Made by a program: the position numbers and the translations under genes | Virus record (IMG/VR): IMGVR_UViG_2541047798_000009 | Reading direction: 5' to 3' (one strand) | Length of the DNA stretch: 47,650 bases | From: a virus | Lineage: Duplodnaviria; Heunggongvirae; Uroviricota; Caudoviricetes | The notes under the pieces: generated by a model | Seen by the model: only the letters and a program-made list of their open reading frames with translations | The model's database searches: none | What the model was told of the DNA's origin: nothing | In this document: piece after piece, positions 1 through 47,650 of the stretch | Layout: each line of letters opens with the position of its first letter | How positions within the stretch are numbered: the first letter of the stretch is position 1

Positions 1-221
1 ACCCGCAAACCACACTTCCCTTTAAAACGCGTAACATACATTGCTTGCGTTTAACTTTCTTTGAACTCTTGCAGAAAAATGAGAATTCGTGAGTACGATC
101 ACTCAAAATCGCCTGGCAAAAATAAAATCACCCTATAGATGCACAAAAAACGGGCAAAACTACCTGGTTCGCAAAACTGCGTCTAAAGTTAAACCGGGAC
201 CTCGCGAGCAAGGGTGAGACG

Positions 222-290
222 ATGGCGCTTTACACAATTGGTGAAGTGGCGTTGCTTTGTGATATTAACCCTGTCACGTTACGCGCGTGA
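222..290 (+). pseudogene. mlrA: 5' fragment of a MerR-family regulator gene (MALYTIGEVALLCDINPVTLRA then TGA), interrupted at the prophage junction
   Basis: ATG at 222 encodes MALYTIGEVALLCDINPVTLRA, a MerR-type HTH N-terminus recalled from memory as matching E. coli MlrA/YehV; the frame hits TGA where Trp is expected and downstream sequence is phage-like. Identity to mlrA is from memory, not a search. Confidence 0.45.
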
Positions 291-404
291 CGCAACATTT
301 TTAAAAATCGACGAAGATCGTCCAGGAGCGCCATTTTTCAAGGGTTGGACAGATGATTCGTTTTCGATGTCGACGAACTTCGACGGATTTCGCCGATAAA
401 AAGT

Positions 405-448
405 GTCCCATACATGCCCCATAGATGCCCCATAGATGCCCCATAGGC
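405..448. repeat. Four tandem copies of an 11-bp unit (GCCCCATAGAT, two perfect, two degenerate)
   Basis: Direct reading: gtcccatacat / gccccatagat / gccccatagat / gccccataggc immediately upstream of the dinI-like promoter; the period is about one helical turn. Confidence 0.8.
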
Positions 449-459
449 AATATTACCAA

Positions 460-512
460 TTGACACTGGTTATCCACACAGCTAAAAATAACACCTGTAC
501 ATAACTACAGTT
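460..512 (+). promoter_or_regulatory. Sigma70-like promoter (TTGACA -35, 17-bp spacer, TAAAAA -10) with overlapping LexA box CTGT-N8-ACAG
   Basis: -35 TTGACA at 460-465; -10 at 483-488; acCTGTacataactACAGtt at 493-512 matches the SOS box pattern CTGT-N8-ACAG with AT-rich spacer; AGGAGG RBS and ATG at 526 follow. Confidence 0.7.
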
Positions 513-525
513 ACAGGAGGGGGTT

Positions 526-774
526 ATGCGTGTTGAGATCTGTATCGCTAAAGAAAAAATCAGCAAAATGCCGAAAGGTTCTGTTCCTGCTCTGCAGCAA
601 GAAATGCTGCGCCGCATAGGTAAGCGATATGACGATGCAGATGTGATCGTTAAATCTGCCAGCAATGATGGACTCACCATTTTAAGAGCCGTCGATAAAG
701 AATCAGCACTGGAGTTCGTACAGGAAACACTACAGGAAGTCTGGCAAACCGCGGACGACTGGTTTATGCAATAA
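526..774 (+). CDS. DinI-like damage-inducible protein (82 aa)
   Basis: Translation [40 protein letters not shown]...WQTADDWF resembles E. coli DinI in length and in the N-terminal MR.E..IAK and C-terminal ADDWF motifs; preceded by a LexA box and strong RBS. Confidence 0.85.
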
Positions 775-865
775 CGGGATCATAATCACTGTAATGACCT
801 GTTTTGTATGACATTCTTAAAAGGCATAACAACGAGCTTGTCGTTTCAAGCGACTTCTTCTGGTT

Positions 866-892
866 GGGGAGCCTGAGTGCTCCCCTTTTTTT
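866..892 (+). terminator. Rho-independent terminator after the dinI-like gene
   Basis: GGGGAGC-ctgagt-GCTCCCC hairpin followed by a run of 7 T. Confidence 0.7.
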
Positions 893-1188
893 CAGCTAAA
901 AATCAGCATACAGCCATACAATCCCGCACAGGCCACCACCGGCACCACAAAATCCATCAGACTGGCCACATTCCACACACGCGGATCAAAACCGCCCCAC
1001 CACGGCATGTTCTGTCTGTGACCATCACCAAAACGCTTAATCCAGCGATATTCTGCCTGGGTATGTTCTCGGGCAATAAAGAACGTACAACCCGCTATCG
1101 CTCCGTAAACCCAGTCACCGGTAATGCACCCGACCAGCCCCTGCACGGCTACTGCACAAATTGCATGAAGTATCGGCGTGATATCCAT
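892..1188 (-). CDS. Hypothetical small membrane protein (98 aa)
   Basis: ORF with hydrophobic segments (ILHAICAVAVQGLVGCITG..., DFVVPVVACAGLYGCMLIF); function not recognised. Confidence 0.45.
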   Translation of the reverse strand: MDITPILHAICAVAVQGLVGCITGDWVYGAIAGCTFFIAREHTQAEYRWIKRFGDGHRQNMPWWGGFDPRVWNVASLMDFVVPVVACAGLYGCMLIFS

Positions 1189-1197
1189 CTGCTCCCC

Positions 1198-1476
1198 TTA
1201 AAACCACTCCCTGAGCGGGCGCTCTGGTGTAACCACCCACTCACGGAACACGGATTCATCAAAGCCATCGTCAAGAAGACGAATATTAACAAAGTACCCT
1301 TCGTCTCGCGTGTATTCAGGCTCCCCGTCAGCAGAAACACCTGACTCACTGAACGTAAAACCAATCTCATCAACCAGAACGGCATTCTGCAGCTCTTCGT
1401 CCTCTTCCCAGTTAAGTTTCCTGAGAAATGCCCTGAAATCTGCTTTATCACTGAAACGCAACGTGAAATCTCTCAC
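1198..1476 (-). CDS. Hypothetical acidic protein (92 aa) immediately downstream of the tail fibre gene
   Basis: ORF whose start overlaps the tail fibre stop by 4 nt (coupled); not similar to lambda Tfa as recalled; could be a fibre chaperone or cargo. Confidence 0.45.
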   Translation of the reverse strand: MRDFTLRFSDKADFRAFLRKLNWEEDEELQNAVLVDEIGFTFSESGVSADGEPEYTRDEGYFVNIRLLDDGFDESVFREWVVTPERPLREWF

Positions 1477-3533
1477 TCCACAACCTCCCCAAGCTGCGCA
1501 TCTGTTAGCTCTTTATGCCAGAGACGAAAATTCCTCACATGCCCAAATAAATGGCGTAATCCTGCTGTAGTTTGTCCACCAATGCGAATGGTTGCTGTAC
1601 TCCGGATATATTCCCATGTGGTTTTTGTTTCGCTGGATATACGCCCGTTACTTACTGCACATGTAGACTGATCTGACTTTACACGCATCCCCATAACCAT
1701 TTTTTTCAACGATGCGTTTTCGTTAACACGCCTATTTGATCCACCAATATCGCAATAAGGAAATCCGTCTGGCCCATCTGCCGAAGATCCGAAGCCAAGA
1801 ATAATAGCCGCTCCGGTTTGATGACCGCCGGTATCAAAAACACGTGGCGCTGCATTTGGCGTTTTATACCAGTTCTTATGTACCTCACAAAGAACCGTAA
1901 AAGGAAGATTATAAAGATTATTCTTAATCGGAACTGTAACCATATCGCTTGCGCGCGTCGCCGCCGTCGTTCCTGATATAATAAAAGATGATACACACGA
2001 ACCATCCTCAACCTGAGGGGTGGCCAGATAAATATAGTCACCAGATTCAACGACACCACCTTTTTTTGGTGCGTATTGTATTGCAGAGGTTATGTAAGTT
2101 TCTTTACTTGCTTGAATCGTTGCCTCTACAAAAATCCAGCCCGTAGCTTCATCTTTGTTAACTCGTGCGGTGAGCCTGTCGGCAGCTACACCGGTGATTT
2201 CAACCAATAAAGACCGCGTATTAACAATGGTATATCCAAGATTAGATGAAGCGCTGCCATCGAAGGCTTCAAACCTGATCCTTAACAGGAGTTCCAAATC
2301 CGTTTTAAATCTGCACGATGTCGTCACACACTTATTATCGCCTGATACATCGACAGCCCCCGAGGTTGAAACTACTGCCATATTAAGGGTTGTACTTTGC
2401 CCAATTAATGATTCATTACAAACAAACTTTCCATAAGTAAAACCAAAACTATCAGTTCCAACCTCAGCGACATTCATATTTGCAGATTTACCCCAAGAAG
2501 CTGGAGTTGCTGAATTCAACATGTAGTTGGTTCGCTGACCTTCAATCAATAAACCTTCTTTTTCAAATCGTGGCTCATTAATTTCCGCCGTTTTCAGTTC
2601 GCCAGATTTGTTGATATATGTTGCCGTTGATGCGCGACTGAAATTAACCTGTTTATCACTGGCAACCTGAACCACATTATCACCAATCTTCACTTTTTTA
2701 TAACCCGGAGAATAGCCCGTAATCATATCCAGCGAATCATTAAAGGGTATCCACACATCCGGCAGCGGCTGTAAAACATATCTGTACGGCTCTGCTGTCT
2801 GGTTTGCGTATTCTCTGGCAGCATCTTCACTTGCTTTTGCTGCCGTCTGGCTTGCTGCCGATGCTTTCGCCGAGTTCGCCGCCGCTGTTTCGCTCACCTT
2901 TGCGTTGGCTTCACTGTCTTTGGCATTCGTCTCACTGGTTTTCGCTGCCGTCTGGCTGGATTTTGCGTTTTTTTCGCTGGCCTTTGTGGCTGTCTCGCTA
3001 TTTTTCGCGCTGGTTTCTGATTTTTTGGCTGCTGTCGCGGAGTTTGCCGATGCAGTCTGCGAGGCCGCTGCCGCCTGTGCGCTGTTAGCTGCATTCGTTT
3101 CTGAGGTTTTCGCCGCATTCTTCGATGAGGCTGCTGCCGTTTCGGATTTCTTTGCCGCCGCTGCACTCTGTGATGACGCTCCGGCATGACGTGCCACTTC
3201 ATTCACCATCAGCTCAAAACGGCGCAGTGCCTCCGGACGAACATCATCCTCCGTCATGGCGCCGAGAAAATCATTCAGCGTACCTGGTCTGGAACCTTCA
3301 TAGACGGTAATGGTCCCGGCATGTGAAGGCGGAAAATCTTCAACCAGCAGGGTGACGCTGTACTGGCCATACTCAACATCCATGCTGTAACGCCCGGCTT
3401 CATCCGGATTTTCAGAGGCCACCGTGTTCACCACCACCGTGCTGCTGGTCCGTCTGGCCTTCAGCACAATGGTGCAGTTCTGTACTGGTTTTCCTGTGCC
3501 ATCTTTAAGCACGCCAGAAATTTTTACTGTCAT
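1473..3533 (-). CDS. stf: Side tail fibre protein (686 aa) with Ala/Ser/Thr-rich repeat tract and C-terminal LamG-like lectin domain
   Basis: N-terminus MTVKISGVLKDGTGKPVQNCTIVLKARRTSS... resembles the lambda Stf N-terminal domain; long SETAAASSKNAAKTSETNA... repeats; C-terminal ...LRHLFGHVRNFRLWHKELTDAQLGEV typical of a LamG jelly-roll. Confidence 0.85.
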   Translation of the reverse strand: MTVKISGVLKDGTGKPVQNCTIVLKARRTSSTVVVNTVASENPDEAGRYSMDVEYGQYSVTLLVEDFPPSHAGTITVYEGSRPGTLNDFLGAMTEDDVRPEALRRFELMVNEVARHAGASSQSAAAAKKSETAAASSKNAAKTSETNAANSAQAAAASQTASANSATAAKKSETSAKNSETATKASEKNAKSSQTAAKTSETNAKDSEANAKVSETAAANSAKASAASQTAAKASEDAAREYANQTAEPYRYVLQPLPDVWIPFNDSLDMITGYSPGYKKVKIGDNVVQVASDKQVNFSRASTATYINKSGELKTAEINEPRFEKEGLLIEGQRTNYMLNSATPASWGKSANMNVAEVGTDSFGFTYGKFVCNESLIGQSTTLNMAVVSTSGAVDVSGDNKCVTTSCRFKTDLELLLRIRFEAFDGSASSNLGYTIVNTRSLLVEITGVAADRLTARVNKDEATGWIFVEATIQASKETYITSAIQYAPKKGGVVESGDYIYLATPQVEDGSCVSSFIISGTTAATRASDMVTVPIKNNLYNLPFTVLCEVHKNWYKTPNAAPRVFDTGGHQTGAAIILGFGSSADGPDGFPYCDIGGSNRRVNENASLKKMVMGMRVKSDQSTCAVSNGRISSETKTTWEYIRSTATIRIGGQTTAGLRHLFGHVRNFRLWHKELTDAQLGEVVE

Positions 3534-3545
3534 ACTTTTCCACCA

Positions 3546-3578
3546 ATAAAAAAAGCCCGCAGCAGTGACGCCACGGGC
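3546..3578 (-). terminator. Hairpin plus T-run between lom and stf (minus strand)
   Basis: GCCCG...CGGGC stem followed by TTTTTTTATT on the minus strand, in the 150-bp gap downstream of lom. Confidence 0.4.
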
Positions 3579-3684
3579 TTCAGGACAGTGTAACTTTACG
3601 TTTCCTCAAACGCAGTTCACCCCATAAGGCGGATGAACCTGCGTATCATAACAATATTTACAGAAGATAAATCGGCGTCTGTTG

Positions 3685-4284
3685 TCAGAAACGGTATCCG
3701 ATACCAACAATAAATGCATCCGTTCGCCAGTCGCCACTACCGGAACCTTCATAAGCAATATCAATGGTCACGGATTCGGTCGGGTTAAACTGCACGCCAG
3801 CCCCCCACGCCAGAGAGGTATTGCTGTGGCGACCGTCATCACTTCCGGTCAGCACGTCGTGCGTTTTCCCCTTGTTGTCAGTTACGCGGAGATAATCCCC
3901 GGAGAACGTCGACACACGGCTGTAAGCCACACCCACCATCGCATACGCGCTGAACCATTCATTCACGCGTACAGACGGCCCCGCCATTACGCTGAACCAG
4001 CGGTTACGCACGGAATCTTCATGCCAGCGGGTATCGCTGTAATGCGTTTTTTGTTCATCTTCTGCGTCGGCATAACTGAAAGACGTAATCAGCCCCAGCG
4101 TGTCCGTAAACTCATAACGGTATTTCACGTTAATCCCGTTCAGATTATCGCTGCCGGGAGCGTTCGTACGGGCATGAAGATACCCCGCGCTCAGTGTGGA
4201 CTGATGTTCAGACGCCCATGCAGGCGCACCGGATACGGACAGACAGATGGCTGCGGACAAAATGGCTGCACATAATTTACGCAT
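3685..4284 (-). CDS. lom: Lom outer-membrane protein (Ail/OmpX family, 199 aa)
   Basis: Signal peptide MRKLCAAILSAAICLSVSGAPAWA, beta-barrel pattern ending ...GIGYRF; sits between J and stf exactly as in lambda. Confidence 0.9.
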   Translation of the reverse strand: MRKLCAAILSAAICLSVSGAPAWASEHQSTLSAGYLHARTNAPGSDNLNGINVKYRYEFTDTLGLITSFSYADAEDEQKTHYSDTRWHEDSVRNRWFSVMAGPSVRVNEWFSAYAMVGVAYSRVSTFSGDYLRVTDNKGKTHDVLTGSDDGRHSNTSLAWGAGVQFNPTESVTIDIAYEGSGSGDWRTDAFIVGIGYRF

Positions 4285-4351
4285 AATTACCTCTCGCTTT
4301 TCTGCAATAAAAAAGGCGCCATTTCTGGCGCCCGTATATGGGTTATAAAAT

Positions 4352-7300
4352 TCAGCTAATCGTGATGCCTGCAGTGGCTTTCTTCATCACAACAACCAGC
4401 AAATCGCTGATACTTGCTGTGGGATACCAGCCATTTACCCACCATGCTGATACAGAAAACTCCAGCGTCATGTCGCCGCGACCAGCAGGCATATCAATAA
4501 CACCACTGTAAACCAGCGTATTATCCATCGCGGTACGGTTATAAATTTCAGCACCGTTTTTCTTCACTATCAGGCGGCATGACGAATAAGTATCGCTGTT
4601 CTCCCGCTCATGTCTGGCACCGCTGAAAGCCACCGCCGGAATAACAATCTGCCGGTTAAACGGCTGATCGTCATAAACCCTGACGGTAATGGTTCCTGAT
4701 GGCCAACGCTTCGGTGCACGGGAGTCACGAGGGAAAGCCTTACCCACTGTTTTAACGAGATCGCCTTCAATCTGGTTTGCAGACAGTTTCCCTCTGATGA
4801 CACAGTTCTCGTTAATGGTGACATTATTGAGCGTGCCGGTATTCGCCGTGATGGCTCCACTGATATCCGCATTGCGGGCTGCCAGCCTGCCATCCGGCGT
4901 CAGGGAAAACGTAGGAGGATTGCCGGATGACGTGATGCTCACCGCAAACAGTCGCTTCAGGAACACGTCGTTCATGAACAGCTGATTCCCCTGCGCCACA
5001 AACAGCGGCGTGGTGTTGCCGTTCTCCGGGGTAATCATCGCAATGCGATCGGCCTGCAGCAGAATGTTACTCAGGGTCTGACCATCAACATCCTCAATCC
5101 CCGCGCCAATCCCGGCCACATAGGGAATACCGTTTTTTGTTTTCTGCACCTTCAGCATATACATGGCATTCAGCTCATTGCGCGTGTCTGACTGAACCCG
5201 CTGGATTTGCTGTATGGTCACGGCCTGGTCACCCAGCTTTTTATCCGTGGTCGAGGTAATTTCACTCCCTTTTTTATCCACGTACTGGCGGACCTGTGCT
5301 ATCTGTCGGGCGTTTTCTGACTGCCCCTGGCTGACAGTCTGTGAGATTTCACTGCTCACCCGGTCCACTTTCTGGCTCACCTGCGCGATGGCCAGTGTCT
5401 GATCCTCATTCTTTTTCGCAACCAGCTGCGTGAGGCTGTTTTCCGCCTTCCCGATTTTCCGGGTCACTTCTGCGATATCCGTGTCCATCCGCTGACGGAT
5501 ATCTTCTTCCAGTTGCGTGACCTCCGTACGCAGCGCTGAAGCATCAATGCGCTCTTTCAGTGCCTGGCCCAGAAGCGTCTCATCTATCAGCCCCCGGAAA
5601 ATTTCCAGATACCCTTCACCATCATTGCTGGGCTGCCCGCTGGCTTCCACAAAAGCAGATTTTCCCACCAGGTTGACGCTTCGCACGTAAAACCAGAAAT
5701 CCGTCCCCGGCTTAATCCGGCTCCCCTGGACAGTCCACTGACTGCCGGTCCCCAGATAACGGGCAGATTTTTCCACCTGTGCTGTGTTCGTGATGCGTTT
5801 TTCTGAGAACCAGAATTCAAACTGTACCGTCGGGTCATACACCGCAAGACGCGGGACCGCCGTTATCTGAAAATACCCCGGCGTCAGCTCAATGGTGGCG
5901 GGTTTTGCAGGTGCGTTAATCCGGAAGGTGGTGGTGGCAGGTTCACCCTGCTGGCCATAGCTGTTTATCGCCCGCACCGTCAGGGTGTATTCCCCGAGCG
6001 GCAGGCCGCTGAAACGGTGCTCCGTGTCTGCGGTGATGGCAGTGGTCACCAGTCTGGCATCCGTTCCCTTACCACTGGTCAGGCGCAGACTGAAGCGCAC
6101 GCCCTTCACCACCCGCGGCGTGTCCCATTTCGCCTGCGCCAGATACTGGCCATCAGCTGCGCTCACCTCCACCGTCAGGTGCTGCACTGCCGGTGGGATA
6201 ACGCTGTTCAGGGTGCCTGACTGCGGCTCAAAGCGGGCACCGTTATCCACGATGGCTTCTTTTTCCGGTACGTGCTGCACCGCCGTGATGGCAAAGGTGC
6301 CGTCCGTGTTTTCCCGGATGGAGACACAGCGGAACAGGCGACGGCGCAGTGACGGCAGGGAGAGTCCCCACACCCCGTATGTCTCCACACCATCAGGCAG
6401 GGTACTGACCTGTATCCGGTCCGGCGCGGGGTGTGCGGTGATGTCCACACTCACCGGCTTACCGCTGCCGTTAATCAGGTTCACCGCTGATGTACCTGTC
6501 TCCGGCAGGGTAACCTCACGGTCCAGCGTCAGGGTGCGGGTGGCAGCATCAATGGACAGGACACGTCCGCCGGTCAGGGTCCCGGCATAGTCATTATCAC
6601 AGATTTCAATAATGTCACCGGGTGTGTGACGCAGCCCCTGTGACCCGAGCGTGAAATCCACCGTCTGCGTTTCCAGCAGTTCGGTCTTTATCACCCACAG
6701 CCCGGCACGGTGGGCCTGACCGCGGCTGGTACAGCCGAACGCGTCCATCTTCAGCAGGTTGCGTCCGTAGCGCAGTATGGCTTCCGGGTCTTCCACCAGT
6801 TCCGTGGAGGTCTGCCAGCCGTTCTGCGGGTCGGTGTAATTCACCTCCACCGCCGTGTGCCGGTCCTTCAGGGCACTGAAGCTGTAGCGGAAACCCACGC
6901 CGTTATCATCCACCACCACATCGCTGCTGGTGTACGGCCACACCACATCCGACGGGCGGTCCTGAACAAACGTCAGCGTCTGACCGTTCCATACCGGCAT
7001 ACAGCGCATCGCAGAGCAGAAATCACTGAGAACGTCCCACGCCTTACGCTGTTGTGCCAGGTACGCATTAAAGGTCATCCGCGGCTCGGTCCCCCCGAAA
7101 CCATCCGGGACCGTCTGGTCGCAGTACTGCCCGATGGCATACAGCGCCCACTTGTCCACATCCGCCACCCCCAGACGTTTTCCCATGCCGTAGCGCGGGT
7201 GAGTCAGCATGTCCCACAGGCACCAGGCCGGGTTGTTGCTGTATGCCGGTTTCAGACTGCCGTCCCAGATACCACTGTACGTGCGTTTTTCCGGGTCATA

Positions 7301-8044
7301 GTTTGACGGCACCTGGATGATGCGACCGCGGATATGGTAGTTCACCGTCATCTGCTGGCCGCCGAACTGCTCCGCATCCACCTGCAGCCCCACAATGGCC
7401 GTGTTCGGGTAGCACTGTTTCACATCGATGATTTCGGTGTATGACGACCACAGCGTCTTATTCTGCAGCTGGTCCGTGGTGTTGTCCGCCGTCTCCCTGA
7501 CCATCCGGATGTTAAAGGGCCGGGGAGGCAGATTATCCAGAATCACCGAGGCCAGGAACTGCGAGGTGGTCTTGCCGTTAATGGTGACATCCTTTTCCGT
7601 CACCCAGCGACCATTACGCTGTAACTGAATCAGAATCCGGACAGAGGAAGGATTACGGTCGCCCTTTGACGTGGTCTGCACCAGTGACTGCACCCCGAAG
7701 GTAACCCGCAGGCGGTCAATGTTCGCGGACGTAATGGTGCGCGTCACCGGTTTTGCCTTCGTCACTTCCACGCCCAGTCCGGTTTCAGCTCCGGAGGACT
7801 CAAAGCCTTCCGGTGGTGTCTGCTCCTGCTCCCCGGCGCGCCAGACCGCGGTCACACCGTGTATCACGGGATTACCGTCCGTGTCCGTCAGCGGGGTTTT
7901 GTTCACCAGGATACTCTGCAGTCCCTTCACCGGACCTTCTATCGGTCCCTCACCAATCGCATCAATCACACTCATCATCTGCGTGGATTTGAGATTATCC
8001 TTCGCCTCGCGAGGCGTGTGTGCCTTACCGCCACCTTTTCCCAT
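4352..8044 (-). CDS. J: Tail tip / host specificity protein J (1230 aa)
   Basis: Starts [39 protein letters not shown]..., near-identical in pattern to the lambda J N-terminus; size and position after I. Confidence 0.93.
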
Positions 8045-8150
8045 ACAGCCTTCCCCTGAATAAATTAACCGCCACTTGCCATTCCGTACAGAAGTCGGAT
8101 ATCCTTCGCCCGAAAAGCATGAAACACATTTCTGCCATGCTAAAGAGAAA

Positions 8151-8183
8151 CCCCGGTATCAGCAGATACCGGGGTTTTCTTTC
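8151..8183. terminator. Strong hairpin (10-bp stem CCCCGGTATC/GATACCGGGG) with flanking T-rich runs in the I-J intergenic insert
   Basis: Perfect 10-bp stem with 4-nt loop followed by TTTTCTTTC on plus strand and TTTCTCTTT on minus strand; possibly bidirectional. Confidence 0.6.
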
Positions 8184-8249
8184 ATGCCCACCGATAATCC
8201 TGTTGGTTAAAACCGGTAATGGCATAAAAATTCTGAATATCTTCACATT

Positions 8250-8277
8250 TTCACAAACTGACTGTGGCGCGTATAAT
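8250..8277 (+). promoter_or_regulatory. Sigma70-like promoter (TTCACA -35, 16-bp spacer, TATAAT -10) in the I-J intergenic region
   Basis: Read directly: ttcaca-N16-tataat, oriented antisense to the tail operon. Confidence 0.55.
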
Positions 8278-8283
8278 TTCTCT

Positions 8284-8380
8284 GCGTTAATTTTTTTGTC
8301 GTGATATAAGAATAATTCCTTACACTTAATCTTCGTAACTCTCCCGCAGTTCCTGTCCGCGATCACTGCGGGATTTTTTT
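8284..8380 (+). ncRNA. Candidate ~95-nt small RNA (promoter-to-terminator unit with no ORF)
   Basis: Predicted start about 7 nt after the TATAAT; ends in CCCGCAGT...ACTGCGGG hairpin plus 7 T (8343-8380); no ATG-initiated ORF inside. Confidence 0.4.
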
Positions 8381-8387
8381 ATTCTTT

Positions 8388-9068
8388 TTACCCCTGCCGC
8401 CCGATAACCACGACCTTTCCGCCCCCGCCTTCATCACGGGTGCTGATGTCCTGGGATATACGGCGGGAGCCAACCAGCATTTCCCCGTAAGGCACCGGCA
8501 TCGGGTTCCCCTGGGCAATCATGTTATCCAGCGAGGAAAAGTACGTGTTCTGTCTGCCGTTATCCGTTGCGCGGTAATCCGGTGTTTTTGCCTTCGGGGC
8601 CAGCATCTGGGCCACACCGCCCAGTATCATGCTGGCACCCAGTGAAAACAGCATCGTGGTGGCAGAAAAACCGCCGGCACTCAGGGCTGTACCCCATAAC
8701 GCCATCGAGGCACCGGCAGTGAAGAAAGAGCCCACGATGGCTGCCGCCCCCAGCACAATCTGCAGTCCACCCTTTCCGGCCCCGGCCAGTCGCGGCACAA
8801 TGTGGATGACCGTTCCCTCACCCAGCTGTTCGTGAAGACGGGCATACACCGCCTCCGGTGCCGTGTCATCACCGGCAATACGTATCTGGTACCAGCCTTC
8901 GTTCATCTGACGGCGAAAGCCCGGCATCTGCATCGACAGGGCGCGAATGGCTTCCGCTGCCGTGTTCACATACAGGCTGAGGCGGCGGCCAAATCGTTGT
9001 AAATCCCCGTAAAGGCGGATGCGTGCCAGTGGCGGTGACGCCAGACTGAATGCGTTCGTCGTTGCCAT
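8388..9068 (-). CDS. I: Tail assembly protein I (226 aa)
   Basis: MATTNAFSLASPPLARIRLYGDLQRFGRRL... matches the lambda I pattern including the Gly/Ala-rich hydrophobic middle. Confidence 0.9.
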   Translation of the reverse strand: MATTNAFSLASPPLARIRLYGDLQRFGRRLSLYVNTAAEAIRALSMQMPGFRRQMNEGWYQIRIAGDDTAPEAVYARLHEQLGEGTVIHIVPRLAGAGKGGLQIVLGAAAIVGSFFTAGASMALWGTALSAGGFSATTMLFSLGASMILGGVAQMLAPKAKTPDYRATDNGRQNTYFSSLDNMIAQGNPMPVPYGEMLVGSRRISQDISTRDEGGGGKVVVIGRQG

Positions 9069-9709
9069 TTTTCGGAATACCTCTCCCGTTTACTCAGTTG
9101 TTCAGGAATATGGTGCAGCAGCTCGCCGTCACCACAGTAAACGGCGGCATGATTCGGCACCGATGAACCAAAGCAGCACAGCAGCACATCGCCTGCCTGT
9201 GCAGAGGACGGAGACACCCGGCAAAAGCCGTTTTCCGCCAGGTTGTCCAGGTACAGGTTCTGGCCGTTGCGCCACCAGTCATCCTCGCGATGAAAATCCG
9301 GCATTTCAGTCCCCGCCAGATGATAAGCATCCCGGAACAGCGTGTAACAGTCCGTCACCCCGTGCTCAAAGCGCCGTCCCGTCAGATGTGGCACACAGCG
9401 GAATTTGTGAATGTCACCCCGGCAGACCAGCCACCAGGGCAGTGCGCTTTTTATCTGCAGCCGCCGGTCAGCCTCGCTCAGCCAGGGCAGCCCACCGGGA
9501 TGACTGTGGACCAGTGCCACAATCTCCCCCTGCATCTCTGCCCGCAGCCAGTCTTCCGGTGCGATACGAAAATACGCCTCCGGCTCTGCGGAAATATTCA
9601 CACAAGGGATATACCACTCCCCCTCCGGCGTGCTTATCACGAAGCCGCACGACTCCGCAGGCGCACACCGCCGGGCATGCGCCAGAATCGCTGATTCAGT
9701 CTGTGTCAT
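8966..9709 (-). CDS. K: Tail tip assembly protein K (MPN/JAB plus NlpC/P60-like, 247 aa)
   Basis: Internal start MTQTESAILAHARRCAPAESCGFV... then HSHPGG and the C/H cysteine-peptidase region; the ORF-track start 9970 is an upstream extension; overlaps I by about 100 nt. Confidence 0.85.
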   Translation of the reverse strand: MTQTESAILAHARRCAPAESCGFVISTPEGEWYIPCVNISAEPEAYFRIAPEDWLRAEMQGEIVALVHSHPGGLPWLSEADRRLQIKSALPWWLVCRGDIHKFRCVPHLTGRRFEHGVTDCYTLFRDAYHLAGTEMPDFHREDDWWRNGQNLYLDNLAENGFCRVSPSSAQAGDVLLCCFGSSVPNHAAVYCGDGELLHHIPEQLSKRERYSEKWQRRTHSVWRHRHWHASAFTGIYNDLAAASACM

Positions 9710-9719
9710 AAACCGGGAT

Positions 9720-19637: not shown

Positions 19638-21575
19638 TCAGCCGCCGGACGCAGTTCCGTAGTTCACACCGGTGATCACCGCCACTGCCGCGGTACGGCG
19701 ACGACGCCAGTTGATCCAGCGCTCCGCACGGATGGCCACGCTGCCGGTCTGGAACATGGAGACCAGCTCCACCGGTGACGGTGTGCTGCTGTCGCTGGTC
19801 GGTTCAGACTGCATCTCCAGTGACGCTTCACGGGACATATCCACCGCCACACCGCCGTCATCAGCCAGATAAATATCCGGCGCATTCACCAGCACCAGCT
19901 GGTCACCCACGTACTGGGAGACAATCACCGGCAGGCCCTGGAAGGTGCCGCCAAGCAGGGTCATGTCCGGATATTCCTTCTGACCCAGCGCATTTTTACG
20001 CATGGACAGCGCCAGGGCATTTGTGCTGGACATCAGCCAGACCGCACCGGTGGGCTGCAGGTTTGCTGCCACAAACTGACCAAACGCGGCTTCCGCATCC
20101 GTATCCGGGTTACCGGTTGATGCCGTGCCCTTCACATCATGGGTGATGGACGCAGGGGAAACATCGGCCACCGCCGCTTTTTTCGGGTCCACAAAGTCTG
20201 TGTCCAGACGCGCCACCACCGCTTCCGCCAGTGCATTACGGACCAGCGCATCGGCGGCAGGACTGGAAAAACGGATCAGCTCTTCCGTCAGTACCGCAAT
20301 AGCCGCCACCTTCGCATGACTGAAGGTGATGGATTCAAAATCAAACTTCGTCAGGGGTCTGGCCTTACCCTGCCCCACCCAGCCGGCAGCACCACCGGAC
20401 ACCTGGGCATGCACGCGAATATTGAACGGCACCTGACGAAGTGCCGGGATCCCGCCATGACCAAATCGCCCGATAATGGTCTGCGGACGCAGATAATCAA
20501 TAAAGTCCTGCGCATATTCCTGATATTCAGACAGGCTGCCTGCCCACTGTGGGTCCGTGGTGGTCCCTGCCCCCACCGCCGACTTCAGGACATGATGCAG
20601 ACGGCTGTCATCCGGATACTGACGACGGGCCACTTCCAGGGCTTCAGAGCGGACACCTTTAGCCGCGGCCAGTGATTTGGCAAAGCGGGCGAAACCAATC
20701 CCCTTCTCCAGTTTCTGCTCAACACGGATCACCGGCGCTGAAGCCACCGTGGCCACATTCCCGTTACCGGCCTGTTTCACCGGCTGTGCCGTGGCGGCCT
20801 TACTGGTTTCCAGTTCACGCAGACGCTTCAGGTGCGCATCCACCTGACGGATTTCCGCTGCGGTGTTGTCGTAGTGCTCTTCCTCTTCCACATCCAGTGT
20901 GCGGCCTTCCTCTGCGGCTTTGGTCATGACCTCCTCAAGGGAGGCTGCCAGCGCCGCACGCTTGTTTTCAAAACTTTTAATCTGTTCGCCAATATTCATT
21001 ATGGTCTTTTCCTTATGAAAAACGGTTGTTGACTGTGCCGCAGCGCCGGCAGAAGATGCGATTTTCACCACCGGTTTCCGGTTGCCGGACGCGGCAGAAA
21101 ACGGGCGGTCGTAAGATTTAATGGTCCGGATGGTGCATTCCGCATTCGCGGGCACGGTGACGGCAGACACCTCCATCAGTTCCCAGCGCAGAAAATGCAG
21201 TCCGCCTCCGTCCAGAAAGGTGTATTCATGGGGACGGAAGCCCACGGACAGCCCCCTGACCAGCCCGGTCTTAATGGCCGCCCAGACCTCATCCAGCCGG
21301 GCAGCCAGTTGCGACGGCATATCCGGTACGGGCTTCACCAGTGTTGCCGTGATTTCCAGCCCTTCGCTGACCCGGCGCACCGTACACTGGCCTACAGGGC
21401 GGGAATGGTCATGCTGCCAGAGAAACGGGATCGTACTGCCAAACTCCGCCCCCTCCGGCTCCAGGATGTCACCATCCCGATCCGGAGAAGGCGTTGACGC
21501 AATCCCGGTGATCACCCGTTCATCCTCACTGAAGGATTTCACCGTCAGCAGGGAACAGGCCCGTTTAAGAGTCAC
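19638..21575 (-). CDS. Prohead protease (HK97 S78-like) fused to HK97-family major capsid protein (645 aa, GTG start)
   Basis: N-terminal 160 aa carry protease motifs (GIASTPSPDRDGDILEPGAF, PFLWQHD, EVSAVTVPAN); then coiled-coil delta-like region and capsid body; AGGAGG RBS 5 nt before GTG. Confidence 0.85.
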   Translation of the reverse strand: MTLKRACSLLTVKSFSEDERVITGIASTPSPDRDGDILEPEGAEFGSTIPFLWQHDHSRPVGQCTVRRVSEGLEITATLVKPVPDMPSQLAARLDEVWAAIKTGLVRGLSVGFRPHEYTFLDGGGLHFLRWELMEVSAVTVPANAECTIRTIKSYDRPFSAASGNRKPVVKIASSAGAAAQSTTVFHKEKTIMNIGEQIKSFENKRAALAASLEEVMTKAAEEGRTLDVEEEEHYDNTAAEIRQVDAHLKRLRELETSKAATAQPVKQAGNGNVATVASAPVIRVEQKLEKGIGFARFAKSLAAAKGVRSEALEVARRQYPDDSRLHHVLKSAVGAGTTTDPQWAGSLSEYQEYAQDFIDYLRPQTIIGRFGHGGIPALRQVPFNIRVHAQVSGGAAGWVGQGKARPLTKFDFESITFSHAKVAAIAVLTEELIRFSSPAADALVRNALAEAVVARLDTDFVDPKKAAVADVSPASITHDVKGTASTGNPDTDAEAAFGQFVAANLQPTGAVWLMSSTNALALSMRKNALGQKEYPDMTLLGGTFQGLPVIVSQYVGDQLVLVNAPDIYLADDGGVAVDMSREASLEMQSEPTSDSSTPSPVELVSMFQTGSVAIRAERWINWRRRRTAAVAVITGVNYGTASGG

Positions 21576-21638
21576 ATCAGCCTCCTGAAAATAAAAAAAC
21601 CGCCGGAGCGGTTCGTGATGGTTACAGTGTGAACAGGG

Positions 21639-23300
21639 TTATATGAAAAAAACCGCATATTCTTTCTTTTTCGGTTCCGGGTTAAGGGACATCAGGGAGA
21701 CCGCATTGAACAGCGCCATCAGCGGGTCAATTTTTCCCCGTCCACTGGCCTGTTTGGTGATAAGAATGGCGTTACCTTTAGGCTCCACCCGGGCATTGCC
21801 GACACACCAGGCCATCAGGGGCTGGTCACCATGCACCAGCACCCCTTCAGCCAGTTTGCGCTCGGTGGTTTTAATGGCCCCGCCCAGTTTCCAGCCCTGG
21901 CTTATCCCCACCACAATTCCGTCGGGGATCCCGGCTTCCGCCAGTGAATCCAGAATCTGCCCCACCCCTGACGGGTCAATACCGATATGGTCCAGTAACT
22001 CAGCCTCATGAATGCGACGCACATATTCCGCCACTTCCGCCGTGTCATCCCCGACACGCCGGACAATGGTCATATCTCCACAGGCAACAAGATCCTGAAA
22101 CCGGGACGCCTCGCTCTTCCGTCGGACCACCGCGGTTTCATGCGCCCAGGCATGGCCCCAGCCCAGCCATTCGCGGGTCTCCCGGTCACGCCCAATCACA
22201 TACATCCCCAGCAGATCATCCAGCCCTCCGCCGTCAATCCCCACCGTCACCACATCAGCACGACGCAGGATATCGTCCAGGCTGATACAACGGCCCTGCT
22301 CTTCCCAGAAATCAGCCCCCGCCCAGCGGTCAGAGCGCAGGGCAAGACCAATTTCCACATTGGCGTGTTTTGACATGAACCCCCGGAATGTCTCTTCACC
22401 GGCTTCCCGGGCTTTACGGTACTCCCGGTACAGAAAGGCCTCATCCACTGAATAGCCGAGATTCGGATTGACCATGGCGAGGTTTTCCATCAGCAGGTGA
22501 GCCCCGCTTTCCACCATTTCAGGAGGGTGTTCAAATATCACCGGCAGAAAGTGCGGATCATTAATTTTGCCGTCGCGCACATCCCGGGCGTACTGCAGTT
22601 TCTGTCTGAACACCCCGGCTGGCTGTTCATTCGACTGGGTGGTCGTATACACCACAAACCCTTCCGGGCGGGAGGCAAGCCCGCCGATGGATTCACGTAA
22701 CATGTCCTCCGCCTTGTACTGCTTGCCAAACAGCCACAACTCATCAATCAGCGTCCCCACGGACTTGATACCGGACACCGTATTCGGATCGGCTGCCACC
22801 ACCTTCAGGGTGGTGTCCGTCACCCGGTGGGTGATGGTCCGGATATGTGTCTGCACCTGACAGAGGTCATCCAGATCATCGTCCCGTCGTACCATATCCC
22901 TGGCAGGATTGAAGGCGTTGGCTGCCACCTCCACAGTCGGGGCCAGAATCGTGTAACCCGCCGCCTGCCGCCAGTTCAGTAACAGCGCCGTCATCATGAT
23001 CCCGGCGGCCAGTGTGGACTTGCTGTTTTTTTTGGGTATCAGAATGAACACTTCCTTGATATGGCGGACACCGGTCTGCGCATCGTAGGAGCCAAACAGA
23101 GCCGCCACCAGGTCAAACACCCACTGTGCACAGGACTCCCCGAACGTCGGGCTACCCGGTGCATCCACAATCCGCAGTTGTTTAAAAATAGCCAGGGCAT
23201 GTGCGGCCTGGTCCGGATAAATCGGAGCCGGAATAATCGACAGCCCCTTTTTCAGGCGCTCTGCCCAGTCCGGGCAGGCCGTGCTCCATACAGGTATCAT
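21639..23300 (-). CDS. Terminase large subunit (553 aa)
   Basis: Walker-A-like FILIPKKNSKST, size and position after the small subunit. Confidence 0.9.
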   Translation of the reverse strand: MIPVWSTACPDWAERLKKGLSIIPAPIYPDQAAHALAIFKQLRIVDAPGSPTFGESCAQWVFDLVAALFGSYDAQTGVRHIKEVFILIPKKNSKSTLAAGIMMTALLLNWRQAAGYTILAPTVEVAANAFNPARDMVRRDDDLDDLCQVQTHIRTITHRVTDTTLKVVAADPNTVSGIKSVGTLIDELWLFGKQYKAEDMLRESIGGLASRPEGFVVYTTTQSNEQPAGVFRQKLQYARDVRDGKINDPHFLPVIFEHPPEMVESGAHLLMENLAMVNPNLGYSVDEAFLYREYRKAREAGEETFRGFMSKHANVEIGLALRSDRWAGADFWEEQGRCISLDDILRRADVVTVGIDGGGLDDLLGMYVIGRDRETREWLGWGHAWAHETAVVRRKSEASRFQDLVACGDMTIVRRVGDDTAEVAEYVRRIHEAELLDHIGIDPSGVGQILDSLAEAGIPDGIVVGISQGWKLGGAIKTTERKLAEGVLVHGDQPLMAWCVGNARVEPKGNAILITKQASGRGKIDPLMALFNAVSLMSLNPEPKKKEYAVFFI

Positions 23301-23860
23301 CCGTTGCCCTCATTATCGTTATTCACCACCAGTCGTGGTGGTGGTGGTACCGCAAAACGGTTAGCCGCTTTTTTCGCGGCATCACCTTTTGCCGATTTTT
23401 TACCGGCATCGCCTTTTTTATGGTGTGTGAACTGCGCCAGTCGCCAGGCCGCATCCAGTGCCAGTTTCGGATCAATGCTGAGGTTTTCCACCAGGATCTG
23501 CCCCATAGCTTTCACCGGATCGGGAAGACCATCCTCCATATATTCAATACCATGAGACATCACCGCGGGCGGTGGCATCTCCGGATTGTTTTCGTCCGGC
23601 TGTGGTATTGCAGCCGCCTCACGGCGACGGGGTTTATCCTCCTGCTCTGATTTTTTCTGCCGGTAAACAGGAACCTCATCCACCTCCACCGTTTCGCACT
23701 GTTTACGGGCTATAAACGCGAGCACCTCCGGATCTTTTGCCAGCTGCGAGCCTTTAACCCTGGCGGTCTTCGCCGAATAACCGGCGGCAATGGCTGACGC
23801 TGTTTTGTTTTTCCCGGACATGAGCGCCAGCGCAAATTTTCGTTTTTGCGTTTTCAGCAC
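23297..23860 (-). CDS. Terminase small subunit (187 aa)
   Basis: N-terminal HTH-like KTASAIAAGYSAKTARVKGSQL typical of P27-family small terminases; coupled to the large subunit (4-nt overlap). Confidence 0.75.
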   Translation of the reverse strand: MLKTQKRKFALALMSGKNKTASAIAAGYSAKTARVKGSQLAKDPEVLAFIARKQCETVEVDEVPVYRQKKSEQEDKPRRREAAAIPQPDENNPEMPPPAVMSHGIEYMEDGLPDPVKAMGQILVENLSIDPKLALDAAWRLAQFTHHKKGDAGKKSAKGDAAKKAANRFAVPPPPRLVVNNDNEGNG

Positions 23861-23929
23861 AGCCTCCTCCCGGGTCCAGAACGCACTCAGCCGGGTATGG
23901 TTCAGCCCATTTTTCCCGGCGTCTCATGC

Positions 23930-24062
23930 CGCAAATGTTAACTGCTGCCTGGTTAACATTTTCTGAAAAAGCCAGTTAACATTTTTTTCGCACAACAAAC
24001 TGAATAATAAAGATAAAAACCGCAAAAATGCCCGGGCAGCCAGTTAACATGTTAACTGCCCT
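23930..24062. promoter_or_regulatory. Candidate cos / terminase recognition region with five copies of CAGTTAACAT in both orientations
   Basis: ATGTTAACTG, GGTTAACAT, CAGTTAACAT and an 18-bp perfect palindrome CAGTTAACATGTTAACTG in the 290-bp gap between the HNH and small terminase genes. Confidence 0.5.
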
Positions 24063-24149
24063 GAAACGGGAATTTTTTCTCTGCGTGAGAGGGGGCGCGG
24101 TGTCCAAAGCGATCGTTTTTTACGCCGGATGATACCCCCCCGGGTCGGG

Positions 24150-24515
24150 TTACAGTCCGATGATGTCGTCCGCTCTGCCACTACCTCCGGACACCTCCGG
24201 CAGCGTCGGGTCCGGCATACCACCCGCCGCTTCACGAGCAGACTTTTGTCGATGGCATTCGGTACAGAGCGTCCAGAGATTCGTCTCCTCATTACCACCA
24301 CCGAACTGAAGTGCAATTCGGTGATCAAGTTCACTGTCACAGAGGTCAACCACACGACCACAGATACAGCACTGCCCGGCGTCCCTGAGCCAGATATGAC
24401 GCTTGAGGGAAACACGTGCACTGCCACTGACACGACGCTGCTCCCCCTTCAGAATATTCACCCGTCGGGTATTCAGTGTTTTGATTCTGCTCTGGAGTGT
24501 ACGAAGCTGAGCCAT
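24150..24515 (-). CDS. HNH endonuclease (121 aa)
   Basis: HNH motif ...CCICGRVVDLCDSELDHRIALQFGGGNEETNLWTLCTECHRQK; sits next to cos and terminase as in HK97-like phages. Confidence 0.85.
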   Translation of the reverse strand: MAQLRTLQSRIKTLNTRRVNILKGEQRRVSGSARVSLKRHIWLRDAGQCCICGRVVDLCDSELDHRIALQFGGGNEETNLWTLCTECHRQKSAREAAGGMPDPTLPEVSGGSGRADDIIGL

Positions 24516-24556
24516 GTAAAATCCCCGTCATATGGCAATCAGTAAAGGAAATAAAT

Positions 24557-24748
24557 ATGTCATCGAAAAACCGGACCCGCAGAACCACAACCCGCAATAT
24601 CCGTTTCCCCAATCACATGATTGAACAGATCAACATCGCCCTTGAGCATAAAGGATCCGGTAACTTTTCAGCGTGGGTTATTGAAGCCTGCAGGAGAAGG
24701 CTGGCAACAGATGCAACGCATCTGTTGCCCGGCCAGCATGACAAATAA
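24557..24748 (+). CDS. YlcI-like small protein (DUF3950-type, 64 aa)
   Basis: MSSKNRTRRTTTRNIRFPNHMIEQINIALEHKGSGNFSAWVIEACRRRL resembles DLP12 YlcI as recalled from memory. Confidence 0.55.
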   Translation: MSSKNRTRRTTTRNIRFPNHMIEQINIALEHKGSGNFSAWVIEACRRRLATDATHLLPGQHDK

Positions 24749-24889
24749 CGAGAAATGAACGTTCGGTTACAGGAGCAGGTACCCACTGTCCTCCAACAAT
24801 ATTTCATCTTCATATCCGACGGAACAAGACTTACCCTGCCGGGATGTACAGAATAACAACAGAGTGATAATTAATTTCTGATGAAATAA

Positions 24890-25231
24890 TCAGGGTGCAG
24901 AAGGACTAAAGATAAACGTTTTCTTCACGCCTTTACACGGCCTGTCCTTCTCAAATCGCCATTTTGCCATCGCCTTTACAACCTGCTCATCAAACAAATG
25001 GTGCGGCTCTGAACGGATAAACTCAATTCGGGTGACAGTACCATCAGCACCAATATCAAACTTCACATCAACCCGTCCCTTTATATAATTTGCCGCTGCA
25101 TAGGCCGGATATTGTGGTAATGCCTTAACCAACTGTCGGGGCATATCTGTTTTATGTTGCGTACAGCCCATAACCAGAGAAGACAACAAAATAATTAACG
25201 GAAGATTTCTTTTCATTTTCATTCCCGGCAC
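24890..25231 (-). CDS. Lipoprotein with TonB C-terminal-like domain (about 110 aa; likely start at 25216-25222)
   Basis: Lipobox LVMGC after a signal peptide; C-terminal YPAYAAANYIKGRVDVKFDIGADGTVTRIEFIRSEPHHLFDEQVVKAMAKWRF fits the TonB_C pattern. Confidence 0.6.
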   Translation of the reverse strand: MPGMKMKRNLPLIILLSSLVMGCTQHKTDMPRQLVKALPQYPAYAAANYIKGRVDVKFDIGADGTVTRIEFIRSEPHHLFDEQVVKAMAKWRFEKDRPCKGVKKTFIFSPSAP

Positions 25232-25554
25232 AGATAAGAATAAGTCTTATTCTAACAATGCCACCCTGTCGATCATTAATCCTCTGCTTAATGGCAACGA
25301 CAATTATCCGGCTTAAATCACAAATCAGACACATGACATAACAGGGCTTGCGAGGTAACACATCGTCCGGTTTCTTCCACCATCGCACCGGACCAGCGAC
25401 CATGAGGGGACAACGCCGCGCTCCGTTAACGCGGTAAACCCCGGTGTGTATCGTTTTTGATTATCCCCGCACACTCGCGCAGAGGAGTCTCCCTGTCGGG
25501 CTGCGGTCTCTGTTAATGCGGGGATACGGCGACAATACCGCGCATCAGCAAAAC

Positions 25555-26022
25555 TTATTTCAGGCACTGAGTGCGGATATATTCCTGCGCCACTTCCAGC
25601 TGCTTCTGCATCAGCATCAACCGCTCTCTGAGAGTGAAATAATCCCGTTCAGCGGTGTCTGCCAGTCGGGGGCCGGTTGCATTATCCACGCCGGAGGTGC
25701 CGGTGGCTTCACGCACGGTACCGGGGCAGGTGGCGTTGATCCGCAGGCGCTTACGACCAGCGGCAACATCAGCGCGCAGAGTTTCATTTTCAGCTCTCGC
25801 ATCGGCTAATTCCCTCGAGTATCTGGCATCAAGTGCAGCAACATCACGCTGGCGCTGCTGCATATCAGTAATGGTTGCATTTGCCAGCTCCAGCTCTCTG
25901 GCTTTTTTATCGCGCTGCGCTTTGTAAGTGATGGCGTTATCGCGGTAATGATTCAGCCCCAGACTAAGCGCACCACAGGCCACCAGCAGAGCAATGATGA
26001 CCACACACAGAACGCGGTTCAT
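25555..26022 (-). CDS. Rz: Rz i-spanin (155 aa)
   Basis: N-terminal TM segment then coiled-coil periplasmic domain; immediately after the endolysin; contains embedded Rz1. Confidence 0.85.
25617..25787 (-). CDS. Rz1: Rz1 o-spanin lipoprotein embedded in Rz in the +1 frame (about 56 aa)
   Basis: [17 protein letters not shown] lipobox followed by a proline-rich sequence, entirely inside Rz. Confidence 0.8.
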
Positions 26023-26358
26023 TTCACCACCAACGGATTGCCCAGATCAGAACAGCAATGGCTATAATACGAATGGCAAAGGCTGCCGCTCTTGTTAAAT
26101 CCAGACAGGCTGGCGTCTCCACTTCAATGCCTTTCATAATGGACAACCTCAGAAAGAATCTTTTATACTTCCTCACAGGGAAAGCACCTCCCTCACCATA
26201 ATTTCTCCCTTGCCTTACTCAAGGTCAGAAAACACAAAACCCCGCTTGCAGCCAACAAACGGGGTTTTTACTTTTATTCACTTAGTTTTTGTCAGTTCGC
26301 AGGATTTCGTGTTATCCGCCCGCGTGGTCATTCCTCATTTTTCAGCAAAATATTCTGC

Positions 26359-26892
26359 TTATCTGTCGATACCCCAGCACGCCAGCGCGCTCTCCTGGTC
26401 ACGACGGGATACCTGACCGTAACAGTTATTTGAGCGAATACGGCAGTCTCTGCCACCGTCCTTAATCCACCAGCGAATCGCTTCGCAGGCACCTTTTCGA
26501 TCACCTGCATTAATTCGTCTGTAAAACGTCGACGGGAAACACTTACCGGGACCAATGTTGTACGGACAGAATGACGCGATCCCCGCTTTCTGGGGTTCGG
26601 TCAGCGGCACTCTGATGTTTTTCTCCACCCACGCCAGCGCTTTATCACGCTCAATGGCGTTAACCTGGTCGCATTTTTCCTTCGACAACTTCATGCCCGG
26701 AACGACAGGTTTGCCATCCACCATGATGGCACCACGGCAGATGGTCCAGATACCTGCACCATCACGGTATGCCGTGGTGTGGTTGCCTTCCTTTTCATCC
26801 AGAAACTGGTCGAGAATGTCAGGCGCAGGCGCACCAGCGGCAATCAGCGCCAGAACGGCAGCCGACAGGCCGTATTTGATTTTGGTGTTCAT
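26359..26892 (-). CDS. R: SAR-type endolysin (phage lysozyme, 177 aa)
   Basis: Gly/Ala-rich weakly hydrophobic N-terminus (SAR-like) and lysozyme core resembling phage 21 R. Confidence 0.85.
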   Translation of the reverse strand: MNTKIKYGLSAAVLALIAAGAPAPDILDQFLDEKEGNHTTAYRDGAGIWTICRGAIMVDGKPVVPGMKLSKEKCDQVNAIERDKALAWVEKNIRVPLTEPQKAGIASFCPYNIGPGKCFPSTFYRRINAGDRKGACEAIRWWIKDGGRDCRIRSNNCYGQVSRRDQESALACWGIDR

Positions 26893-26928
26893 GGATATAT
26901 TAAATATTCAGCCGCTGTCCCTGGCCCA

Positions 26929-27414
26929 CTAAATACGCACTTTAAGATAAGTCAGCCCCGGATGAAGCCAGTAAGCCGGCACTTTTTTAAAGGGTGGAGT
27001 ATTAAAATCACGAAGAAGAGCCTCCCGCACAATTGCATCCTTATCAGCACCACTGGCCAGCGCTTCAATCTCAGCGGCTACCTGAAGATATCCCATGCAA
27101 CGGCCAACGCGCTTCATCAGCCCCTGCTTTTTATTGTTCTTCAGGTAATCAATGGCAAATTCAATGAGCTCCTCACTGTGCTGGTGCGATGGAGGTGTTA
27201 CTTTCCCATTTTCTGAGATGGTTATTTTCCCAGCATCACCGGATACAACAAAGGATGGCCGGTTACACTCCCATTCCAGCTCACTGAAATTATCATTATG
27301 AATACTGAAACACTCTGCGAGATTTCTGCTCATCACTTTCCGACAATAATCGTCAAACGCAGCAAACTGCTCATCGCGGCGTTTTTCTTCAGGCCGCTGA
27401 AGATGCTCTTTCAA
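26929..27414 (-). CDS. Hypothetical protein (161 aa) inside the lysis cassette
   Basis: ORF between holin and endolysin, tightly packed with neighbours; no recognisable domain. Confidence 0.5.
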   Translation of the reverse strand: MKEHLQRPEEKRRDEQFAAFDDYCRKVMSRNLAECFSIHNDNFSELEWECNRPSFVVSGDAGKITISENGKVTPPSHQHSEELIEFAIDYLKNNKKQGLMKRVGRCMGYLQVAAEIEALASGADKDAIVREALLRDFNTPPFKKVPAYWLHPGLTYLKVRI

Positions 27415-27428
27415 TCGTGAAGCGCAGC

Positions 27429-27920
27429 TTAGATGCCCGCGCGATCAAGAATAGCTTCTTTCATTTCATCTGCTGCAAGCACCTCATTTTTTGTTGGGGC
27501 GCTTTTTTTCAATTCAGCGATATAGCGCTCCAGTTTTTCAATACGTGATTCAACATCATCTTTTTCTGACCGCAGTGTTGACGGCGGCATCTTCAGAGCA
27601 TCAGTAATTCTTCCCGGTAGCTTTCCTTTGTAGGTTATCAACACATCCTGCGCCTCTAAAATTATGGGGCGCTTTTCCGGCAACGGTTCGTTCCCTTCAC
27701 ATAACCCGGCAGCAACATCCATGAAAAACTGCTTCGCCTGCTTTTTCGCCTCAGCTTCGTAAAACTCCAGCGTGGCACCTTCAGTACGGTCAAGACTAAT
27801 CGCCACATCTGGCAACAACAGCGACGGATACCCACCAATTTCCAGTACCACAGTAACAGTAACCTTATCCCCGTAATTATTTATCCCCTTAACAACCAGT
27901 TCATATTTTTTATTCATCAC
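27429..27920 (-). CDS. Hypothetical protein (163 aa) with C-terminal coiled coil, inside the lysis cassette
   Basis: Start codon abuts the holin stop (translational coupling); no signal peptide; no recognisable domain. Confidence 0.5.
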   Translation of the reverse strand: MMNKKYELVVKGINNYGDKVTVTVVLEIGGYPSLLLPDVAISLDRTEGATLEFYEAEAKKQAKQFFMDVAAGLCEGNEPLPEKRPIILEAQDVLITYKGKLPGRITDALKMPPSTLRSEKDDVESRIEKLERYIAELKKSAPTKNEVLAADEMKEAILDRAGI

Positions 27921-27921
27921 T

Positions 27922-28137
27922 TTACTCTCCCCGCGCCGCCTTACGCCGGTCCTCTTTGATTTTGAAATACAGGTTAGTCAGGTACGTCAGCAGCCCAAAC
28001 AGCAGACTCCCCAGCACGCCTATTGCCGCCCACTGAGACGGGGAAACCCTGTCCAGCAACTGCAGGAACCAGTAGCCCGTTCCCACCGCTGACGTGGTGT
28101 ATGACACACCTGTTGTGATTTTTTCCATCTGGTACAT
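27922..28137 (-). CDS. S: Pinholin (phage 21 S-like class II holin, dual-start motif MYQM)
   Basis: [71 protein letters not shown] is clearly homologous to S21 as recalled. Confidence 0.9.
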
Positions 28138-28212
28138 ACCCCGTCTCCCGTTATCCGGAAGCTCACAACAACAAGTGGGGCATCAGCTCACACCGACACC
28201 CCCTGCGCATGG

Positions 28213-28482
28213 TTACATCATCATTTCGCCGTCAGGCTGAGGCTCTTCACTACCGTCAGGCTGAGACCCGACGCCATCTGAAACAGTACTGTCATCCGCA
28301 ATGCCTTCCGGCTCCGGAACCGCTGGTACGCCCAGCAGCTCATCCAGAATGGCATCCACTTCTGCATCAAGACGCGCCTCAAGGTTCTGGCGGAGTTTCT
28401 GTTTCAGTGCGCTCAGGACTTCTTCAGAGCGCAGGACTTCCTTCACTGCCTCAGCAGTGACCAGGGATGTGATTTCTGACAT
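28213..28482 (-). CDS. Hypothetical acidic protein (about 89 aa from MSEITSLV...)
   Basis: ORF upstream of holin; the start is chosen to avoid overlap with the next ORF. Confidence 0.4.
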   Translation of the reverse strand: MSEITSLVTAEAVKEVLRSEEVLSALKQKLRQNLEARLDAEVDAILDELLGVPAVPEPEGIADDSTVSDGVGSQPDGSEEPQPDGEMMM

Positions 28483-28519
28483 GGGATTTTCTCGTTGAAA
28501 GGTGTTGTCAAGAAAGTGA

Positions 28520-28702
28520 CTACGGAATGAGCGGATCTTCGGGTTTGCTTCCGGCTGACTGACTGGCGCTGATTCTCTCAGCGGCCCTTTTATCAATCTG
28601 CCTGCGCCAGAAATCGCGCACTGCCCTGTACCCACCCGAAAGAAGATACATAACACAGACTGCCGTACAGAAGTACAGCATCACCTGATGAATAAATGTC
28701 AT
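28520..28702 (-). CDS. Hypothetical small membrane protein (60 aa)
   Basis: Single hydrophobic helix LYFCTAVCVMYLLSGG; between the esterase gene and holin. Confidence 0.4.
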   Translation of the reverse strand: MTFIHQVMLYFCTAVCVMYLLSGGYRAVRDFWRRQIDKRAAERISASQSAGSKPEDPLIP

Positions 28703-28838
28703 AATTTCTTACCGTTATGGTTGACAATGAGAACTGTTTTCATTTAAAAAACCGATATACGAAAGCATCTTTTCTTTACATTCTCCATTGGGATTACCTC
28801 CGCCAGCTTCCATTCCTGCCGCTGGCGGCCTTTTTTTA

Positions 28839-30800
28839 TCATGCCGCGGCATCCGCGTTGTTCACTTCCACCTTCACACTGTCAATCAGCAGCGTATATG
28901 TCGCCGCCTTTGATATGCCTGTCAGTTGCAGTTTGTCCGCCGCCCCTGATGCCGGAGATTTCACCAGTGTGAACGGCGTCCCCCGTTTCTCATCCAGTAC
29001 CGGCGTCACCTGAATGCTGTTGTTTCCGGCAAACTCAAAAGCCAGTGTGTGCCATCCGTTATCAAAGACCCCGAACGTATCCAGCTTCGCATTCGGCTTC
29101 TTGTGGTGCATCGCGTTCAGGTTCGTCGCATCCGTCTGCAGGAAGAAGGACATCAGCATGTCGTTGCCTTCCTCTGCCAGCGTCACTCCCTCCGGCAGGG
29201 ACGACAACTGCCAGTAAATGCCCAGGGCAAACTGATTCGGCACCAGTGAACCCGGCAACTTAAACCGTACGCTCACACGTCCCCCCTTCTTCAGTAACTC
29301 CACTCCCTGTCCGGCTGCATCATGCTCCAGAAACCAGATGTGGTTTTCCGGTTTATTCAGTTGCAGGGCCTTACCTCCCGTAGCCCCCGCATCACTGACC
29401 ACCGCTTCAGCAATGTTTTTGTTAACATTGTCTCCGCTCGCCGGTTTGTGATAATAGCGCCAGCCCTGTGATGCCAGGTCTTCGCCGGACGCCAGCAGAC
29501 TCATCAGGGTTCGGTTACTGACCGGGGCTTCCGGCTCTCTCTCCGTACCTTCACCGGAAGGTCCGGTGGGCTTCACCGTATCAGGCTGTTTTCCGGTAAT
29601 GAATTCAGCGTTTCTCCCGGCATGCACAAGAATCGCCGTTGCCAGACGGTCGGAAATAATCCCACGACGTGCCCATGATCCAAAATGCGTTTTACGGTCA
29701 GCCGTCGTCCAGGTTTTGGCGTCCGTTCGACCACCGGCTCCGTAATACCCAATATCCGCAACATCCGGATCTTCTGACGGCTCGTTGGTACCCACATTTC
29801 GCCCGTTTTCATCCGTCATAAACGGCACAAAGAAGATTTTTTTTGCGGATTTCGTCTTGTATGCACCATACACCGCATCGTATTGCGAAGAATAAGTCTG
29901 CTTCCAGTAGTAGGTCGTGTCGCCACAAATCCAGGGAACTGATGACGGAGAGCCCCCGAGACACTGACCTCCGAATTCCGACAGGTCAGAACGATATTTT
30001 TCCACCATGGAATCAAACAGCCCCGGCTGAGTGGCGTATGCACCCTGTTTCAAATCAAACTCGCCCTGCATCCAGACCACTGCAAGCAGAATATTTTTAG
30101 GGTTGGCCTTCAGTGCGGCCTGAGTACGGGTAAGCAGGTCCTTGTACAGTGGCTTATCTACACCCCAGCGTGCCGAGGTCTCGCTTGCGCCGGTGGATTC
30201 GCTGAAGGTACCTTCATCGCCCGCCAAAAATGCAGAACCACCACGGCAGCACGGAACCAGAAGAATACCGGCATTCGCCGGAATAAACGGCAACAATTTC
30301 TTCGCGATATGTAATCCCTGCCCCACGCATCCATACTGAGCTGCGCTGGCTTTCGGGTGTGAAAACTTACTCAAATCCTGAACATCATGCAGGCAGTGGT
30401 CCGCAGGAATAATGTCATTGTAGTTACAGGACGCACCACCCGGCGTGACAGTGCTGCGACGCGCCAGCTGTTTAATACGCGGGTCCGGACGGTCATATGT
30501 CTCCGGCAGCGGAAGCCCTTCACCATACGCCATACCGTTTGACTGCCCGGCCAGGGCAACAACAAAGTAATACTCCGGGTTGCTGGTGGTGCTGATAACT
30601 GCGCCTTCTCCATCCGACGGCTTCACCACCACAGGTGTGGTGACATCACCTTCCGCCGCAATGGCCTGCATCAGGGTATAAGGCGTGATGGCCACCGGAC
30701 TGCCAAATGGCTGCCACCCCTCCTTCAGTTTTTGTGTCAGTCGTTTCGCAAGGTCTGACGGCGATGCCGCCCTGACCACGTCATAGTGTTTAAATGCCAT
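28839..30800 (-). CDS. Prophage sialate O-acetylesterase (NanS-p-like: DUF1737 N-domain plus SGNH esterase, 653 aa)
   Basis: N-terminal MAFKHYDVVRAASPSDLAKRLTQKLKEGWQPFGSPV... and size match the large esterase ORF found downstream of stx in Stx phages, as recalled. Confidence 0.8.
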   Translation of the reverse strand: MAFKHYDVVRAASPSDLAKRLTQKLKEGWQPFGSPVAITPYTLMQAIAAEGDVTTPVVVKPSDGEGAVISTTSNPEYYFVVALAGQSNGMAYGEGLPLPETYDRPDPRIKQLARRSTVTPGGASCNYNDIIPADHCLHDVQDLSKFSHPKASAAQYGCVGQGLHIAKKLLPFIPANAGILLVPCCRGGSAFLAGDEGTFSESTGASETSARWGVDKPLYKDLLTRTQAALKANPKNILLAVVWMQGEFDLKQGAYATQPGLFDSMVEKYRSDLSEFGGQCLGGSPSSVPWICGDTTYYWKQTYSSQYDAVYGAYKTKSAKKIFFVPFMTDENGRNVGTNEPSEDPDVADIGYYGAGGRTDAKTWTTADRKTHFGSWARRGIISDRLATAILVHAGRNAEFITGKQPDTVKPTGPSGEGTEREPEAPVSNRTLMSLLASGEDLASQGWRYYHKPASGDNVNKNIAEAVVSDAGATGGKALQLNKPENHIWFLEHDAAGQGVELLKKGGRVSVRFKLPGSLVPNQFALGIYWQLSSLPEGVTLAEEGNDMLMSFFLQTDATNLNAMHHKKPNAKLDTFGVFDNGWHTLAFEFAGNNSIQVTPVLDEKRGTPFTLVKSPASGAADKLQLTGISKAATYTLLIDSVKVEVNNADAAA

Positions 30801-31398
30801 GAATCCTCCCGGCCGGGATAATATTGTGAGTAAAATAAGGAGCGGGCTGAAGTCCGGAAGTTACAGGACAATGGCAGAAGAGAGACGACAGCCCGCAATT
30901 CGAAAAAGACCGCGCAGTTGCGCAGAGTGATTACTATGGGGTATTATTCGTCAGCTGAAATATTACTTCACGTTTTATTGTTTATTCCTTGCCGCCCGCG
31001 TCTCCCAGCGCGGGCTTTTTTTGTCCATAAGAAAGCCCCTCCGGAGAGGGGCTGGAGAGTGGCGCTATGTGCCATTGCATGATGCCGGGTGCCTCCCGGT
31101 GAGTTCAGCCCGGTGACACTGAACCCGCGTCATTCTCGTTTTGATAATCAGAGATTATACCATCACCAGTCGCCCCTCCGCTCAGGGGGATTCACCATGC
31201 CGTTCTCTTTTAACAAATTCGCCGCTAACAGGACAACATTCCGCTTTCTGAGTTGTGAGGAATTTAACACTTCACACCTGTGTGCATTTTCTACAGGCTG
31301 ATCCCAGCACCACAATACATCGCAGGCAACAGAAGCCAAATGCCCCACCACAGAAAAAACATGCAATTATGATTATTGTTTACTGCAAAGATGTAGAA

Positions 31399-31827
31399 TC
31401 ACGGTTTAAAATCCAGCACTCCATTGTGAAATACTTTATATACTTCCGGAGACGGCGGAACTGGTATATCAGCATGCTTCACCGCATTCATCGCTTCACG
31501 ACATAAATCGGGGTCTCCACCTTCTCTTTTAACCTGTAGCAGAAGACCATTCGGGGCCATATACATTCTCAGTGAACACTCTTTTCCTGAATACTTACTC
31601 GCATCCTTTAACTGTTCTTCTATGGCTTTCCTGACCTGAATGGCATACTGCCTGATTTCTTCACTGGCATCAGGGGTACGTTCCGATGAGCTCAAATTTT
31701 GCGACTTTATTAATTTATCTGAGTGATACAGAGAAGCATCATAATTATTTGTCGATACATCTTTTGTGCAGCCAGTTGTCAGACTGGCTAATATCAAAAC
31801 AAGAACTGGTACAGCACGGCAATACAT
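31399..31827 (-). CDS. Lipoprotein of unknown function (142 aa; possible TolA/TonB C-terminal-like fold)
   Basis: Signal peptide with lipobox LTTGC; occupies the slot between the tRNAs and the esterase where stx sits in Stx phages. Confidence 0.5.
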   Translation of the reverse strand: MYCRAVPVLVLILASLTTGCTKDVSTNNYDASLYHSDKLIKSQNLSSSERTPDASEEIRQYAIQVRKAIEEQLKDASKYSGKECSLRMYMAPNGLLLQVKREGGDPDLCREAMNAVKHADIPVPPSPEVYKVFHNGVLDFKP

Positions 31828-32105
31828 TTATCCATCTCCATATTAACAAGAACAATTATCTATAAAATATAGTAAATATGCGGGATCCGGGAGGACTTGT
31901 AACTATCATCTCCGGATCAGCATGTAGTTTTTATTTTTCCGGATGATATATGCCGCAATAATACCTCTGCATACAGATGCCTGCAAATATCTGCGAAGCA
32001 TCCGGCGAGAATAAACAAGGAAGTCTGAGGCTATCTTATATGATAGCCTGTTGCTCAAAAGACAATGATTCACTCATCAGAACCAACAACGCATAATGCA
32101 GATAA

Positions 32106-32182
32106 TGGACCGCCATCGAGGACTCGAACCCCGCGCAGCCAGCTTCGAAGGCTGGCGCTCTATCCCGATGAGCTAATGGCGG
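32106..32182 (-). tRNA. tRNA-Arg (anticodon UCG by hand folding)
   Basis: Hand-folded cloverleaf: 7-bp acceptor, D-arm GCTC/GAGC, anticodon stem CCAGC/GCTGG with loop CTTCGAA, T-arm CGGGG-TTCGAGT-CCTCG, CCA encoded. Confidence 0.7.
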
Positions 32183-32191
32183 TATGTGATA

Positions 32192-32267
32192 TGGTGGCCC
32201 TTGCTGGATTTGAACCAGCGACCTGGCGATTATGAGTCGCTCGCTCTCACCACTGAGCTAAAGGGCC
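32192..32267 (-). tRNA. tRNA-Ile2 (anticodon CAU, ileX/ileZ-like)
   Basis: Sequence GGCCCTTTAGCTCAGTGGTGAGAGCGAGCGACTCATAATCGCCAGGTCGCTGGTTCAAATCCAGCAAGGGCCACCA is very close to E. coli ileX as recalled; anticodon loop CTCATAA. Confidence 0.8.
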
Positions 32268-32307
32268 GGGCGCAGGATAATAACGGTACGTAACTAATTC
32301 TGCAATA

Positions 32308-32646
32308 TCATCCGTTCTGACTGACTAAATCCTGAACTTCCCGAACCGTCTGCTCAAAACGTTCAGTCTCCAGCTCAACGCCTGTAGCACGACGGCCCAG
32401 TGCCAGTGCAGCTTTAACTGTTGAACCTGACCCCATAAAAAAATCTGCAACCAGGTCACCCGGACGACTGCTTGCGCTGATTATCTGCTGCAGCATTTCT
32501 GCCGGTTTTTCGCACGGATGTTTCCCGGGATAGAACTGCACCGGTTTATGCGTCCAGACATCGGTATACGGCACCTGCGCCGTCACGCCAAAATACCGCC
32601 GCAGTCGGCATTCACAACCACCAGCGCATTTAACGTTCAGGCACAA
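32308..32646 (-). pseudogene. C-terminal fragment of a DNA N6/N4 methyltransferase (truncated at about 32640)
   Basis: Contains ...FYPGKHPCEKPAEMLQQIISASSRPGDLVADFFMGSGSTVKAALALGRRATGVE (AdoMet-binding motif) but no catalytic DPPY region; upstream sequence switches abruptly to AT-rich porin promoter DNA. Confidence 0.6.
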
Positions 32647-33096
32647 AAAAACCCGCTCGACGGCGGGTTTAAGCTGTGTGACGAAGTAACCACTCTTAAC
32701 AGCATAACCAATTTTTTACGTACGTAAACTACTAAATGATATTTGTGAGAATGCCACCGAGTGTTCAAAACACCACCACAAATACATAAGAAAACCTCAA
32801 CAAATAACCAATGAATAATTTCCGATGTTATTTTTAGGTTGTTTAAATTAAGCCAAAAAATTATAGGGCGCTTATAAATAAGTGTCATTAATATAAATTA
32901 GCTAATAGATTTATTTTTGTTCAAACAAGAGCCATGAATAGGATTAGATAGAAAAGGTTCAGATAAAAATAGAGATCTACGTCACAAATTAAATGAGAAA
33001 CTAAAACTTACATCTTGAAATAATCACATTGATTAGATGAATATTTATCGCGCAGTGACATCATTTTTTTATAATAGTTCAAAAAAAGGGCGTACA

Positions 33097-34179
33097 ATGA
33101 AAAAATTAACAGTGGCAATTTCTGCTGTAGCTGCATCAGTACTGATGGCGATGTCTGCTCAGGCAGCTGAAATTTATAATAAAGACAGTAACAAGCTGGA
33201 TCTATACGGGAAAGTTAATGCCAAGCACTACTTCTCCTCTAATGATGCAGATGATGGTGATACTACTTATGCTCGTCTTGGCTTCAAAGGTGAAACCCAA
33301 ATCAACGATCAACTGACTGGTTTCGGTCAGTGGGAATATGACTTCAAAGGCAACCGTGCTGAATCTCAAGGTTCTTCCAAAGACAAAACCCGTCTTGCAT
33401 TTGCAGGCCTGAAATTTGGTGATTACGGCTCAATCGATTACGGTCGTAACTACGGTGTAGCATACGACATCGGTGCGTGGACTGACGTTCTGCCAGAATT
33501 CGGTGGTGATACCTGGACCCAGACAGATGTGTTCATGACTGGCCGCACTACTGGTGTTGCAACTTATCGTAACAACGACTTCTTTGGTCTGGTCGATGGC
33601 CTGAACTTTGCTGCTCAGTATCAGGGTAAAAATGACCGCACTGACGTAACTGAAGCCAATGGTGATGGTTTCGGTTTCTCCACTACTTATGAGTATGAAG
33701 GATTCGGCGTGGGTGCAACCTATGCTAAATCAGATCGCACTGACGGTCAGGTCGCCTATGGTAAGAGCAAATTCAATGCCTCCGGCAAAAATGCGGAAGT
33801 ATGGGCTGCAGGCCTGAAATATGATGCGAACAATATCTATCTGGCTACCACATATTCTGAAACTCAGAATATGACCGTTTTTGGTAATAACCATATTGCA
33901 AACAAAGCACAAAACTTTGAAGCAGTAGCACAATATCAGTTTGACTTCGGTCTGCGCCCATCTGTTGCTTACCTTCAGTCAAAAGGTAAAGACCTTGGTG
34001 TTCATGGTGACCGAGACTTAGTCAAGTATGTCGATGTCGGTGCTACTTACTACTTTAATAAAAACATGTCCACTTTTGTTGATTACAAAATCAACTTAAT
34101 TGACGATAGTAAGTTTACCAAAACAGCTGGTATTGATACCGACGACATCGTCGCTGTAGGTCTGGTTTATCAGTTCTAA
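33097..34179 (+). CDS. Outer-membrane porin (OmpC/OmpF/NmpC/Lc family, 361 aa)
   Basis: Signal peptide [23 protein letters not shown] then [23 protein letters not shown]... and C-terminal ...[11 protein letters not shown]-rich promoter region upstream; antisense to late transcription as nmpC is in DLP12. Confidence 0.9.
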
Positions 34180-34367
34180 TCTGACTTACGAAAAAGATAT
34201 GTTGCGGGAGGCTTTGCCTCCCCAACATATAAGTGGAGCCCTCAAGCCACTTCCTTTAGAAGCACTACCTTGCTTCTTACTATATAAACCTTCTGTTATA
34301 TATTACCCTTTATTTTGGGGGCGTTTCCACGCCCCATTTTTAATAACTTTTAGTAAATAATTGCATA

Positions 34368-34760
34368 TCAATTAGAATTATTAGCAACGATATCCATATC
34401 TAACCGGATATCTAATGCCATTAACATCCCTTCAATTATGCCCTCAGCCTTCTGTAACCTTTTCCCGATATAACCATCCGAGCAGCAATGCTTACTTGCC
34501 AGTGACATGAATGTCATACCACATACATAATAATCTACTAATAAATCGTGTAAATCGCTGTTGTTCTTTTTCAGACGGGCCATGCACCCGCAAATGATCA
34601 TCGCGTCATCGTCACAACATTGCGGGCGAGATTTTACTTTTGAAGGAATTAATCCCTTAAAACCGGCAGCAATGGACGACCAGGTCACATCCTCATGATT
34701 ATTTGCCGCCCATGCGCCCCAGCGTTCAAGAACCATCTGAATATCACGCATTATTCGCAC
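34368..34760 (-). CDS. Late-gene antiterminator Q (DLP12 QuuD-like, 130 aa, GTG start)
   Basis: [60 protein letters not shown]... matches QuuD as recalled. Confidence 0.88.
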
Positions 34761-35608
34761 TCACCAACCAGATTGAGAATGACCGCTGCACCGTCGTCTT
34801 CCATGCATTCACCCTTACCACTTGCCAGAAACCAGCGGCACGCCTCCACGGCTTCAGCGCGTGTCACCGGTTTGATGGTTGCCAGCAATTTTTCAAGGTA
34901 GCGCTCCCGGTCATATACCGATTCGTGATGCTCAGAGTAACCAAACTCATCGCCCTGTTCTTTAGTTGCAGTGTGGCGAACACTGTAGAGCCAGTCCCAG
35001 TAAACGAACTCGCGAACAACATCAGACAGCGTATAAGGCTCAGGCAGCACATCGCGATATCCATCAACAAATGCCCGACGCTGTTCATCAATTTCGGTCA
35101 TGCGGCTGCCGCCAATGCTTCCGGCTTTTTTCTCTGCCGCAGTCCAGCCCCAGAGATGATCGTTGATAAATTTCTGGGAAGACCTGATGACCCGCTCTGC
35201 TTCCACATCTTCGAGCGCTGCTTCATAGCTACCAAACATAGCCCTGACTGATGCCGCTTTTTTGATGTTCTCCCGGGCGTTCCTGATAACCTGCGCAGGG
35301 TTATCCATGCCGATGATGCCGAACGCAACCTGGAAAGGTTCGTAACCATTCGCCAGCAGATAACGCGAATAGCGTTCCTGAGCCTCTTTTGGGGAAATTT
35401 TAATTTTCACCAGCGCAGCCTCAGCAGCATCCAGATGTGCGGGTTCGTTCAGACGGATAACCTCCAGCACCCAAAGATAAGCATCAGTCTGCTTATGCCC
35501 GGTGATTCTCCGTTGCTCTGGCAGGGGCTTGATGTTTGCGAGGGCGGAGCTGTACGCTGCCGTCGGGATGGTGAATAGTGCTTTATGTTCGTTATTATCA
35601 GTACGCAT
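34751..35608 (-). CDS. Hypothetical protein (285 aa) in the nin-equivalent region upstream of Q
   Basis: Long ORF coupled to neighbouring genes; no domain recognised. Confidence 0.5.
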
Positions 35609-36576
35609 TACGCAACCGCCTTTTTCTTATGGAAAACCAGCTCTCGAACCTGATCACCGTTCATGAGCATATTGTTGAAATCATCGTGATCCGGCCAGTA
35701 CACGCTCACGCGCTGCAGGTCATTCTTTGCCATCAGATTGGCATGAGCACATTCGCAAGCCGCAGCCAGCCCGGTGGCGCTGTTCTCGTCACGGTCGGCA
35801 AAAATAATCAGGTGCAGAACACCAGCTGGTACGCGAAACTTTTTCATAAAGCCGCTGTTAATGGTTGCCCAGGTGTTCACGTTATAAATCTGGTGCGCTG
35901 ACAGCGCTGTTTCGATGCCTTCGGCGATACCCAGAGTGCTGGCGACAGGAAACATGCGGATAGCTACAGAACGAGCGTGATCCAAATAGTTATCTTCCTG
36001 CAGGGATTTGAGGCGCTTTGCACTGCTACCGATATCTGCTTTTTTATCACCATCAAGCAGAGTCTGGTGCAGATAGCACAACTCCCCTTTATCGTCCGTA
36101 GCAAGTGAATAAAGAGACTGGAACACACTCCCGTTGTGTCTCTGCCTGGCATTGAACCGGATCGCCTCAGCAGGAAGACTGAATATTCCACGAGAATTAA
36201 GATACGCTGCGCCGGATGTACCACGCAGTGCCTCCAGTTTTGAAAACTTGCTCAATACCCGTTTGCGTAAGCTGGTGGCGCTGCTGGTTACCGGGATTTT
36301 AACCCGTTGGTAATCATTACCGATCAGGCGGTCTATTTCGGTACAAATCTCGTTAAATGGCTTCGCCTGTGTCAGGGTGACAAGTTTCATACCATCGCCA
36401 CTACCACATACACAGATCCACGTTCCTGCACCGTCGCGGTCGTCAATTCGGAACTTGCCACGTGCACCGCATACCGGGCATTCACCCTTGAAGTGATTTT
36501 TTCCGGTTATCGGCGGCAGACCGAAGTGCTCTAATATTTCAGGCCAGCGGCCTTTCGCTGCATCTGCTGTTTTCAT
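35608..36576 (-). CDS. DNA primase (zinc-ribbon plus Toprim domain, 322 aa)
   Basis: CPVCGARGKFRIDDRDGAGTWICVCG zinc ribbon; Toprim motifs GIAEGIETALS and LIIFADRDENSATG. Confidence 0.8.
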   Translation of the reverse strand: MKTADAAKGRWPEILEHFGLPPITGKNHFKGECPVCGARGKFRIDDRDGAGTWICVCGSGDGMKLVTLTQAKPFNEICTEIDRLIGNDYQRVKIPVTSSATSLRKRVLSKFSKLEALRGTSGAAYLNSRGIFSLPAEAIRFNARQRHNGSVFQSLYSLATDDKGELCYLHQTLLDGDKKADIGSSAKRLKSLQEDNYLDHARSVAIRMFPVASTLGIAEGIETALSAHQIYNVNTWATINSGFMKKFRVPAGVLHLIIFADRDENSATGLAAACECAHANLMAKNDLQRVSVYWPDHDDFNNMLMNGDQVRELVFHKKKAVA

Positions 36577-36577
36577 C

Positions 36578-38236
36578 TTACTGACTCAGACTGTTTATAT
36601 TTTTCTGGAGTTGGTGCTTTGCCTGCATGATGCGCCAGGCCTCACTGCCTGCCGGTATCTCACGTCGTTCATCACGTTCCTGAGATAAATCAATCGTTGT
36701 TTGTGCGTTTTCAGTGACCTTCTGAACCCGCTGGTGGCCTTTGGCAAACCGGATCAGTTTGTGTCTGATGTAGTTATTTACCTCAGGGGTAATTTCCATC
36801 GGAAAGTTACTCAGTCCGTCAGGCCACTCACCGAACTTTTCCCGGAAAGTGTGAGCACACCATCCGTCACTGACTGGACGCCCCAGCGAAGCACGCTGGC
36901 GCTGATAAAATTTGATCTGACTCCACCAGGACTGTTTCTCTGCCTTCGTCGACTGATGCTGATTTTTACCCAGCTTATTAAGTTTGCGGCTAGTGTCAGT
37001 ATCAACGTCTTCACCTCGCAGCGGCTTGTGTCCACATTTCGGGCAAACATAGACGCCTGCTGGCTTCATGTAGTGGCATTGAGGGCATTCATGTGGCAGT
37101 TTTTCGGCCCGTTCCTCAACTGCCCGGCGCGCGCTTTCCTCCATGCCGTCAGACTTACCGGGAAGCTCGTCGTACTCGATTGAATCCGGATAACCCAAAC
37201 GGTGCACGGTGCCGCTGTGATCGAAGATAAGGCAGGACTCTTTACCCGGTGCGGTGCGCAGCCCACGCCCGAGAGCCTGCAACCAGCGAATTTCGCTTTT
37301 TGTTGGCCTGGCGTAGATGATGCAACGAACGTCACTATCAAAGCCGGCCACCAGAACGCCCACACTAACGATGATTTTCGTTGCACCGGTTTCAAAGCGG
37401 TGAATGATGGTCTGGCGCTCATCTACCGGAGTGTCGGCGGTCATTACCTCAGCGTTAACACCCGCCAGGTTAAACTGGATTGTCAGATAATTGGCGTGAG
37501 CTACGTTGACGCAGAAAGCGATGGTAGGTAAATCCCGACCATTCTCCAGCCAGTTCTGTACGATGTCGCCCACCAGCGTAGAGCCGCACATGATTTCAGC
37601 CAGCTGTGTTTCGTTGTAATCGCGGCCGTACTCAAGCGAAGATGTGGTTTTAACACCTTTCAGATCCGGCTTAGTTGGCGCGTAAAATTCGTATTTACTC
37701 AGATCGCCACGCTGGATTAACTCGCCGATGGTGGTCGGCTTAATCAGTCGGTCATAGTATTTGCCCAGGAACGGAGAAAACGGAGTACCCGACAGGCCAA
37801 TCACCTTTACGCCTTTGCCGCGCAGACGTTCGATATCCTTCAGGATGCGTTTTTTACGCAGGTGCGCTTCGTCGATAATCAGCAGATCGATATTTTCAGG
37901 AAAAACACGACGAATAAGCGTGTCAGCGCTGGCAATCTGAATTTTCCGGTCCGGATCGTAGTTCGGGTGATCCGCCCAGATATAACCGATTTCATCTCCA
38001 GGTAAACCATACTGCACGAACCGATTAGCCGTCTGACCAATCAGGATGGTGTACGGAACACAGAACAGAACACGCATACCACGGCTGACAAAACCAGCAA
38101 CTATGAAGGCTGCCAGACCCGTTTTACCGCTACCTGTTGGCGAATACACCATGAAGGTGTCGTTTGCCTTCCAGTCACGGCGCAACATGTTTAACGCTCG
38201 TTCCTGTGCAAAATTCGGCGTGATCGTCAGCTCCAT
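36578..38236 (-). CDS. SF2 (DEAD/DEAH-box) DNA helicase with C-terminal zinc ribbon (552 aa)
   Basis: Walker A YSPTGSGKTG, DEAH box LLIIDEAH, SGTP motif, and CPQCHYMKPAGVYVCPKCGH. Confidence 0.85.
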   Translation of the reverse strand: MELTITPNFAQERALNMLRRDWKANDTFMVYSPTGSGKTGLAAFIVAGFVSRGMRVLFCVPYTILIGQTANRFVQYGLPGDEIGYIWADHPNYDPDRKIQIASADTLIRRVFPENIDLLIIDEAHLRKKRILKDIERLRGKGVKVIGLSGTPFSPFLGKYYDRLIKPTTIGELIQRGDLSKYEFYAPTKPDLKGVKTTSSLEYGRDYNETQLAEIMCGSTLVGDIVQNWLENGRDLPTIAFCVNVAHANYLTIQFNLAGVNAEVMTADTPVDERQTIIHRFETGATKIIVSVGVLVAGFDSDVRCIIYARPTKSEIRWLQALGRGLRTAPGKESCLIFDHSGTVHRLGYPDSIEYDELPGKSDGMEESARRAVEERAEKLPHECPQCHYMKPAGVYVCPKCGHKPLRGEDVDTDTSRKLNKLGKNQHQSTKAEKQSWWSQIKFYQRQRASLGRPVSDGWCAHTFREKFGEWPDGLSNFPMEITPEVNNYIRHKLIRFAKGHQRVQKVTENAQTTIDLSQERDERREIPAGSEAWRIMQAKHQLQKNINSLSQ

Positions 38237-38649
38237 TGTGCAGCTCCCGTGCTGATGAGATAATAATTTTGTGATGTGGTTTTCATGGATTCCCCCTCAC
38301 ATGGCTGGTGGCCTCCCCAAAGGCTGCCAGCCTCCCTTCTGATTCAGCTCCTCTGAAAAATCACTCTTCCAGGAAGAACCCTTTTCGTTTCTCAGCGCCT
38401 GAGCGCTTTGTACTACCTTGCTGATACGGGCGTTTTTTTAAATTGCGCCCTTAAGACAGTGATCTACTTAACCAATGGATCTCTCCTGTTGGAAAAGACC
38501 CTATTCCTGCCCCAACACCCAATCCCCCCTTACCCCCCTTACCCTCTTCCCCATAAAAACGTACTACTTCCCTAGTACACATGAGGAGTTGGGTCAGTTG
38601 GTTGCCAACCTGAACAGGCACCTTTAAGCCTGCTTCTGTTCGGGTACCT

Positions 38650-38958
38650 TTAAACCCGAAACAATGAGGAGCGCGATTGCGTTCCTGCCAGGGGCGGCTG
38701 AGTTGTATACCCCTGTAAAGCTCTGCCCTGATTTCTCACAAACAAGCGGAGCCTTGTGTTTGCTTCGTGCCTTGCTCTGTTCTCCTTGCGGAATGAAACA
38801 GGCTCAGCGTCAAAAGTGATTTCGTATACCTCCGCATATTTCAGGGCGACCTTCCGTCTCAGTGACGGAGGCAGCCCCTGTAACTGCTGCTGAATCCACT
38901 CTTCGTCTGCCTGGCAGTACCTAGCTGGCATTTCAACCCTGACTAAATCCTGTTGCAT
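38650..38958 (-). CDS. Hypothetical protein (102 aa); C-terminal 20 aa run into the C-rich intergenic region and may not be native
   Basis: ORF from the track; the first ~80 aa look protein-like, the tail is low-complexity. Confidence 0.35.
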   Translation of the reverse strand: MQQDLVRVEMPARYCQADEEWIQQQLQGLPPSLRRKVALKYAEVYEITFDAEPVSFRKENRARHEANTRLRLFVRNQGRALQGYTTQPPLAGTQSRSSLFRV

Positions 38959-38961
38959 GGC

Positions 38962-39081
38962 TTACTCTTCCCGCTTCGCTATGAGGTTATAAACCCCGCT
39001 GATCGGGTCATACCATATGCTGCGTGGCAGCAGCTTCTGGAAGTAGCGCGGATCTGGCATTACGGTTGACTGTTGTGACAT
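38962..39081 (-). CDS. Small ORF (39 aa) coupled to the cro-like gene
   Basis: ATG sits 4 nt after an AGGTG that overlaps the cro-like stop; the start lies inside a 12-bp perfect palindrome GTGACATGTCAC. Confidence 0.3.
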   Translation of the reverse strand: MSQQSTVMPDPRYFQKLLPRSIWYDPISGVYNLIAKREE

Positions 39082-39088
39082 GTCACAC

Positions 39089-39289
39089 CTAACTATTTGT
39101 TTTCCGTAATGGAGAAAAAATGAGGCTCTCTTTAGATAATTTGAGGGTTGGTGAAACTTTAGATACCGCTTCCTCAATTCTTTCAGCCATTGCAACTGAG
39201 GGGCGCCTAAAACCCAGAGCCATCTGGTTCAGGTATGCAACGCTAGTCCCAGATAACTGTGCCAGCCGCCTCCATTCATCCGCGCTCAT
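39089..39289 (-). CDS. Cro-like HTH regulator (about 66 aa; alternative starts at 39322 or 39334)
   Basis: MSADEWRRLAQLSGTSVAYLNQMALGFRRPSVAMAERIEEA is a Cro/YdaS-type HTH; divergent from the repressor gene across operator palindromes. Confidence 0.6.
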   Translation of the reverse strand: MSADEWRRLAQLSGTSVAYLNQMALGFRRPSVAMAERIEEAVSKVSPTLKLSKESLIFSPLRKTNS

Positions 39290-39344
39290 GACTCCTCTGA
39301 TTGAGAGCAATACACTGGACATAAAAAACCCCATACTGTATTGG

Positions 39345-39416
39345 TTATTAGCAACGTGCTAACATTAGCACATGAGATCACAATACAGCAATACGCTGTA
39401 AAGCATTTAGCTAACA
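39345..39416. promoter_or_regulatory. O_R-like operator region with TTAGCA/TGCTAA half-sites
   Basis: 15-bp perfect palindrome TTAGCAacgTGCTAA (39348-39362), a TTAGCA half-site (39365-39370) and palindrome TTAGCTAA (39407-39414) between the divergent regulators. Confidence 0.55.
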
Positions 39417-39427
39417 ATGAGACAAGC

Positions 39428-39883
39428 ATGGAAATCAAAGATATTCGCTTAAAAAATCTACAGACGGTAATCCAACGCAGCGGCTTAACCCAGACAGATC
39501 TGGCGTTAAAATGTGAGATATCACCCTCACTTATAAGCCAAATAATGACTAAGCGCAGAAATATGGGAACTGCTCTCGCTAGAAAACTCGAGGGGCGACT
39601 GAGCCTATCAGAAGGATGGTTTGACATCCCCCACTCATTGCTGGATTCCCCATGGCATCTAGCTAAAATGAGGGAAAAGACTGGTGAGACCACTATTGAT
39701 GAACAGCAACTAACTAAAAGAGAGACTCGACTTATTGAGTTATTCAGACAAATGCCTGAAAGCGAAAAAGACAGGATAATCAGTGAGTTATCTGAAAAGA
39801 AACGTAATTTTGACAAACTACTTGATGAGCTAATGGCTGTTAAAGCATCAAGAATGCCGATCGACAAAGACGAAAATGAATAA
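39428..39883 (+). CDS. CI-like repressor with N-terminal HTH and no LexA-type S24 peptidase domain (151 aa)
   Basis: HTH LKNLQTVIQRSGLTQTDLALKCEISPSLISQIMTKRRNMGTALARKLE; C-terminal half is coiled-coil-like with no Ala-Gly/Ser-Lys autocleavage motifs; the track start 39341 is a TTG inside the operators. Confidence 0.6.
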   Translation: MEIKDIRLKNLQTVIQRSGLTQTDLALKCEISPSLISQIMTKRRNMGTALARKLEGRLSLSEGWFDIPHSLLDSPWHLAKMREKTGETTIDEQQLTKRETRLIELFRQMPESEKDRIISELSEKKRNFDKLLDELMAVKASRMPIDKDENE

Positions 39884-39917
39884 TAAATACAACGCACTAT
39901 AAAAAAAACAGCAAATA

Positions 39918-39989
39918 TTAGCATTTTGCTATTGTCAAGAATAACGCATAGCGCTACATTCACCTCAGCAAGTAAAAACAAGTGAGGTG
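39918..39989 (+). promoter_or_regulatory. P_L-like promoter with operator palindrome TAGCAtttTGCTA and an RBS-sequestering hairpin
   Basis: Palindrome at 39919-39931 matching the O_R motif; -35 TTGTCA (39932-39937), -10 TACATT (39955-39960); inverted repeat CACCTCA (39961-39967) / TGAGGTG (39983-39989) whose right arm contains the GAGGTG Shine-Dalgarno. Confidence 0.45.
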
Positions 39990-39995
39990 AATGTA

Positions 39996-40439
39996 ATGTT
40001 AAATGATAAACATGACTCTTATTCCGTAAACTCTCTGTTGATTTGTGCTCAAGCGGCACTATTAGGCGGTACCGCTTCAAACCATGACGTCATCAACCTC
40101 TTAGATGTTGCACAAGACATCATCTCTTCAACTATGAATTCCTTTACAGATAGTAGCGCTCCCGGCGCTAATGTTGATTTATTTACCAAAGAAGTTAGCG
40201 CTAGTAATTCCCCAGCATTATCTTTCGGTCAACGTATTCTCCAAGCGCGTAAATCAGCAAGTCTTCAACAACATCATATTGCCAGCGGTGCTGGAGTGAC
40301 TGTTCAGGCTGTTTCGTTATGGGAAAATGACTCAGCAATTCCTACTTGCGACAAAATTATCCCATTGGCAAATCTTCTTGGCTGCGATCCAATGTGGTTA
40401 CTGACTGGTGCTTATAAACAAAATCAGGAGGAAGCATAA
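39996..40439 (+). CDS. Hypothetical protein with C-terminal XRE-type HTH (147 aa) at the N-gene position
   Basis: C-terminal SFGQRILQARKSASLQQHHIASGAGVTVQAVSLWENDSAIPTCDKIIPLANLLGCDPMWLL is an HTH_XRE pattern; ATG 6 nt after GAGGTG. Confidence 0.55.
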   Translation: MLNDKHDSYSVNSLLICAQAALLGGTASNHDVINLLDVAQDIISSTMNSFTDSSAPGANVDLFTKEVSASNSPALSFGQRILQARKSASLQQHHIASGAGVTVQAVSLWENDSAIPTCDKIIPLANLLGCDPMWLLTGAYKQNQEEA

Positions 40440-40440
40440 G

Positions 40441-40632
40441 ATGAAAATGTTCAAAGGCCTCACCAACGAACCGGAAACAGCTTTTCATCACATTGCCGTA
40501 CTGCTTGAAGCGGGGTTAATCATTTCGGCTTCCGGTGATGAAGAATGTGATGAACTTTCGGATGATATCTTTTTACTGGCACAACAATACGCCAGAAGCG
40601 CATGCGATGCATTTAAGGAGCAAAGAACATGA
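40441..40632 (+). CDS. Hypothetical small acidic protein (63 aa)
   Basis: ATG 2 nt after the previous stop, AGGAGG upstream. Confidence 0.45.
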   Translation: MKMFKGLTNEPETAFHHIAVLLEAGLIISASGDEECDELSDDIFLLAQQYARSACDAFKEQRT

Positions 40633-40820
40633 TAACTCCATTAAATATTCTTGAGGAAGTGGCAGCACAAATAAAAGAGAATACATCCATGCTTGAATTT
40701 ATATTTAAGAATTCGCCTGATTCAGGAGAGACAGACGATTATTTATGTTGCCTCATTCGCTCCATGAATAAAACCTGTGAAATGGCTTACGCGTATATCG
40801 ACACACTGCGCAACGAATAA
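40629..40820 (+). CDS. Hypothetical small protein (63 aa)
   Basis: Start overlaps the previous stop by 4 nt (ATGA). Confidence 0.45.
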   Translation: MITPLNILEEVAAQIKENTSMLEFIFKNSPDSGETDDYLCCLIRSMNKTCEMAYAYIDTLRNE

Positions 40821-41004
40821 AGAAAACTCAATAAACAATCACCCATAAAAACATAACGGCCTCTGGTCGGGAATTTCCACAACCTGAAAATGGTGGTGAT
40901 GCATGAAAAACAGAAGTGCTTATAAAACCGCATTATTAATGGCTAATGCAGGATACTGGTCAGTTGCAATACTGTTTCTCAGAAAAGCATACGGGAAATA
41001 ACAA

Positions 41005-41364
41005 ATGACACATGAACCCATTAATACATATCGTCGCCGTATAGCTGTTGCGGCACTCCATCGAATAAAACGTAAAACAGGTGGTAATCTGCTTATTGTT
41101 GACCTTCCGGATGGGAACATTACGACCATAGAAATAACTGAACAGTTTATAAACCAGTTGCTGTTACGCTTCGAAGGTATTACCCGTGGTGAATTGGGCC
41201 GGGTGGAGGGTGAAACCGAAATCCACACTGCATACCAGAATGCTATCGGGATTAATCAACATACTGAATACCTGACTGAAACCGGAAAGTTAATTATAGA
41301 CAACCTTTTTCAAGAGGTTATTGATTACGCGAAAGAAAAATATATCAGCGGAGGAATTAACTGA
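41005..41364 (+). CDS. Hypothetical protein (119 aa)
   Basis: ORF in the early-left operon; coupled to the next ORF. Confidence 0.45.
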   Translation: MTHEPINTYRRRIAVAALHRIKRKTGGNLLIVDLPDGNITTIEITEQFINQLLLRFEGITRGELGRVEGETEIHTAYQNAIGINQHTEYLTETGKLIIDNLFQEVIDYAKEKYISGGIN

Positions 41365-41579
41365 TGGCTAATTTATCCCCTGTATCTGTTGTGCACGAAA
41401 AAGTGCAGATCGTTATGACAATTGAAAATGGCCAAGTCACAGGTGTCTGCAAAGTCCGCGATGGCGAGCTGATTGCCAGCATGGATACATTCATACGGCT
41501 GGCAGAAAGAGCGGGGTATCAGATAACAGCACCTGCTCAGGAGGAAACCGGTGGCATTAACAGCAACACGCATTCCTGA
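41364..41579 (+). CDS. Hypothetical protein (71 aa)
   Basis: Start overlaps the previous stop (ATGA/TGATG-type coupling). Confidence 0.45.
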   Translation: MANLSPVSVVHEKVQIVMTIENGQVTGVCKVRDGELIASMDTFIRLAERAGYQITAPAQEETGGINSNTHS

Positions 41580-41765
41580 GCGGATCCACCGGCAGGCATT
41601 GCAGGTCCTGTTGTTGTACCGATGCCGACGGATATTTCCGCATCGGATACAGCGCACCGGATATCTCAGTCTGAAGGTTAACCGTCGCTGGCGGCTGTTA
41701 TCGAAAGACGACGGCCGGAACTGGGAAGTAATGAGTCATGAACGTTATTCGGGAGAAATAAAGAA

Positions 41766-42158
41766 ATGATCGACAACCGCACCGCCAGCGCCATTGACCA
41801 GGCATTACAGAAACATGATACACCCGTCGGCCCGTTATTTTTTGTAACACGCCACGGAAGAACAAAAAAATGCCTCACTCGAAAAACGGCAATTCGTTAC
41901 CTGGCCTTCTTTATGACCACCCGCGCTTTTGAACGTTCAGGATTCCGACAACGCTATCCTGACAAGCGTTTTATCTTCAACAGGAATGAGATATGGAAAC
42001 GTGGAGAATCAACCACAGAGTATACCCGCGCACACCAGCGAACAATCAGACGACTGCGCAGACTCATCGCCAGGAAACAGTATACAGAAAAATGGTTCAG
42101 AAAATATGACACATGGAGCGCCGGATATTACGAACTGATGGCAACAAAACCATTCTGA
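41766..42158 (+). CDS. Hypothetical strongly basic protein (130 aa)
   Basis: Arg/Lys-rich ORF (…TIRRLRRLIARKQYTEKWFRKY…) suggesting nucleic-acid binding; no domain recognised. Confidence 0.45.
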   Translation: MIDNRTASAIDQALQKHDTPVGPLFFVTRHGRTKKCLTRKTAIRYLAFFMTTRAFERSGFRQRYPDKRFIFNRNEIWKRGESTTEYTRAHQRTIRRLRRLIARKQYTEKWFRKYDTWSAGYYELMATKPF

Positions 42159-42218
42159 CGTAAACGAAATTAACCATGACGCAATTAAATAAGGCAAGCC
42201 GAATACATCAGGAGGACC

Positions 42219-42407
42219 ATGAACATTTATTTCAGAATAGTTATATCACTGGCAATTATCACATGTATTTACGGATTAATCGTTCCGGCCCTCATATCAA
42301 TGAAGGATACGGTAGCAGTGATTTCTGGCTTTGCTCTGGCGTGTCTGACCCCGCCCTGCATTTATGCCATTTATAAGGGTCTTTCTTTTTCTAAGGATAA
42401 AAGATGA
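42219..42407 (+). CDS. Small two-helix membrane protein (62 aa)
   Basis: Two hydrophobic helices (IVISLAIITCIYGLIVPALI and VISGFALACLTPPCIYAIY); its stop overlaps the SPFH gene start by 4 nt. Confidence 0.5.
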   Translation: MNIYFRIVISLAIITCIYGLIVPALISMKDTVAVISGFALACLTPPCIYAIYKGLSFSKDKR

Positions 42408-43231
42408 AAAAATTACTTTTTGCTTTAGCCCTTGTTCTGCCGACCATTGGCCTTGTCGGTTGCGATCGCGTTGAGCCTGGTAATGTGGGCATCAAAGTAA
42501 ACAAACTGGGCGACGATAAAGGCGTCGGTGAAGTGGTCGGTGTTGGGCGCTACTGGACGGGATGGAACACTGAGGTTTACATCTTCCCGACCTTTAAGCA
42601 GATGAAGACCTACGATGATCCATTCAGTTTCCAGATGAGTGACGGTACAACCATCGGCTATCACATCGGCGTGGCCTACAAAGTTGATCCATCCAAAGTT
42701 ACCACAGTCTTTCAGACCTACCGCAAAGGCGTGGACGACATTACCGACACCGACCTGCGCCAGAAGATAGCCGACGCACTCAACCGACTGGCCAGCAAAA
42801 TGACCACCGACAAATTTATCGACGGCGGCAAGTCTGAGCTGCTGGATGCAGCTCTTAAAGACATTCAGGAAGAAATGACGCCCATCGGTATTCAGGTAAT
42901 GAGCCTCTCATATGTGGGTAAGCCGGAGTACCCGCCTACTGTTATCGACAGCATTAATGCCAAAGTCACGGCGAACCAGAAAACCCTGCAACGCGAGCAG
43001 GAAGTAAAACAGCGCGAAGCGGAAGCCAACATGTTGCGCGCGGAAGCTGCCGGACAGGCAGATGCGATTCGCACAAAAGCCCAGGCCGAAGCCGATGCTA
43101 TTCGTTTACGCGGTGAAGCTCTGCGCCAGAACCCCGGTGTTATGGAGCTGGAAGCCATCAACAAGTGGAACGGTACACTGCCGCAATACATGACCAGCGG
43201 TGCCAACACACCATTTATTCAGGTTAAGTAA
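42404..43231 (+). CDS. SPFH/band-7 (HflC/prohibitin-like) lipoprotein (275 aa)
   Basis: Lipobox LVGC after the signal peptide; SPFH-like core and an Ala/Glu/Arg/Gln-rich coiled-coil tail (…QREAEANMLRAEAAGQADAIRTKAQAEADAIRLRGEA…). Confidence 0.65.
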   Translation: MKKLLFALALVLPTIGLVGCDRVEPGNVGIKVNKLGDDKGVGEVVGVGRYWTGWNTEVYIFPTFKQMKTYDDPFSFQMSDGTTIGYHIGVAYKVDPSKVTTVFQTYRKGVDDITDTDLRQKIADALNRLASKMTTDKFIDGGKSELLDAALKDIQEEMTPIGIQVMSLSYVGKPEYPPTVIDSINAKVTANQKTLQREQEVKQREAEANMLRAEAAGQADAIRTKAQAEADAIRLRGEALRQNPGVMELEAINKWNGTLPQYMTSGANTPFIQVK

Positions 43232-43274
43232 TACATATGCCCGGTATTACACGTCGGGCTGTCTGGAGATAAAA

Positions 43275-44024
43275 ATGAATATTGTAACCATCAACAACAA
43301 ACAGTTTCCGGTAATCGAATATCGCGGTCAGCGTGTTGTGACATTTGCAATAATTGATGACGTCCACCAGCGCCCGGAAGGTACCGCCCGTGCTGCGTTT
43401 AACCGCAACCGTTCTCACTTTATCGAAGGGGTGGATTTTCTTGAAATGACTGCGGACGTAATACGTACGGAGTCACTTTCTGATGCCTTTGCCGCGCGAA
43501 CTGCCAAAGGGATCATTCTTTTCGAGTCTGGTTACCTGATGTTGACGAAGCCTTTTAACGATACTCTTGCATGGCAGGTTCAGCGCGAACTGGTTAACAG
43601 CTATTTCCGAACTCACGCGCCGCTGACGGAAATGGAGATGATCGCTGCAATGGCCGCCGATGCCGTTCGCCAGCAGAAGCGCCTGAGTCATGTTGAAGAG
43701 AAGATCGAAACAGTCACCAAAGCTGTGGAGAACATCAAACGCGGCACAATGCGCACCGGATATGTCGGTTACCGCCAGGTGGTAGCCAAAAGCGGAATGA
43801 GTGACGCCAAGTGCCGGAATCTGGTCAACGCCTACCACATCCCTACCGACACGCACGAATTTATGACTCCGGACGGTCTGTTGTCTCGCAGGGCTATCGT
43901 CGAGCTTGAGACATTTATGGCGGCATTCCACCAAATGATGTCAGAGGCTGAACCACGCGGCACACGCTGGTATCACCCGAAGATGGGGCTTTTCCAGGTA
44001 ATCGGATGGGAGGATAAAGCATGA
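43275..44024 (+). CDS. ORF6N-domain protein (putative antirepressor, 249 aa)
   Basis: N-terminal FPVIEYRGQRVVTFAIIDDVHQRPEGTARAAFNRNRSHFIEGVDF fits the ORF6N/AntA-type domain found in phage antirepressors. Confidence 0.55.
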   Translation: MNIVTINNKQFPVIEYRGQRVVTFAIIDDVHQRPEGTARAAFNRNRSHFIEGVDFLEMTADVIRTESLSDAFAARTAKGIILFESGYLMLTKPFNDTLAWQVQRELVNSYFRTHAPLTEMEMIAAMAADAVRQQKRLSHVEEKIETVTKAVENIKRGTMRTGYVGYRQVVAKSGMSDAKCRNLVNAYHIPTDTHEFMTPDGLLSRRAIVELETFMAAFHQMMSEAEPRGTRWYHPKMGLFQVIGWEDKA

Positions 44025-44590
44025 TCATCCAGTCAAAACTTATTCGCGCCGCTCTGGTGTGCGCTGCTAAAAACGACGTTCGTTATTACCTGAACGGTCT
44101 TCACATCACGCCAAAACATATTGAGGCAACCAATGGTTCCGTGGCACTGCGCATGACTCACGGCATCCGGACGAAGAAAAACATCATTGTCCAGTTCGAA
44201 GGTGGCGTCCCGGCCAAAGCCGAAACGACAGAGCTGATTTTTAGTAAAGAGCCGATCGCTGTTCATCGCGACCAGTTTCAGCGCCGACTGTCCATTACCG
44301 GCATTAAATTGGTGGACGGTTGTTTTCCGGATTTGGAACGCATCATTCCGAAAAAATTTGACCTCTGTACACACCCGGTGATCCAGGCGGGTTACCTGAG
44401 TTATCCAGAGAAGATGTTTGGTCGTGAGCGTAAATTTATTCCCGTCCAGTTACGTCCCTCCGGTGACGGGCAAGCGGTCAGAATTCAGTTTGATTCCATC
44501 ATCAACTCAATGTATGGCAATCCTGAATTTGTTGTGATGCCTTGTCGTGATCATGGCGATTTCAACGTGGCTCAGGAGCATCCGGAATGA
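44021..44590 (+). CDS. Hypothetical protein (189 aa)
   Basis: ORF coupled (4-nt overlap) to the antirepressor-like gene; no confident domain. Confidence 0.45.
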   Translation: MIIQSKLIRAALVCAAKNDVRYYLNGLHITPKHIEATNGSVALRMTHGIRTKKNIIVQFEGGVPAKAETTELIFSKEPIAVHRDQFQRRLSITGIKLVDGCFPDLERIIPKKFDLCTHPVIQAGYLSYPEKMFGRERKFIPVQLRPSGDGQAVRIQFDSIINSMYGNPEFVVMPCRDHGDFNVAQEHPE

Positions 44591-44820
44591 AAATCGAATA
44601 CCAGGACTACGGAGCCGTAGCGAACATCGTGATCACCTGCACCGTGTTCGAATTTCGTAAACATAACCGGGTGGTGGATGCTGCATTGCTTTGCACGCCG
44701 GACGTTATTGCAACTCACAGTGGTGTGTTTTTCATGAAGTCGGTTTTGTCCGGTAAAACCCGCGATATGTTGCGGGCATATAAAACAGCACAGGGAGAGG
44801 TCGGGCGTGAGCGGGATTGA
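44587..44820 (+). CDS. Hypothetical protein (77 aa)
   Basis: Coupled small ORF in the early-left operon. Confidence 0.4.
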   Translation: MKIEYQDYGAVANIVITCTVFEFRKHNRVVDAALLCTPDVIATHSGVFFMKSVLSGKTRDMLRAYKTAQGEVGRERD

Positions 44821-45172
44821 TTATCAGGCACTGCGTGAGGCAGCAGTAGCAATTGAAACAGTGGCAACGCCTCAAAAATTGCAGGCGTTTCGGATGAAGG
44901 TCACACCGTCGGTGGTACTGGCGCTGCTGGATGAAATTAAGCGCCTGGAGGACACAAATATTGATGCTATGTGCCGAATTGCAGAACTGGAAGCGAGGGA
45001 AGTCGAGTTACCGGACGGCTACGAACCCCGTATGGGCCACCCAATAAATAGCGGTGAGCGGGTGGTAATGATGCCGCACCACTTTGGTGGATGGCTGGAC
45101 CGCTTCGACGTCGAGCACGCATTGCAGGCAGCGGGGATCAAATTCAAAACAGCGGGGGTTGAGTACGAATGA
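44807..45172 (+). CDS. Ead/Ea22-like protein (121 aa)
   Basis: MSGIDYQALREAAVAIETVATPQKLQAF...PSVVLALLDEIKRLED resembles the conserved Ead/Ea22 N-terminal region as recalled. Confidence 0.5.
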   Translation: MSGIDYQALREAAVAIETVATPQKLQAFRMKVTPSVVLALLDEIKRLEDTNIDAMCRIAELEAREVELPDGYEPRMGHPINSGERVVMMPHHFGGWLDRFDVEHALQAAGIKFKTAGVEYE

Positions 45173-45402
45173 TTGAGGGTATTAGCAATAAATCGTTGAA
45201 CACAGCATGTGTCGACGGTGGGTTGTTGTACAAAGTGACGTTTACGCAAATCGACAACGAAGATAACGCATTCACTGTGATTTACACGTCGCCAGCGATG
45301 GCGCAGAAGTGGGTGGATCTGCACAGGCTATGTGGTTTTCGTGTTGAGTGGGGGTGTTATGAGATGCGATGCAGATGGCATCATCGGGGGGATGAAAAAT
45401 GA
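45169..45402 (+). CDS. Hypothetical protein (77 aa)
   Basis: Coupled small ORF. Confidence 0.4.
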   Translation: MIEGISNKSLNTACVDGGLLYKVTFTQIDNEDNAFTVIYTSPAMAQKWVDLHRLCGFRVEWGCYEMRCRWHHRGDEK

Positions 45403-45593
45403 GCACTACGCTTGAGCAATGGCTGGAACAGCAGCACGGCAAAATTGATGTTGATTGCGGCTGTGTGAGCACTGAAACGCTTATGCACTGGATGCGTGTG
45501 GCGTATGAGGCTGGCAACTCTCCGGTAACTCCGGATGGTTGGATAAGCTGTAGTGAGCGAATGCCGGACGACAGGCAGGAGGTGAATCAATGA
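45399..45593 (+). CDS. Hypothetical protein (64 aa), possibly DUF551-like
   Basis: Contains ...PDGWISCSERMPDD..., reminiscent of DUF551 phage proteins; weak. Confidence 0.35.
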   Translation: MSTTLEQWLEQQHGKIDVDCGCVSTETLMHWMRVAYEAGNSPVTPDGWISCSERMPDDRQEVNQ

Positions 45594-45677
45594 GCTGGCC
45601 TGATGCAATCGTAACTCTGGGGGTGGTATTCGCAGCAGCGTTTGTTGTGTTCTCGATTTGTCGATGGGGATAACCAC

Positions 45678-45920
45678 ATGTTCGCTTTGATTCAACGCGG
45701 TCAGATATACACGGACAGAGCTGGATACCCCGTGGTGATTACTCGCATCACTGAGCACTCAGTGTTCTTTCGACGGATGGACGGACGATCCGGGCGGGTA
45801 CGCATTGGTGAGTTAAACTGCCTGTTCGAACATATTGACCACCAGGAGTACCGCAAAATTCTCGCGGACACTGAGCAGGAAAAGCACCTGAAAAAATTAC
45901 GAGCCATAAAAAGGAAGTAA
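45678..45920 (+). CDS. Hypothetical protein (80 aa)
   Basis: ORF starting MFALIQRGQIYTDRAGYPVVITRI...; the track start 45642 is an upstream extension. Confidence 0.4.
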   Translation: MFALIQRGQIYTDRAGYPVVITRITEHSVFFRRMDGRSGRVRIGELNCLFEHIDHQEYRKILADTEQEKHLKKLRAIKRK

Positions 45921-46076
45921 AGAATGAATAAAGCATTTGAACGATGGGTCCACCAGCGTTACGGCAATCGCTATGACCTGACGCGAGATGTTGACGGCTT
46001 CTACTGTCGTGAAGTTGTGAAGCGAATGGTTGAAGTGTGGTGCCACTGCCGTGGATGAAAATTTTATGAGGTTGGC

Positions 46077-46364
46077 ATGCAGACAATCATCTATCAGATA
46101 ACCCCCAGCAAATGGTGTACGGAGAGAGTCCTCATTGCATCAACAGGGCTAAAGCCTGGCACCATTGAGCGGGCAAGAAGAAAGTCATGGATGCAGGGAA
46201 AAGAATACCGCCATTACGCTGTAGAAGGTGATCCGGGGCACTACAGTGAATGCCTGTACAACACGAAGAAATTATGCGATGGATCGAAAACCAGAAACAA
46301 CCAGGTGCCAAAAATGCAAGTTCCGGTTAACCTGTTAATGCTCCTGGACGTCTGGGAGGTTTAA
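46077..46364 (+). CDS. Excisionase-like protein (95 aa)
   Basis: Small basic ORF immediately upstream of and coupled to the integrase gene. Confidence 0.5.
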   Translation: MQTIIYQITPSKWCTERVLIASTGLKPGTIERARRKSWMQGKEYRHYAVEGDPGHYSECLYNTKKLCDGSKTRNNQVPKMQVPVNLLMLLDVWEV

Positions 46365-47650
46365 TGAGTAACGCATCATACCCGACAGGCGTTGAAAACC
46401 ATGGAGGATCACTCCGTATATGGTTTCACTATAATGGCAAACGTGTCAGAGAAAACCTCGGTGTTCCTGACACAGCCAAAAACCGGAAGATCGCTGGTGA
46501 ACTTCGCACTTCCGTTTGTTTTGCAATCAGAATGGGGAGTTTCGACTATGCCGCGCAGTTCCCTAATTCCCCTAACCTGAAACACTTTGGTCTGGGAAAA
46601 AGAGAGATAACCGTTAAGGCACTTTCGGAAAAATGGTTGGACCTTAAGAAAATTGAGATTTGTGCGAATGCACTTAACCGTTACCAGTCAGTAATTAAAA
46701 ACATGTTACCAATGTTAGGTGAAAAAAAACTGGTTTCATCCATAACAAAAGAGGATTTACTTTTCGTAAGGAGAGATTTGTTGACCGGTTACCAAAAGCT
46801 TTCTAATGGAAAGACTTCTTCCATAAAAGGGCGCTCAGTGGTCACGGTAAACTACTATATGACAACCATAGCTGGAATGTTTCAATTTGCAACAGATAAT
46901 GGTTATACCTCAGGAAACCCATTTAACGGTCTGGCTCCCTTAAAAAAGTCCAAGGTAAAACCAGATCCTCTCACCCGTGACGAATTTATTCGTTTTATTG
47001 AGGCTTGCCGTCATCAACAAACAAAAAACCTGTGGATTCTCGCTGTATACACGGGTATTCGTCACGGGGAGTTGGTATCGCTGGCATGGGAAGATATAGA
47101 CCTTAAAGCAAGGACTATAACCATCCGTAGAAATTATACAAAACTTGGCGAATTCACTCCACCAAAAACCGATGCAGGCACCGGAAGGACAATTCATCTG
47201 GTTCAACCAGCTATTGATGCTCTTAAAAGCCAGGCGGAAATGACCATGCTTGGAAAGCAACATTCTGTAGAGGTGAAGCAGAGGGAATATGGGAGAACTG
47301 CTGTGCATAAATGCACTTTTGTTTTTAGTCCTCAGGTAACAAAACAGCAGCAGTTGTCCGGACCTCACTACAAGGTTGACTCCATCAGGGAGTCATGGAC
47401 AAGTATCTTAAAACGCGCAGGTCTGAGACACAGAAAATCGTACCAATCCAGGCATACTTATGCATGCTGGTCACTTGCCGCAGGAGCTAATCCTAGTTTT
47501 ATCGCAAGCCAGATGGGCCACACAAACGCACAAATGGTATTCAATGTTTACGGAGCATGGATGAAAGACAACAATCACGAACAGATAGAACTCCTTAACA
47601 AAAGACTATCTGAAAGTGTCCCATGTATGCCCCATAAGAAAGCTGGGTAA
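46364..47650 (+). CDS. int: Tyrosine integrase (lambda Int family, 428 aa)
   Basis: Arm-binding N-terminus; catalytic region with ...RHTYACWSLAAGANPSFIASQMGHTNAQMVFNVYGAW... (R, H-x-x-R, Y pattern); ends at the last base of the window. Confidence 0.92.
   Translation: MSNASYPTGVENHGGSLRIWFHYNGKRVRENLGVPDTAKNRKIAGELRTSVCFAIRMGSFDYAAQFPNSPNLKHFGLGKREITVKALSEKWLDLKKIEICANALNRYQSVIKNMLPMLGEKKLVSSITKEDLLFVRRDLLTGYQKLSNGKTSSIKGRSVVTVNYYMTTIAGMFQFATDNGYTSGNPFNGLAPLKKSKVKPDPLTRDEFIRFIEACRHQQTKNLWILAVYTGIRHGELVSLAWEDIDLKARTITIRRNYTKLGEFTPPKTDAGTGRTIHLVQPAIDALKSQAEMTMLGKQHSVEVKQREYGRTAVHKCTFVFSPQVTKQQQLSGPHYKVDSIRESWTSILKRAGLRHRKSYQSRHTYACWSLAAGANPSFIASQMGHTNAQMVFNVYGAWMKDNNHEQIELLNKRLSESVPCMPHKKAG

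Follow-up and report, generated by a model that had tools for sequence, protein, structure and literature searches.

The probable attL junction of a lambdoid prophage within the biofilm regulator gene mlrA (yehV) of Escherichia coli

Genes and features of the locus

The stretch of DNA analysed, 47,650 nucleotides in length and hereafter called the window, opens with E. coli chromosomal DNA leading into the first codons of mlrA (yehV) and continues from position 290 to 47650 as a complete-looking lambdoid prophage of approximately 47.4 kb. The features on which the argument is built are the following, with the evidence given in brackets.

1-221, plus strand: host DNA between btsS and mlrA, including the native mlrA upstream (promoter) region (99-100% identity, 5,426 genomes)
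222-290, plus strand: truncated mlrA' ORF ending in a junction-made TGA (ORF, translation, locus alignment, Pfam)
269-289, no strand: 21-bp att core CCCTGTCACGTTACGCGCGTG (three-way alignment of attB, attL and attR, exact-string check)
273-291, no strand: perfect inverted repeat GTCACG-TTACGCG-CGTGAC (repeat search)
290-480, no strand: A/T-rich phage arm of attL, the int-distal attP arm (homology to intact mlrA ends at 289)
404-446, plus strand: putative arm-type sites, three overlapping copies with 11-bp spacing, (T)GYCCCATAS-ATGCCCCATAG (repeat search)
526-774, plus strand: DinI-like protein of 82 aa, first phage gene by attL (PF06183, E=6.7e-17)
28839-30800: nanS-p
46077-46364, plus strand: excisionase, xisR-type, DUF1233, with a 1-nt deletion (Pfam PF06806, alignment)
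46364-47650, plus strand: tyrosine integrase of 428 aa (Pfam PF12167 arm-DNA-binding and PF00589 catalytic domains)
47618-47636, plus strand: copy of the arm-type motif, GTCCCATGTATGCCCCATA, in the int 3' end (motif search, reconstructed attP)

The lambdoid gene set includes terminase, portal and capsid proteins, tape measure, J, Lom, tail fibre, holin and lysozyme, Q, replication functions and HTH regulators. The left half is ordered from the DinI-like gene, the homologue of which is equally annotated DinI-like in GmF052 and O157 strain 9000, over tail fibre, Lom, J, tape measure and head genes to the terminase. A TonB_C ORF, the lysis genes, nanS-p, a TolA-C ORF, two tRNAs, a porin and Q follow the terminase, with a module of primase and DEAD-box helicase, HTH regulators, SPFH, Ea22-like accessory genes, xis and int located after Q.

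The left junction and the truncated mlrA reading frame

Strain EC9682 (L002) served as the reference for an intact locus, with the order btsS, mlrA (243 aa), yohO and yehW, btsS ending at 2000 and mlrA starting at 2222. Window positions 1-289 match this locus base for base. By megablast, the segment 1-420 found a match in each of the complete E. coli genomes (5,426/5,426), and in genomes with an annotated intact mlrA this match is confined to 1-289 at 99.3-100% identity and, with an E value of ~1e-148, lies far beyond chance. The preliminary description had considered a 5' fragment not matching mlrA as speaking against its reading; such a failure was not encountered, as 1-289 aligns to all 5,426 genomes.

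The ORF at 222-290 reads ATG GCG CTT ... CGC GCG TGA and consists of ATG, 21 further codons and TGA, thus 22 sense codons. Its product, MALYTIGEVALLCDINPVTLRA, equals residues 1-22 of intact MlrA (L002 2222-2953). The match to the MlrA N-terminus consequently holds, with the count of 23 codons in the preliminary description to be corrected to 22, the 23rd being the stop. Within the TGA at 288-290, host identity extends through T288 and G289 and then ends, and A290, with which sequence exclusive to the phage begins, turns the native TGG (Trp23) into TGA; the earlier remark that the frame is stopped exactly where phage-like sequence begins is literally true. In GmF052 and O157 strain 9000, PGAP treats the same 66 nt as a pseudogene and marks it as incomplete.

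In intact MlrA, Pfam locates MerR_1 at 4-72, MlrA_helical at 81-155 and MlrA_C at 162-238, whereas in the 22-residue fragment only residues 5-21 align, with positions 1-17 of the 38 in the Pfam MerR model. No single polypeptide with a MerR helix-turn-helix followed by the helical and C-terminal domains of MlrA is encoded by 222-290, which is a gene fragment and no member of the MerR-family regulator MlrA. Equally, the mlrA promoter region at 1-221 is now split from most of mlrA.

A single base change at position 290 would also create the stop codon, and the truncation might then reflect a plain nonsense mutation, in which TGG became TGA, or else a rearrangement unconnected with the phage. However, similarity to mlrA ends altogether at 289 and is succeeded by 47 kb of phage genes, and lysogens show the remainder of mlrA directly behind int together with the 21-bp repeat, which leaves this explanation with a next to negligible probability and favours the prophage junction.

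The right junction and the displaced mlrA remnant

The 428-aa integrase ORF (46364-47650, plus strand) ends with the last base of the window and points outward, in agreement with what had been noted before. As the DNA past 47650 lies outside the window, attR was read in relatives with a 100% identical int (AR_0017 and GmF052). The identity of int to that of AR_0017 and GmF052 is at the DNA level, and WP_000063648.1 is the annotated integrase of both strains as well as of O157:H7 strain 9000. In AR_0017, int is followed by 37 bp, the core, the rest of mlrA and then yohO and yehW. In GmF052, both junctions are present on one chromosome approximately 49.5 kb apart in the order btsS, 66-nt mlrA remnant, DinI-like gene, prophage, xis, int, rest of mlrA, yohO and yehW, an arrangement equally found in AR_0017 and O157:H7 strain 9000. 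For the genome from which the window derives, attR past 47650 would then be composed of a phage arm of ~37 bp, AATAAAAACTTGCAAAATCAATTAGTTTACCCTTAAT, followed by CCCTGTCACGTTACGCGCGTG and subsequently GCAGAGGCGTTACGG with the rest of mlrA.

The gene mlrA is thus split into a 5' part on the side of btsS and a remainder on the side of yohO and yehW, the latter side taken from the lysogens with identical int. An intact mlrA next to the region, which would also have spoken against the preliminary description, is not observed in the lysogens compared; with the two mlrA halves flanking the prophage, neither of the observations held against that description has been made.

The remnant at attR, which keeps MerR_1 profile positions 16-68 together with MlrA_helical and MlrA_C, is devoid of MerR profile positions 1-15, the start of the helix-turn-helix. 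PGAP has nevertheless named it 'HTH-type transcriptional regulator MlrA' in AR_0017, GmF052, O157 strain 9000 and GN06667 (L001 3872-4573, L004 2872-3573, L008 46538-47239 and L007 from 23033). The start assigned is a non-canonical ATT for three of these genomes, which yields 233 aa, and another one for the fourth, which yields 228 aa. This label and the retained domains might be read to indicate that mlrA is still functional, with read-through from int, or phage promoters, driving expression of the attR-side ORF of 233 or 228 aa. In fact, SOS induction raises distal mlrA transcripts, and over-expressed recombinant fragments partly restore Congo-red binding (PMC5931665), so that a complete loss of MlrA function is not proven. 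However, the ATT start varies among genomes, an in-frame TAA is located 18 nt upstream of PGAP's start, no ATG, GTG or TTG occurs in the mlrA frame at attR before residue 29, MerR positions 1-15 are missing and the native promoter is ~47 kb distant. Moreover, distal mlrA fragments are transcribed upon induction without a rescue of csgD expression, and the published loss of curli and biofilm is rescued by mlrA provided in trans (PMC3874044, PMC5931665). A functional remnant is considered very unlikely, and the PGAP 'mlrA' genes with an ATT start at attR look like annotation artefacts. As a promoter-less remnant truncated in its HTH is labelled MlrA, screens for gene presence would miss the disruption.

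Phages integrating into tRNA genes rebuild the gene end at the junction. A functional 5' end of mlrA rebuilt by the phage at attR was equally considered and rejected in view of the in-frame stop, the lack of a canonical start and the mere 21 bp shared.

The att core and putative integrase sites

The 21-bp sequence CCCTGTCACGTTACGCGCGTG is the identity common to the empty site, to attL of the window and to attR of near-identical prophages, with exact copies at attL (window, L005) and attR (L001, L004, L007) and once in attB (L002). Within the window it is found once, even if three mismatches are allowed, with 0 copies expected. The core is consequently a direct repeat present at both junctions, with attR from the relatives, and single in unoccupied sites; aligning the two ends to an uninterrupted mlrA, as had been proposed to define the core repeats, thus delivered a 21-bp repeat with the aid of near-identical lysogens. 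Judged by this identity, the crossover is to be placed somewhere within 269-289 and not at 289/290. Of the boundary at the stop codon put forward previously, the end of host homology at 289 is retained, while the point of crossover shifts to within the core.

Inverted core-type integrase sites around the overlap region of strand exchange represent the usual layout. The perfect inverted repeat here has its halves at 273-278 (GTCACG) and 286-291 (CGTGAC) with the 7-bp TTACGCG in between, and GTCACG-N7-CGTGAC can be seen as a pair of putative core-type sites of the integrase that enclose an overlap of 7 bp. A 'terminator-like' match at 272-292 was rejected, as it is merely the inverted repeat of the core, and a scan of 1-900 with sigma-70 and terminator consensus sequences gave nothing informative on the junction.

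Outside of the core, GTCCCATRYATGCCCCATA occurs only at both prophage ends, at 405-445 and 47618-47636, with four matches versus 0.05 expected. GTCCCATGTATGCCCCATA begins 71 bp before the attR core with its ATGCCCCATA part at -61, and in the reconstructed attP the ATGCCCCATA parts are located at -61 and at +145 to +167 relative to the core start. Present in both arms of attP, these ATGCCCCATA-type repeats are putative arm-type sites of the integrase. When the reconstructed attP was scanned for the IHF consensus, a single match (12 of 13 positions) turned up 22 bp ahead of the core, which is too weak to be considered. A cognate integrase (PF12167 and PF00589) and excisionase (DUF1233) are encoded next to one junction, and the combination of a motif restricted to the ends, an inverted repeat with a 7-bp spacer and an arm-binding domain would fit a lambda-type arrangement at the level of sequence pattern. 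In the mechanism proposed, the integrase would bind the inverted GTCACG/CGTGAC core sites and exchange strands across the 7-bp TTACGCG, with its N-terminal arm-binding domain contacting the ATGCCCCATA-type repeats of the two attP arms.

A natural comparison is offered by the Stx2 phages with a 21-bp att in yecE (Nakamura et al. 2021, PMC8112680; for example LC567842), for which arms and cores were compared between window 269-480 and L003 2990-3200 and L006 340-520. The integrase of these phages is 83% identical, with the first ~99 residues, within which the arm-binding domain lies, fully identical, and the int-distal attP arm is 91% identical with the ATGCCCCATA motif included. The core likewise spans 21 bp and conserves a GTCAC left arm and the full CGTGAC right arm, whereas the spacer reads TTAACTG versus TTACGCG here and the outer core bases also differ. 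The yecE phages target yecE, or a yecE-like sequence in an ompW prophage, in contrast to mlrA here. As this relative keeps the N-terminal domain and the motif and changes the spacer, the assignment of putative core- and arm-type sites is supported.

The tyrosine integrase of lambda is heterobivalent, has its arm-binding domain at the N-terminus and is encoded beside xis, and lambda attP has repeated arm-type sites on both arms and inverted core-type sites with a 7-bp spacer; the integrase and the putative att sites described here would conform to this layout. On the other hand, the att described here has no detectable sequence similarity to lambda; the best PDB match of the integrase is a non-lambda Int with E ~1e-7, solved integrases being only distant; and attB is positioned inside a coding sequence that is regenerated at neither junction.

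The yecE and mlrA phages might be regarded as a natural pair for the switching of target specificity, with cores that differ mainly in the 7-bp spacer. Testable sites for this integrase pair are the 21-bp core, GTCACG-N7-CGTGAC and the ATGCCCCATA arm repeats.

Interpretation of the junction and its expected consequences

Almost certainly, 222-290 is the attL of a lambda-like prophage of ~47.4 kb that recombined by its tyrosine integrase into an attB within mlrA (yehV), at codons 17-23. The mlrA promoter and codons 1-22 have stayed at attL and end at the junction-made TGA, while codons 17 onward would have been moved ~47 kb away behind int, deprived of a canonical start and of the beginning of the MerR HTH. 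Since mlrA is split, the sigma-S-dependent activation of csgD, curli and biofilm by MlrA is expected to be lost as long as the prophage stays.

The locus yehV/mlrA is a classic integration site of Stx1 phages (PMC3874044, PMC5931665, PMC8065619, PMC7175801), with Yokoyama 2000 and Shaikh and Tarr 2003 cited for the yehV site in PMC7175801, PMC5931665 and PMC8065619, and Uhlich 2013 and 2016 cited for yehV/mlrA prophages in PMC5931665 and PMC7175801. The preliminary description, which had referred to yehV as a known prophage integration site in EHEC, is in accordance with this literature (PMC3874044, PMC5931665, PMC8065619, PMC7175801). Prophages in mlrA remove curli and biofilm, and mlrA in trans or excision of the prophage brings both back (PMC3874044, PMC5931665, PMC8065619); cured O157:H7 derivatives have been described to form strong biofilms again. 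That insertion inactivates a curli and biofilm regulator is accordingly documented for published mlrA prophages; for the present strain, the inactivation of MlrA is what we infer. For the practice of annotation, mlrA should be recorded as disrupted in this strain, which probably forms little curli and biofilm when grown at low temperature.

The yehV prophages of O157:H7 (VT1-Sakai/Sp15, CP-933V and stx-negative kin) likewise have their attB inside mlrA. The attL arm of the O157:H7 strains 9000 and Z1615 is 97.9% identical over window 1-420, and the layout in strain 9000 is likewise btsS, mlrA', DinI, tail genes, ... xis, int and 'mlrA; the expected loss of MlrA-dependent curli and biofilm is alike. 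In contrast, the prophage in the window is without stx1, unlike the Stx1 prophages at yehV, and differs in its early, replication and cargo modules, with a DEAD-box helicase and toprim primase versus the lambda O/P-type genes of O157 strain 9000. It has a porin and ORFs with TolA-C and TonB-C domains as extras, its relatives are commensal and bloodstream isolates and not EHEC, and the frameshift in its xis is private. Phages at yehV negative for stx have, however, already been described (PMC7175801; O145 strains in PMC3874044). As mlrA has long been known as a phage integration site, the junction, correctly recognised from the outset, is an ordinary instance of an already known phenomenon, and the anatomy of the att site refines known biology and reveals nothing new in kind. 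The particular trait of the present case is that the mosaic phage is stx-negative and that the background of its host looks non-EHEC.

Occupancy of the mlrA site and closest relatives

A probe of 301 bp with the empty site at its centre is found unsplit in 4,944 genomes of the survey set, which comprises 5,426 complete E. coli genomes, so that the site is occupied in approximately 482 genomes (~9%). A match to window 1-420 with at least 80% coverage, which includes the phage arm, was obtained in 475 genomes; this coverage of the 420 bases entails the same junction and the same non-host arm. Thus 475 of the 482 genomes with a split mlrA site, O157:H7 included, possess this very phage arm. A prophage at the mlrA site in ~9% of E. 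coli, as judged from the complete genomes, and an int/attP module that rides on very different lambdoid backbones, Stx as well as non-Stx, are the broader aspects of this survey.

No genome of the complete E. coli set matches the whole window. The best partial matches are GmF052 with 99.5% over 1-25000 and GN06667 with 98.8% over 25001-47650. The closest relatives are human commensal and bloodstream E. coli isolates, GN06667 being of bloodstream origin; the host need not be EHEC, and its background looks non-EHEC.

Relation to Stx1-converting phages

An identical integration site, the integrase accession shared between the int-identical lysogens and O157:H7 strain 9000, and a structural half ~93% identical to Stx1a and Stx2a phages might suggest that the element is a Stx1-converting phage of the EHEC O157:H7 yehV type (Sp15/CP-933V) and the junction hence a toxin-phage boundary. 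In detail, phage JLK-2012 covers 84% of the structural half at ~93% identity, and Stx-converting phages rank next with coverages of 80-82%. Of the half with the early and regulatory genes, however, Stx phages cover only ~30%. Furthermore, the arrangement that characterises such a phage, stx1A/stx1B after Q and the tRNAs and before nanS-p and the lysis genes, is not found, as no ORF of the size of StxA is located between the tRNAs (32106-32267) and nanS-p (28839-30800); a 142-aa TolA_C ORF is all that the slot at 30801-32105 contains. Equally, the PGAP annotation of the 98.8%-identical prophage of GN06667 contains no Shiga toxin. This absence of stx is judged from the ORF sizes in the slot, the ORFs scanned and the annotation of the relative GN06667. 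With no StxA-size ORF at the usual slot and none annotated in the relative, identity as a Stx phage was rejected and is rated as highly improbable; the prophage at mlrA is treated as stx-negative.

The excisionase frameshift and reversibility

In an alignment with AR_0017, O157 strain 9000 and GN06667, xis of the window is short of one T between 46263 and 46264. The deletion shifts the frame of the C-terminal quarter and replaces the last 22 residues, and the PF06806 match comprises positions 1-61 of 70 in the Xis of the window versus 1-70 of 70 in AR_0017. None of the 512 complete genomes carrying this xis has the deletion; the best matches over the deletion site show 99.0% identity with a span of 101 nt versus the 100-nt query. 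The frameshift may either be a private mutation that impairs excision, by which mlrA would be kept disrupted, or result from an error of sequencing or assembly.

Going by the sequence, recombination within 269-289 would restore wild-type mlrA exactly. It is conceivable, though unlikely, that the stx-negative prophage acts as a reversible switch of mlrA ('active lysogeny') in commensal and extra-intestinal E. coli, a reading that stays compatible with the data as excision restores mlrA by sequence and cured O157:H7 strains regain biofilm formation. If so, curli and biofilm would be switched on when the prophage excises at the 21-bp core in a regulated, non-lytic manner and switched off when it re-integrates, and the private xis frameshift would have locked the present copy in the 'off' state.

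Accessory genes of the prophage

Several genes of the prophage deserve a description of their own. The 142-aa ORF at 31399-31827 (minus strand) has a C-terminal domain that matches domain III of E. coli TolA (phmmer, 89 aligned residues, E ~1e-26) and a signal- or lipobox-like N-terminus (...LASLTTGC), and it occupies the slot of stxAB in Stx phages between the tRNAs and nanS-p. This TolA-like product could act as a decoy against TolA-dependent colicins or filamentous phages; a literature search on prophage-encoded lipoproteins with a TolA domain found nothing relevant. A second phage-borne envelope energy-transduction domain beside the TolA-like ORF is a TonB C-terminal domain in an ORF of 113 aa (24890-25231, minus strand, PF03544 E=1.4e-14) between the terminase and lysis regions.

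The replication module at 35608-38236 (minus strand) combines a primase with toprim and zinc ribbon and a DEAD/ResIII helicase. Proteins with SPFH (Band 7) and ORF6N domains are encoded in the early-left region at 42404-44024 (plus strand). The two phage tRNAs at 32106-32267 (minus strand) are a tRNA-Arg (anticodon TCG) and a tRNA with the anticodon CAT, assigned as Met by ARAGORN and as Ile (lysidine type) by PGAP in relatives; at the matching position, three tRNAs are present in the mlrA prophage of O157:H7. A full-length general porin gene at 33037-34179 (plus strand, PF00267 E=2.5e-151), designated 'OmpC' by PGAP in relatives, has the tRNA genes on one side and the Q antiterminator (34368-34760) on the other and presumably resembles the Lc and NmpC porins of phages PA-2 and DLP12.

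Follow-up and report, generated by a model that had tools for sequence, protein, structure and literature searches.

Tandem 11-bp units in the attachment site of an mlrA-inserted lambdoid prophage: proposed P-arm sites for its integrase

An array of four 11-bp units is found near one end of the window, by which we mean the whole stretch of 47,650 nucleotides that was analysed. Judging from its sequence and its place in related phages, the array very probably constitutes the P-arm set of arm-type integrase sites of a lambdoid prophage whose attachment (att) site lies in mlrA. Arm-type integrase sites are a textbook element. The assignment is based on the prophage junction, the presence of the motif on both arms, the conserved geometry, the arm-binding domain of the integrase (Int) and the dissociation of the array from the neighbouring dinI-like gene. 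From these we infer that the units are bound by the Int N-terminal domain, that they are needed for recombination and which segments serve as accessory sites. No new kind of mechanism is involved; the arm units would be a previously unannotated part of a lambda-type site. Our literature search found no binding or recombination experiment on this integrase and no described arm sites for yehV/mlrA phages, Stx phages or Rac. The features are collected in Table 1.

Table 1. Features of the att region and of the neighbouring genes (positions in the window)
Feature	Position	Strand	Basis
mlrA (yehV) 5' fragment, interrupted by prophage insertion	222-289	+	identity to intact loci
att common core, attR copy, CCCTGTCACGTTACGCGCGTG, 21 bp	269-289	.	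found at both prophage ends
Conserved P-arm box (AAAAATCGACGAAGATCGTCCAGGAGCGCCATTTTTCAAGG...) (AAAAATCGACGAAGATCGTCCAGGAGCGCC...), candidate IHF and/or Xis region	299-349	.	conservation
Three to four imperfect direct repeats, ~10-bp spacing (TTCGAT, gTCGAC, TTCGAC, TTCGCC)	362-396	+	
Four 11-bp units, proposed P-arm arm-type integrase sites	405-448	+	sequence, TRF, comparative position
Sigma-70 promoter of dinI, TTGACA + 17/18 nt + TAAAAA/AAAAAT	460-489	+	promoter scan, VT1-Sakai annotation
LexA (SOS) box, ACCTGTACATAACTACAGTT	493-512	+	CTGT-N8-ACAG search, VT1-Sakai annotation
dinI-like gene, 82 aa	526-774	+	Pfam DinI PF06183, E=6.7e-17; RefSeq DinI-like family
Excisionase, XisR-like, DUF1233 family	46077-46364	+	Pfam via AR_0017 copy
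Tyrosine integrase, 428 aa, N-terminal arm-DNA-binding domain	46364-47650	+	Pfam
Two 11-bp units, GTCCCATGTAT GCCCCATAAGA, proposed P' arm-type sites	47618-47639	+	motif match, conservation

The prophage junction in mlrA and the att core

The first 289 nucleotides of the window are host DNA, formed by the intergenic region between btsS and mlrA and the opening 68 nt of mlrA (yehV), which encodes a regulator of curli and biofilm. They are 99-100% identical to uninterrupted mlrA loci, with the identity ending at 289, and are matched in 5426 of 5426 complete E. coli genomes, in most of which mlrA is intact. From position 290 on, the window is lambdoid prophage with its tail fibre genes on the minus strand, and its right end coincides exactly with the int stop codon. 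What lies beyond can be read in strain AR_0017, which matches window 1-900 and the final 250 int bases without a difference, and in which the mlrA 5' fragment is annotated as a partial CDS. There, CCCTGTCACGTTACGCGCGTG comes 37 nt after the int stop and is followed by the remaining mlrA. Since these 21 bp are found at 269-289, past int in AR_0017 (L001 4120-4140) and in intact mlrA, they are identified as the att common core. The core is also annotated as an attachment site or insertion duplication in the VT1-Sakai and LC5678xx phage records. In lambda nomenclature, the arm that carries the array corresponds to the P arm, which the prophage shows as attR. The viral contig L144 represents the contiguous attP, with the int 3' end and its two units, the core, the conserved box, three units and the dinI promoter.

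Together with the phage bases 290-291, the core forms a perfect inverted repeat, GTCACG-TTACGCG-CGTGAC (273-291), which is also flagged as a hairpin by a terminator scan. Other cores of this integrase family retain GTCAY-N9-GTGAY. GTCACG and CGTGAC are candidate core-type Int sites, probably placed around a 7-bp overlap, TTACGCG. To be noted, RefSeq annotates in AR_0017 a near-full-length mlrA that restarts in the phage P' spacer beyond the window's right end (L001 4103-4804). The in-frame N-terminal codons of this restarted gene come from phage DNA, and in its product a different sequence would stand in for the N-terminal half of the MerR-type DNA-binding helix.

Two observations were made elsewhere in the prophage. 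A 162-bp tandem repeat at 17470-17840 (2.3 copies, 96% matches, Tandem Repeats Finder score 686) lies inside a minus-strand ORF of 353 aa (17004-18065), for which no Pfam family is found above threshold. Stx phages usually carry stxA between the positions of a NanS-p-like esterase and a porin. The window encodes both a NanS-p-like esterase (DUF1737 + SASA + DUF6645, 28839-30800) and a porin (Porin_1, E=2.5e-151, 33037-34179), and no ORF of at least 150 aa is present between them.

The 11-bp units on both arms and the integrase module

The array consists of GTCCCATACAT (405-415), GCCCCATAGAT (416-426), GCCCCATAGAT (427-437) and GCCCCATAGGC (438-448). A preliminary description, made from the sequence alone, had spoken of four copies at helical-turn spacing. 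Four units in head-to-tail order and an exact spacing of 11 bp are indeed observed, but only two of them are exact copies of GCCCCATAGAT, the outer two carrying two mismatches each. Tandem Repeats Finder reports the array at 407-446 with a period of 11, 3.6 copies, 96% matches and a score of 73. The units share the consensus G-Y-C-C-C-A-T, repeated about once per helical turn, and are located 126-169 bp from the core centre on the arm distal to int. Chance alone would give only ~0.011 exact 11-bp tandem duplications per 47.65 kb. In the whole window, GCCCCATAGAT with at most two mismatches has 11 matches against 12 expected, i.e. it is not enriched, and the non-randomness of the motif resides only in its clustering. 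No further clusters of the motif besides those in the two att arms are found in the 47.6-kb prophage. A match of ACCCTATAGAT at 130-140 was rejected as a chance hit; it falls within the host segment preceding mlrA, which every E. coli carries. The earlier suggestion that the array could be a binding site for a phage factor fits these results.

On the other arm, the last int codons read AAAGTGTCCCATGTATGCCCCATAAGA (47613-47639) and contain two units in the same orientation as in the P array, 59-80 bp from the core centre. The 24-mer shared by this P' motif and positions 400-423 scores 18, compared with 8.5 +/- 1.1 (maximum 12) in shuffled arms, which is ~9 standard deviations above the shuffles. 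The unit consensus is unrelated to the core half-sites GTCACG/CGTGAC. In a diverged int 3' end, 19 of the 21 nt of the P' motif are identical vs 15 of 39 in the flanks (p=1e-4), and the codons are changed at 1 of 7 positions in the motif vs 13 of 13 in the flank (p=2e-4). This conservation island indicates a constraint at the DNA level. A third unit is found in L117, in a different reading frame. The conserved Int C-terminal peptide P-x-M-P-H was considered as the sole cause of the P' motif and was rejected, because the P arm has the same DNA motif in non-coding sequence and L117 has it in another frame.

The integrase that would act on these units contains an Arm-DNA-bind_2 domain (PF12167, residues 7-70, E=2.1e-24) and a Phage_integrase domain (PF00589, E=4.7e-18). 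Its catalytic domain matches the Tn1549 and lambda Int structures. The fold check of the N-terminal domain is weak, with a mean pLDDT of 55 and many unrelated matches at similar Z. The excisionase gene directly precedes int, and its intact copy in AR_0017 belongs to Pfam PF06806 (E=2e-29). Relative to AR_0017 and VT1-Sakai, the copy in the window has a 1-nt deletion near 46264 (protein comparison, alignment A5), which frameshifts the last ~22 residues, and the ORF runs into the int start codon. With this frameshift the prophage may be impaired in excision, or the deletion may be a sequencing error.

The int gene itself is mosaic. When window 46364-47650 is compared with L010 465-1751, codons 1-99 show 94-100% nucleotide identity to the Stx2_EH2201 type, and the identity is 52-91% from codon 100 on. 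The att core changes together with the segment after codon 99. These profiles indicate that a core-binding/catalytic module is naturally swapped on a constant arm-binding module and constant arm sites. The 100% identity of Int residues 1-99 between the two core types was also considered as a sign of purifying selection. This was rejected, because the nucleotide profile points to recent mosaic recombination; the identity is used here only for modularity, and the argument for constraint therefore rests on the P' conservation island.

Six attP were compared, namely those of the two E. coli core types, the metagenomic phage L072, the Klebsiella phages RothC and KPP5665-2 and the 933W type, in a common frame anchored on the conserved P-arm box (window 306-331). 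In the window type, Stx2_EH2201, L072, RothC and KPP5665-2, the P' units start at -108/-107 and -97/-96 and the P units at +99/+100 and +110/+111. The 933W-type attP, which has the unit variant TGCCCCAA and six P units, shows starts at -108/-97 and +103/+114. The offsets thus agree to 1 bp among five attP, and the 933W type departs by no more than 4 bp, although cores and neighbour genes differ. The integrases of the former group are 64-83% identical to the window Int, and that of the 933W type is 66% identical. All compared attP retain positions 405-426 (offsets +99 to +114), and 427-448 form the variable part. Stx2_EH2201 and Stx1_14040 have a different core, GCCCGTCACTTTAACTGCGTG, and both keep the two arms. 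Rac of E. coli K-12 carries TTTGCCCC-type units at two places, just past the intR stop and, counted inward from its other end, at ~105-150 bp.

The number of P-arm units varies among relatives, with five in BP-4795, four in the window, three in VT1-Sakai and two each in Stx1_14040 and Stx2a_1447; three units are present in 17 of the 20 IMG/VR P arms at mlrA. The position of the core-proximal unit is fixed wherever it is present among close relatives, Stx1_14040 being without that unit. Because the nearest kin of the window carry the same units minus one, the comparison identifies the fourth unit as a recent slippage gain. The number of proposed arm sites is polymorphic in the 933W lineage too. 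In Stx2 converting phage I, which is of the 933W type (L146 4352-4420), the six TGCCCCAA units form three pairs that come from a 31-bp duplication. The record lists these repeats only as 'repeat_region, arrangement g/gg, region III'.

Candidate accessory sites, alternative readings and the dinI promoter

In the proposed mechanism, the C-terminal part of Int would cut and rejoin the DNA at the 21-bp core, and its small N-terminal domain would grip the G-Y-C-C-C-A-T units far out on both arms. Bending proteins between core and arm (IHF, and Xis for excision) would fold the arms back, and one Int molecule could then bridge an arm site and a core site, as in lambda. Strand exchange would probably occur across the 7-bp TTACGCG. 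The conserved set of 2 + 2 units would offer one arm site to each subunit of an Int tetramer, with the additional units of the window as slippage-generated extras. The dinI promoter would simply begin where attP ends, and their adjacency would be incidental.

Two segments between the core and the array are candidates for the accessory sites. The conserved box of ~50 bp is kept in the E. coli phages with either core, in L072, RothC and KPP5665-2 and in the 933W type, although their neighbour genes differ, and may be a region for the bending proteins IHF and/or Xis. The ~10-bp repeats on the core side of the array (Tandem Repeats Finder: 370-396, period 10, 2.7 copies) are only loosely conserved in the Klebsiella phages. 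By analogy they are candidate Xis sites: their position between core and arm units parallels that of lambda X1/X2 (PMC4880445), and the attP of Gifsy-1 contains three direct imperfect repeats to which its Xis binds (PMC2603039). Gifsy-1 is not among the 40 matches listed of the 153 Xis matches. An IHF-like sequence, AATCAATTAGTTT, one base off the strict consensus, is found between the core and the P' units in the window-type attP only, and no IHF consensus match occurs between the core and the P-arm units in the compared attP.

Besides the weak fold check of the N-terminal domain and the single IHF-like match, further features speak against the arm-site reading. The range of two to five copies is unusual for lambda-type arm sites, so the extra units would not be individually essential. 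In addition, excisionase sites, too, typically take the form of direct repeats one helical turn apart; those of recombination directionality factors are commonly spaced ~10-11 bp. The array could thus be the site of the XisR-like directionality factor, with Xis polymerising on the repeats and bending the arm for excision. We consider this unlikely. It is true that all array-bearing phages also encode a DUF1233-type Xis and that the Gifsy-1 precedent involves just such direct imperfect repeats (PMC2603039). Furthermore, binding of the Rac XisR to attR has been reported, with the sites undefined, on a shifted 294-bp fragment that includes the equivalent arm (PMC4632033). But the same two-unit motif is present on both arms, whereas lambda-type Xis sites are confined to the P arm (PMC4880445); the array has the helical spacing of a directionality-factor array but not the restriction of its repeats to one arm. 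The repeats at 362-396, between core and array, are better placed for Xis, and the two-plus-two layout fits an integrase tetramer.

The preliminary description had proposed instead that the array adds a second regulatory input to the promoter of the dinI-like gene. For that promoter, a promoter scan gives TTGACA + AAAAAT with an 18-nt spacer (10/12 matches; -10 region 483-489), and the annotated reading of the -10 in VT1-Sakai is TAAAAA with a 17-nt spacer. CTGTACATAACTACAG at 495-510 is the sole CTGT-N8-ACAG in the window, with 0.64 expected, and has the form that characterizes a LexA-repressed (SOS) promoter. The promoter had been described as overlapping a LexA box; the box is well formed, but it lies just downstream of the -10 and ahead of the dinI start codon, where transcription probably starts, and not over the hexamers. 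The dinI-like nature of the downstream gene is confirmed by its Pfam match. Promoter and LexA box are conserved in the E. coli relatives of alignment A1. The VT1-Sakai record AP000400, to which window 290-530 is ~90% identical, annotates the homologous promoter and SOS box, both as putative, together with dinI, and leaves the repeats unannotated. This part of the region is already known.

That the array serves this promoter as an upstream operator or activator site for a phage or host factor is highly unlikely. It does lie just upstream of the -35, as had been stated: TTGACA at 460-465 follows after a gap of 11 bp, a location from which activators and UP elements act, and the E. coli relatives in alignment A1 keep the last unit at a constant distance from the -35. 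But the distance of the array is fixed to the att core and not to the promoter, and it is kept in relatives without an adjoining dinI promoter, whose arrays adjoin convergent genes or an invertase gene. In L072, a convergent umuD-like gene runs with its 3' end into the two P units, and dinI follows only after another 700 bp. In RothC, the gene whose 3' end shares sequence with the units is a convergent hypothetical one; in KPP5665-2, the units overlap a small minus-strand hypothetical ORF, with the invertase gene ending 6 bp beyond them. Conversely, in phiSTEC1575-Stx2k the TTGACA, the LexA box and dinI stand directly behind an unrelated 365-aa integrase, and no GCCCCAT unit is found beside this promoter module. 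In P-EibC, diverged units are located 27 bp from the -35. The twin motif, on the other att arm, is part of the int coding sequence and has no dinI gene anywhere near it, and the prophage has no further motif cluster. Across homologues, co-occurrence of array and dinI promoter thus fails in both directions: the array exists without the promoter and the promoter without the array, which argues that the array follows the integrase/att module. The idea of a second input on dinI is not supported by these results.

A functionless, microsatellite-like repeat that arose by replication slippage at the prophage end is barely credible. The polymorphic copy number (2-5 among relatives) and the closest relatives with identical units, one fewer, would suit it. 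But phages of E. coli and Klebsiella and a metagenomic phage, with integrases 64-83% identical, retain at least two units, which start at the same two arm positions, and the other arm repeats the motif under constraint at the DNA level.

The reading of the array as P-arm sites for Int assigns a proposed function to repeats that are unannotated, or listed as a mere repeat region, in VT1-Sakai, BP-4795, many Stx1 and Stx2 phages, the 933W type and Rac. It also provides a proposed attP map for IntR/933W-type integrases, with the core, a probable 7-bp overlap, 2+2 arm units, the box and a candidate Xis site. Such a map would be of use for predicting prophage ends, for integration vectors and for questions of Shiga-toxin phage mobility and mlrA interruption. 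Since the outermost arm unit ends so close to the -35, an Int/Xis excisive complex on attR could alter dinI transcription after SOS induction, or the reverse, and the unit number (2-5) could tune integration and excision among Stx-type phages. We regard this combination as improbable; if true, a variable-number recombination site would be physically coupled to an SOS gene.

Comparison with known systems

A close model is lambda with its sites P1, P2 and P'1-P'3. In both systems, the repeats are found on both arms and are distinct from the core sequence. Adjacent P' sites are ~10-11 bp apart and abut or overlap the int 3' end, at +54 to +84 in lambda and at 59-80 here. Measured likewise, the lambda P'1-3 sites abut the int stop (+81), P2 lies at -111 to -102 and P1 at -142 to -133. 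The P sites of both are 100-170 bp from the core, and both integrases have a separate N-terminal arm-binding domain. Between core and arms, the general scheme has sites for bending proteins (PMC4880445), and candidates for such sites are present here. The differences concern first the arm motif, which is CAGTCACTAT in lambda and GYCCCAT here, and the N-terminal domain of Int, which is PF12167 here; its sequence similarity to lambda Int is confined to the catalytic region. Furthermore, the P sites here follow one another directly in a single orientation, whereas lambda P1 and P2 stand apart and are inverted. The unit number here is polymorphic, and binding to the units is what we infer.

The tripartite Xis site of Gifsy-1 and the lambda X1/X1.5/X2 sites are likewise direct imperfect repeats about one helical turn apart in the P arm (PMC2603039, PMC4880445). 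They are restricted to one arm, where they lie inward of the outer Int arm site, towards the core, whereas the motif described here is found on both arms, and it is the segment 362-396 that takes the Xis-like position. With the LexA-repressed dinI promoter of lambdoid prophages (H0001 in VT1-Sakai), the window shares a homologous promoter, SOS box and gene; it has one more 11-bp unit upstream and differs in nothing essential.

Further close systems are Rac, with its IntR and XisR, and the Stx2 phages of the 933W/VT2-Sakai type. The integrase and excisionase families are the same, and RefSeq uses the names intR and xisR. Two-armed GCCCC(A/T)-type repeats are common to all of them, with the same offsets in the 933W type. 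Their cores and target genes are different (ttcA, wrbA), as are the unit variants, TGCCCCAA in 933W and TTTGCCCC in Rac, and the P array of the 933W type has been built up as three pairs of units via the 31-bp duplication.

Follow-up and report, generated by a model that had tools for sequence, protein, structure and literature searches.

The closest described relatives of the element analysed here are PasB of EPEC and three Hfq-associated RNAs of EHEC. PasB (E2348CN_0006 of EPEC O127:H6 E2348/69) has been validated by Northern blot, takes part in 37 RIL-seq interactions and is more abundant in overnight static LB culture; its log2 fold changes in Δhfq versus wild type, as we read table S2, are −6.8 and −2.4 (Pearl Mizrahi et al. 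2021, PMC8550237). EcOnc22, EcOnc23 and EcOnc24 of EHEC O157:H7 Sakai were recovered as Hfq-CRAC peaks, run at ~85 nt on Northern blots and are destabilized in Δhfq (Tree et al. 2014, PMC4104026, Table S2). A survey of PasB used a word size of 28 with >75% query coverage and described variants only a few nucleotides apart (Zhu, Shabalina and Storz 2026, bioRxiv 10.64898/2026.05.13.724894). The moron concept applied below comes from Juhala et al. 2000 (as cited in PMC4104026).

Here we describe the I–J tail gene junction of the window, by which we mean the whole 47,650-nt stretch of viral DNA analysed. The interval 8221–8387 (167 bp, plus strand) is, in our judgment, quite probably a divergent allele of the pasB/EcOnc22–24 prophage small RNA (sRNA) gene. 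The element is not new: it represents, in diverged form, a prophage sRNA gene that has already been described. The features of the region, in window coordinates, are:

4352..8044, minus strand: J, tail tip attachment and host specificity (open reading frame (ORF), six GpJ/tail-tip Pfam families, N-terminus)
8045..8220, unstranded: left block, termed module A, holding the J leader and a hairpin (176 bp, nearly invariant)
8142..8183, unstranded: bidirectional terminator-like hairpin (folds; positional counterparts before J)
8231..8247, plus strand: dyad TTCTGA-N6-TCACA preceding the promoter core (half-sites kept, spacer variable)
8250..8277, plus strand: sigma-70 promoter of the sRNA (−35 TTCACA 8250–8255, 16-bp spacer, −10 TATAAT 8272–8277)
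8284..8380, plus strand: predicted PasB-family sRNA (homology to PasB and the Sakai I–J units, family alignment, ARN statistics, fold)
8284–8289 and 8291–8297, plus strand: GCGUUA and U7, 5′ part of the predicted sRNA
8308–8316, plus strand: (ARN)3, AAGAAUAAU, in the predicted sRNA
8316–8334, plus strand: putative seed, UUCCUUACACUUAAUCUUC, in the predicted sRNA
8343–8349 and 8366–8372, plus strand: terminator stem arms CCCGCAG and CTGCGGG, then A and T7 (8374–8380)
8388..8969, minus strand: I, tail assembly (ORF, PF06805 Lambda_tail_I, 582-nt homologues)

The I–J gap spans 8045–8387 (343 bp), and both flanking tail genes lie on the minus strand. The J start codon is at 8042–8044, with a Shine-Dalgarno sequence, GGGGAAGG, that is the complement of 8049–8056. 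The I ORF is open to 9068, while its homologues are 579–582 nt long and start at a GTG overlapping the K stop; 8969 is the probable start. The first-pass annotation had described the I–J spacing as enlarged to ~340 bp relative to lambda and proposed a comparison with relatives. The lambda gap measures 60 bp, and in distant relatives from Enterobacter, Pantoea and Rahnella, reached by a contig search with protein I, the gap is 42–54 bp, which sets 343 bp against 42–60 bp. That search yielded few useful loci, several hits being E. coli contamination in unrelated assemblies. The gap carries no annotation in any E. coli genome record inspected. One phage record has a hypothetical protein annotated beneath the match, and the I–J junction of other phages is occupied by sodC or by a lipoprotein-like ORF. 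The hairpin, promoter and terminator that the first-pass annotation picked out each lie where it placed them. Relative to related phages, the region is an insertion with its own promoter and its own terminator, the features that define a moron. We conclude that 8221–8387 is, quite probably, a genuine small plus-strand sRNA moron lying antisense between I and J.

What had been proposed from the letters was a gene for a plus-strand sRNA, complete in itself and antisense to the tail operon, analogous to the prophage sRNAs of pathogenic E. coli. The analogy turned out to be homology with one of them, PasB of EPEC, which sits in the same gap in the same orientation. The promoter and sRNA region aligns with the PasB locus at 80.5% over 169 nt (E = 2e-36), and when nhmmer is run with just the 83-nt PasB RNA, the match has E = 1.2e-5. 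In E2348/69, PasB runs from 1466343 to 1466261 on the minus strand of NC_011601.1, with I and J on the plus strand. Beyond the I–J gap and the antisense orientation, the two loci share a near-identical dyad and −10 as well as a terminator whose 3′ arm and U7 are identical. Their elements are also arranged alike, from GCGUUA and the U-run through the ARN stretch and CUCCUU-like putative seed to AUCUUC. They differ in the putative seed, CUCCUUCACAUUGAUC in PasB versus UUCCUUACACUUAAUC in the window allele, and in the left block, which in E2348/69 is another sequence (module B) and in the window is module A. Because the RNA body agrees with PasB in just 62 of 89 aligned columns (~70% identity), under the filters of the PasB survey, sRNA function is transferred by homology. 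The longest exact word common to both is 25 nt, so the PasB survey, with its word size of 28, should miss the window allele. Likewise, blastn with the 83-nt PasB query aligns the terminator alone; the PasB Northern probe also matches the window terminator.

EcOnc22, EcOnc23 and EcOnc24 belong to Sp15, Sp14 and Sp11, where each maps to the I–J gap and runs antisense to the tail genes. With a +140 nt shift between NC_002695.1 and NC_002695.2, which we infer and on which the assignment depends, their peaks are placed within PasB-like units of 91 nt. These three RNAs very probably belong to the PasB family. The units at those gaps have the architecture of the window unit and carry another allele, GCAUUACUUUUUUGAUGCCUGAAAAAUAACUCCAUAACGUUAAUCUUCAUCG...; our literature search found no paper linking EcOnc22–24 to PasB. 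EcOnc54 of Sp6, considered as a further I–J sRNA, was set aside, since its neighbours are a regulator gene and an antirepressor gene. Rfam, searched with the whole window at gathering threshold and with the gap at E ≤ 10, returned nothing credible in the I–J gap, and thus no curated Rfam family covers the I–J unit.

We then placed the window allele within its wider family. A PasB-type megablast finds 956 of 5426 complete E. coli genomes, whereas some family allele is present in 1848 of the 5426, at 4761 places versus ~1,000 for PasB proper. The window allele (≥99%) occurs in 633 genomes and is 100% identical in hundreds; many extraintestinal isolates are among the matches listed, and E. coli ATCC 25922 (NZ_CP009072.1 3960539–3960881), CE10 and BEN2908 carry the identical sequence. 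Synteny extends to IMG/VR: of 123 pattern matches, 106 lie directly next to an oppositely oriented I homologue, and in 98 both I and J are present. At three loci (L010, L070 and L082), the I–J gap holds two sRNA units in tandem. Other copies of the unit are decayed or disrupted, with the promoter replaced after sodC (L011, L021) or the unit cut by IS66 (L012).

In an alignment of 48 distinct transcripts, a variable segment stands between conserved elements, namely the promoter −10, the initial GCGUUA, the U-run, AAUCUUC and the terminator. Family-wide, the order is a TTCTGA-N6-TCACA dyad, a 5′ GCGUUA with U-run, (ARN)3–7, a CUCCUUA-like variable putative seed, AAUCUUC and the U7 terminator. 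An ARN run of 3–7 triplets stands at the same position in 44 of the 48 alleles (mean 3.6 versus 1.4 in shuffles). The CA-rich stretch (8318–8331) that the first-pass annotation had singled out for target prediction coincides exactly with the segment that varies between alleles. This pattern suggests a chassis made up of regulator dyad, −10, GCGUUA, U-run, ARN stretch, AAUCUUC and terminator. We tentatively propose, at a little under even chances, that the I–J junction houses a family of seed-swapping sRNA cassettes several-fold larger than the published PasB set, and that the window allele governs a regulon distinct from those of PasB in EPEC and EcOnc22 in EHEC, with catabolite control by way of the CRP-like dyad as a possibility. 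As part of this proposal, at least a dozen putative seed segments would share one conserved chassis, with some gaps holding tandem pairs.

The predicted sRNA is 83–97 nt long, with a predicted 5′ end between 8284 and 8298. The PasB 5′ end, taken from EPEC RNA-seq coverage, corresponds to window position 8298, 21 nt past the −10; the start implied by TATAAT is therefore a prediction, and the RNA may be processed. The segment 8284–8381 folds at −19.4 kcal/mol (z = −2.3), and the consensus fold pairs the terminator alone, leaving the 5′ two-thirds open. The family alignment gives no covariation support for the sRNA structure because the terminator stem barely varies and so offers no informative changes, partly since our search pattern fixed the terminator 3′ arm. 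An ARN motif, a U7 tail (at least 6 required) and a putative seed predicted to be single-stranded, the features expected for binding to the Hfq distal face, can all be read in the sequence. No ORF lies inside 8284–8380, as the first-pass annotation had noted.

Upstream, the TTCACA-16-TATAAT promoter agrees with consensus at 11 of 12 positions. Sites of this quality number three on both strands of the 47.6-kb window versus 0.66 in shuffles; the one at 25062 (plus strand) is unrelated and falls inside a minus-strand lipoprotein-like ORF. The −10 position is kept among alleles as TATAAT, AATAAT or TATCAT. The TTCACA named by the first-pass annotation as the −35 suits the window allele but is not conserved in the other family alleles. 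Across 42 distinct promoters, the dyad half-sites are instead invariant or at least 95% conserved, and the spacer between them varies; within the window alone, the dyad pattern has one match versus 0.54 expected, which is not significant. The conserved dyad at 8231–8247 is probably a regulator site, and we treat it as a candidate. Its TCTGA-N6-TCACA core (8232–8247) resembles a CRP site, for which the criterion is TGTGA-N6-TCACA centred near −41.5 or −61.5. The dyad centre lies ~44.5 bp upstream of the predicted start, a non-canonical position for CRP. PasB behaves opposite to Spot 42 between two EPEC conditions, which is suggestive only for CRP (PMC8550237).

The left 176 bp of the gap, module A, lie outside the sRNA gene. 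Module A is found in 1446 genomes and is at least 99% identical in 1442 best-hit records. It is coupled to a different PasB allele at two loci (L006 and L007), and at a third (L002) the window sRNA allele stands next to module B in its place. Judged from these junctions, module A recombines independently of the sRNA unit. The idea that module A is a decayed sRNA unit was also considered and rejected for lack of similarity (local alignment score 16 versus a shuffle mean of 18.8).

Within module A, the hairpin has a 10-bp stem (CCCCGGTATC, 8151–8160; GATACCGGGG, 8165–8174) with six G-C pairs and the loop AGCA. Its flanks, AAAGAGAAA (8142–8150) and TTTTCTTTC (8175–8183), give a T-run on both strands, and the fold is strong in either direction (z = −5.8 on the plus strand, −5.2 on the minus strand). 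Our terminator scan did not report the hairpin at 8151–8183, probably because the A-run and T-run pair and lengthen the stem. A hairpin with a T-run in operon sense precedes J in lambda, in the Enterobacter, Pantoea and Rahnella relatives and in module B, whose hairpin contains one compensatory pair. Since the T-run of module B is on the tail-operon strand alone, the feature common to the blocks is the operon-sense hairpin, and the module A hairpin appears by position to take the place of the one before J in lambda and its relatives. It may act as a putative attenuator of read-through into J. By established lambda Q biology, late transcripts started at PR′ should pass through the hairpin.

For the window allele itself, we infer expression, 5′ end, seed, targets and promoter regulator. 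Transcription, Hfq dependence and many RNA partners, as published for other alleles, would by analogy apply here as well. In the lysogen, with the late operon silent, the unit's own sigma-70 promoter would make an RNA of ~85–97 nt ending at the intrinsic terminator with its U7 tail (8343–8380). Hfq would bind through the (ARN)3 stretch and the U-tail. The allele-specific, single-stranded UUCCUUACACUUAAUCUUC (8316–8334) would then base-pair in trans with mRNAs of the host or the prophage; its core, which resembles CUCCUUA, is complementary to Shine-Dalgarno-like sequences. Because the putative seed differs from that of EPEC PasB, the target set of the window allele is expected to differ as well. 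When we compared the sRNA by RNAduplex with 215 translation-initiation regions within the window, the best duplex (−26.4) was weaker than the mean best of shuffled sRNAs (−30.1), and a full-text literature search with the seed sequences found no paper.

Could the RNA act mainly in cis, with trans pairing secondary? It is complementary to the I–J late mRNA and its promoter points head-on into the operon, so it might tune J (or I) during lytic growth by RNase III cleavage or transcriptional interference. In all informative loci (13 in E. coli and 106 in IMG/VR) the unit runs opposite to the tail genes, its position immediately past the I stop is fixed, and ~97 nt are by construction fully complementary to the late transcript. 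We nonetheless regard a mainly cis role as unlikely. On the mRNA, the sRNA has its 3′ end at the I stop and its 5′ end ~240 nt short of the J ribosome-binding site, and thus masks no translation signal; the putative seed varies among alleles while I and J stay constant, which fits trans targets better; EPEC PasB has its 37 Hfq-mediated partners elsewhere in the genome (PMC8550237); and a moron needs the antisense orientation anyway, so that its terminator spares the operon. That the unit is an inert relic, kept through recent prophage spread and making no functional RNA, is less likely still. Recent spread rather than selection could explain 100% identity over hundreds of genomes, and the decay or disruption of the L011, L021 and L012 copies is plain to see. 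The window copy, though, retains its 11/12 promoter, full body and terminator, the same elements are kept over about a dozen seed alleles while spacers drift, and expression and Hfq binding are on record for two further alleles, in EPEC and EHEC (PMC8550237, PMC4104026).

Two further readings concern what else the gap may encode. The left block might hold a second plus-strand sRNA of ~70 nt, running from TTGCCA-18-TATCCT (8076–8105) to the hairpin at 8151–8183, an idea that is compatible with our main explanation. A 9/12 promoter-like match is followed by a strong plus-strand terminator-like hairpin, tandem sRNA units do occur in this gap in other prophages (the three loci above), and module A is nearly invariant across its 1446 genomes. 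Yet the promoter match is weak, the whole region having 3 promoter-like sites versus 0.8 expected; module A has neither similarity to the PasB unit nor an Rfam match at threshold; and the module B T-run is only on the tail-operon strand, which together leave a second sRNA improbable. A small protein is far less credible, and we give it almost no weight. ORFs are present at 8025–8366 (minus strand), 8020–8304 (plus strand) and 8076–8210 (plus strand), and the one phage record does annotate a hypothetical protein, but the three ORFs (113, 94 and 44 aa) are without Pfam matches and the sole PHROG match is insignificant (E = 0.095). They also straddle independently recombining blocks, the minus-strand ORF enters J out of frame, and frames are broken by a 1-nt deletion in an O157 copy (L007) and by indels between alleles that are not multiples of 3. 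The reading we prefer remains a PasB-family sRNA gene, for which our analysis establishes anatomy, homology, synteny and conservation pattern.

As this case shows, close reading of raw sequence can recover a genuine prophage sRNA gene with experimental support, some allele of which is carried by a third of complete E. coli genomes. The PasB survey, with its 83-nt query and word size of 28, is expected to overlook the window allele along with most others, so that estimates of the prevalence of the sRNA and of its apparent pathovar bias might have to be revised. From the alignment, chassis and seed nucleotides can be tentatively told apart; it also links PasB with the EcOnc22–24 peaks reported earlier and indicates a candidate regulator site. 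The concept of prophage morons encoding Hfq-dependent sRNAs stays unchanged.

The unit also bears comparison with better-known prophage sRNAs. AgvB and AsxR, and likewise STnc100 and PasD, are prophage-borne, Hfq-binding morons whose 5′ part varies and carries an ARN motif while the terminator is conserved; they are often present in several copies per genome. They differ in lying downstream of Q/PR′, outside the tail module, and in being unrelated in sequence. An identity with AgvB or AsxR was rejected, given this PR′ moron site, the unrelated sequence and the lack of any match of RF02702 or RF02703 in the gap at gathering threshold or at E ≤ 10; as a control, the AgvB model does recover the true AgvB in Sakai. 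Anti-sRNA (sponge) activity belongs to AgvB and AsxR, and the likeness of PasB to them is one of architecture. The window has an STnc100 of its own at 31023–31229 (Rfam). HnrS, with up to nine copies per genome like the PasB family, was also considered and rejected, as it corresponds to EcOnc10–12 at another locus. It represses hha (Poudyal et al. 2026, PMC13502914) and, as a multicopy, Hfq-associated late-region prophage sRNA that pairs with a ribosome-binding site, offers a model for how the window unit might act (PMC13502914). In contrast to the window unit, HnrS is 66 nt long, sits in Sp9, Sp10 and Sp12 ~5 kb from AgvB, and is largely limited to EHEC and EPEC. Lambdoid phages carry protein-coding morons as well, among them bor and lom of lambda. 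Like these, the window unit is extra DNA set among conserved late genes, has a promoter and a terminator of its own, and would be expressible from a repressed prophage; whereas their cargo is a protein gene, that of the window unit is a non-coding RNA pointing against the operon.

The tail module of the window lies on the minus strand, and its I-J gap (8045-8387) measures 343 bp, against 60 bp in lambda and 42-54 bp in relatives from Enterobacter, Pantoea and Rahnella. The first-pass annotation had described an insert here carrying a hairpin, a promoter and a terminator with no ORF between the last two, and we found every one of these features where it had placed them; they are listed here with the two flanking genes:

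4352-8044, minus strand: J-like ORF with six GpJ/tail-tip Pfam families
8151-8174: 10-bp hairpin with an A-run and a T-run at its sides, terminator-like on both strands (z = -5.8 and -5.2)
8250-8277, plus strand: sRNA promoter TTCACA-16-TATAAT, 11/12 matches
8343-8349 and 8366-8372, plus strand: stem of the sRNA terminator, followed by T7 at 8374-8380
8388-9068, minus strand: I-like ORF with Pfam Lambda_tail_I, probable start at 8969

The probable I start overlaps the K stop, as it does in homologues. Promoter sites of 11/12 quality numbered three on both strands of the window, with 0.66 expected. A second TTCACA-16-TATAAT match, at 25062 on the plus strand, is probably due to chance; it lies antisense within a minus-strand ORF (24890-25231), and translation from an internal ATG of this ORF, near 25216, would give a lipoprotein-type signal starting MKRNLPLIILLSSLVMGC.... 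An Rfam scan left the gap without any family. Elsewhere, the window holds a second prophage sRNA locus, a full-length STnc100 (RF02076, 158 bits; 31023-31229, minus strand) with two tRNA genes just upstream (32109-32267, minus strand); STnc100 is related to PasD in a recent Pas survey (Zhu, Shabalina and Storz 2026, bioRxiv 10.64898/2026.05.13.724894).

The sRNA unit (8221-8387) is homologous to PasB, which was discovered in EPEC E2348/69 by RIL-seq (Pearl Mizrahi et al. 2021, PMC8550237). PasB is annotated as an 83-nt RNA of prophage PP6 (NC_011601.1, 1466343 to 1466261, minus strand) between E2348C_1436 and E2348C_1437. Its neighbours are tail assembly protein I (1465674-1466255, plus strand) and gpJ (from 1466496, plus strand); PasB thus sits in an I-J gap antisense to the tail genes, the same layout as in the window. 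When the two gaps are aligned, the upstream region and -10 element are near-identical, the terminator is identical in its 3' arm and U-tail, and the body has diverged (~70% identity, 62 of 89 aligned columns for the RNA). The promoter and sRNA together align to the PasB locus at 80.5% over 169 nt (E = 2e-36), and nhmmer with the 83-nt PasB RNA alone gave E = 1.2e-5. Except for its last bases, AATCCCGCAGTGATCGCGGAGCT, the Northern probe published for PasB, matches the window terminator as its reverse complement. PasB was Northern-confirmed, with a higher level in overnight static LB culture, and ranked 15th with 37 interactions; by our own reading of table S2, its log2 change in delta-hfq versus wild type is -6.8 and -2.4 (PMC8550237). 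Homology and synteny with PasB support the proposal of a self-contained plus-strand sRNA gene antisense to the tail operon: the finding is real and its interpretation correct.

To define the anatomy of the family, we drew on units of E. coli genomes plus 120 IMG/VR stretches fitting a loose pattern. Among 123 pattern matches, 106 adjoin an I homologue on the opposite strand, and both I and J are present in 98; the other matches are due to chance, are the inner members of tandem pairs or lie at contig ends. The 48 distinct transcribed sequences align with one fixed order of elements:

Elements 1-4: GCGUUA start, U-run, short variable piece, A-rich stretch
Elements 5-7: CUCCUUA-like core, 5-7 highly variable nucleotides, conserved (A/G)AUCUU(C/U)
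Elements 8-9: variable piece, then the stem CCCGCAG...CUGCGGG with U6-8

In 44 of the 48 alleles the A-rich stretch is a run of 3-7 A-R-N triplets, fixed in position (mean 3.6, versus 1.4 when shuffled). For AgvB and AsxR, Tree et al. (2014, PMC4104026) noted this same motif of the Hfq distal face. In the consensus fold, pairing is confined to the terminator and the 5' two-thirds are open. The CA-rich stretch that had been put forward as a seed candidate coincides with the variable core of this alignment, the CUCCUU of which would be complementary to Shine-Dalgarno-like sequences. A target scan inside the window gave no signal.

The predicted sigma70 promoter is present, and its -10 position is kept in 42 distinct promoters (TATAAT, AATAAT or TATCAT); the -35 (8250-8255) varies across alleles. 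Upstream, the dyad TTCTGA-N6-TCACA (8231-8247) has half-sites that are invariant or nearly so in these 42 promoters around a variable spacer, a signature of a dimeric regulator site; within the window alone, the pattern is not significant. The dyad resembles the CRP consensus, and its centre lies ~44.5 bp upstream of the predicted start, a non-canonical position ~3 bp upstream of where a class II site would be centred. Where Spot 42 goes down in the EPEC data, PasB goes up (PMC8550237); CRP activation could account for this, as could many other signals. CRP control is no more than a lead.

The left block of the gap (8045-8220) is nearly invariant in 1446 genomes and recombines independently of the sRNA unit: in O103 and O157 strains it is joined to the E2348/69-type allele, and in strain NCTC9112 the window allele is joined to a different, 75-bp block. 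The hairpin of this 75-bp block has a T-run on the tail-operon strand only and one compensatory C-G to T-A change. An operon-sense GC-rich hairpin with a T-run stands immediately before the J start codon in the lambda gap (15445-15504), and likewise in the gaps, 42-54 bp long, of distant relatives from Enterobacter, Pantoea and Rahnella (five loci: L016, L018, L020, L022 and L024). Given comparable hairpins in the alternative left block, lambda and distant relatives, we take the window hairpin to be this locus's form of an ancestral feature of the I-J junction, outside the sRNA moron. Its candidate roles are to attenuate non-antiterminated transcription, to stabilise the upstream mRNA or to protect the sRNA promoter against read-through on the plus strand. 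A further plus-strand RNA may also end at the hairpin, but this is doubtful and has a single 9/12 promoter match in its favour.

The I-J junction is a moron hot spot, with varied cargo in other prophages. Two tandem PasB-like units with different seeds share one gap at three loci, and each unit has a dyad, a -10 and a terminator to itself (L010, 183-653, a 471-bp gap; L070; L082). Elsewhere the sRNA strand carries a sodC (Cu/Zn superoxide dismutase) moron and, after it, a PasB-like body and terminator without the promoter (L011, 417-606; L021, after position 136 of the gap locus), an arrangement also present in IMG/VR loci with I-J gaps of 848-917 bp. With the promoter replaced, such copies would be either sodC 3'UTR-derived RNAs or silent. 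At L012 (474-578), an IS66-family element (ISCro1) inserted in the gap has removed the promoter and the 5' part of the unit. In prophages of Enterobacter wuhouensis and Pseudocitrobacter faecalis (L017 and L019; gaps of 626 and 582 bp), a sense-strand ORF beginning MKVKKYGLVLFGVLFISGCAPQ..., a lipoprotein-like signal, is another moron at this site.

How, then, does the window element act? We consider it likely to be a PasB-family sRNA that is expressed: in a lysogen, its own promoter would drive an RNA that depends on Hfq and acts in trans with a seed specific to the allele. That it works chiefly in cis, as an antisense RNA to the late mRNA, appears doubtful, because the sRNA masks no ribosome-binding site and seeds vary whereas I and J do not. 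That the unit is an inert relic is unlikely, somewhat more so than a cis role. Least plausible by far is a protein-coding gap; the three gap-crossing ORFs matched no Pfam family and gave one insignificant PHROG match (E = 0.095), and they contain indel sites of related copies.

The 2026 survey used 83-nt gene queries, a word size of 28 and >75% query coverage, and its PasB variants differ by a few nucleotides (bioRxiv 10.64898/2026.05.13.724894). When we repeated a PasB search of this type, 956 of the 5426 complete E. coli genomes had a match, each with at least 90% identity. The longest exact word common to the window allele and PasB is 25 nt, and a sensitive blastn with the 83-nt query aligned those 25 nt only. 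Searching instead with window 8221-8387, blastn found 4761 places in 1848 genomes (up to 9 per genome), with the window allele at at least 99% identity in 633 genomes. Hence this allele is common, and the published census should have missed it. The full 343-bp gap is 100% identical in, for example, ATCC 25922, CE10, clone D i2, VR50 and BEN2908, and none of the records listed has an annotated feature under the match. I proteins 91-98% identical to the window's also occur in contigs labelled Streptomyces flavalbus, Parendozoicomonas haliclonae and a Clostridiales MAG (L013, L015, L021), of which L013 and L021 hold PasB-like units; contamination of the assemblies with E. coli prophage DNA is the most likely source.

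The family was probably seen earlier in EHEC. EcOnc22 (Sp15), EcOnc23 (Sp14) and EcOnc24 (Sp11) are homologous Hfq-CRAC peaks in Table S2 of Tree et al. (PMC4104026), and give a Northern band of ~85 nt, destabilised when hfq is deleted. The current Sakai record places each of the three in an I-J gap of 240 bp, antisense to the tail genes and at an equal offset. The published coordinates refer to NC_002695.1 and the record we read is NC_002695.2, and we estimated the shift between them: Rfam-located AgvB at 1.94 Mb gives ~+140, and an STnc100 copy at 2.19 Mb would miss the EcOnc04 peak unless shifted by about that much. The 2014 coordinates appear ~+140 nt off against the current RefSeq from 1.94 to 2.9 Mb (L146-L151), and re-use of the EcOnc table calls for a lift-over. 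From this estimated shift, we infer that the three peaks fall inside 91-nt PasB-like units, consistently at 3/3 loci. We found no published link between EcOnc22-24 and PasB. That link is new here, as are the chassis-and-seed anatomy, the common divergent allele that the census should have missed and the candidate regulator site. The window element is a member of an sRNA family described in 2021 as PasB and probably first seen in 2014 as EcOnc22-24.

Follow-up and report, generated by a model that had tools for sequence, protein, structure and literature searches.

A predicted cos site with a putative small-terminase recognition array in the HNH-terS gap of a Stx-type lambdoid prophage

The 289-bp gap between the HNH endonuclease and small terminase (terS) genes of a Stx-type lambdoid Escherichia coli prophage very probably holds its cos packaging site. 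The best reading of this gap is of two elements side by side: a cutting core of the HK97/Xp10 type, and an array of repeats that resembles lambda cosB. The repeats, built around the 8-mer GTTAACAT, most likely bind or guide the small terminase, TerS. We put the probability of this reading, a cos site made of a cutting core and a cosB-like, GTTAAC-type TerS recognition array, at about 65%.

Results

The locus and its relatives

The stretch of DNA analysed as a whole, hereafter the window, is 47.6 kb long. Identity of 93-98% links the region with lambdoid E. coli phages, Stx-converting and related ones (BP-4795, 2851, 1717 and YYZ-2008), and many Stx1a, Stx2a and Stx2c prophages are among the matches in this range. 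Such identities mark the window as a Stx-type lambdoid E. coli prophage, with BP-4795, 2851 and 1717 as relatives. The gap sequence itself is found in Stx1a-, Stx2a- and Stx2c-converting phages. Its segment occurs at 2945 places in 1244 of 5426 complete E. coli genomes, with a median of one per genome and a maximum of seven; all listed places are unannotated intergenic DNA.

The genes around the gap lie on a single strand (Table 1): lysis genes come first, followed by HNH, the gap, terS, terL, a protease-capsid fusion and the portal gene. TerL is 57% identical to its counterpart in Bcep176, 52% to that of fLi-Aba03 and 47% to that of Xp10. The N-terminus of TerS is a helix-turn-helix DNA-binding domain of the SF6/SPP1 type, PF03592 being the sole Pfam family found in the protein. 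A profile of the TerS family hits 4ZC3 and, in SF6, both the small terminase and its DNA-binding domain (3ZQP, 2CMP).

Table 1 Features of the HNH-terS gap and neighbouring genes, from the lysis genes to the portal gene. Distances are from the predicted terS-side nick; the last column gives the fraction of variable alignment columns among the window-type relatives.
Feature	Coordinates	Strand	Position or basis	Variable fraction
Lysozyme	26892-26359	-		
Rz	26022-25555	-		
Small TonB_C protein		-	encoded between Rz and HNH	
HNH endonuclease, 121 aa	24150..24515	-	Pfam PF01844, E 4.8e-7	
Gap, 289 bp	23861-24149		exactly the terS-to-HNH intergenic space	
Conserved core of the putative cos site, 90 bp, counterpart of lambda cosN and flanks	24060..24149	-	next to HNH	0.20
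G7 run (C7 on + strand)	24135..24141	-	45 nt upstream of predicted terS-side nick	
Predicted 10-nt 3' cohesive end, 5'-CGCGCCCCCT-3' (+ strand AGGGGGCGCG)	24090..24099	-	homology	
A-tract block AGAGAAAAAATTCCC	24068..24082	-	+8 to +22	
Proximal repeat pair, perfect 18-bp palindrome CAGTTAACATGTTAACTG	24041..24058		+32 to +49	0.05
CAGTTAACAT copies within the palindrome	24041-24050; 24049-24058	+; -		
A/T-rich spacer, proximal to distal repeats	23987..24038	-		0.31
IHF-like match ATTCAGTTTGTTG	23993-24005	-	+85 to +97	
Distal repeat zone				0.14
Distal repeat CAGTTAACAT (ATGTTAACTG on terS-sense strand)	23973..23982	+	+108 to +117	
Distal degenerate repeat TGGTTAACAT (8/10)	23951..23960	+	+130 to +139	
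Distal repeat CAGTTAACAT, opposite orientation	23935..23944	-	+146 to +155	
70 bp adjoining terS				0.40
terS, small terminase, 187 aa, GTG start	23297..23860	-	Pfam PF03592, residues 7-57	
terL, large terminase, 553 aa	21639..23300	-	Pfam PF03354 and PF20441	
Prohead protease-capsid fusion	21575-19638	-		
Portal	19426-18062	-		

A conserved core aligns with known phage ends

Read in the sense of terS, the core next to HNH is composed, in this order, of a run of seven G, TATCATCCGGCGTAAAAAA, CGATCG, CTTT, GGACAC, CGCGCCCCCT, CTCACGCAG and AGAAAAAATTCCC. The predicted cohesive end is preceded by GGACAC, and the HNH stop codon is found 44 nt upstream of this hexamer. The same blocks recur in register in Salmonella phage SP-016 and in satellites, as well as in one Burkholderia prophage and prophages from about 20 genera of enterobacteria.

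Three sets of known or recorded phage ends indicate where the cut probably lies. According to the genome-end passage of PMC7354433, the Acinetobacter phages fEg-Aba01 and fLi-Aba03 have an experimentally confirmed 10-nt 3' cohesive end, CGCCCCCCAT, which is also annotated as a misc_feature in the fLi-Aba03 record. The corresponding passage of PMC2248197 reports a 9-nt 3' overhang, GGACAGTCT, for the Xanthomonas phages Xp10 and Xop411, whose ends were mapped experimentally. The record of Burkholderia phage Bcep176 carries the 10 nt CGCACGTTCC at both ends.

The core of the window aligns with the end-junctions of fLi-Aba03, Bcep176 and Xp10 without a gap. The fLi-Aba03 junction GGACAC/CGCCCCCCAT/CGCACGCACAAAAAAAATTCCC stands against GGACAC/CGCGCCCCCT/CTCACGCAGAGAAAAAATTCCC on the minus strand of the window; the terminal 10 nt of Bcep176 occupy the same alignment columns as the predicted end, and the terS-side nick of Xp10 falls in the same column as that predicted for the window. 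In the window, as in Xp10 and Bcep176, AGAAAA follows this nick at a distance of 9 nt. Because the core aligns with these three sets of ends, CGCGCCCCCT is predicted to be the cohesive end, with nicks between 24090/24089 and 24100/24099.

Two further blocks of the core are shared widely. The G-run, 7 to 10 nt long among relatives, has counterparts about as far from the end in HK97 (42 nt), in Xp10 (45 nt), and also in Bcep176 and fLi-Aba03. The A-tract block is kept from the enterobacterial relatives to Xp10, Bcep176 and fLi-Aba03, regardless of the class of TerS (see below).

Several other potential sources of end positions were set aside. The records of Stx phages are prophage-ordered; that of phi330 is cut inside terS and bears a generic note, while MK510966 and PV072761 start just before terS, apparently at an arbitrary point. 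Contig ends of the IMG/VR relatives are scattered (window equivalents 23995, 24016, 24021, 24086 and 24106) and uninformative on virion ends. The cos sequence of SfI and SfV, TGCCCGCCCC (PMC3636060), belongs to a different packaging module. Our literature search, made outside the subscription journals, found no paper mapping the ends of the BP-4795/Stx phage group and no description of a cos site or of repeats for it; a search with the palindrome sequence gave no matches.

Five repeats lie between the predicted nick and terS

A sequence-only reading of this DNA had pointed out, in the gap, five 10-bp elements in both orientations, an 18-bp perfect palindrome among them. All five are there: four are exact copies of CAGTTAACAT and the fifth agrees with it at 8 of 10 positions, and the proximal pair forms the palindrome exactly as described. 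The same reading took the elements for the building blocks of a cos site. Its location in the gap is very probably right; its construction from repeats is not, as the predicted nicks fall in a separate, older and far more widely conserved G/C-rich core (24060-24149), with the cohesive end at 24090-24099.

The four exact copies of CAGTTAACAT are confined to 124 bp (23935-24058) and recur nowhere else in the window. Chance would supply 0.09 copies, and four were reached in none of 100 shuffles. The 8-mer core GTTAACAT is present five times in the gap and once elsewhere in the window (29421). As a bare hexamer GTTAAC is common in the window (16 copies, about 8 expected), so the signal resides in the extended motif and in its clustering. 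Similarity between copies stops after about 13 nt.

The array extends from 32 to 155 bp from the predicted nick, on its terS side; terS starts at +230. The spacer that divides it includes an IHF-like sequence, ATTCAGTTTGTTG, with one mismatch to WATCARNNNNTTR. Matches of this quality number 71 in the window against 61 expected, and ATTCAGTTTGTTG is not significant alone.

The repeat cores are invariant among close relatives

We retrieved 66 window-type relatives from IMG/VR with a 15-mer of the neighbouring core; together with the window they amount to 46 distinct sequences. None of the 38 columns of the five GTTAACAT cores varies among these, against 71 of the 251 other columns of the gap (28%; Fisher one-sided p about 9e-6). 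The palindrome and the repeat at 23935-23944 are invariant in the relatives, as is the core of the degenerate copy. The A at 23974, which flanks a GTTAACAT core, varies in at least 10 of 46. The dinucleotide before the core is thus free to vary, consistent with the degeneracy of the fifth copy. Conservation of this kind indicates that the repeats are under selection.

Repeat type follows TerS type

The TerS proteins of related loci fall into classes with their own repeats. Those of class A (...KGSQL; MLT.QKRKFA.A...KGSQL) are accompanied by at least one GTTAAC or GTAAAC in 24 of 26 loci, and by GTTACAC in none. The four class-B groups examined (..KK[KR]FA[DS]A..PTE..KG[W/C]QL) all have AAAAGTTACAC, of the GTTACAC type, one, two or four times upstream of terS. 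A third type is seen in fLi-Aba03 (TerS 30% identical): three direct repeats of AAGTTAAA, at +32 to +63 from the mapped end.

Two loci can be compared position by position. The class-A locus L201, whose TerS is 63% identical to that of the window, has six GTTAAC copies where 0.41 are expected. L206 is a class-B satellite remnant with AlpA and TerS, and its array counts five copies against 0.46 expected. Their cores are nearly identical and their spacers homologous, the block TTTATTATTCA..TTGTT being retained in both; the GTTAAC positions of L201 are replaced by GTTACAC in L206, which keeps one GTTAAC copy. The palindrome of L201, GTGGTTAACATGTTAACCAC, differs from that of the window by symmetric changes in the flanks of both arms, and its two-fold symmetry is kept.

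Satellites extend the comparison. L219 is an island of 8-11 kb with an integrase, an AAA_25 replication protein, TerS and a capsid-family protein, and it carries the core with repeats of its own. The same holds for L204/L205, L210 and the remnant L206: each encodes TerS and combines its own repeat type with the core of class-A phages. No TerL, HNH or portal gene was seen in three of the four class-B loci, nor in the extended locus L219. The satellite TerS is a full homologue, and its C-terminal half resembles the window-type protein.

Across the loci compared, repeat type tracks TerS type while the core stays constant. This co-variation is partly expected from linkage: the repeats adjoin the 5' end of terS and would be passed on together with it. 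The only arguments that go further are that the class-appropriate motif multiplied more than once and that it was converted in place.

The repeats could also be genuine packaging signals that are read by the HNH protein, TerL or a host protein. The HNH gene is adjacent, and an HNH protein is needed for cos cleavage of the HK97 type (cited in PMC11331095). Both proteins of the window are closer to class-A phage SP-016 than to a class-B Hafnia prophage, HNH at 70% against 65% identity and TerL at 83% against 64%; because the two follow the same order, everything co-varies in complete phages. The satellites separate these factors: lacking HNH and TerL, they have their own repeats on a class-A core, so the partner whose type goes with that of the repeats is TerS, and not HNH or TerL. 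A DNA-binding domain, moreover, is recognisable in TerS. A reader other than TerS is unlikely. That the repeats are recognition elements, as the sequence-only reading proposed, is very plausible, and the comparative evidence favours TerS over HNH as the protein that would recognise them.

Short-gap relatives and the origin of the array

In Salmonella phage SP-016, whose TerS is 49% identical to that of the window, the gap is only about 106 bp. Prophages of about 20 enterobacterial genera likewise have a short gap; they were found by searching genome contigs with a TerS alignment, the same search with a single TerS protein as query giving no matches. The short gap runs from the HNH stop through the G-run, GTAAACATCGATCGC, CTGGACACCGCGCCCCCTCTCACGCACAGAAAAAATTCCCC and GGAGGG to the terS start, TGTAAAC-ATG-TTA-ACA. 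A further GTAAACAT copy is often present on the HNH side of the core, 67 bp apart from the other; it is absent from the window, which has GTAAAAAAC there.

The palindrome of the window is homologous to this terS start region (GGAGGG-TGTAAAC-ATG-TTA-ACA). In the lineage of the window the old ribosome-binding site has decayed from GGAGGG to TCAGGG, and terS now starts 190 bp from the old position, with a GGAGG of its own. Between the old start and the present GTG start, gaps of the window type contain about 183 bp of extra sequence and three more repeats. Many relatives carry just one to three copies. One of these overlaps the terS start codon: in short-gap relatives ATGTTAAC doubles as the Met-Leu-Thr start of terS, and its conservation there is partly coding. 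Since the short-gap relatives manage with one to three copies, the five-copy array is a lineage-specific elaboration and not essential to the family.

The same homology raises the question of whether the repeats control expression, as a terS operator or translational site derived from the ancestral start, as a promoter, or as part of a 24-codon ORF. This ORF, MLTGCPGIFAVFIFIIQFVVRKKC, starts at the ATG of the palindrome and runs on the minus strand from 24050 to 23976; 45 of 46 relatives retain it intact, and the diverged locus L201 has a small ORF of the same length. Two of the repeats form a weak promoter-like match on the + strand. However, the actual terS start is now 190 bp away and has its own GGAGG, the old ribosome-binding site having decayed. 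Each difference in the small-ORF peptide among the listed variants is an amino-acid change; the T-rich strand yields hydrophobic peptides in any frame; and the class-B arrays have no small ORF. The fixed spacing of the repeats would account for the retention of the ORF equally well. The promoter-like match (9/12) is on the antisense strand and does not exceed shuffles. Control of expression would also leave the three extra copies and the fLi-Aba03 array unexplained, and we consider it improbable as the function of the repeats.

Other searches for regulatory or RNA elements bear on the same region. Rfam, at E up to 1, gave no match in 23600-24400; the RNA fold of the palindrome region is weak (z = -1.9); no terminator-like site was found on the gene (minus) strand in the gap. 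LexA, CRP and Fur operators were dismissed by eye, their half-sites being unfit.

The extra copies might be functionless relics of the old terS start, duplicated and left behind by a rearrangement of about 183 bp. The relatives that pass from the core directly to terS, and the window gap that is longer by about that length, are what such a history would leave. Against it, the GTTAACAT cores are invariant where 28% of the other gap columns vary, arrays appropriate to the class of TerS arose in several lineages, and the flank change in L201 is symmetric. The copies are alike over about 13 nt only, so they are not duplicated terS 5' ends. We give this history little credence. Far less probable still is the reading of the 183-bp segment as a miniature mobile element whose terminal inverted repeats would be CAGTTAACAT, as might be suggested by the inverted copies 23935-23944 and 24041-24050 that flank about 100 bp: its numbers per E. 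coli genome fit those of lambdoid prophages, and it adjoins the core in the 66 IMG/VR relatives (which were retrieved by that core) and in the one E. coli place inspected.

Discussion

A two-module model of the packaging site

On the preferred reading, of a cutting core beside a TerS recognition array, the gap would consist of two modules. The first, the core at 24060-24149, recurs throughout a clade of phages that combine an HNH gene with a TerL of this type; staggered nicking of the core, most likely by TerL and the HNH protein, would produce the 10-nt 3' end. The second module, the five GTTAACAT elements at 23935-24058, would lie downstream in the direction of packaging, between nick and terS, with the palindromic pair nearest the nick, then the A/T-rich spacer, which is bendable and contains the IHF-like match, and finally the distal three. 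An oligomeric TerS most likely binds this array through its N-terminal helix-turn-helix domains. TerS so placed would identify the DNA as belonging to the phage and set TerL and HNH in position over the core, in a role much like that of the R elements in lambda cosB. From there packaging would proceed toward terS, terL and the head genes, that is, toward lower window coordinates. We only infer, from sequence comparison, the exact nicks, the binding of TerS, any part played by IHF and the way in which HNH and TerL share the work.

A wider proposal is more tentative, and we hold it at somewhat less than even odds. Packaging specificity in the HNH/TerL clade may be written in a two-part code, with a universal cutting core and replaceable repeats matched to TerS (GTTAAC, GTTACAC or AAGTTAAA). 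Satellites that have neither TerL nor HNH would exploit Stx-type and related prophages: they would retain the core, and their repeats would be converted in place to the type that their own TerS reads. The array of the window would have grown from the old terS start region (ATG-TTA-AC) after a new start had arisen 190 bp away.

An element of this kind is known: a cutting site with terminase-binding repeats is familiar from lambda. What appears to be new is its instance in a common group of Stx-type phages. Knowledge of the cut site and repeats would allow the genome ends of these prophages to be defined correctly. It would also help to predict which terminase packages which prophages and satellites, and studies of Shiga-toxin gene transfer could make use of cos plasmids or packaging-deficient mutants designed on this basis. 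The apparent swap of repeats and TerS on a constant core offers a testable model of how satellites may redirect packaging in an HNH-dependent cos system.

Comparison with known packaging sites

As in lambda cos, the predicted nick site is followed on the terS side by short elements in both orientations, just upstream of the small-terminase gene. In both, a bendable, A/T-rich segment separates the first copy from the rest; in lambda cosB this segment is the IHF site I1. The lambda repeats R3, R2 and R1 are the binding sites of its small terminase, in the order R3, I1, R2, R1, Nu1 (PMC6739421). Lambda, however, has 12-nt 5' overhangs and no HNH partner, whereas a 10-nt 3' end is predicted here and an HNH gene is adjacent. 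The TerS of the window is of PF03592 (SF6/SPP1) and not of the gpNu1 family, the repeat sequences are unrelated, and the IHF site is a weak match to the consensus. The TerS family and the predicted polarity of the ends both set the element outside the lambda family.

HK97 shares the order of HNH (gp74), cos, terS (gp1) and terL (gp2), and a cohesive end of 10 nt, 3' (PMC11331095). In both, a G-run stands about 42-45 nt upstream of the cut, the end is G/C-rich (..GACCGCCGCCAAA up to the cut in HK97) and an A/T tract follows within 30 nt downstream. The sequence-only reading had called on HK97-like phages, which is apt only loosely: TerL is 23% identical to gp2, HNH is barely alignable to gp74, and TerS shows no relationship to gp1 (BLASTP E = 0.98), which has no PF03592 match. 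The HK97 small terminase, the only structurally solved case with an HNH partner, binds one 15-bp site that includes an A-tract (+15 to +29), a single site and not an array, and DNA is threaded through its ring (PMC11331095). By eye, no GTTAACAT-like array is present in the 50-nt gap between the left end and terS of HK97. These differences place the element outside the strict HK97 family.

The closest phages with known ends are fEg-Aba01 and fLi-Aba02/03, Bcep176, and Xp10/Xop411, all with an HNH gene upstream of cos. Repeats are also present between the mapped end and terS of fLi-Aba03, as three direct copies, and Xp10 has two copies of GGCCATTTCC. The genome-end passages of PMC7354433 and PMC2248197 do not mention repeats. 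Repeat sequences and TerS proteins differ between the window and fLi-Aba03, Bcep176 or Xp10, and terS of Xp10 is not adjacent to cos.

The satellites have a parallel in EcCICFT073, whose cos1 combines the cosN and cosQ of its helper with a different cosB; this is read by a complex of Rpp and TerS, and packaging is redirected (PMC6739421). The class-B satellites described here similarly join the same core to different repeats. The helpers of EcCICFT073 are of the lambda/phi80 type and its adaptor Rpp binds TerS, whereas the present satellites encode a full TerS homologue of their own.

With SPP1 and SF6, finally, the window shares a PF03592 TerS with an N-terminal helix-turn-helix. At the pac site of SPP1, G1P binds boxes that are repeated to either side of the cut; the short-gap relatives, with one GTAAACAT copy on each side of the core, recall this arrangement. 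Packaging in SPP1 and SF6 is by headful, whereas for the window both the clade of its TerL and the homology of its core speak for cohesive ends at defined positions.

Variation within the predicted cos core

The predicted cohesive end itself varies among the loci of the type of Salmonella phage SP-016 (L002, L010, L021, L066 and others), at three adjacent positions corresponding to 24095-24097 of the window. On the + strand, the variants read GGGGG[CGA/GGC/AGC/CGC]GGTGTCC, and the core around these positions is invariant among otherwise near-identical relatives of this type.

The terS-sense strand of the window carries a run of G upstream of the predicted terS-side nick. Such runs, of 5-10 G and 42-45 nt upstream of the terS-side nick (the predicted one in the window), are shared by HK97, Xp10 and the window, and G-runs are visible at a similar position in Bcep176 and fLi-Aba03. 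Among close relatives the length of the run ranges from 7 to 10. It could be a termination (cosQ-like) element or one related to HNH.

Features in the window and in compared loci
Feature	Coordinates	Strand	Remarks
G-run	24135-24141	terS-sense	also at right ends of HK97, Xp10, Bcep176 and fLi-Aba03 (L213, L215, L221, L223)
24-codon ORF	24050 down to 23976	minus	starts at the ATG at the palindrome centre; stops in the next repeat (TGT-TAA)
Prohead protease-major capsid protein fusion	19638-21575	minus	single 645-aa ORF, Peptidase_S78 + Phage_capsid
Portal gene	18062-19426	minus	after the protease-capsid fusion ORF, not before it
L219	3446-11944 of E. coli GCA_012987925.1		small integrated element

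Small integrated elements with the same core

The cos core of the window recurs in a family of small integrated elements (L219, also L204/L205, L206/L207 and L210/L211), where the accompanying repeats are GTTACAC. Their gene set comprises an integrase, an AAA_25 or D5-type replication protein, a TerS homologue and a capsid-family protein; no TerL, HNH or portal genes are found in them. The TerS homologue, present in 244 blocks of the collection, is 45% identical to the TerS of the window, and its C-terminal half is similar to the window-type TerS. These elements look like satellites of the window's phage group.

Repeats, the palindrome ORF and neighbouring genes

The predicted product of the ORF that starts within the palindrome is MLTGCPGIFAVFIFIIQFVVRKKC. 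Of the 46 relatives, 45 keep this ORF intact, and the diverged class-A relative L201 has one of equal length; every peptide difference observed between variants is an amino-acid change. This ORF probably arises as a side effect of the fixed spacing between repeats.

A 173-bp repeat segment 100% identical to that of the window occurs in E. coli AR_0013 (L218, NZ_CP032204.1 4836987-4838649), next to a terL that is frameshifted according to the RefSeq annotation of that genome; the terL of the window is an intact ORF of 553 codons. In a set of O157 'PPompW' prophages (LC567818, LC567822 and others), the alignment to the window breaks off in the C-run that closely follows the HNH stop, at about 24138 (query position 299). 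ISEc20, of the IS110 family, is annotated at this break; its insertion separates the HNH gene from the cos core.

At the left end of Xp10 (L214, 40-62), two tandem copies of GGCCATTTCC lie about 40-60 nt from the mapped terminus: this repeat occupies the position of the GTTAAC-type repeats of the window family, but differs from them in sequence.

Follow-up and report, generated by a model that had tools for sequence, protein, structure and literature searches.

The window, the whole stretch of 47,650 nucleotides that was analysed, is a lambdoid prophage with packaging genes of the HK97 type. On the minus strand the genes run in the order Q, tRNAs, a TolA-like gene, nanS-p, holin, lysozyme, Rz/Rz1 and the TonB-like gene described here. 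Beyond it are found a convergent DUF3950 gene and then HNH, terS, terL, the head/tail genes, J and lom; the HNH endonuclease and both terminase genes past the DUF3950 gene are again on the minus strand. The TonB-like gene is co-directional with the late operon and is located between Rz/Rz1 and the packaging genes. The features of the locus are listed in Table 1.

Table 1. Features of the TonB-like locus and of the TolA-domain gene in the same prophage (positions in the window).
Feature	Position	Strand	Remarks
TonB_C lipoprotein CDS	24890..25216	-	108 aa, 327 bp; stop codon 24890-24892
Signal peptide with lipobox	25163..25216	-	aa 1-18, MKRNLPLIILLSSLVMG/C; Cys18 codon 25163-25165
TonB C-terminal domain	24893..25141	-	aa 26-108, corresponding to E. 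coli TonB 153-235
Degenerate Fur-box-like palindrome	25233..25251	-	core AGAATAAGACTTATTCT; 13/19 to GATAATGATAATCATTATC
Moron cassette with TonB-like gene	24720..25364	-	~645 bp; approximate boundaries, from YYZ-2008 alignment
Conserved lambdoid stretch 3' of Rz	25365..25554	-	190 bp, in about 400 phage records
Rz i-spanin	25555..26022	-	Pfam Phage_lysis 1.7e-49; upstream neighbour
Rz1 o-spanin	25617..25802	-	embedded in Rz; from ORF list
DUF3950 (YlcI/YnfO) gene	24557..24748	+	convergent; downstream cassette boundary
TolA-domain lipoprotein gene	31399..31827		stx position after Q and tRNAs

The open reading frame 24890-25231, taken as the gene in the original prediction, is real, and its longest reading in the ORF list, from a GTG codon, gives 113 aa. 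The start at 25231 is nevertheless likely to be placed 15 nt too far upstream, and the gene probably begins at the ATG at 25216. This ATG is preferred because PGAP uses the same start in a genome that is identical over that kilobase, and because it is conserved in the phage-21 allele of the gene, where the upstream ATG reads ATA. In the phage-21 allele an SD-like GGGA/AGGA lies 6 nt 5' of the conserved start. The RefSeq entry of the product is WP_000828068.1, named 'TonB family protein'. Its N-terminus reads MKRNLPLIILLSSLVMG/CTQHKTDM-PRQLVKALPQYP..., and the layout is that of a signal peptide with a lipobox, a short tether and one domain that fills the remainder.

That the product is a lipoprotein, as had been proposed, is supported by its N-terminus. 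The lipobox LVMG/C lies in the stretch IILLSSLVMGC, which fits the PROSITE-type lipobox regular expression, and the Cys, preceded by a hydrophobic h-region, is invariant in 13 family members. According to the established sorting rule in E. coli, lipoproteins with a residue other than Asp at position +2 are directed to the outer membrane. The +2 residue is Thr in the TonB-like protein and Ser or Ala in other alleles, with no Asp. [quoted passage not shown] The tether comprises ~8-12 residues, with 7 residues separating Cys18 from the first residue aligned with P153 of TonB. In an AF2 model pLDDT is about 50 across the signal peptide and tether, and the signal peptide is not part of the fold.

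The remainder of the protein resembles the C-terminal domain (CTD) of TonB, in agreement with the original prediction. The domain matches Pfam PF03544 (TonB_C) at E=1.4e-14, with 54.7 bits against a cut-off of 24.6, and TIGR01352 at E=1.2e-14. The best NCBIfam matches are to enterobacterial TonB equivalogs, over the ~85 residues at their C-termini; the full-length equivalog models score 49-74 bits against cut-offs of 265-448, below the whole-protein thresholds because the C-terminus alone is present. When sequences of the PDB were searched with phmmer, the E. coli and Salmonella TonB CTDs were retrieved at E~1e-16. The alignment with E. coli TonB 153-235 is ungapped, with 31 of 83 residues identical (37%). 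Y163, P164, F180, G186, F202, W213, E216 and F230 of TonB are kept and the YP motif is intact. Among the altered positions, R158 is replaced by K, Q160 by L (Y in the phage-21 allele), R166 by Y and Y215 by F; R158, Q160 and R166 are residues implicated in receptor contacts.

The order of elements in the domain is helix, two strands, helix and strand beta3 (aa 94-103). In TonB, beta3 is the strand that pairs with TonB boxes. Structure prediction, proposed at the outset as a check together with the domain search, also placed the protein with TonB: pLDDT of the AF2 model is 89-95 across the domain, and the top Foldseek match is 2GSK_B, TonB in the complex with BtuB (rmsd 1.0 Å over 76 columns), closely followed by 2GRX_C, TonB in the complex with FhuA (TM 0.93, rmsd 1.2 Å). 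Domain III of TolA is merely a distant relative of the model, and no significant match to the protein was found in the viral structure library BFVD.

Isolated TonB C-terminal domains crystallise as dimers, and the dimeric structures 1IHR, 1QXX and 1U07 are among the matches. The domain could accordingly be imagined to heterodimerise with the CTD of host TonB, or to bind the periplasmic domain of ExbD, such that the few hundred TonB molecules are trapped at the outer membrane and the Ton system is turned off without saturation of the receptors. Stoichiometry favours the targeting of the scarce partner, and conservation extends to the hydrophobic core and the aromatic residues. We consider this sequestration unlikely, since the model fits best the monomeric, receptor-bound form of TonB in the Foldseek comparison. 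A paper with the title 'The TonB Dimeric Crystal Structures Do Not Exist In Vivo' (PMC3005593) also counts against sequestration.

The N-terminal transmembrane anchor by which TonB couples to ExbB/ExbD is absent, the N-terminus being a cleavable lipoprotein signal peptide. The proline-rich periplasmic spacer is absent from the protein as well, with the domain beginning at aa 26. Lacking the inner-membrane anchor and the spacer, the protein cannot transduce energy from ExbB-ExbD. The label 'TonB family protein' in the sense of an energy transducer was therefore rejected, although TonB_C is present.

The surroundings of the gene were compared with those in related phages. Phage YYZ-2008 has the same backbone and no TonB-like gene; its homology to the window ends at ~25364 and restarts at ~24720. 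The intervening cassette has a GC content of 42.6%, the phage genes on either side one of 54-58%. By its presence or absence and its deviant GC, the TonB-like gene rides on a moron. The conserved stretch between the cassette and Rz was considered as a regulatory region of the cassette and rejected, as it is generic and occurs with or without the TonB-like gene.

In a promoter/terminator consensus scan of 24400-26100, neither a sigma-70 promoter nor a terminator was found on the coding strand, and no terminator-like site was seen from Rz to the TonB-like gene. With no terminator found after Rz and no sigma-70 promoter on its strand, the gene is embedded in the Q-dependent late transcript, and its product is probably expressed in lytic growth at least. 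Both alleles (window type and phage-21 type) conserve a GATAAT hexamer. In the spacer between Rz and the gene, Rfam gave no match when the window as a whole was searched at the gathering score, nor when 24700-25700 was searched at a permissive threshold.

The place of the gene next to the lysis genes raises the question of a function in lysis. As an accessory of this process, the lipoprotein would bind peptidoglycan or outer-membrane components and tune the timing or completeness of lysis. phrog_1267, labelled 'Rz-like spanin', matches the protein at 6e-43, and the same-strand position after the spanin genes is kept in four genera. On the other hand, Rz and Rz1 are both intact in the prophage, the TonB-like gene is missing from collinear phages such as YYZ-2008, and a lysis gene would not be expected to show the Fur boxes and chromosomal copies of the family described below. 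The fold is the globular one of TonB, and the protein has neither a C-terminal TM segment nor a coiled coil nor a proline-rich short mature part. A lysis accessory is thus very unlikely. Among the spanins, i-spanins have an N-terminal TMD and a coiled coil, o-spanins are short proline-rich lipoproteins whose genes are embedded in or adjacent to that of the i-spanin, and u-spanins are lipoproteins with a C-terminal TMD. Identity as an i-, o- or u-spanin was rejected in view of the alpha/beta TonB fold, the lack of spanin architecture and the separate Rz/Rz1, and the label of phrog_1267 looks to be derived from position.

The gene had originally been placed in the position of bor. It does occupy the space that separates Rz/Rz1 from the packaging genes, and no bor or remnant of it was detected in the window by tblastn with the Bor protein of phage 21. 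It does not, however, replace bor, since phage 21 and an O25:H4 ST131 chromosome carry both, with the TonB-like gene just downstream of bor/iss and on the opposite strand. The TonB-like gene is on the strand of the lysis genes, bor on the other. In 80 IMG/VR loci with the window allele, lysozyme, Rz, the TonB-like gene, DUF3950 (in reverse orientation), HNH and terS invariably follow one another in this order, and bor is present in none of these loci. The TonB-like protein gave no Pfam match to the Bor family. The TonB-like gene and bor are independent morons in one permissive gap, and the former is not an allele of bor.

Among 5426 complete E. coli genomes, 1616 (~30%) carry a member of the family, which is intact in 1612. 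The window allele (at least 95% identity) occurs in 414 complete genomes and the phage-21 type, the commoner allele, with 72% protein identity to the window allele, in about 1200. The gene is also present in Stx1a phages, Lys8385Vzw, JLK-2012, ev017 and Perceval. An exhaustive HMMER search gave short lipoprotein relatives of 107-133 aa with 34-49% identity. By cluster look-up, relatives are found in Salmonella (>1000 contigs), Klebsiella, Gibbsiella, Rahnella, Erwinia and Pantoea, and locus searches with a 5-member alignment as query added those of Raoultella and Sodalis. All are annotated merely as 'TonB family protein'. The slot after the spanin and before HNH/terS is taken by relatives, at 40-49% identity, in a Salmonella prophage, a Klebsiella phage and a Sodalis prophage. 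The K. aerogenes relative sits on an integrase-bearing island, and those of Raoultella, Klebsiella sp. and Erwinia lie in the chromosome and have no phage genes closer than 6 kb. In the contexts examined, the TonB-like gene is not linked to genes of iron uptake.

Between the two E. coli alleles dN/dS is 0.12 (0.10 in the domain) at a near-saturated dS of about 1.4, which indicates purifying selection on the protein. The differences between the alleles concentrate at the equivalents of TonB 158-165 and in side chains of beta3. Such differences in the region that contacts the TonB box would be expected if target specificity were being tuned. That only the last third of TonB is covered, and that some family members in the databases are truncated or frameshifted, might suggest a decaying, functionless fragment of a captured tonB gene. 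This is scarcely credible when set against the dN/dS of 0.12 at this dS, the acquisition and conservation of a lipoprotein signal peptide, the intact gene in the 1612 E. coli genomes and its presence in other genera at 40-49% identity. By these selection and conservation data, decay is already largely refuted.

A Fur-box-like palindrome was found 17-35 nt upstream of the start codon in the window. Candidate boxes were scored as matches to GATAATGATAATCATTATC out of 19, with 1000 shuffles as control (Table 2). The score of the window copy, 13/19, is reached by 14 of the 95,264 window positions and exceeded by none; with 40 of 1000 shuffles reaching it, the site is marginal taken alone. E. coli copies retain the palindrome in 75 of 80 cases. 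In most lineages a Fur-box-like palindrome has a fixed place, 28-37 nt (~30) 5' of the start codon. A perfect TGATAATNATTATCA core is found in the Salmonella, Klebsiella sp. and R. lignicola copies, and the box sequence in Salmonella/Klebsiella is TGATAATTATTATCA. Perfect matches to the Fur core ~490 bp downstream, seen in some E. coli loci, belong to the lambda-type cos region and were set aside as unrelated to the gene.

Table 2. Fur-box-like palindromes upstream of TonB-like genes outside the window.
Copy	Matches to GATAATGATAATCATTATC	Shuffles reaching the score	Remarks
Sodalis prophage	17/19	0/1000	
Erwinia typographi	16/19	0/1000	
Klebsiella sp. R390	16/19	0/1000	
Raoultella	15/19	0/1000	two species shuffle-tested
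Salmonella prophage	15/19	0/1000	
R. planticola	14/19	11/1000	
Phage-21 allele	10/19	844/1000	half of palindrome lost, no box

The boxes predicted in the relatives imply a promoter of their own, induced by iron starvation and degenerate in the window copy, and they tie the family to the TonB/iron regulon. We infer that the family was ancestrally Fur-repressed, and so would have been induced alongside TonB and its receptors. The alleles of the E. coli prophages may have shifted toward expression from the late operon.

A regulation of this kind could also mean that the protein assists iron uptake. FhuD and BtuF have been reported to bind the C-terminal domain of TonB. An outer-membrane TonB domain induced with the Fur regulon might then recruit binding proteins or prime transporters, and the lysogen would gain a fitness or virulence advantage under iron limitation. 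The strong predicted Fur boxes, which recur at one upstream position in no fewer than three sequence versions of the family, argue for such a role, as do the chromosomal non-phage copies in Raoultella, Klebsiella and Erwinia and the location of the commoner allele next to the virulence-associated iss/bor. However, the Fur box is degenerate or lost in both E. coli prophage alleles, iron-uptake genes are not linked, and the sole experimental precedent for a free TonB domain, as summarised in PMC9841981, is one of inhibition. A modulator or helper of iron uptake therefore seems to us rather improbable.

The reading we favour, at a probability of roughly 0.45, is that the TonB-like lipoprotein acts as a decoy, or exclusion factor, against TonB-dependent entry of rival phages and toxins. 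A stand-alone receptor-docking domain of TonB would be held by its lipid anchor, through the tether, at the periplasmic face of the outer membrane. Its beta3 would pair with the TonB box of transporters such as FhuA, FepA, Cir and BtuB, which depend on TonB, and/or capture the TonB boxes of incoming group B colicins as these emerge. Since the domain could not be energised by ExbB-ExbD, it would compete with TonB, as had been proposed, in a dominant-negative manner. The pay-off for the prophage would be the exclusion of TonB-dependent phages of the T1/phi80 type, colicins and siderophore-microcins.

Several lines of evidence agree with such a decoy. The receptor-docking domain is complete, with beta3 and Y163-P164, and is closest to enterobacterial TonB; the AF2 model fits the receptor-bound TonB of 2GSK/2GRX, and the energy-coupling N-terminus is absent. 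The predicted anchoring to the outer membrane on a short tether would put the domain where TonB boxes emerge. The protein is under purifying selection, and its gene lies on a low-GC presence/absence cassette, as is typical of lysogenic-conversion or exclusion genes. The slot after the spanin and before the terminase is kept in prophages of E. coli, Salmonella, Klebsiella and Sodalis, and the predicted Fur boxes link the family to the TonB/iron regulon. There are also precedents, namely an inhibitory periplasmic TonB domain and the block of FhuA by Llp of phage T5. When the periplasmic domain of TonB is over-produced in E. coli, the import of iron through transporters is reported to be inhibited (Howard et al. 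2001, as summarised in PMC9841981). Llp of T5 is an acylated lipoprotein of the outer membrane and binds FhuA at its periplasmic face; phages that depend on FhuA are blocked by it, as are ferrichrome and colicin M, and in vitro an active complex cannot form without acylation of Llp (bioRxiv 10.64898/2026.03.26.714494).

Other observations speak against a decoy. The replacements of R158 by K, Q160 by L and R166 by Y alter three residues implicated in receptor contacts. The main difficulty is that a general blocker of TonB boxes would cost the host iron and B12, in a family whose relatives are seemingly induced precisely under iron starvation and which is carried by ~30% of E. coli genomes. The chromosomal non-phage relatives in Raoultella, Klebsiella and Erwinia hint at a physiological role on the side of the host. 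Transporters can greatly outnumber TonB, so a receptor-directed decoy would have to be abundant, and the window copy is without a sigma-70 promoter in the scan and has a marginal Fur-like site. The cost could be reconciled with a decoy if the shield were timed to the derepression of receptors and to the iron-regulated toxins of competitors, or if it were selective for particular TonB boxes, the alleles differing in the contact region. It could also be reconciled by a helping instead of a blocking role. Full-text literature searches returned no functional study of the TonB-like protein, and no defence-system model of PADLOC matched. The C-terminus of J is ~50% identical to J of lambda and 434, and so gives no link between the phage's receptor and FhuA.

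The protein was compared with known systems of related design. It shares the fold, the YP motif, the core aromatics and beta3 with E. coli TonB (~150-239; 1U07, 2GRX, 2GSK); unlike TonB, it is anchored (by prediction) in the outer and not the inner membrane, and it ends at the equivalent of residue 235. Bor/Iss of lambda is likewise a small outer-membrane lipoprotein encoded by a moron in the Rz-packaging gap, but its link is with serum resistance and not with TonB. The two differ in that there is no homology and the genes have opposite orientation, although they are co-occurring neighbours in phage 21 and ST131. T5 Llp and Cor (phi80/N15) are also small lipoproteins encoded by phages and placed, as is predicted for the TonB-like protein, in the inner leaflet of the outer membrane; their target is a TonB-dependent transporter, which they reach from the periplasm, and phages and colicin M are thereby excluded. 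Llp has no sequence or fold kinship with the TonB-like protein, in which Pfam finds TonB_C alone. It is specific to FhuA and acts allosterically through the plug, whereas a mimic of the TonB domain would in principle address every TonB box. In the periplasmic TonB fragments of Howard, Herrmann, Stratilo & Braun (2001, J Bacteriol 183:5885; as summarised in PMC9841981), the CTD is likewise uncoupled from ExbBD and located in the periplasm; those fragments were artificial, soluble and over-produced, whereas the TonB-like protein is natural, predicted to be lipid-anchored, phage-borne and under selection.

If the decoy works as proposed, it would be a variant of the exclusion lipoproteins that block receptors, one that imitates a domain of an energy transducer of the host, and such mimicry would join the known exclusion strategies. 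A modulator of TonB traffic would then be present in nearly a third of E. coli strains, ST131 and EHEC lineages among them; this traffic takes in the entry route of T1/phi80-type phages, group B colicins, siderophore-microcins, albomycin and cefiderocol-type conjugates. Consequences would follow for the selection of therapeutic phages, for bacteriocin interventions and for susceptibility to 'Trojan horse' drugs.

The same prophage encodes a second lipoprotein of this design, based on the other energy transducer of the envelope. It consists of a lipobox (LTTG/C), a linker and a complete TolA III domain that matches E. coli TolA 333-421 at E=1e-26, and its gene is also a low-GC moron. The presence of this gene makes the idea of 'hub mimics' more than a one-off. 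The gene is rare, with one other deposited phage record, and a general linkage of the TolA-domain and TonB-domain lipoproteins was rejected as that one other phage is the only further one deposited with the TolA gene. It is conceivable, though we regard it as doubtful, that enterobacterial temperate phages use TonB and TolA hub mimics as a widespread exclusion class that jams both energised import gateways, with the TonB mimic under Fur control. If so, the shield would rise as iron starvation derepresses the receptors, and the hub mimics would be a previously unrecognised, broad-spectrum exclusion class in ~30% of E. coli genomes. Strains differ in how sensitive they are to colicins, microcins, siderophore-antibiotic conjugates and phages, and the hub mimics could account for such differences. 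At the level of the domain, the annotation of the TonB-like gene is long-standing, and phage records of the 2001 era already describe a 'partial tonB-like membrane protein'.

Fur boxes matching 15-17 of the 19 consensus positions lie about 30 nt 5′ of the genes for relatives of the TonB_C lipoprotein in Salmonella, Klebsiella, Raoultella, Sodalis and Erwinia, and some of them contain a perfect TGATAATNATTATCA core. Because such strong boxes stand upstream in the relatives, the TonB_C-lipoprotein family is predicted from sequence to belong to the Fur regulon. Fur-like palindromes also arise for other reasons, as a second set of sites warns. At locus L022 a perfect Fur-box core, GATGATAATCATTATCA (4812-4832), precedes a lambda-type cos sequence by a few tens of nucleotides, and the same is seen at about 12 further E. 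coli loci. The prophages with this core near cos carry lambda-type Nu1/A packaging genes, and the cos-side core is probably unrelated to iron.

Features of the prophage, and Fur boxes upstream of TonB_C-lipoprotein genes at compared loci (L-numbers) in other genomes
Feature	Location	Strand	Details
Lom outer-membrane protein gene	window 3685..4284	-	phrog_108, 2e-109
Portal region, two ORFs	window 17004..19426	-	353 + 454 aa
Conserved stretch directly after Rz	window 25365..25554	-	~190 bp; 77-96% identity across phage records
STnc100 sRNA match	window 31023..31229	-	Rfam, full-length, 158 bits, E=1e-35
TolA-domain lipoprotein gene	window 31399..31827	-	142 aa; Pfam TolA 3.8e-23
OmpC-type porin gene	window 33037..34179	+	Pfam Porin_1 2.5e-151
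Fur box	L103 327-341
Fur box	L008 5918-5932
Fur box	L006 5972-5986
Fur box	L011 about 5960-5980
Fur box	L012 about 1605-1630

The same prophage encodes a lipoprotein with a TolA domain. Its lipobox is MYCRAVPVLVLILASLTTG|C, and its residues 54-142 and domain III of E. coli TolA align over their full lengths (8e-27 against PDB 1S62). The gene, with a GC content of 42%, follows Q and the tRNAs, in the slot that stx occupies in Stx phages; among deposited phages the protein was found in one other, mEp460_ev081. Judged by its sequence, it could be a second hub mimic, that is, an outer-membrane-tethered copy of a host TonB or TolA C-terminal domain, acting as a decoy against Tol-dependent colicins and filamentous phages. 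Directly downstream of the gene is the match to the STnc100 sRNA.

The OmpC-type porin gene (GC 43%), flanked by Q and the tRNAs and running in the opposite direction, is the third envelope-remodelling moron of the element; in the ST131 prophage (L102) ompC is also near the lysis genes. Another classical lambdoid envelope moron is the Lom gene, which adjoins J.

The portal region is split into two ORFs and the portal gene was flagged as frameshifted by PGAP in a genome identical to the window across the 1-kb stretch compared; the prophage may therefore be defective.

The stretch directly after Rz gave no match to Rfam. Its conservation extends to about 400 records of lambdoid and Stx phages, whatever comes next, and in some of them an ORF within it is labelled 'Rz-like spanin' or hypothetical.

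Follow-up and report, generated by a model that had tools for sequence, protein, structure and literature searches.

The window, the whole stretch of 47,650 nucleotides that was analysed, includes the part of an Escherichia coli prophage that runs from the late antiterminator gene through the lysis genes. A gene for a 142-aa lipoprotein, here called the cargo, lies in this part. The features are as follows.

24890..25222, minus strand: 110-aa lipoprotein (LVMGC, Thr at +2) with a bare TonB C-terminal domain (PF03544), directly 3' of Rz
25555-26022: Rz
26359-26892: endolysin
27922..28137, minus strand: class II (P21-type) holin, start of the lysis cassette
28839..30800, minus strand: NanS-p-type sialate O-acetylesterase (DUF1737, SASA, DUF6645; domain search, blastn), homologue of 933W L0105
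31023..31229, minus strand: STnc100-family sRNA element with terminator, between the cargo and esterase genes (Rfam RF02076)
31238..32084, no strand assigned: AT-rich cargo cassette, in the place of argO and stx2AB in 933W (blastn, GC profile)
31399..31827, minus strand: coding sequence of the cargo (TolAIII-lpp), a 142-aa lipoprotein with a TolA C-terminal domain (ORF list, Pfam PF06519, phrog_5772, PGAP)
31402..31668, minus strand: TolA domain III fold, residues 54-142, with C84, C109 and the β3 strand LDFKP (phmmer, BLASTP, Foldseek)
31669..31767, minus strand: linker of about 33 residues (21-53), predicted to be disordered (AlphaFold2 pLDDT)
31768..31827, minus strand: predicted signal peptide and lipobox, MYCRAVPVLVLILASLTTG followed by C (PROSITE-type lipobox rule)
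32106..32182, minus strand: tRNA-Arg, anticodon UCG, argN of the Stx phages (ARAGORN, Rfam)
32192..32267, minus strand: tRNA-Ile2, anticodon CAU, ileZ of the Stx phages (ARAGORN, Rfam, PGAP 'tRNA-Ile')
32277..32305, minus strand: homologue of pT, the putative tRNA promoter of 933W, TTGCAG-17-TATTAT, within the block 94.6% identical to 933W
32308-32646: truncated DNA-methylase gene, between Q and the tRNAs
32649..32728, minus strand: homologue of 933W pR' (-35 TTTACG, -10 TATGCT) with qut and the tR' hairpin (alignment, 81% column identity)
33037-34179, opposite strand: OmpC-family porin gene, between Q and the tRNAs
34368..34760, minus strand: late antiterminator Q, QuuD type (PF06530 at 7e-54; PGAP 'QuuD')

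The cargo gene lies between the antiterminator gene with its pR' homologue and the holin gene, and is co-oriented with the late genes. The blastn breakpoints against the Shiga-toxin phage 933W delimit a cassette of 847 bp that replaces the 1466 bp with argO and stx2AB. The GC content of the cassette is 37-41%, compared with 51-55% in its flanks. On the upstream side, blastn aligns 32085-32415 (argN, ileZ and pT) to 933W at 94.6%, 32640-32731 (pR'/qut/tR') at 78%, and 34477-34751 (Q) at 78%. On the downstream side, 31076-31237, the spacer between stxB and L0105, aligns at 77% and 30693-30925 at 92%, and the esterase and holin genes are also homologous. These homologous flanks bear out the order Q, tRNA, cargo, esterase, holin and the analogy to the stx slot that the original prediction had proposed, with the porin and truncated methylase genes intervening. 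A terminator-like site (32670-32649) lies within the pR'-qut-tR' homologue. The STnc100 element scores 158 bits with RF02076 against a threshold of 47, and its terminator-like site (31053-31034) is the terminator downstream of the cargo gene, 350 nt away. This terminator would end a cargo transcript absent antitermination.

The isotypes of the two tRNAs, Ile2-CAU and Arg-UCG, had been assigned by hand folding, and ARAGORN, Rfam and the identity to ileZ and argN confirm both. The Rfam scores are 72.5 bits for the tRNA with anticodon CAT and 55.1 bits for the one with TCG. The former is identical to 933W ileZ at 76/76 positions, and matches K-12 ileX (tRNA-Ile2) at 68/76 (89.5%) versus only 52/77 (67.5%) for metT/metU. 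Its acceptor stem has the pairs C4-G69 and C5-G68, which Ikeuchi and co-workers reportedly described in 2005 as the acceptor-stem determinants for TilS. These features identify it as a tRNA-Ile2, which would read AUA after lysidine modification. The TCG tRNA has one mismatch to 933W argN, and argO, the third tRNA of the Stx phages, is absent at this locus. The accompanying idea that the tRNAs decode rare codons holds for ATA, which accounts for 4/6 Ile codons of the cargo gene, and does not hold for CGA, which occurs 4.3 times per 1000 codons in late and early genes alike. CGG occurs 14.7 times per 1000 in late and 13.7 in early phage genes, compared with 2.5 in a small K-12 sample. Neither CGA nor CGG occurs in the cargo gene; its rare Arg codons are AGA and AGG, for which the absent argO would be required.

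No convincing promoter of its own was found for the cargo allele of the window, the best upstream match having 9/12 positions, and the region contains 7 promoter-like sites where 8.6 are expected by chance. In the commonest allele, TTGAGC-18-TATAAT lies about 30 nt 5' of the ATG, and a terminator precedes the holin gene. The promoter-like site of the type B allele matches at 10/12 positions, again with a terminator. In all 80 of the related viral contigs examined, the cargo gene is co-oriented between the antiterminator and holin genes, a position that is constant despite three types of antiterminator and two types of holin. This, together with the pR'-qut-tR' homologue upstream, supports the late-operon placement first suggested for the gene; 'lysis-linked', the other term used for it, describes its position only. 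In the commonest arrangement, the cargo gene and a TolAIII-like paralogue lie directly upstream of the holin gene. The paralogue is 124 aa long.

The cargo ORF has 142 codons and a GGAG 8 nt 5' of its ATG. Its product is RefSeq WP_000271630.1, which PGAP labels 'cell envelope integrity protein TolA'. The N-terminus has the parts of a lipoprotein signal, namely a positive n-region (R4), an h-region (AVPVLVLILASL) and LTTG followed by C20. The PROSITE-type lipobox rule recognises VLILASLTTGC, with Cys20 at the lipobox and Thr at +2, in keeping with the earlier call of a 142-aa lipoprotein, and Cys20 is the predicted lipidation site. The residue at -3 of the lipobox is Thr, where Leu, Val and Ile are commoner. 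Across the alleles the lipobox reads LTTGC, LTAGC or IIIGC, the last in type B alleles. In lipoproteins, a residue other than Asp at +2 directs sorting to the outer membrane. The Thr at this position thus predicts that the Lol system would sort the cargo to the outer membrane. In the AlphaFold2 model, pLDDT is below 50 for residues 1-52 and 70-90 for residues 53-142. The linker is the part of the protein that differs most between alleles.

The remainder of the cargo is a complete stand-alone TolA domain III (residues 54-142). PF06519 matches at 3.8e-23 with 81.9 bits against a cut-off of 25, over profile positions 7-96 of 96. A phmmer search against the PDB aligns the domain over its full length with E. 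coli TolA 333-421 (E 1e-26), and BLASTP aligns residues 54-142 with TolA 336-421 at 56% identity. In Foldseek, the AlphaFold2 model superimposes on 3QDP with a TM score of 0.88 and an rmsd of 1.4 Å, and the rmsd to 3QDP, 3QDR, 2X9A and 1TOL ranges from 1.4 to 1.7 Å. The model has the predicted α-β-β-α-α-β order of TolAIII, and C84 and C109, the conserved cysteine pair, do not vary within the cargo family. The protein belongs to phrog_5772 (5e-57), whose function label is unknown. A prophage of E. coli carries, in the toxin slot of the Shiga-toxin phages, a copy of the TolA tip domain that is predicted to be lipid-anchored, and the 'unknown function' first given for the cargo undersells it, since a stand-alone TolA domain III offers a concrete mechanistic hypothesis.

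The cargo is not TolA proper. It has neither a TolQ-TolR-coupled transmembrane anchor nor the long helical domain II, and the NCBIfam matches cover only positions 297-386 of 387 in NF007065 and 266-362 of 362 in TIGR02794. The NF007065 score, 104.6 against a cut-off of 213, is below the equivalog threshold, and the TIGR02794 score, 74.2 against 59.45, passes on the C-terminal domain alone. The 'TolA' name in RefSeq probably stems from this TIGR02794 pass. In K-12, tolA lies within the tol-pal operon (ybgC-tolQRAB-pal-cpoB), and the cargo gene belongs to the late region of a prophage. An origin of the gene by recent copying of host tolA was considered and rejected, because synonymous sites are saturated in the comparison with E. 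coli tolA (dS ~2.8) and GC3 differs (0.36 versus 0.47). The original prediction would have fallen had the lipoprotein been a fragment of a larger known gene. It is homologous to the last 89 of the 421 TolA residues, yet it is no gene fragment, because it is equipped with a start codon, a ribosome-binding site and a lipoprotein signal of its own and belongs to a conserved full-length family under purifying selection.

The strands on which TolA binds its ligands can be compared directly. On TolA, β3 (L417-P421, LDFKP) is the site of strand addition by g3p-N1, colicin N and the TolB N-terminus; D418P or K420P abolish function, and β3 mutants have the full tol phenotype (PMC4339652). The cargo reads LDFKP at β3, exactly as TolA does at 417-421. 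Every intact cargo allele keeps LDFK and 10/11 keep P142; in sequence, the docking strand is intact. The colicin A site on TolA is LLDIKP with K379 and K396 (PMC3365938). Its counterpart in the cargo is LLQVKR with K100 and K117, and one of the three cation-π lysines of the site is altered (K368 to Tyr or His).

The cargo gene is intact in 886 of the 5426 complete genomes of E. coli (~16%, about one in six), and its carriers include extra-intestinal and Shiga-toxin-producing strains. A tblastn search of 50,697 deposited phage genomes found it only in mEp460_ev081. When one genome per species was scanned, Shigella flexneri was the sole species other than E. coli with a close homologue; the close family is therefore restricted to Escherichia and Shigella. 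The lipoprotein-TolAIII architecture itself occurs in at least 46 distinct clusters at 50% identity. Related short TolAIII lipoproteins are also present in ordinary chromosomal contexts, so the wider family is not intrinsically a phage function. The gene contexts of distant ones are mixed or uninformative and therefore say little about function. Between cargo alleles, dN/dS is 0.36-0.40, with the domain under tighter constraint than the linker, and the lipobox and both cysteines are kept across alleles that are 67% identical. The family is under purifying selection, and the gene looks functional. Frameshifted or truncated copies exist (P0021-P0031, P0037), and the gene is therefore dispensable in some lineages. 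The PADLOC defence-system models gave no match for the cargo. The published literature was searched for characterised TolA or TonB domains in phages, prophages or lipoproteins, and nothing relevant was found; the gene has apparently never been studied before. A 'TolA'-type gene of CP-933O, EDL933_2012, is stated to be 32-fold up after ciprofloxacin; the supplementary table lists a tail fibre protein, and the value was discarded as expression evidence.

The same prophage encodes a second lipoprotein of this kind, with a TonB domain, downstream of Rz. It matches PF03544 at 1.3e-14 and the E. coli TonB C-terminal domain at 4e-16 (phmmer against the PDB), and its gene occurs in 414 of the 5426 complete genomes of E. 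coli (~8%), always after Rz. Like the cargo, it has Thr at +2 of the lipobox, only the docking domain of a transducer, low GC content and a position flanking the lysis cassette. Unlike the cargo, it belongs to the PF03544 family, has a linker of about 7 residues, lies after Rz and has a distribution of its own. An obligate pairing of the two lipoproteins was considered and rejected, since only 5 of the 31 loci with enough upstream sequence have both genes. The TonB-domain lipoprotein is an independent moron. The prophage also encodes a porin and a Lom-like gene.

We tentatively propose, with somewhat less than even confidence, that the cargo is an outer-membrane-tethered competitive decoy for TolA ligands, whose pay-off is tolerance to Tol-dependent colicins and filamentous phages. 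The lipidation, outer-membrane sorting, ligand binding, expression timing and phenotype that we infer run as follows. The lipoprotein signal peptide would export the cargo, and the lipid would tether it to the periplasmic face of the outer membrane, where the flexible linker of ~33 residues would carry the TolAIII domain. Without domain I and domain II the protein therefore cannot transduce force. It retains both β-strand docking sites of TolAIII and would most likely bind ligands that otherwise dock on host TolA, namely the TolA-binding epitopes of group A (Tol-dependent) colicins and g3p-N1 and, more weakly, the TolB N-terminus. The lysogen or infected cell would become tolerant to Tol-dependent colicins and filamentous phages, a case of import-blocking exclusion. 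A precedent is periplasmic TolAIII, which in the 1993 work of Levengood-Freyermuth is said to have given tolerance to group A colicins. Conversely, periplasmic g3p-N1 sequesters TolAIII, which makes cells tolerant to colicin A and lowers phage uptake by 4 logs (PMC10424213). Binding to TolAIII is 1.3 µM for colicin A (PMC3365938) and 40-200 µM for TolB (PMC7391070); because colicin A binds more tightly, low levels of the decoy would preferentially capture invaders. By analogy, the TonB-domain lipoprotein suggests that the logic of a decoy extends to the Ton import route, and since blocking TonB would not weaken the envelope, it favours import blocking over help in lysis.

Several points speak against the decoy. 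If the decoy also titrated TolB, the lysogen would lose resistance to detergents and bile, and filamentous phages, not being lethal, exert weak selection. As the allele of the window has no convincing promoter of its own, the cargo may be made only late, from pR', which would leave little time for colicin protection to matter. In an alternative that we consider unlikely, the cargo is made, along with the lysis proteins, solely from the Q-dependent late transcript, and the tethered domain would saturate the TolB N-terminus at the outer membrane and shut down Tol-Pal. The link between outer membrane and peptidoglycan would loosen, and the resulting vesiculation and leakage would help the holin, endolysin and spanin and the release of virions. 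Late expression would be expected from the position of the gene in the late operon of all 80 contigs, from the commonest arrangement, with the paralogue, immediately before the holin gene, and from the lack of a convincing promoter downstream of the pR'-qut-tR' homologue in the window. The TolB-binding strand is invariant, TolA β3 mutants are fully tol, and export of TolAIII by a signal peptide causes release of periplasmic proteins by E. coli, according to PMC6195910, which cites Levengood-Freyermuth 1993 and Wan & Baneyx 1998. For a cell that is on the point of lysing, costs to the envelope would be of no consequence. However, holin, endolysin and Rz spanin already give the phage a full lysis set, the weak binding of TolB would require high levels of protein, and the TonB-domain lipoprotein is left unexplained. 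The promoter-gene-terminator anatomy of the type B allele, typical of a moron, suggests expression in lysogens.

Two further explanations were considered. The cargo might be a surface or envelope factor of lysogenic conversion, unrelated to TolA ligands, that uses the TolAIII fold as a scaffold only and acts either like Bor or Lom (serum resistance, adhesion) or by way of envelope-stress signalling that modulates vesicles or capsule. Lambdoid phages do place lipoprotein and outer-membrane morons by their lysis genes, as with bor in 933W, and the porin and Lom-like gene of the prophage and the extra-intestinal and Shiga-toxin-producing strains among the carriers fit such a role. We nevertheless judge it quite improbable; the invariant residues are those of the TolA docking strand and the core, which is unexpected for a mere scaffold, the protein has no similarity to Bor, Lom or TraT, and nothing in it predicts surface exposure. 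A non-functional hitch-hiker, a captured tolA-like piece persisting in a recombination-prone slot of mosaic prophages, would account for the frameshifted and truncated copies and for mEp460 being the sole carrier among the deposited phage genomes. This explanation is very improbable in view of the intact ORF in 886 genomes, the constraint on the domain relative to the linker, the lipobox and cysteines kept between divergent alleles, and the number of clusters that share the architecture.

A wider statement can be formulated, though we find it doubtful: lambdoid prophages of E. coli would carry a hitherto unrecognised class of defence cargo, energy-transducer decoys, which are outer-membrane lipoproteins made up of the docking head of TolA or TonB only. 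Together these would intercept, in the periplasm, the Tol- and Ton-dependent import of colicins and phages and give the lysogen broad tolerance without receptor mutation. As framed, the class holds the cargo, its 124-aa paralogue and the TonB-domain lipoprotein at 24890-25222. TolA and TonB are the entry gateways for nearly all colicins and several phages in E. coli, and mobile dominant-negative docking domains would be a new route by which prophages alter bacterial warfare and phage infection. If the cargo acts at lysis instead, it would be a fourth kind of lysis accessory, aimed at the Tol-Pal tether. Several hundred RefSeq genomes mislabel the 142-aa gene 'TolA', which could mislead pangenome and essentiality analyses.

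Among known systems, the closest in position is stx2AB of 933W. It shares with the cargo gene the slot, control by pR'-qut-tR', ileZ-argN on the upstream side, and an STnc100-like spacer with the nanS-p esterase gene on the downstream side, and both are rich in ATA (28 per 1000 in the cargo gene, 37 in stx2AB). The products differ, stx2AB encoding an AB5 toxin and the cargo gene a TolAIII lipoprotein, with argO absent. TolA domain III (~333-421; PDB 1S62, 3QDP, 1TOL) has the same fold and both cysteines, with β3 identical and β2 similar. TolA adds the domain I anchor, for TolQR coupling, and helical domain II, in place of which the cargo has a lipoprotein signal and a short disordered linker. 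In function, the nearest parallels are Llp of T5 and Cor of phi80, N15, HK022 and the mEp phages, small outer-membrane lipoproteins that close an import route of phages and colicins. Llp and Cor are probably unrelated to the cargo in sequence and bind the receptor FhuA, whereas the cargo would act as a mimic of the periplasmic energy transducer and not as a receptor plug. The cargo falls in no exclusion class of the Llp/Cor type, PADLOC giving none and Pfam and PHROG giving the TolA domain and phrog_5772, and its resemblance to these proteins would be hypothetical and functional only. The periplasmic TolAIII constructs made in the laboratory (Levengood-Freyermuth et al. 1993; Wan & Baneyx 1998), also employed in PMC6195910, are likewise isolated domains without energy coupling; they are soluble and over-expressed, whereas the cargo is natural, predicted to be lipid-anchored and 56% identical. 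The g3p of filamentous phages exploits the same interaction from the other side: it masks host TolA, whereas the cargo would mask the TolA-binding site of the invader.

The 142-codon cargo gene of the window encodes a TolA-domain-III lipoprotein, which belongs to the TolA/TonB C-terminal domain family and is not a TolA protein. Pfam assigns residues 52-140 to the TolA C-terminal domain (3.8e-23), and the stretch 54-142 aligns gap-free with the C-terminal 89 residues of E. coli TolA (PDB 1S62, 3QDP, 1TOL, 2X9A; E about 1e-26). BLASTP pairs residues 57-142 with TolA 336-421 at 56% identity. In an AlphaFold2 model based on 11 members of the family, residues 53-142 are confident and residues 1-52 disordered; the model fits crystal structures of TolAIII, the C-terminal domain (domain III) of TolA, with TM-scores of 0.83-0.88 and rmsd of 1.4-1.7 Å. 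The N-terminus, MYCRAVPVLVLILASLTTG-C20, satisfies a PROSITE-type lipoprotein rule, and the Thr at +2 predicts sorting to the outer membrane. TolA has a membrane anchor and a long helix, whereas the cargo protein has neither. The original prediction, a lipoprotein of unknown function, is borne out for the lipoprotein signal and narrowed as to identity.

The RefSeq name "tolA" for this gene is an over-annotation. The PGAP label "tolA: cell envelope integrity protein TolA" is attached to the 142-aa gene in several hundred genomes (e.g., CE10_RS12840), so that carrier genomes receive an apparent second tolA. The protein scores 104.6 against the NCBIfam TolA equivalog NF007065, below the cut-off of 213, and passes TIGR02794 on the C-terminal domain alone (74.2 versus 59.45), which probably explains the name.

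The original prediction had also raised a fragment of a larger known gene; this was checked, and a broken piece of tolA is rejected. The protein matches the full-length phage family phrog_5772 (no annotated function; 5e-57). Two allele types, A (the window's) and B, are 67% identical; the lipobox, the domain and its two cysteines are conserved in each, and dN/dS between the types is 0.36 in the domain and 0.40 in the signal and linker. Measured against K-12 tolA, synonymous sites are saturated (dS about 2.8), with a GC3 of 0.36 versus 0.47. Some database relatives (P0021-P0031 and P0037) have a frameshift near codon 124 (new tail RRKYIKYFKMGCWILNP...) or a truncation and have lost the beta3 docking strand, which indicates that the gene is decaying in some lineages.

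The window is an E. coli lambdoid prophage, since at least 15 complete E. coli chromosomes, that of O7:K1 strain CE10 among them, match positions 31300-32300 with 100% identity. Its late region lies on the minus strand.

Features of the late region, from upstream to downstream
34368-34760, minus: Q, the late antiterminator (PF06530, 7e-54)
33037-34179, plus, opposite to the late genes: OmpC-family (OmpC/NmpC-like) porin CDS
32308-32646, minus: truncated DNA-methylase gene (N6/N4 DNA methyltransferase C-terminal fragment; PF01555 positions 135-220)
32192-32267, minus: tRNA(CAT)
32106-32182, minus: tRNA-Arg(TCG)
31399-31827, minus: cargo ORF, 142 codons
31023-31229, minus: STnc100-family sRNA element (Rfam RF02076, 158 bits)
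28839-30800, minus: NanS-p-type esterase gene
After the esterase gene, minus: DUF1378 gene and DUF826 gene
27922-28137, minus: P21-type holin, then endolysin and Rz
24890-25222, minus: TonB-domain lipoprotein, 110 aa, directly after Rz (GC 0.43)

The limits of the slot were set by blastn of the window against the Stx2 phage 933W. Block 32085-32415 (94.6% to 933W) holds argN, ileZ and a putative tRNA promoter; block 32640-32731 (78%) holds pR', qut and tR', with the -35 TTTACG, the -10 TATGCT and the terminator hairpin conserved. Downstream, blocks 31076-31237 and 30693-30925 match the 933W stxB-L0105 spacer and the start of L0105. Between these homologous flanks lies the AT-rich cassette at 31238-32084 (847 bp, GC 37-41%); in its place 933W carries argO, a terminator and stx2AB (1466 bp). 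The gene was therefore correctly placed in the stx slot.

Other features of the region are as follows. The porin insert (32732-34476), in which the gene's flanks are very AT-rich (GC 29%), separates Q from the pR'-qut-tR' homologue and so puts the start of late transcription downstream of the porin gene. A near-consensus promoter-like site, ATGACA-17-TATAAT (32888-32860, minus), is also directed toward tR'. The methylase fragment is a pseudogene in RefSeq, and 933W too retains a portion of it, as far as 32415, upstream of ileZ. The STnc100 element, between the cargo and esterase genes, is a full-length Rfam match (threshold 47) with a terminator hairpin; the homologous 933W spacer downstream of stxB is 77% identical.

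The two predicted neighboring tRNAs, Ile2-CAU and Arg-UCG, are real. tRNA(CAT) is identical to 933W ileZ at every base, is much closer to K-12 ileX (tRNA-Ile2; 89.5% identity) than to elongator tRNA-Met (67.5%), and possesses C4-G69 and C5-G68. tRNA-Arg(TCG) is argN with one mismatch. Their proposed service to rare codons holds for ATA, used for four of the six Ile codons of the cargo gene (28 per 1000 versus 37 per 1000 in stx2AB), and fails for CGA, which occurs at 4.3 per 1000 in late and early genes alike. CGA and CGG are not used in the cargo gene at all; AGA and AGG are its rare Arg codons, and the tRNA gene that would serve them, argO, is missing here. CGG frequencies are much alike in late (14.7 per 1000) and early genes (13.7), versus 2.5 in a small K-12 sample.

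At a coverage of at least 80%, the cargo gene is present in 886 of 5426 complete E. coli genomes, nearly always on the chromosome, and the commonest allele has 83% DNA identity to the window's. The close family occurs in Escherichia and Shigella only. Among deposited phage genomes mEp460_ev081 is the only carrier; IMG/VR has 125 loci. In all 80 IMG/VR loci examined the gene is co-oriented and lies between antiterminator and holin, with ileZ plus argN or argO present or absent; the antiterminators are of three unrelated types and the holins of two. Downstream of type A alleles comes the esterase gene, and downstream of type B alleles a second, more divergent TolAIII-like gene (124 aa, MLTFWVGFVAGC..., lipobox-like VAGC, PF06519 1.1e-14), which adjoins the holin gene on its upstream side and is absent from the window. 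Cargo plus 124-aa gene is the commonest arrangement (L009, E. coli H10, 5455-5829; L002, phage mEp460, 4359-4754), and the C-terminal strand of the 124-aa protein is GFDMRG in place of LDFKP. Type B has the promoter-gene-gene-terminator anatomy of a moron, with a promoter-like TTGAGC-18-TATAAT; no convincing promoter of its own was found upstream of the window's cargo gene.

In an exhaustive profile search 472 relatives were recovered; of the top 150, 71 are short (100-170 aa), and 46 of those 71 have a lipobox, so "lipobox plus TolAIII only" is a broad, undescribed architecture. Short lipoproteins ending in TolAIII, with an FKNAxLDFKP-like tail, form at least 46 distinct 50%-identity clusters (among relatives P0041-P0185; loci L092 and L093), and this wider family appears uncharacterised. 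Some distant members are in ordinary chromosomal contexts; P0057 is at a non-phage chromosomal site, flanked by a ClC channel gene and an osmoprotectant ABC transporter operon.

The 110-aa protein encoded after Rz repeats the design of the TolAIII lipoprotein on the other periplasmic energy transducer. A linker of about 7 residues joins its signal (MKMKRNLPLIILLSSLVMG-C, lipobox LVMG-C20, with Thr at +2) to a bare TonB C-terminal domain (PF03544, 1.3e-14); residues 28-106 match that of E. coli TonB (1U07, 2GSK, 2GRX; about 1e-15), including the PQYP motif. PGAP labels it "TonB family protein". At least 414 of the 5426 complete E. coli genomes carry the gene, O157:H7, O145 and O111 among them. 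Of the 80 viral contigs, 74 have upstream sequence, and in all of these but one the gene lies after Rz. The two genes are distributed independently: both occur in 5 of 31 loci, and stx2AB instead in 1.

Two docking sites on TolAIII are known from published structures and mutagenesis. Strand beta3 (A415-K420) is the site of strand addition by phage g3p-N1, colicin N and the TolB N-terminus (PMC4339652; PMC7391070), and D418P or K420P in TolA abolishes colicin killing and gives the full tol phenotype (PMC4339652). The colicin A site comprises beta2 (L375-P380) with K368, K379 and K396 (PMC3365938). In the cargo protein beta3 is LDFKP, as in TolA, with LDFK invariant in the family; beta2 is LLQVKR, and two of the three colicin A-site lysines are kept. 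Periplasmic TolAIII, in work by Levengood-Freyermuth from 1993, reportedly confers tolerance to group A colicins. Isolated TolAIII is known to make E. coli leaky when exported to the periplasm (PMC6195910). Conversely, masking of TolA by periplasmic g3p-N1 makes cells tolerant to colicin A and lowers phage uptake by 4 logs (PMC10424213). The kept docking strands, together with these effects, suggest that the cargo protein may be a natural, outer-membrane-tethered competitor of host TolA. Since TolAIII binds colicin A at about 1.3 µM (PMC3365938) and TolB at 40-200 µM (PMC7391070), a modest amount of decoy beneath the outer membrane could capture incoming toxin or phage domains and disturb Tol-Pal little.

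A competitive decoy conferring exclusion or tolerance is plausible, and we propose it tentatively. In the main rival, which we consider rather unlikely, production is late only and abundant, and the protein would inactivate Tol-Pal and loosen the outer membrane at lysis. The late-operon position of the gene fits both. Blocking TonB would stop Ton-dependent colicins and phages and would not weaken the envelope, which tilts the interpretation of the TolAIII and TonB-domain genes together toward import blocking; such a role is held lightly for both lipoproteins.

The domain family is well known. As far as full-text literature searches with partial journal coverage show, neither the architecture nor the phage location nor the implied natural dominant-negative role has been described. 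The decoy would be comparable to Llp and Cor in function only.

Follow-up and report, generated by a model that had tools for sequence, protein, structure and literature searches.

Gene order of the late-control region

The window, a stretch of 47,650 nucleotides given on one strand, is prophage DNA whose coding direction is the minus strand, and the path from the late antiterminator gene Q to the late genes runs toward lower coordinates. From Q downward the order is Q, a porin gene on the plus strand, an AT-rich spacer, a fragment of a DNA methylase gene and two tRNA genes. Below the tRNAs lie a small TolA-domain open reading frame (ORF), a nanS-p-like esterase, and then the lysis and structural genes (Table 1). 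The tRNA region shares 91% identity with that of phage 933W. The reading frame of Q is intact, and its product belongs to a known family, with 96% identity to QuuD of DLP12, 80% identity to Q of 933W and a distant match to the Q21 structures (E 4e-8).

Table 1. Positions of genes, signals and predicted structures at the locus, with the evidence for each
Feature	Position	Strand	Evidence or remark
tRNA-Arg(TCG)	32106-32182	-	ARAGORN, Rfam tRNA matches, CE10 annotation
tRNA with CAT anticodon, ileZ-type (PGAP: tRNA-Ile)	32192-32267	-	ARAGORN, Rfam, CE10 annotation
N6/N4 DNA methylase remnant, codons 254-352 of 352	32308-32607	-	BLASTP, Pfam, PGAP
Late-leader piece downstream of the hairpin	32608-32644	-	Identical in PhiR49_2
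Leader hairpin and U7 (AAACCCGCCGUCGAGCGGGUUUUUUU), candidate tR'	32645-32670	-	Terminator scan; fold -16.4 kcal/mol; 933W homology
Late promoter pR' and qut-equivalent, by homology	32679-32728	-	933W homology
Porin-ipeX cassette (AT-rich moron, 1.66 kb)	~32732-34391		Loss of 933W homology, G+C profile
Strong promoter-like match ATGACA-17-TATAAT	32860-32888	-	Promoter scan, 11/12
Equivalent of a CRP-binding site upstream of the porin	32969-32989		PA-2 J02580 annotation, exact word match
OmpC-family porin gene, NmpC/Lc type, intact, 360 aa, with signal peptide	33097-34179	+	Pfam, protein identity
ipeX homologue (porin 3' untranslated region, stop codon to terminator, 169 nt)	34177-34345	+	Homology
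Candidate terminator for Q-side transcripts: H1 on the minus strand, then CUUUUUC (34196-34190)	34190-34230	-	Fold -22.7 kcal/mol, z -5.9
H1	34197-34230	+	-23.3 kcal/mol, z -6.4
H2	34231-34252	+	Fold
H3	34258-34277	+	Fold
H4	34281-34302	+	Fold
H5, terminator	34318-34335, then AUUUUUAAUA (U-run)	+	Terminator scan, fold
Late antiterminator Q, QuuD/Q933W type	34368-34751	-	Pfam PF06530, 181 bits

An NmpC/Lc-type porin gene and its ipeX region

The porin matches the Pfam Porin_1 profile over its full length (504 bits). Its protein is 90.4% identical to Lc, 90.4% identical to K-12 NmpC (reconstructed across IS5) and 99.4% identical to the porin of 4A7. This complete NmpC/Lc-related member of the OmpC family is located between Q and the lysis and late genes and converges with Q, in the same order as in DLP12, 4A7 and 434B. 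The PA-2 lc sequence (protein 2; J02580) aligns over 32647-34405 with 87.8% DNA identity, and the alignment takes in the porin with its 3' region, the promoter region with the annotated CRP sites, and the pR' hairpin; two small indels contribute to the 10% by which the PA-2 porin differs, and the neighbouring late genes are also different. A megablast search against phage records returned 98.8% identity over 32647-34420 to 4A7, 4C10, ev017 and others, in which a porin and an antiterminator Q are annotated. Judged by these alignments, 32647-34405 is the porin module known as nmpC in DLP12 and lc in PA-2, together with its IpeX RNA region.

The definition of ipeX comes from K-12 DLP12 and PA-2. 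Aligned with either of these, the stretch between the porin stop codon and the terminator has 161 identical positions out of 170 (94.7%); aligned with 4A7, it has 168 out of 169. IpeX has been described as a 167-nt RNA from DLP12 that is part of the porin transcript and is processed out of it (PMC12197685). The segment in the window, 169 nt against the 167 nt quoted there, shares with IpeX the homology to the nmpC/lc stop-to-terminator segment, the position and size, and a rho-independent terminator on the porin strand. An Rfam scan of 30500-36000 (E ≤ 1) matched only tRNAs, STnc100 and, at chance level, Trp_leader on the pR' hairpin, and gave nothing from an IpeX or StxS family. Rfam contains no model for IpeX. 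A preliminary description of this DNA had likened the region to the DLP12 nmpC/PA-2 lc module and raised the possibility of an IpeX-like RNA, with alignment to both as the check; similarity to both was found at the same position, and a homologue of the ipeX region is present. The same description had recognized two hairpins downstream of the porin, the second followed by T-rich sequence. Both exist, as H1 and as H5 with its trailing AUUUUUAAUA, but they belong to a set of five.

On the plus strand, the five hairpins of the ipeX region fold at -54.4 kcal/mol (z -7.07), and none of 200 shuffled sequences folds as well. Among 12 ipeX variants of 92-100% identity, 99.6% of the pair cells are standard pairs. 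Substitutions avoid the stems and concentrate in the loops, with 3 of 84 paired columns being variable as against 16 of 86 unpaired columns (P = 0.003, Fisher's exact test). One A-to-G change in H3 yields a G-U pair on the plus strand and a C-A mismatch on the minus strand. Compensatory base changes are absent among the 12 variants, which are too similar to one another, so the proposed structure rests on thermodynamics and the placement of substitutions rather than on proof by covariation.

The porin cassette lies between Q and the late promoter

Homology with 933W ends just upstream of the -35 element of pR' and, on the other side, after codon 123 of Q (...RLDMD). Because this homology is lost on both sides, the porin and ipeX can be delimited as one cassette inserted between Q and pR'. 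Relative to a 933W-type backbone, the cassette is, on this comparison, a moron between Q and its cognate late promoter.

The assignment of pR' is by homology. In a distant search with 32640-32960, the 92 nt at 32640-32731 matched hundreds of Stx phages at 78-79%, and the matching stretch of 933W (78%), at the end of Q, is annotated with promoter pR', qut and a possible rho-independent terminator. On the minus strand, a -35 element TTTACG (32728-32723) and a -10 element TATGCT (32706-32701) are separated by a 16-nt spacer; the start is predicted near 32694, and an octamer matching the 933W "qut" annotation occupies 32686-32679. A 933W-type pR' start next to Q has been mapped by dRNA-seq in the Stx phages of Sakai (PMC7547250). 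Since Q is 80% identical to Q933W, we regard Q and this putative pR' as a cognate pair. A promoter and terminator homologous to a characterised pR' are thus located upstream of the late genes. Unlike in 933W, where pR' overlaps the end of Q, pR' does not directly follow Q in the window but is set apart from it by the 1.66-kb cassette, as in DLP12, PA-2 and 4A7.

Between pR' and the tRNAs, no strong intrinsic-terminator-like site exists other than the leader hairpin with its U7, and the hairpin is kept in DLP12, 4A7, PA-2, PhiR49_2 and Stx2a_1447. Transcription from pR' in the Stx phages of Sakai carries on to a second terminator, 258 nt downstream (PMC7547250), so the homologous first hairpin may be leaky; nothing equally strong follows before the tRNAs here. 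In 933W, the source of StxS, the leader runs about 200 nt further to a second terminator and gives StxS, whereas this part is absent from the window.

A methylase remnant produced by a separate deletion

The methylase fragment corresponds to residues 254-352 of the Stx2a_1447 methylase, a protein of 352 aa, with 96 of 99 residues identical (97%), and PF01555 is matched only over profile positions 135-220 of 221, the C-terminal part. The fragment keeps the FxGxG AdoMet motif, but the N-terminal 72% is absent and with it the DPPY catalytic motif, found near residue 35 in the full-length protein. An active methyltransferase would have both motifs, and by its motif content the remnant is inactive. 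The mechanical ORF at 32308-32646 extends to a TTG at 32646, but its extension beyond about 32607 is not methylase. The junction with the methylase interior falls at about 32605-32610, and the adjoining late-leader piece (32608-32644) resembles the post-hairpin sequence of Stx2a_1447 except for a 13-nt indel. Stx2a_1447 has a 65-aa ORF after the hairpin, and then the full-length methylase. This arrangement points to a deletion of about 1.2 kb that removed the small ORF and the first 253 methylase codons.

It is evident from related phages that the cassette and the remnant have separate histories. PhiR49_2 has no porin, and its own Q-pR' leads straight into a hairpin, a deletion junction and a remnant identical to those of the window. 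In 933W the remnant is shorter still, with L007 1175-1285 aligning to window 32308-32418. In 4A7, DLP12 and PA-2, the porin cassette is followed by pR' and a holin, and the methylase remnant is missing. Because the remnant occurs without the porin in PhiR49_2 and the porin without the remnant in 4A7, DLP12 and PA-2, the two rearrangements are independent events. In the window they are about 125 bp apart (32608-32731), and a 55-bp patch around the hairpin (32647-32701), where the window changes partner, is all that DLP12, 4A7 and PA-2 share with PhiR49_2. Cassette and dead methylase would thus have been joined by recombination in the conserved pR' leader, and not by one cut.

This history differs from that in the preliminary description, where a single mosaic junction at about 32640 cut a methyltransferase gene exactly at the AT-rich promoter of a porin oriented against late transcription. 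The truncation itself holds, as only the C-terminal fragment is left. However, methylase homology already stops at about 32607, and the fragment does not abut the porin promoter, since pR', the qut-equivalent and the minus-strand hairpin with its U7 occupy the interval between them; the supposed single junction is replaced by two events separated by the pR' region. The change in composition is real, with the G+C content falling from 0.54 (32500-32699) to 0.29 (32700-32899) and the drop lying between about 32650 and 32750, but the switch at about 32700-32730 marks the edge of the cassette and not that of the methylase. Likewise, the porin is on the strand opposite to Q and the late genes, as had been said, but pR' lies beyond the porin and would fire away from it, so that late transcription leaves the porin and only transcription out of Q converges with it.

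Interpretation of the ipeX region

Taken as a whole, the locus is very probably a lambdoid late-control region with two independent, previously described rearrangements, the porin moron and the methylase deletion. In a lysogen, the porin would be transcribed from its own promoter region, which contains the CRP site at 32969-32989, and the transcript would stop at H5. Homology with DLP12 and PA-2 suggests that the 3' part of this transcript yields IpeX, which, following the literature, would act post-transcriptionally to reduce OmpC and OmpF, with no obvious base-pairing; in effect, the prophage would swap the major porins of the host for its own. Upon induction, Q made from the early operon would act at pR' (32728-32701), and the Q-modified polymerase would pass the hairpin and U7 (32670-32645) and, heading away from the porin, transcribe the remnant, tRNAs and late genes.

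The hairpins also have to be read from the Q side. The U-run of H1 is found only on the minus strand and that of H5 only on the plus strand, so H1 reads as a candidate terminator for transcripts out of Q and not as a porin terminator. If H1 and H5 are one-way terminators, transcripts from the Q side and from the porin side would have about 150 nt in common, and this overlap would be the ipeX segment itself. The same U-runs would be expected if the 3' region were simply two nested, convergent terminators shielding the porin gene and Q from one another, with no role in trans at natural copy number. Such a reading gains from the history of IpeX, which was originally isolated as a multicopy suppressor (PMC3617542), so that its strength at single copy is uncertain, and from the absence of covariation. 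It is also in keeping with the predicted duplexes of IpeX with the ompC, ompF and own-porin leaders, which by a crude method are no better than those of dinucleotide shuffles (0.11, 0.05 and 0.53, respectively). Control of OmpC by IpeX is reported to occur without simple complementarity (PMC12197685). Two terminators, however, would make the conserved H2 to H4 superfluous, and the 169 nt stay 92-100% identical between phages that show a 10% difference in the adjacent porin genes. Furthermore, repression of OmpC and OmpF has been attributed to the ipeX segment (PMC12197685, PMC10690425). We therefore consider a purely terminating role unlikely.

The predicted overlap (34190-34343) also allows the functional transcript to be placed on the minus strand, as a Q mRNA that ends at H1 and pairs over about 150 nt with the porin/IpeX RNA. 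The 3' end of the Q mRNA would then be perfectly antisense to IpeX, and the resulting mutual regulation would link porin conversion to the lysis decision, a safeguard of lysogeny versus lysis resembling lambda paQ. The minus strand of the region does fold well (z -3.7), but the fold of the plus strand is far more exceptional (z -7.1), about half of the variants have only four U in the minus-strand U-run of H1, and after the A-to-G change H3 keeps the affected pair only on the plus strand. These observations make the antisense arrangement quite unlikely. Were it correct, leaky expression of Q could be held down by the conversion transcript, or the opposite effect could occur on induction, and IpeX would acquire a cis-antisense rationale. 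A protein product is highly improbable. A 53-aa ORF (34199-34360, plus strand) that opens with ATG extends across the region in both the window and 4A7, and a small CDS is annotated at this place in one phage record. We rejected the ORF as coding because its frame is not conserved among homologues: a stop codon and frameshifts shorten it to 26 aa in most of them and to 10 aa in another. Most changes within it alter the amino acid, and its start codon lies inside the stem of H1 with no clear ribosome-binding site. The preferred reading remains an RNA processed from the porin transcript, and homology together with the literature suggests that a lysogen produces IpeX and has less OmpC and OmpF.

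Comparison with related phages and distribution

Among the closest parallels to the window is DLP12 (qsr'), a cryptic prophage of E. coli K-12, in which Q (QuuD) is likewise followed by a convergent porin with ipeX and then by pR' and the hairpin. The porins are 90% identical, and pR' and the hairpin are essentially identical, next to the values for Q (96%) and the ipeX region (94.7%). The copy in the window is intact, whereas IS5 interrupts nmpC of K-12 close to the 3' end. After the hairpin, DLP12 continues with the holin gene essD, and the window with the methylase remnant and tRNAs of Stx-phage type. The temperate lambdoid phages 4A7, 4C10, ev017, PhiR11_1 and similar ones resemble the window from the hairpin through the porin to Q (98.8% identity). 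In these phages, however, the hairpin leads directly to the holin, 139 bp on, whereas the window switches to a PhiR49_2/Stx-type segment within the shared 55-bp patch. The homology of the window with 933W (78%) takes in the -35, the -10, the beginning of the transcribed region and the first hairpin; the Q proteins are 80% identical, and in both a methylase remnant, a tRNA promoter and tRNAs lie downstream. Stx2a_1447 holds a different antisense cassette, of two ORFs, in the same interval between Q and pR', which therefore looks like a recurrent site for cargo. The window provides a clean case of such recurrent insertion of antisense cargo.

The porin, IpeX, Q and pR' have all been described previously, near-identical copies exist in public genomes, and the module is common. 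Among 5,426 complete E. coli genomes, the ipeX segment was found in 2,501. The exact junction of remnant, pR' and cassette is present in 20 of the same 5,426 genomes, including CE10 (O7:K1) and FDAARGOS_1283, with 99.7-99.9% identity. In CE10, PGAP labels the methylase a pseudogene "missing N-terminus", the porin "OmpC" and Q as QuuD; among the RefSeq records examined, neither that of CE10 nor that of K-12 MG1655 annotates ipeX or pR'. The main value of the present analysis is accordingly one of annotation, and it carries little weight as discovery. The label "OmpC" masks a lysogenic-conversion module that may reduce OmpC and OmpF of the host, and a lowering of these porins bears on antibiotic permeability and on phage receptors in clinical strains such as CE10.

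Several further signals lie around the cassette. The second CRP site annotated in J02580 maps to 32674-32694, within the pR' leader. Lc is reported to be under the control of glucose or temperature. The hexamers of the assigned pR' match the consensus at only four of six positions each, and the promoter-like sequence at 32888-32860 matches it better (11/12). We rejected the latter as pR', as its -35 is not conserved in DLP12 and 4A7 and the homology with 933W points to 32728-32701; in the promoter scan, the promoter count of the whole region was not above that of shuffled sequences. For the lysis operon of DLP12, a forward primer inside nmpC (PMC7918800) implies that the "+1" may correspond to about 33048 in the window, much nearer to nmpC.

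The interval between Q and the late promoter pR'

In the Stx phage Stx2a_1447, the interval between Q and pR' is filled by two + strand ORFs, neither of which showed a Pfam match, whereas in the window the same interval is filled by the porin cassette (the nmpC/lc porin gene and the ipeX region). The presence of this ORF pair and of the porin cassette in the same interval suggests that antisense cargo is inserted there recurrently. The ipeX region has two terminator hairpins (34190-34345, both strands), which are nested and each one-way. Given this arrangement, the transcripts of Q and the porin gene, which converge, would share an overlap of ~150 nt, and the 3' end of the Q mRNA would be antisense to IpeX. 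A sigma-70-like match lies within the AT-rich spacer and is directed toward pR'; neither the K-12 cryptic prophage DLP12 nor the lambdoid phage 4A7 conserves its -35.

In another Stx phage, 933W, ~110 bp of the same methylase gene survive as a remnant (L007 1175-1285; counterpart in the window, 32308-32418), immediately upstream of the phage's tRNA promoter. This remnant indicates that the methylase was eroded independently, and to unequal extents, among Stx-type phages.

Coordinates of the additional features
Feature	Location	Strand	Evidence
Match to sRNA family STnc100	window 31023-31229	-	Rfam full-length match, 158 bits (gathering score 47)
NanS-p-type esterase ORF, 653 aa	window 28839-30800	-	DUF1737, SASA (sialate O-acetylesterase), DUF6645 domains
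Sigma-70 promoter match ATGACA-17-TATAAT	window 32860-32888	-	near-consensus
Two ORFs, 343 and 179 aa	L004 (Stx2a_1447) 5375-6938	+	between Q and pR' homologue
TolA-domain ORF, 142 aa	window 31399-31827	-	PF06519, E 4e-23

Genes downstream of the tRNAs

The TolA-domain ORF, flanked by the tRNAs and the nanS-p-like esterase gene, holds the position occupied by the stx genes in Stx phages. It carries a lipoprotein-type signal (LILASLTTGC) and a C-terminal TolA domain, and the same ORF is named 'tolA' by PGAP in E. coli CE10. Its DNA (about 31276-32085) had zero megablast matches in the phage collection. The ORF may be a cargo gene hindering Tol-dependent colicin or filamentous-phage entry. The STnc100 match lies a short way upstream of the esterase gene, and the surrounding DNA is 88-93% identical to Stx and wrbA-type prophages. 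The 653-aa ORF is a NanS-p-type esterase, which is typical of Stx prophages, but the window prophage carries it without stx.

Follow-up and report, generated by a model that had tools for sequence, protein, structure and literature searches.

The window, i.e., the whole stretch of 47,650 nucleotides analyzed here, comprises almost all of a lambdoid prophage from E. coli VR50, which extends from btsS to the integrase according to the PGAP annotation. The first gene of its early-right operon encodes a cro-like HTH protein of 81 aa (39089-39334, minus strand); it is missing from the PGAP annotation and is divergent from a repressor-side HTH gene (39428-39883, plus strand). Its product is ~49% identical to Cro of phage H-19B (E = 1e-12), with a weak HTH_3 match in Pfam, and the original prediction, which had described the replication genes as following cro, was thereby borne out. 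Downstream of cro the genes are arranged in the order small ORF, helicase, primase, 285-aa gene and Q, and the module occupies the slot in which lambda carries cII, O and P. The downstream end of the operon is formed by a Q-type late antiterminator (34368-34751, minus strand; Pfam Phage_antitermQ, 7e-54), named quuD by PGAP. Between primase and Q lies the gene of the 285-aa protein (34751-35608, minus strand), which belongs to phrog_6204 (9e-181) and to no Pfam or NCBIfam family. It is a facultative passenger: Fels-1, ENT39118 and 10 of 19 loci have it, while Fostie, YP3 and TL-2011c do not. On the repressor side, the encoded proteins (39428-39883 and 39996-40439) matched only HTH models or DicA, and no S24 (LexA-type) domain was found in them with Pfam and NCBIfam. 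An Rfam scan of positions 34000-40500 on both strands gave no match at E-values up to 1.

The helicase gene (36578-38236, minus strand) encodes a DEAH-box SF2 protein of 552 aa, identified by Pfam (ResIII 2.4e-15, DEAD 9.7e-10, Helicase_C 1.9e-10), by PHROGs (phrog_16 “DNA helicase,” 1e-104) and by motifs in the translation, namely the Walker A motif SPTGSGKTG and motif II, IIDEAHL, with the DEAH box. The protein consists of a RecA1 and RecA2 core, a C4 zinc ribbon (CPQC-x10-CPKC, aa 384-401), a helical C-terminal domain (aa ~430-510) and a variable tail. Its nearest solved relative is RadD, both by sequence (3.4e-20) and by fold (rank 1), and it was classed as a monomer-type, RadD-like SF2 helicase; in the RadD equivalog test (NCBIfam NF053632) it scored 94.6 bits, below the cut-off of 720. 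The AF2 model was poor overall (pLDDT 49) with a better C-terminal domain (aa 430-510, pLDDT 81-89), and a fold search of the PDB with this model returned only RadD, XPB and generic SF2 folds with a TM of ~0.2, so that its quality did not suffice to derive a function for the C-terminal domain. RadD-like SF2 helicases are not known to act as processive replicative helicases, and host DnaB may therefore still be needed.

The adjacent gene (35608-36576, minus strand) encodes a zinc-ribbon/Toprim primase of 322 aa, of the type found at the N-terminus of P4 alpha. It was identified by Pfam (Zn_Ribbon_Prim, PF08273, 3.7e-14; DUF7146, 3.3e-13; Toprim_3, PF13362, 1.8e-14) and PHROGs (phrog_510 “DNA primase,” 2e-130), and the Toprim catalytic motifs (EGxxTA and DxD) are found in the translation as AEGIETAL and DRDE. 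The primase occurs in 163 phage records, the majority of which are Stx2a phages. The domain searches thus confirmed both enzymes at their coordinates, and a module of SF2 helicase and Toprim primase in place of lambda O/P exists as had been claimed. The claim that neither an O-like initiator nor a P-like loader is present was upheld as well. Among nine early-right and repressor-side ORFs, no member of the O, P, DnaB or DnaC families was detected with Pfam and PHROGs, nor with NCBIfam among eight of these nine; specifically, a Phage_rep_O-like initiator was unmatched in all three collections among the early-right ORFs searched. Moreover, the PGAP annotation of the entire prophage contains no replication gene besides the helicase-primase module. 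PADLOC returned no full-length defense match, and three proteins (primase, 285-aa protein and small protein) gave no match of any kind.

This small protein of 102 aa (38650-38958, minus strand; phrog_852, 4.8e-41) is basic and predicted to be helical, and it is a companion of the helicase-primase pair. It carries the conserved motif D..WI..QL...EP...RK.NRAR..ANTRLR.FV. Homologs are encoded 5' of the helicase in Fels-1, Fostie, YP3, TL-2011c (where the gene is unannotated), a Klebsiella phage and Vibrio phage 1.233.B. When loci were collected via the small protein, helicase and primase followed 330-570 nt downstream in 19 of 20, and the linkage with the helicase was also seen in two further loci (L110 and L112) and in Vibrio phage 1.233.B. 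The homologs form ~280 clusters at 50% identity and are nearly all standalone proteins of 66-120 aa; the AF2 model with three helices (pLDDT 57) was too weak for use. As an initiator the protein was rejected, for it matched no family in Pfam, NCBIfam or PADLOC and a profile search of 1.8 billion proteins revealed no informative fusions. That it is the ligand of the UUAAAGGU hairpins described below was rejected as the favored explanation, because its Arg-rich helix is conserved in TL-2011c and the relatives from Vibrio and Gilliamella, which are devoid of these hairpins. Since the basic helix stays conserved where the leader sequences differ widely, the protein is most likely an adaptor acting on helicase, primase or a replisome protein of the host and not a site-specific nucleic-acid binder.

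Between the small ORF and the helicase gene lies a leader of 410 bp. It contains two hairpins with different stems and an identical 8-nt loop, UUAAAGGU (38613-38660, minus strand), recognized as direct repeat D1 and in the RNA fold. Hairpin 1 (38639-38660, minus strand) overlaps with the small ORF at its stop codon and hairpin 2 (38613-38634, minus strand) carries the second loop. Across related loci, which supplied 43 distinct instances, 93% of the cells were paired compared to 74.6% in shuffles (slid controls 30-47%), and compensatory changes were found in five of the seven stem pairs. The 28 G:U-type versus 4 A:C-type cells indicate that the hairpins form on the sense strand. They are followed by a terminator-like hairpin (38553-38580, minus strand), which was read from the sequence as GUGUACUA-GGGAAG-UAGUACGU with a subsequent UUUUAU and is part of the MFE fold; the consensus scan missed it because its stem has fewer than three G-C pairs. 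Its GTACTAG/TAGTAC motif recurs at ~38410-38427. The hairpin is conserved in Fostie, ENT39118 and YP3 and duplicated in an Erwinia locus (L107), and in Fels-1 the palindrome is kept and the U-tract absent.

Directly downstream follows a G-rich tract, GGGGAAGAGGGTAAGGGGGGTAAGGGGGGATTGGGTGTTGGGGCAGGAATAGGG, with the core G3-7-TAA-G3-7 (38499-38552, minus strand). It corresponds to the C-rich region which the original prediction had noted on the plus strand, and this observation proved correct: on the minus strand no other 60 nt of the whole window are as rich in G (33 G; mean 17.1, sd 4.3), and the tract is a canonical G-quadruplex motif, of which the window has only one other. The next element is a conserved box, CCATTGGTTAAGTAGATCACTGT, with the core GGTTARGTAG and two flanking GATC sites (38456-38478, minus strand), which was recognized by its conservation across phages (window, Fels-1, TL-2011c, Fostie, YP3, ENT39118 and the Klebsiella phage). 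A 30-nt segment just upstream (38470-38499), comprising TTTTCCAACAG and the start of the box, shows a diversity of only pi = 0.10. At the end of the leader, a 19-aa upstream ORF (MKTTSQNYYLISTGAAQWS; 38227-38286, minus strand) with the strong Shine-Dalgarno sequence GAGGGGGAA was read from the sequence. Its stop codon overlaps the start codon of the helicase gene (ATGgagcTGA), so that translational coupling is likely.

About 100 loci were compared, with motif counts based on 97 loci and the start of the upstream ORF on 87. The leader displays a diversity of pi = 0.174 versus synonymous-site values of 0.285 in the helicase, 0.42 in the primase and 0.36 in the small ORF; by this comparison it is conserved beyond the synonymous sites of its flanking genes and appears to be under purifying selection. 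G3+TAAG3+ was detected upstream of the helicase in 68 of 97 loci, invariably on the sense strand, and the tract is kept down to relatives from Gilliamella, whose helicases are about 57-60% identical. The box core is present in 89 of 97 loci at a constant spacing of about 63-68 nt downstream of the G-tract. The start motif of the upstream ORF was found in 80 of 87 loci, and this ORF has the lowest diversity of the leader (pi 0.06-0.07); the variants from Klebsiella and Pantoea lack it and instead carry a direct Shine-Dalgarno sequence. Hairpins and upstream ORF are missing in TL-2011c and the relatives from Erwinia and Gilliamella, and G-tract and box are conserved well beyond them. A scan for sigma-70 promoters gave no candidate in the leader, with counts under the shuffle expectation. 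Classical origin features were searched for as well: the leader contains no DnaA-box cluster, IHF site, AT-rich unwinding element or iterons in at least three copies and thus does not resemble a classical origin. The sole perfect DnaA box (38213) is located within conserved coding sequence.

Two distant relatives, Vibrio phage 1.233.B and the metagenomic locus L112, are devoid of G-tract and box. Like the window they encode the small protein, the helicase (57-58% identity) and the primase in identical order; they differ in that the stretch between small ORF and helicase, at the position of the leader, encodes a RepL/HTH_36 “replication protein” and contains iteron-like repeats rich in AT. In the Vibrio relative, the small ORF is additionally followed by a clean intrinsic terminator. 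Judged from these two loci, the cassette of G-tract and box and the cassette of RepL and iterons apparently swap at one position.

We consider it probable that the locus represents a replication module of the Fels-1/Eru1 kind in a lambdoid prophage; the placement of the origin in the leader and the mechanism are inferred. The leader is the best origin candidate, an inference based on its conservation above the level of synonymous sites and on RepL with iteron-like repeats at the equivalent place in relatives. According to this model, rightward transcription from pR would pass the two hairpins and a leaky terminator and then the G-rich, C-poor tract and the box, where it may open or mark the DNA. 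The helicase, translated by coupling to the 19-aa upstream ORF, would then engage at the leader and unwind it, the primase would lay primers on the exposed strands, and synthesis would be carried out by host DNA polymerase III. The original prediction that initiation depends on the C-rich region or on the small upstream ORFs is therefore favored by the comparative data (linkage of the 102-aa ORF in 19 of 20 loci, leader conservation and contrast to the RepL variants), but it is not proven; none of the upstream ORFs turned out to be a canonical initiator with iterons. A more specific variant, which we regard as distinctly unlikely, would make the leader a transcription-dependent origin without initiator protein. 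The pR transcript would form a stable R-loop or G-quadruplex hybrid at G3-7-TAA-G3-7, comparable to the ColE1 RNA II primer or mitochondrial CSB II; the RadD/PriA-like helicase, aided by the small protein, would recognize this structure and not a DNA sequence, the P4-type primase would start synthesis, and the cassette would be evolutionarily interchangeable with the RepL-plus-iteron cassette.

The conservation of the leader could also be purely regulatory, caused by hairpins, terminator and translational coupling. In that case the enzymes would be replicative and the leader would serve nutR/tR1-like antitermination or attenuation together with helicase coupling, with the origin located elsewhere, e.g., within one of the two enzyme genes, in the manner of lambda O or of N15 repA, which harbors the N15 origin, or with a start by recombination or by D-loops or R-loops loaded by the host primosome. 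The covariation of the hairpins with RNA-like G:U pairs on the sense strand, the terminator-like hairpin with its U-tract, the coupled upstream ORF and the clean terminator of the Vibrio relative are in line with this explanation, as is the lack of DnaA-box clusters, AT-rich elements and iterons. However, an island of lowered synonymous diversity as the sign of an internal origin was found neither in the helicase nor in the primase gene, and an origin inside these genes was rejected on this basis; moreover, G-tract and box outlast hairpins and upstream ORF in TL-2011c and the Erwinia and Gilliamella relatives, and the iteron-like repeats of the RepL-type relatives lie exactly at the leader position. 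We regard the regulatory explanation as possible, but unlikely.

It is very unlikely that the G-tract has no part in an origin and that its complement is instead a Rho-loading (rut) site, which halts leftward antisense transcription into the immunity region, or that the tract marks a recombination-prone mosaic junction between modules. In favor of this reading, C-rich and G-poor RNA is the hallmark of rut sites and the two strands differ extremely in composition (33 G per 60 nt on one of them); at least seven IMG/VR contigs begin within the tract, one contig (L053) has unrelated sequence immediately upstream and a remnant (L098) breaks within hairpin 1. The contig breaks may, however, reflect only sequencing or assembly trouble in G-rich repeats, and the core together with the fixed spacing of 63-68 nt to the box is maintained from E. 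coli to Gilliamella, a conservation which exceeds the compositional need of a rut site and counts against this reading. Helicase and Toprim protein might finally be non-replicative cargo, a defense/counter-defense or repair pair of a RadD-like helicase and a Toprim nuclease. Toprim domains also occur in nucleases, the helicase is closest among solved structures to the repair helicase RadD and the restriction enzyme SauUSI, and its SF2 domain gave partial PADLOC matches to PbeA, DpdF and type IV restriction enzymes. These matches cover only the generic C-terminal helicase lobe and leave the Toprim protein unmatched, which instead possesses the primase-specific zinc ribbon PF08273 and aligns with the P4 alpha primase. 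The genes furthermore reside in the O/P slot, and whole phage genomes carry no alternative replication genes, as exemplified by a complete 37-kb Klebsiella phage with the order cI-cro-small ORF-gap-helicase-Toprim-Q and no other replication gene. We consider the cargo explanation extremely unlikely.

In Eru1 Stx2a phages such as TL-2011c and P13374, which are carried by highly virulent EHEC, the same module drives replication and hence the amplification of the toxin gene, and knowledge of its origin and host-factor needs would be useful. Lambda-based models, which presuppose O/P, DnaA and transcriptional activation, do not automatically carry over, nor do inhibitors built on them. For the window itself, the outcome is mainly a correct annotation; the partner protein, the leader putatively under purifying selection and the apparent cassette swap are small testable leads and not discoveries. 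A literature search yielded no replication assay of this helicase-primase module, and a search for a minimal replicon among plasmids retrieved no small replicons, only complete phage genomes or large plasmids into which a prophage had integrated.

Several known systems share parts of this arrangement. E. coli RadD (YejH), a repair helicase, has the layout of SF2 core, zinc-binding element and C-terminal domain in common with the helicase, which unlike RadD is encoded by a phage, occupies the O/P slot and always has a primase as partner. The N-terminal zinc-ribbon/Toprim domain of P4 alpha is homologous to the primase (26% identity over aa 3-263, E = 6e-14, tblastn), both comprising Zn_Ribbon_Prim and Toprim_3. 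P4 alpha continues beyond its primase part with an SF3-type helicase and, at the C-terminus, an origin-binding domain reading TGTTCACC iterons, whereas the primase of the window ends at 322 aa, its SF2 helicase is encoded by a gene of its own and iterons of this kind are absent. The combination of Toprim primase and SF2 helicase as a replicative pair was experimentally confirmed for RepA of N15/PY54 (PMC4889955). This functional analog is a single fusion protein of 1324 aa, as opposed to two separate proteins in the window; N15 RepA matches Toprim_3 and Herpes_ori_bp, and homology was not detectable by BLASTP (best E-values 1.3 for the helicase and 0.47 for the primase).

The helicase-primase module is real, ordinary and already described, and the implied notion of an undescribed type has to be abandoned in view of the Fels-1 annotation, Eru1 (PMC8044961) and Serratia phage OS31 as a described instance (PMC7556043). 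Eru1 (eru1A/eru1B) of Stx phage TL-2011c was published as a non-lambdoid replication unit, which is also found in P13374, VT2phi_272 and Ss-VASD (Llarena et al., 2021; PMC8044961). The helicase is 66% identical to Eru1A (YP_007001450) over 510 aa and the primase 58% identical to Eru1B (YP_007001451) over 320 aa, Eru1B-type proteins having a size of about 323 aa. Common to TL-2011c and the window are the position after cI/cro, the small upstream protein and the leader with G-tract and GGTTAGGTAG box. TL-2011c differs by an additional 125-aa ORF (weakly REase/NERD-like) between box and helicase, by NinB/DUF1367 (eru1C) after the primase, where the window encodes the 285-aa phrog_6204 protein and the prophage has no annotated NinB, and by a LexA-type cleavable CI (Eru1r) as opposed to DicA-like HTH proteins without S24 domain; of the two, only the window carries the UUAAAGGU hairpins and the 19-aa upstream ORF. 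Salmonella phage Fels-1 is 86% identical in nucleotides over the stretch that reaches from the 285-aa gene into the small ORF, and its early-right operon (STM0899.1n, STM0901.1n as helicase, STM0901 as primase, STM0902) is arranged in the same order, with the 285-aa protein and the upstream ORF retained. Fels-1 is distinguished by a single hairpin, by a palindrome without subsequent U-tract, by the insertion of a 122-aa ORF (STM0899) and by another Q. Among isolated phages, the segment from helicase to Q is shared with vB_EcoS-611R1 at 99.5% and with phi467 at 95% nucleotide identity.

The original prediction had placed an SF2 helicase and a Toprim primase at 35608-38236, where they would replace lambda O and P, and these coordinates coincide exactly with two adjoining ORFs on the minus strand. 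The first (36578-38236) encodes a helicase of 552 aa with matches to the Pfam families ResIII, DEAD and Helicase_C and to phrog_16 ("DNA helicase"), and its translation contains a Walker A motif (SPTGSGKTG), a DEAH box (IIDEAHL) and a C4 zinc ribbon (CPQC...CPKC) at aa 384-401. The second (35608-36576) encodes a primase of 322 aa matching Zn_Ribbon_Prim, DUF7146 and Toprim_3 in Pfam and phrog_510 ("DNA primase"). Domain searches and translation motifs therefore confirmed a DEAH helicase with a zinc ribbon next to a zinc-ribbon/Toprim primase. The nearest solved protein to the helicase, both by sequence and by fold, is RadD, and the helicase failed as a RadD equivalog; the primase shows homology to P4 alpha, namely to its N-terminal domain. 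No ORF searched in the early-right operon or on the repressor side matched the O, P, DnaB or DnaC families, and PGAP annotated no further replication gene anywhere in the prophage, which agrees with the predicted lack of an O-like initiator and a P-like loader. Even complete phage genomes of 37-42 kb which carry the module contain no other replication genes. Both the observation of this gene pair and its interpretation hold.

The window comprises nearly an entire lambdoid prophage, running from btsS, a host gene, on the left to the integrase on the right, and E. coli VR50 (NZ_CP011134.1) matches it at 100% identity (query 34300-39400). Structural, lysis and early-right genes are encoded on the minus strand. 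Helicase and primase are located downstream of cro, as predicted: an 81-aa ORF at 39089-39334 (-), which has no PGAP annotation, shows about 49% identity to Cro of phage H-19B. Between cro and the ORF of a small 102-aa protein lies a short ORF (38962-39081, -; about 39 aa from ATG, MSQQSTVMPDPRYFQ...) without family match in a poorly conserved part of the region. Directly after the primase follows a 285-aa protein (34751-35608, -; phrog_6204), which has a counterpart in this position in roughly half the related loci and had no match in Pfam, NCBIfam or PADLOC. The repressor side encodes two DicA-like HTH proteins (39428-39883 and 39996-40439, both +). The S24 self-cleavage domain is absent from both, and therefore the prophage may be induced via an antirepressor; candidates are an ORF6N-domain gene (43275-44024) and a KilA-N gene (26221-26742). 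Just downstream of Q, on the opposite strand, an OmpC-family porin gene was detected, and behind it a tRNA-Arg/Arg/Ile cluster and a truncated DNA methyltransferase (33098-34180 (+) and the region 32017-32268). The porin gene region is lysogenic-conversion cargo of the nmpC/lc type.

According to a megablast search, 102 of the 5426 complete E. coli genomes contain the lineage. Among phage records, 157 have a relative of the helicase that covers at least 80% of its length, and 137 have a relative of the primase. Among isolated phages, the segment from the helicase to Q shares a nucleotide identity of 99.5% with vB_EcoS-611R1, 95% with phi467 and 86% with Salmonella phage Fels-1.

The small protein of 102 aa (38650-38958, -) belongs to phrog_852 and matched no Pfam or NCBIfam family. 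In Fels-1, Fostie, YP3, Vibrio phage 1.233.B, a Klebsiella phage and the Stx2a phage TL-2011c, a homolog immediately precedes the helicase; the copy of TL-2011c is unannotated. When genomes were searched with the small protein alone, helicase and primase followed 330-570 nt downstream in 19 of 20 loci, and the sole exception, L098, is a truncated remnant. In this Citrobacter prophage remnant (L098:1074-1400) the small ORF and half of the first of two leader hairpins are followed by apparent phage tail genes, the deletion junction lying inside the hairpin. Two distant family members (L110 and L112) likewise link the small protein to an SF2 zinc-ribbon helicase. At 50% identity the family splits into about 280 clusters, and standalone proteins of 66-120 aa make up nearly all of them. 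The AlphaFold model consists of three helices at low confidence. An Arg-rich helix (RK.NRAR..ANTRLR) is kept even where the neighboring non-coding DNA is unrelated, which suggests that the target of the small protein is the helicase, the primase or a host protein and not a specific site.

The leader of 410 bp between the small ORF and the helicase (38237-38649) has a nucleotide diversity of 0.174 in 84 unique loci, whereas third codon positions of helicase, primase and small ORF reach 0.285, 0.42 and 0.36, respectively. Inside the genes no island stands out by a low synonymous diversity. The leader RNA folds better than shuffled sequences (z=-4.3) and had no match in Rfam, including the hairpins at 38613-38660. 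These two hairpins come first in the direction of transcription on the minus strand and share the loop UUAAAGGU, while their stems differ and covary: across 43 distinct instances 93% of the cells are paired, while shuffles reach 74.6% and slid controls 30-47%, and five of seven pairs have compensatory changes. Since 28 cells are of the G:U type and only four of the A:C type, the hairpins form on the sense strand, i.e., in the rightward transcript. They are followed by a terminator-like GTACTAG/TAGTAC hairpin with a U-tract (38553-38580, -) and by a G-rich tract with a canonical G-quadruplex motif (38499-38552, -). The upstream C-rich region, which besides the small upstream ORFs had been proposed as the element on which initiation depends, is the plus strand of this tract, and no 60-nt stretch of the window is richer in G. 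Of 97 loci, 68 have the G3-7-TAA-G3-7 core of the tract on the sense strand and none has it on the other strand, and the tract is kept as far as Gilliamella relatives with a helicase identity of 57-60%. The only other canonical G-quadruplex motif of the window, three tandem copies of GGGGCATCTAT at 407-442 (-), lies inside the btsS coding sequence. A conserved box, CCATTGGTTAAGTAGATCACTGT (38456-38478, -), follows with the core GGTTARGTAG, which 89 of the 97 loci contain with an invariant spacing of 63-68 nt to the G-tract; TL-2011c has retained both elements. Several small palindromes separate the box from a conserved upstream ORF of 19 aa (MKTTSQNYYLISTGAAQWS; 38227-38286, -), which has a strong Shine-Dalgarno sequence and whose stop codon overlaps the ATG of the helicase. 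For the helicase itself no obvious Shine-Dalgarno sequence was seen. One highly conserved hairpin of the leader, GGCTGG...CCAGCC, contains a Chi site, GCTGGTGG (38304-38311, +).

The leader contains neither a cluster of DnaA boxes nor an AT-rich element nor iterons of three or more copies. G-tract and box are absent from the two most distant relatives with known context, Vibrio phage 1.233.B and the metagenomic locus L112, and both encode a RepL/HTH_36 "replication protein" between small ORF and helicase. This gene is preceded by repeats, three copies of ACGACAGAACCTGTCGC in one of the two loci and numerous copies of GTGACA/TGTCAC within AT-rich DNA in the other. Based on these two contrasting loci, with RepL and its repeats in the equivalent position, on purifying selection and on the lack of a conserved island inside the genes, the leader is the best candidate for the origin, an assignment we make tentatively and with slightly less than even confidence.

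A serious alternative is that the leader is purely regulatory and represents a nutR/tR1-like antitermination device with translational coupling. The pair of hairpins with the loop UUAAAGGU looks like a protein-binding RNA motif of the early-right transcript, perhaps similar to boxB/nut. The G-tract could also be an antisense Rho-loading site or a mosaic junction; at least seven IMG/VR contigs (L017, L042, L051, L057, L069, L073, and L081) begin within its GGTAAGGGGGG repeat and unrelated sequence stands immediately upstream of this repeat in a further locus (L053:1-40). These contig starts mark either a site of recombination or a point at which assembly or sequencing broke off. That helicase and primase serve as a defence system is unlikely, as PADLOC returned only partial SF2-lobe matches for the helicase and none for the primase.

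The domains, the order of the genes, their conservation and the lack of further replication genes are observations, whereas the following, most likely course of initiation is inferred. Transcription from pR would reach the G-rich tract after passing the hairpins and a leaky terminator, and coupling to the 19-aa upstream ORF would yield the helicase. The helicase would then engage the opened leader, and priming by the Toprim primase would be followed by elongation by the host Pol III. The residual value of the analysis lies in this testable idea, i.e., that the conserved leader with G-tract and box and the small partner protein of 102 aa could form an initiator-less origin, possibly driven by transcription.

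The module type itself is already described, since the Fels-1 copies have a long-standing annotation as putative helicase and P4-like primase, the helicase and Toprim protein of TL-2011c (Eru1A and Eru1B) were defined as the "Eru1" replication unit of non-lambdoid Stx phages without O and P (Llarena et al., 2021, PMC8044961; see also PMC8951638), and the same DEAD-helicase and Toprim module was described in the Serratia lambdoid phage OS31 (PMC7556043). None of these publications discusses an origin or initiator, and no functional study of the module was found in the literature searched. Experimental precedent for a Toprim primase and an SF2 helicase as replicative pair exists in RepA of N15 and PY54 (PMC4889955). 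N15 RepA matches Toprim_3 and the UL9-type Herpes_ori_bp family; because it has no detectable similarity to the helicase and primase of the window, the likeness is an analogy and not membership. The module is thus related to the published Eru1 type, with identities of 66% to Eru1A and 58% to Eru1B, and to the Fels-1 operon. Between box and helicase, Fels-1 (L002:7566-7934), TL-2011c (L003:5164-5541) and the Gilliamella loci L108 and L109 (approximately 5000-5290) carry an extra ORF of about 122-125 aa, whereas the window has only the 19-aa upstream ORF in this place. The extra ORFs of Fels-1 and TL-2011c are 37% identical and show weak REase_MTES_1575/NERD-like matches; the window differs from its Eru1 relative TL-2011c by lacking the inserted REase-like ORF. 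Where Eru1 encodes NinB, the window encodes the 285-aa protein of phrog_6204, and in contrast to the Eru1 type its repressor is non-cleavable and DicA-like.
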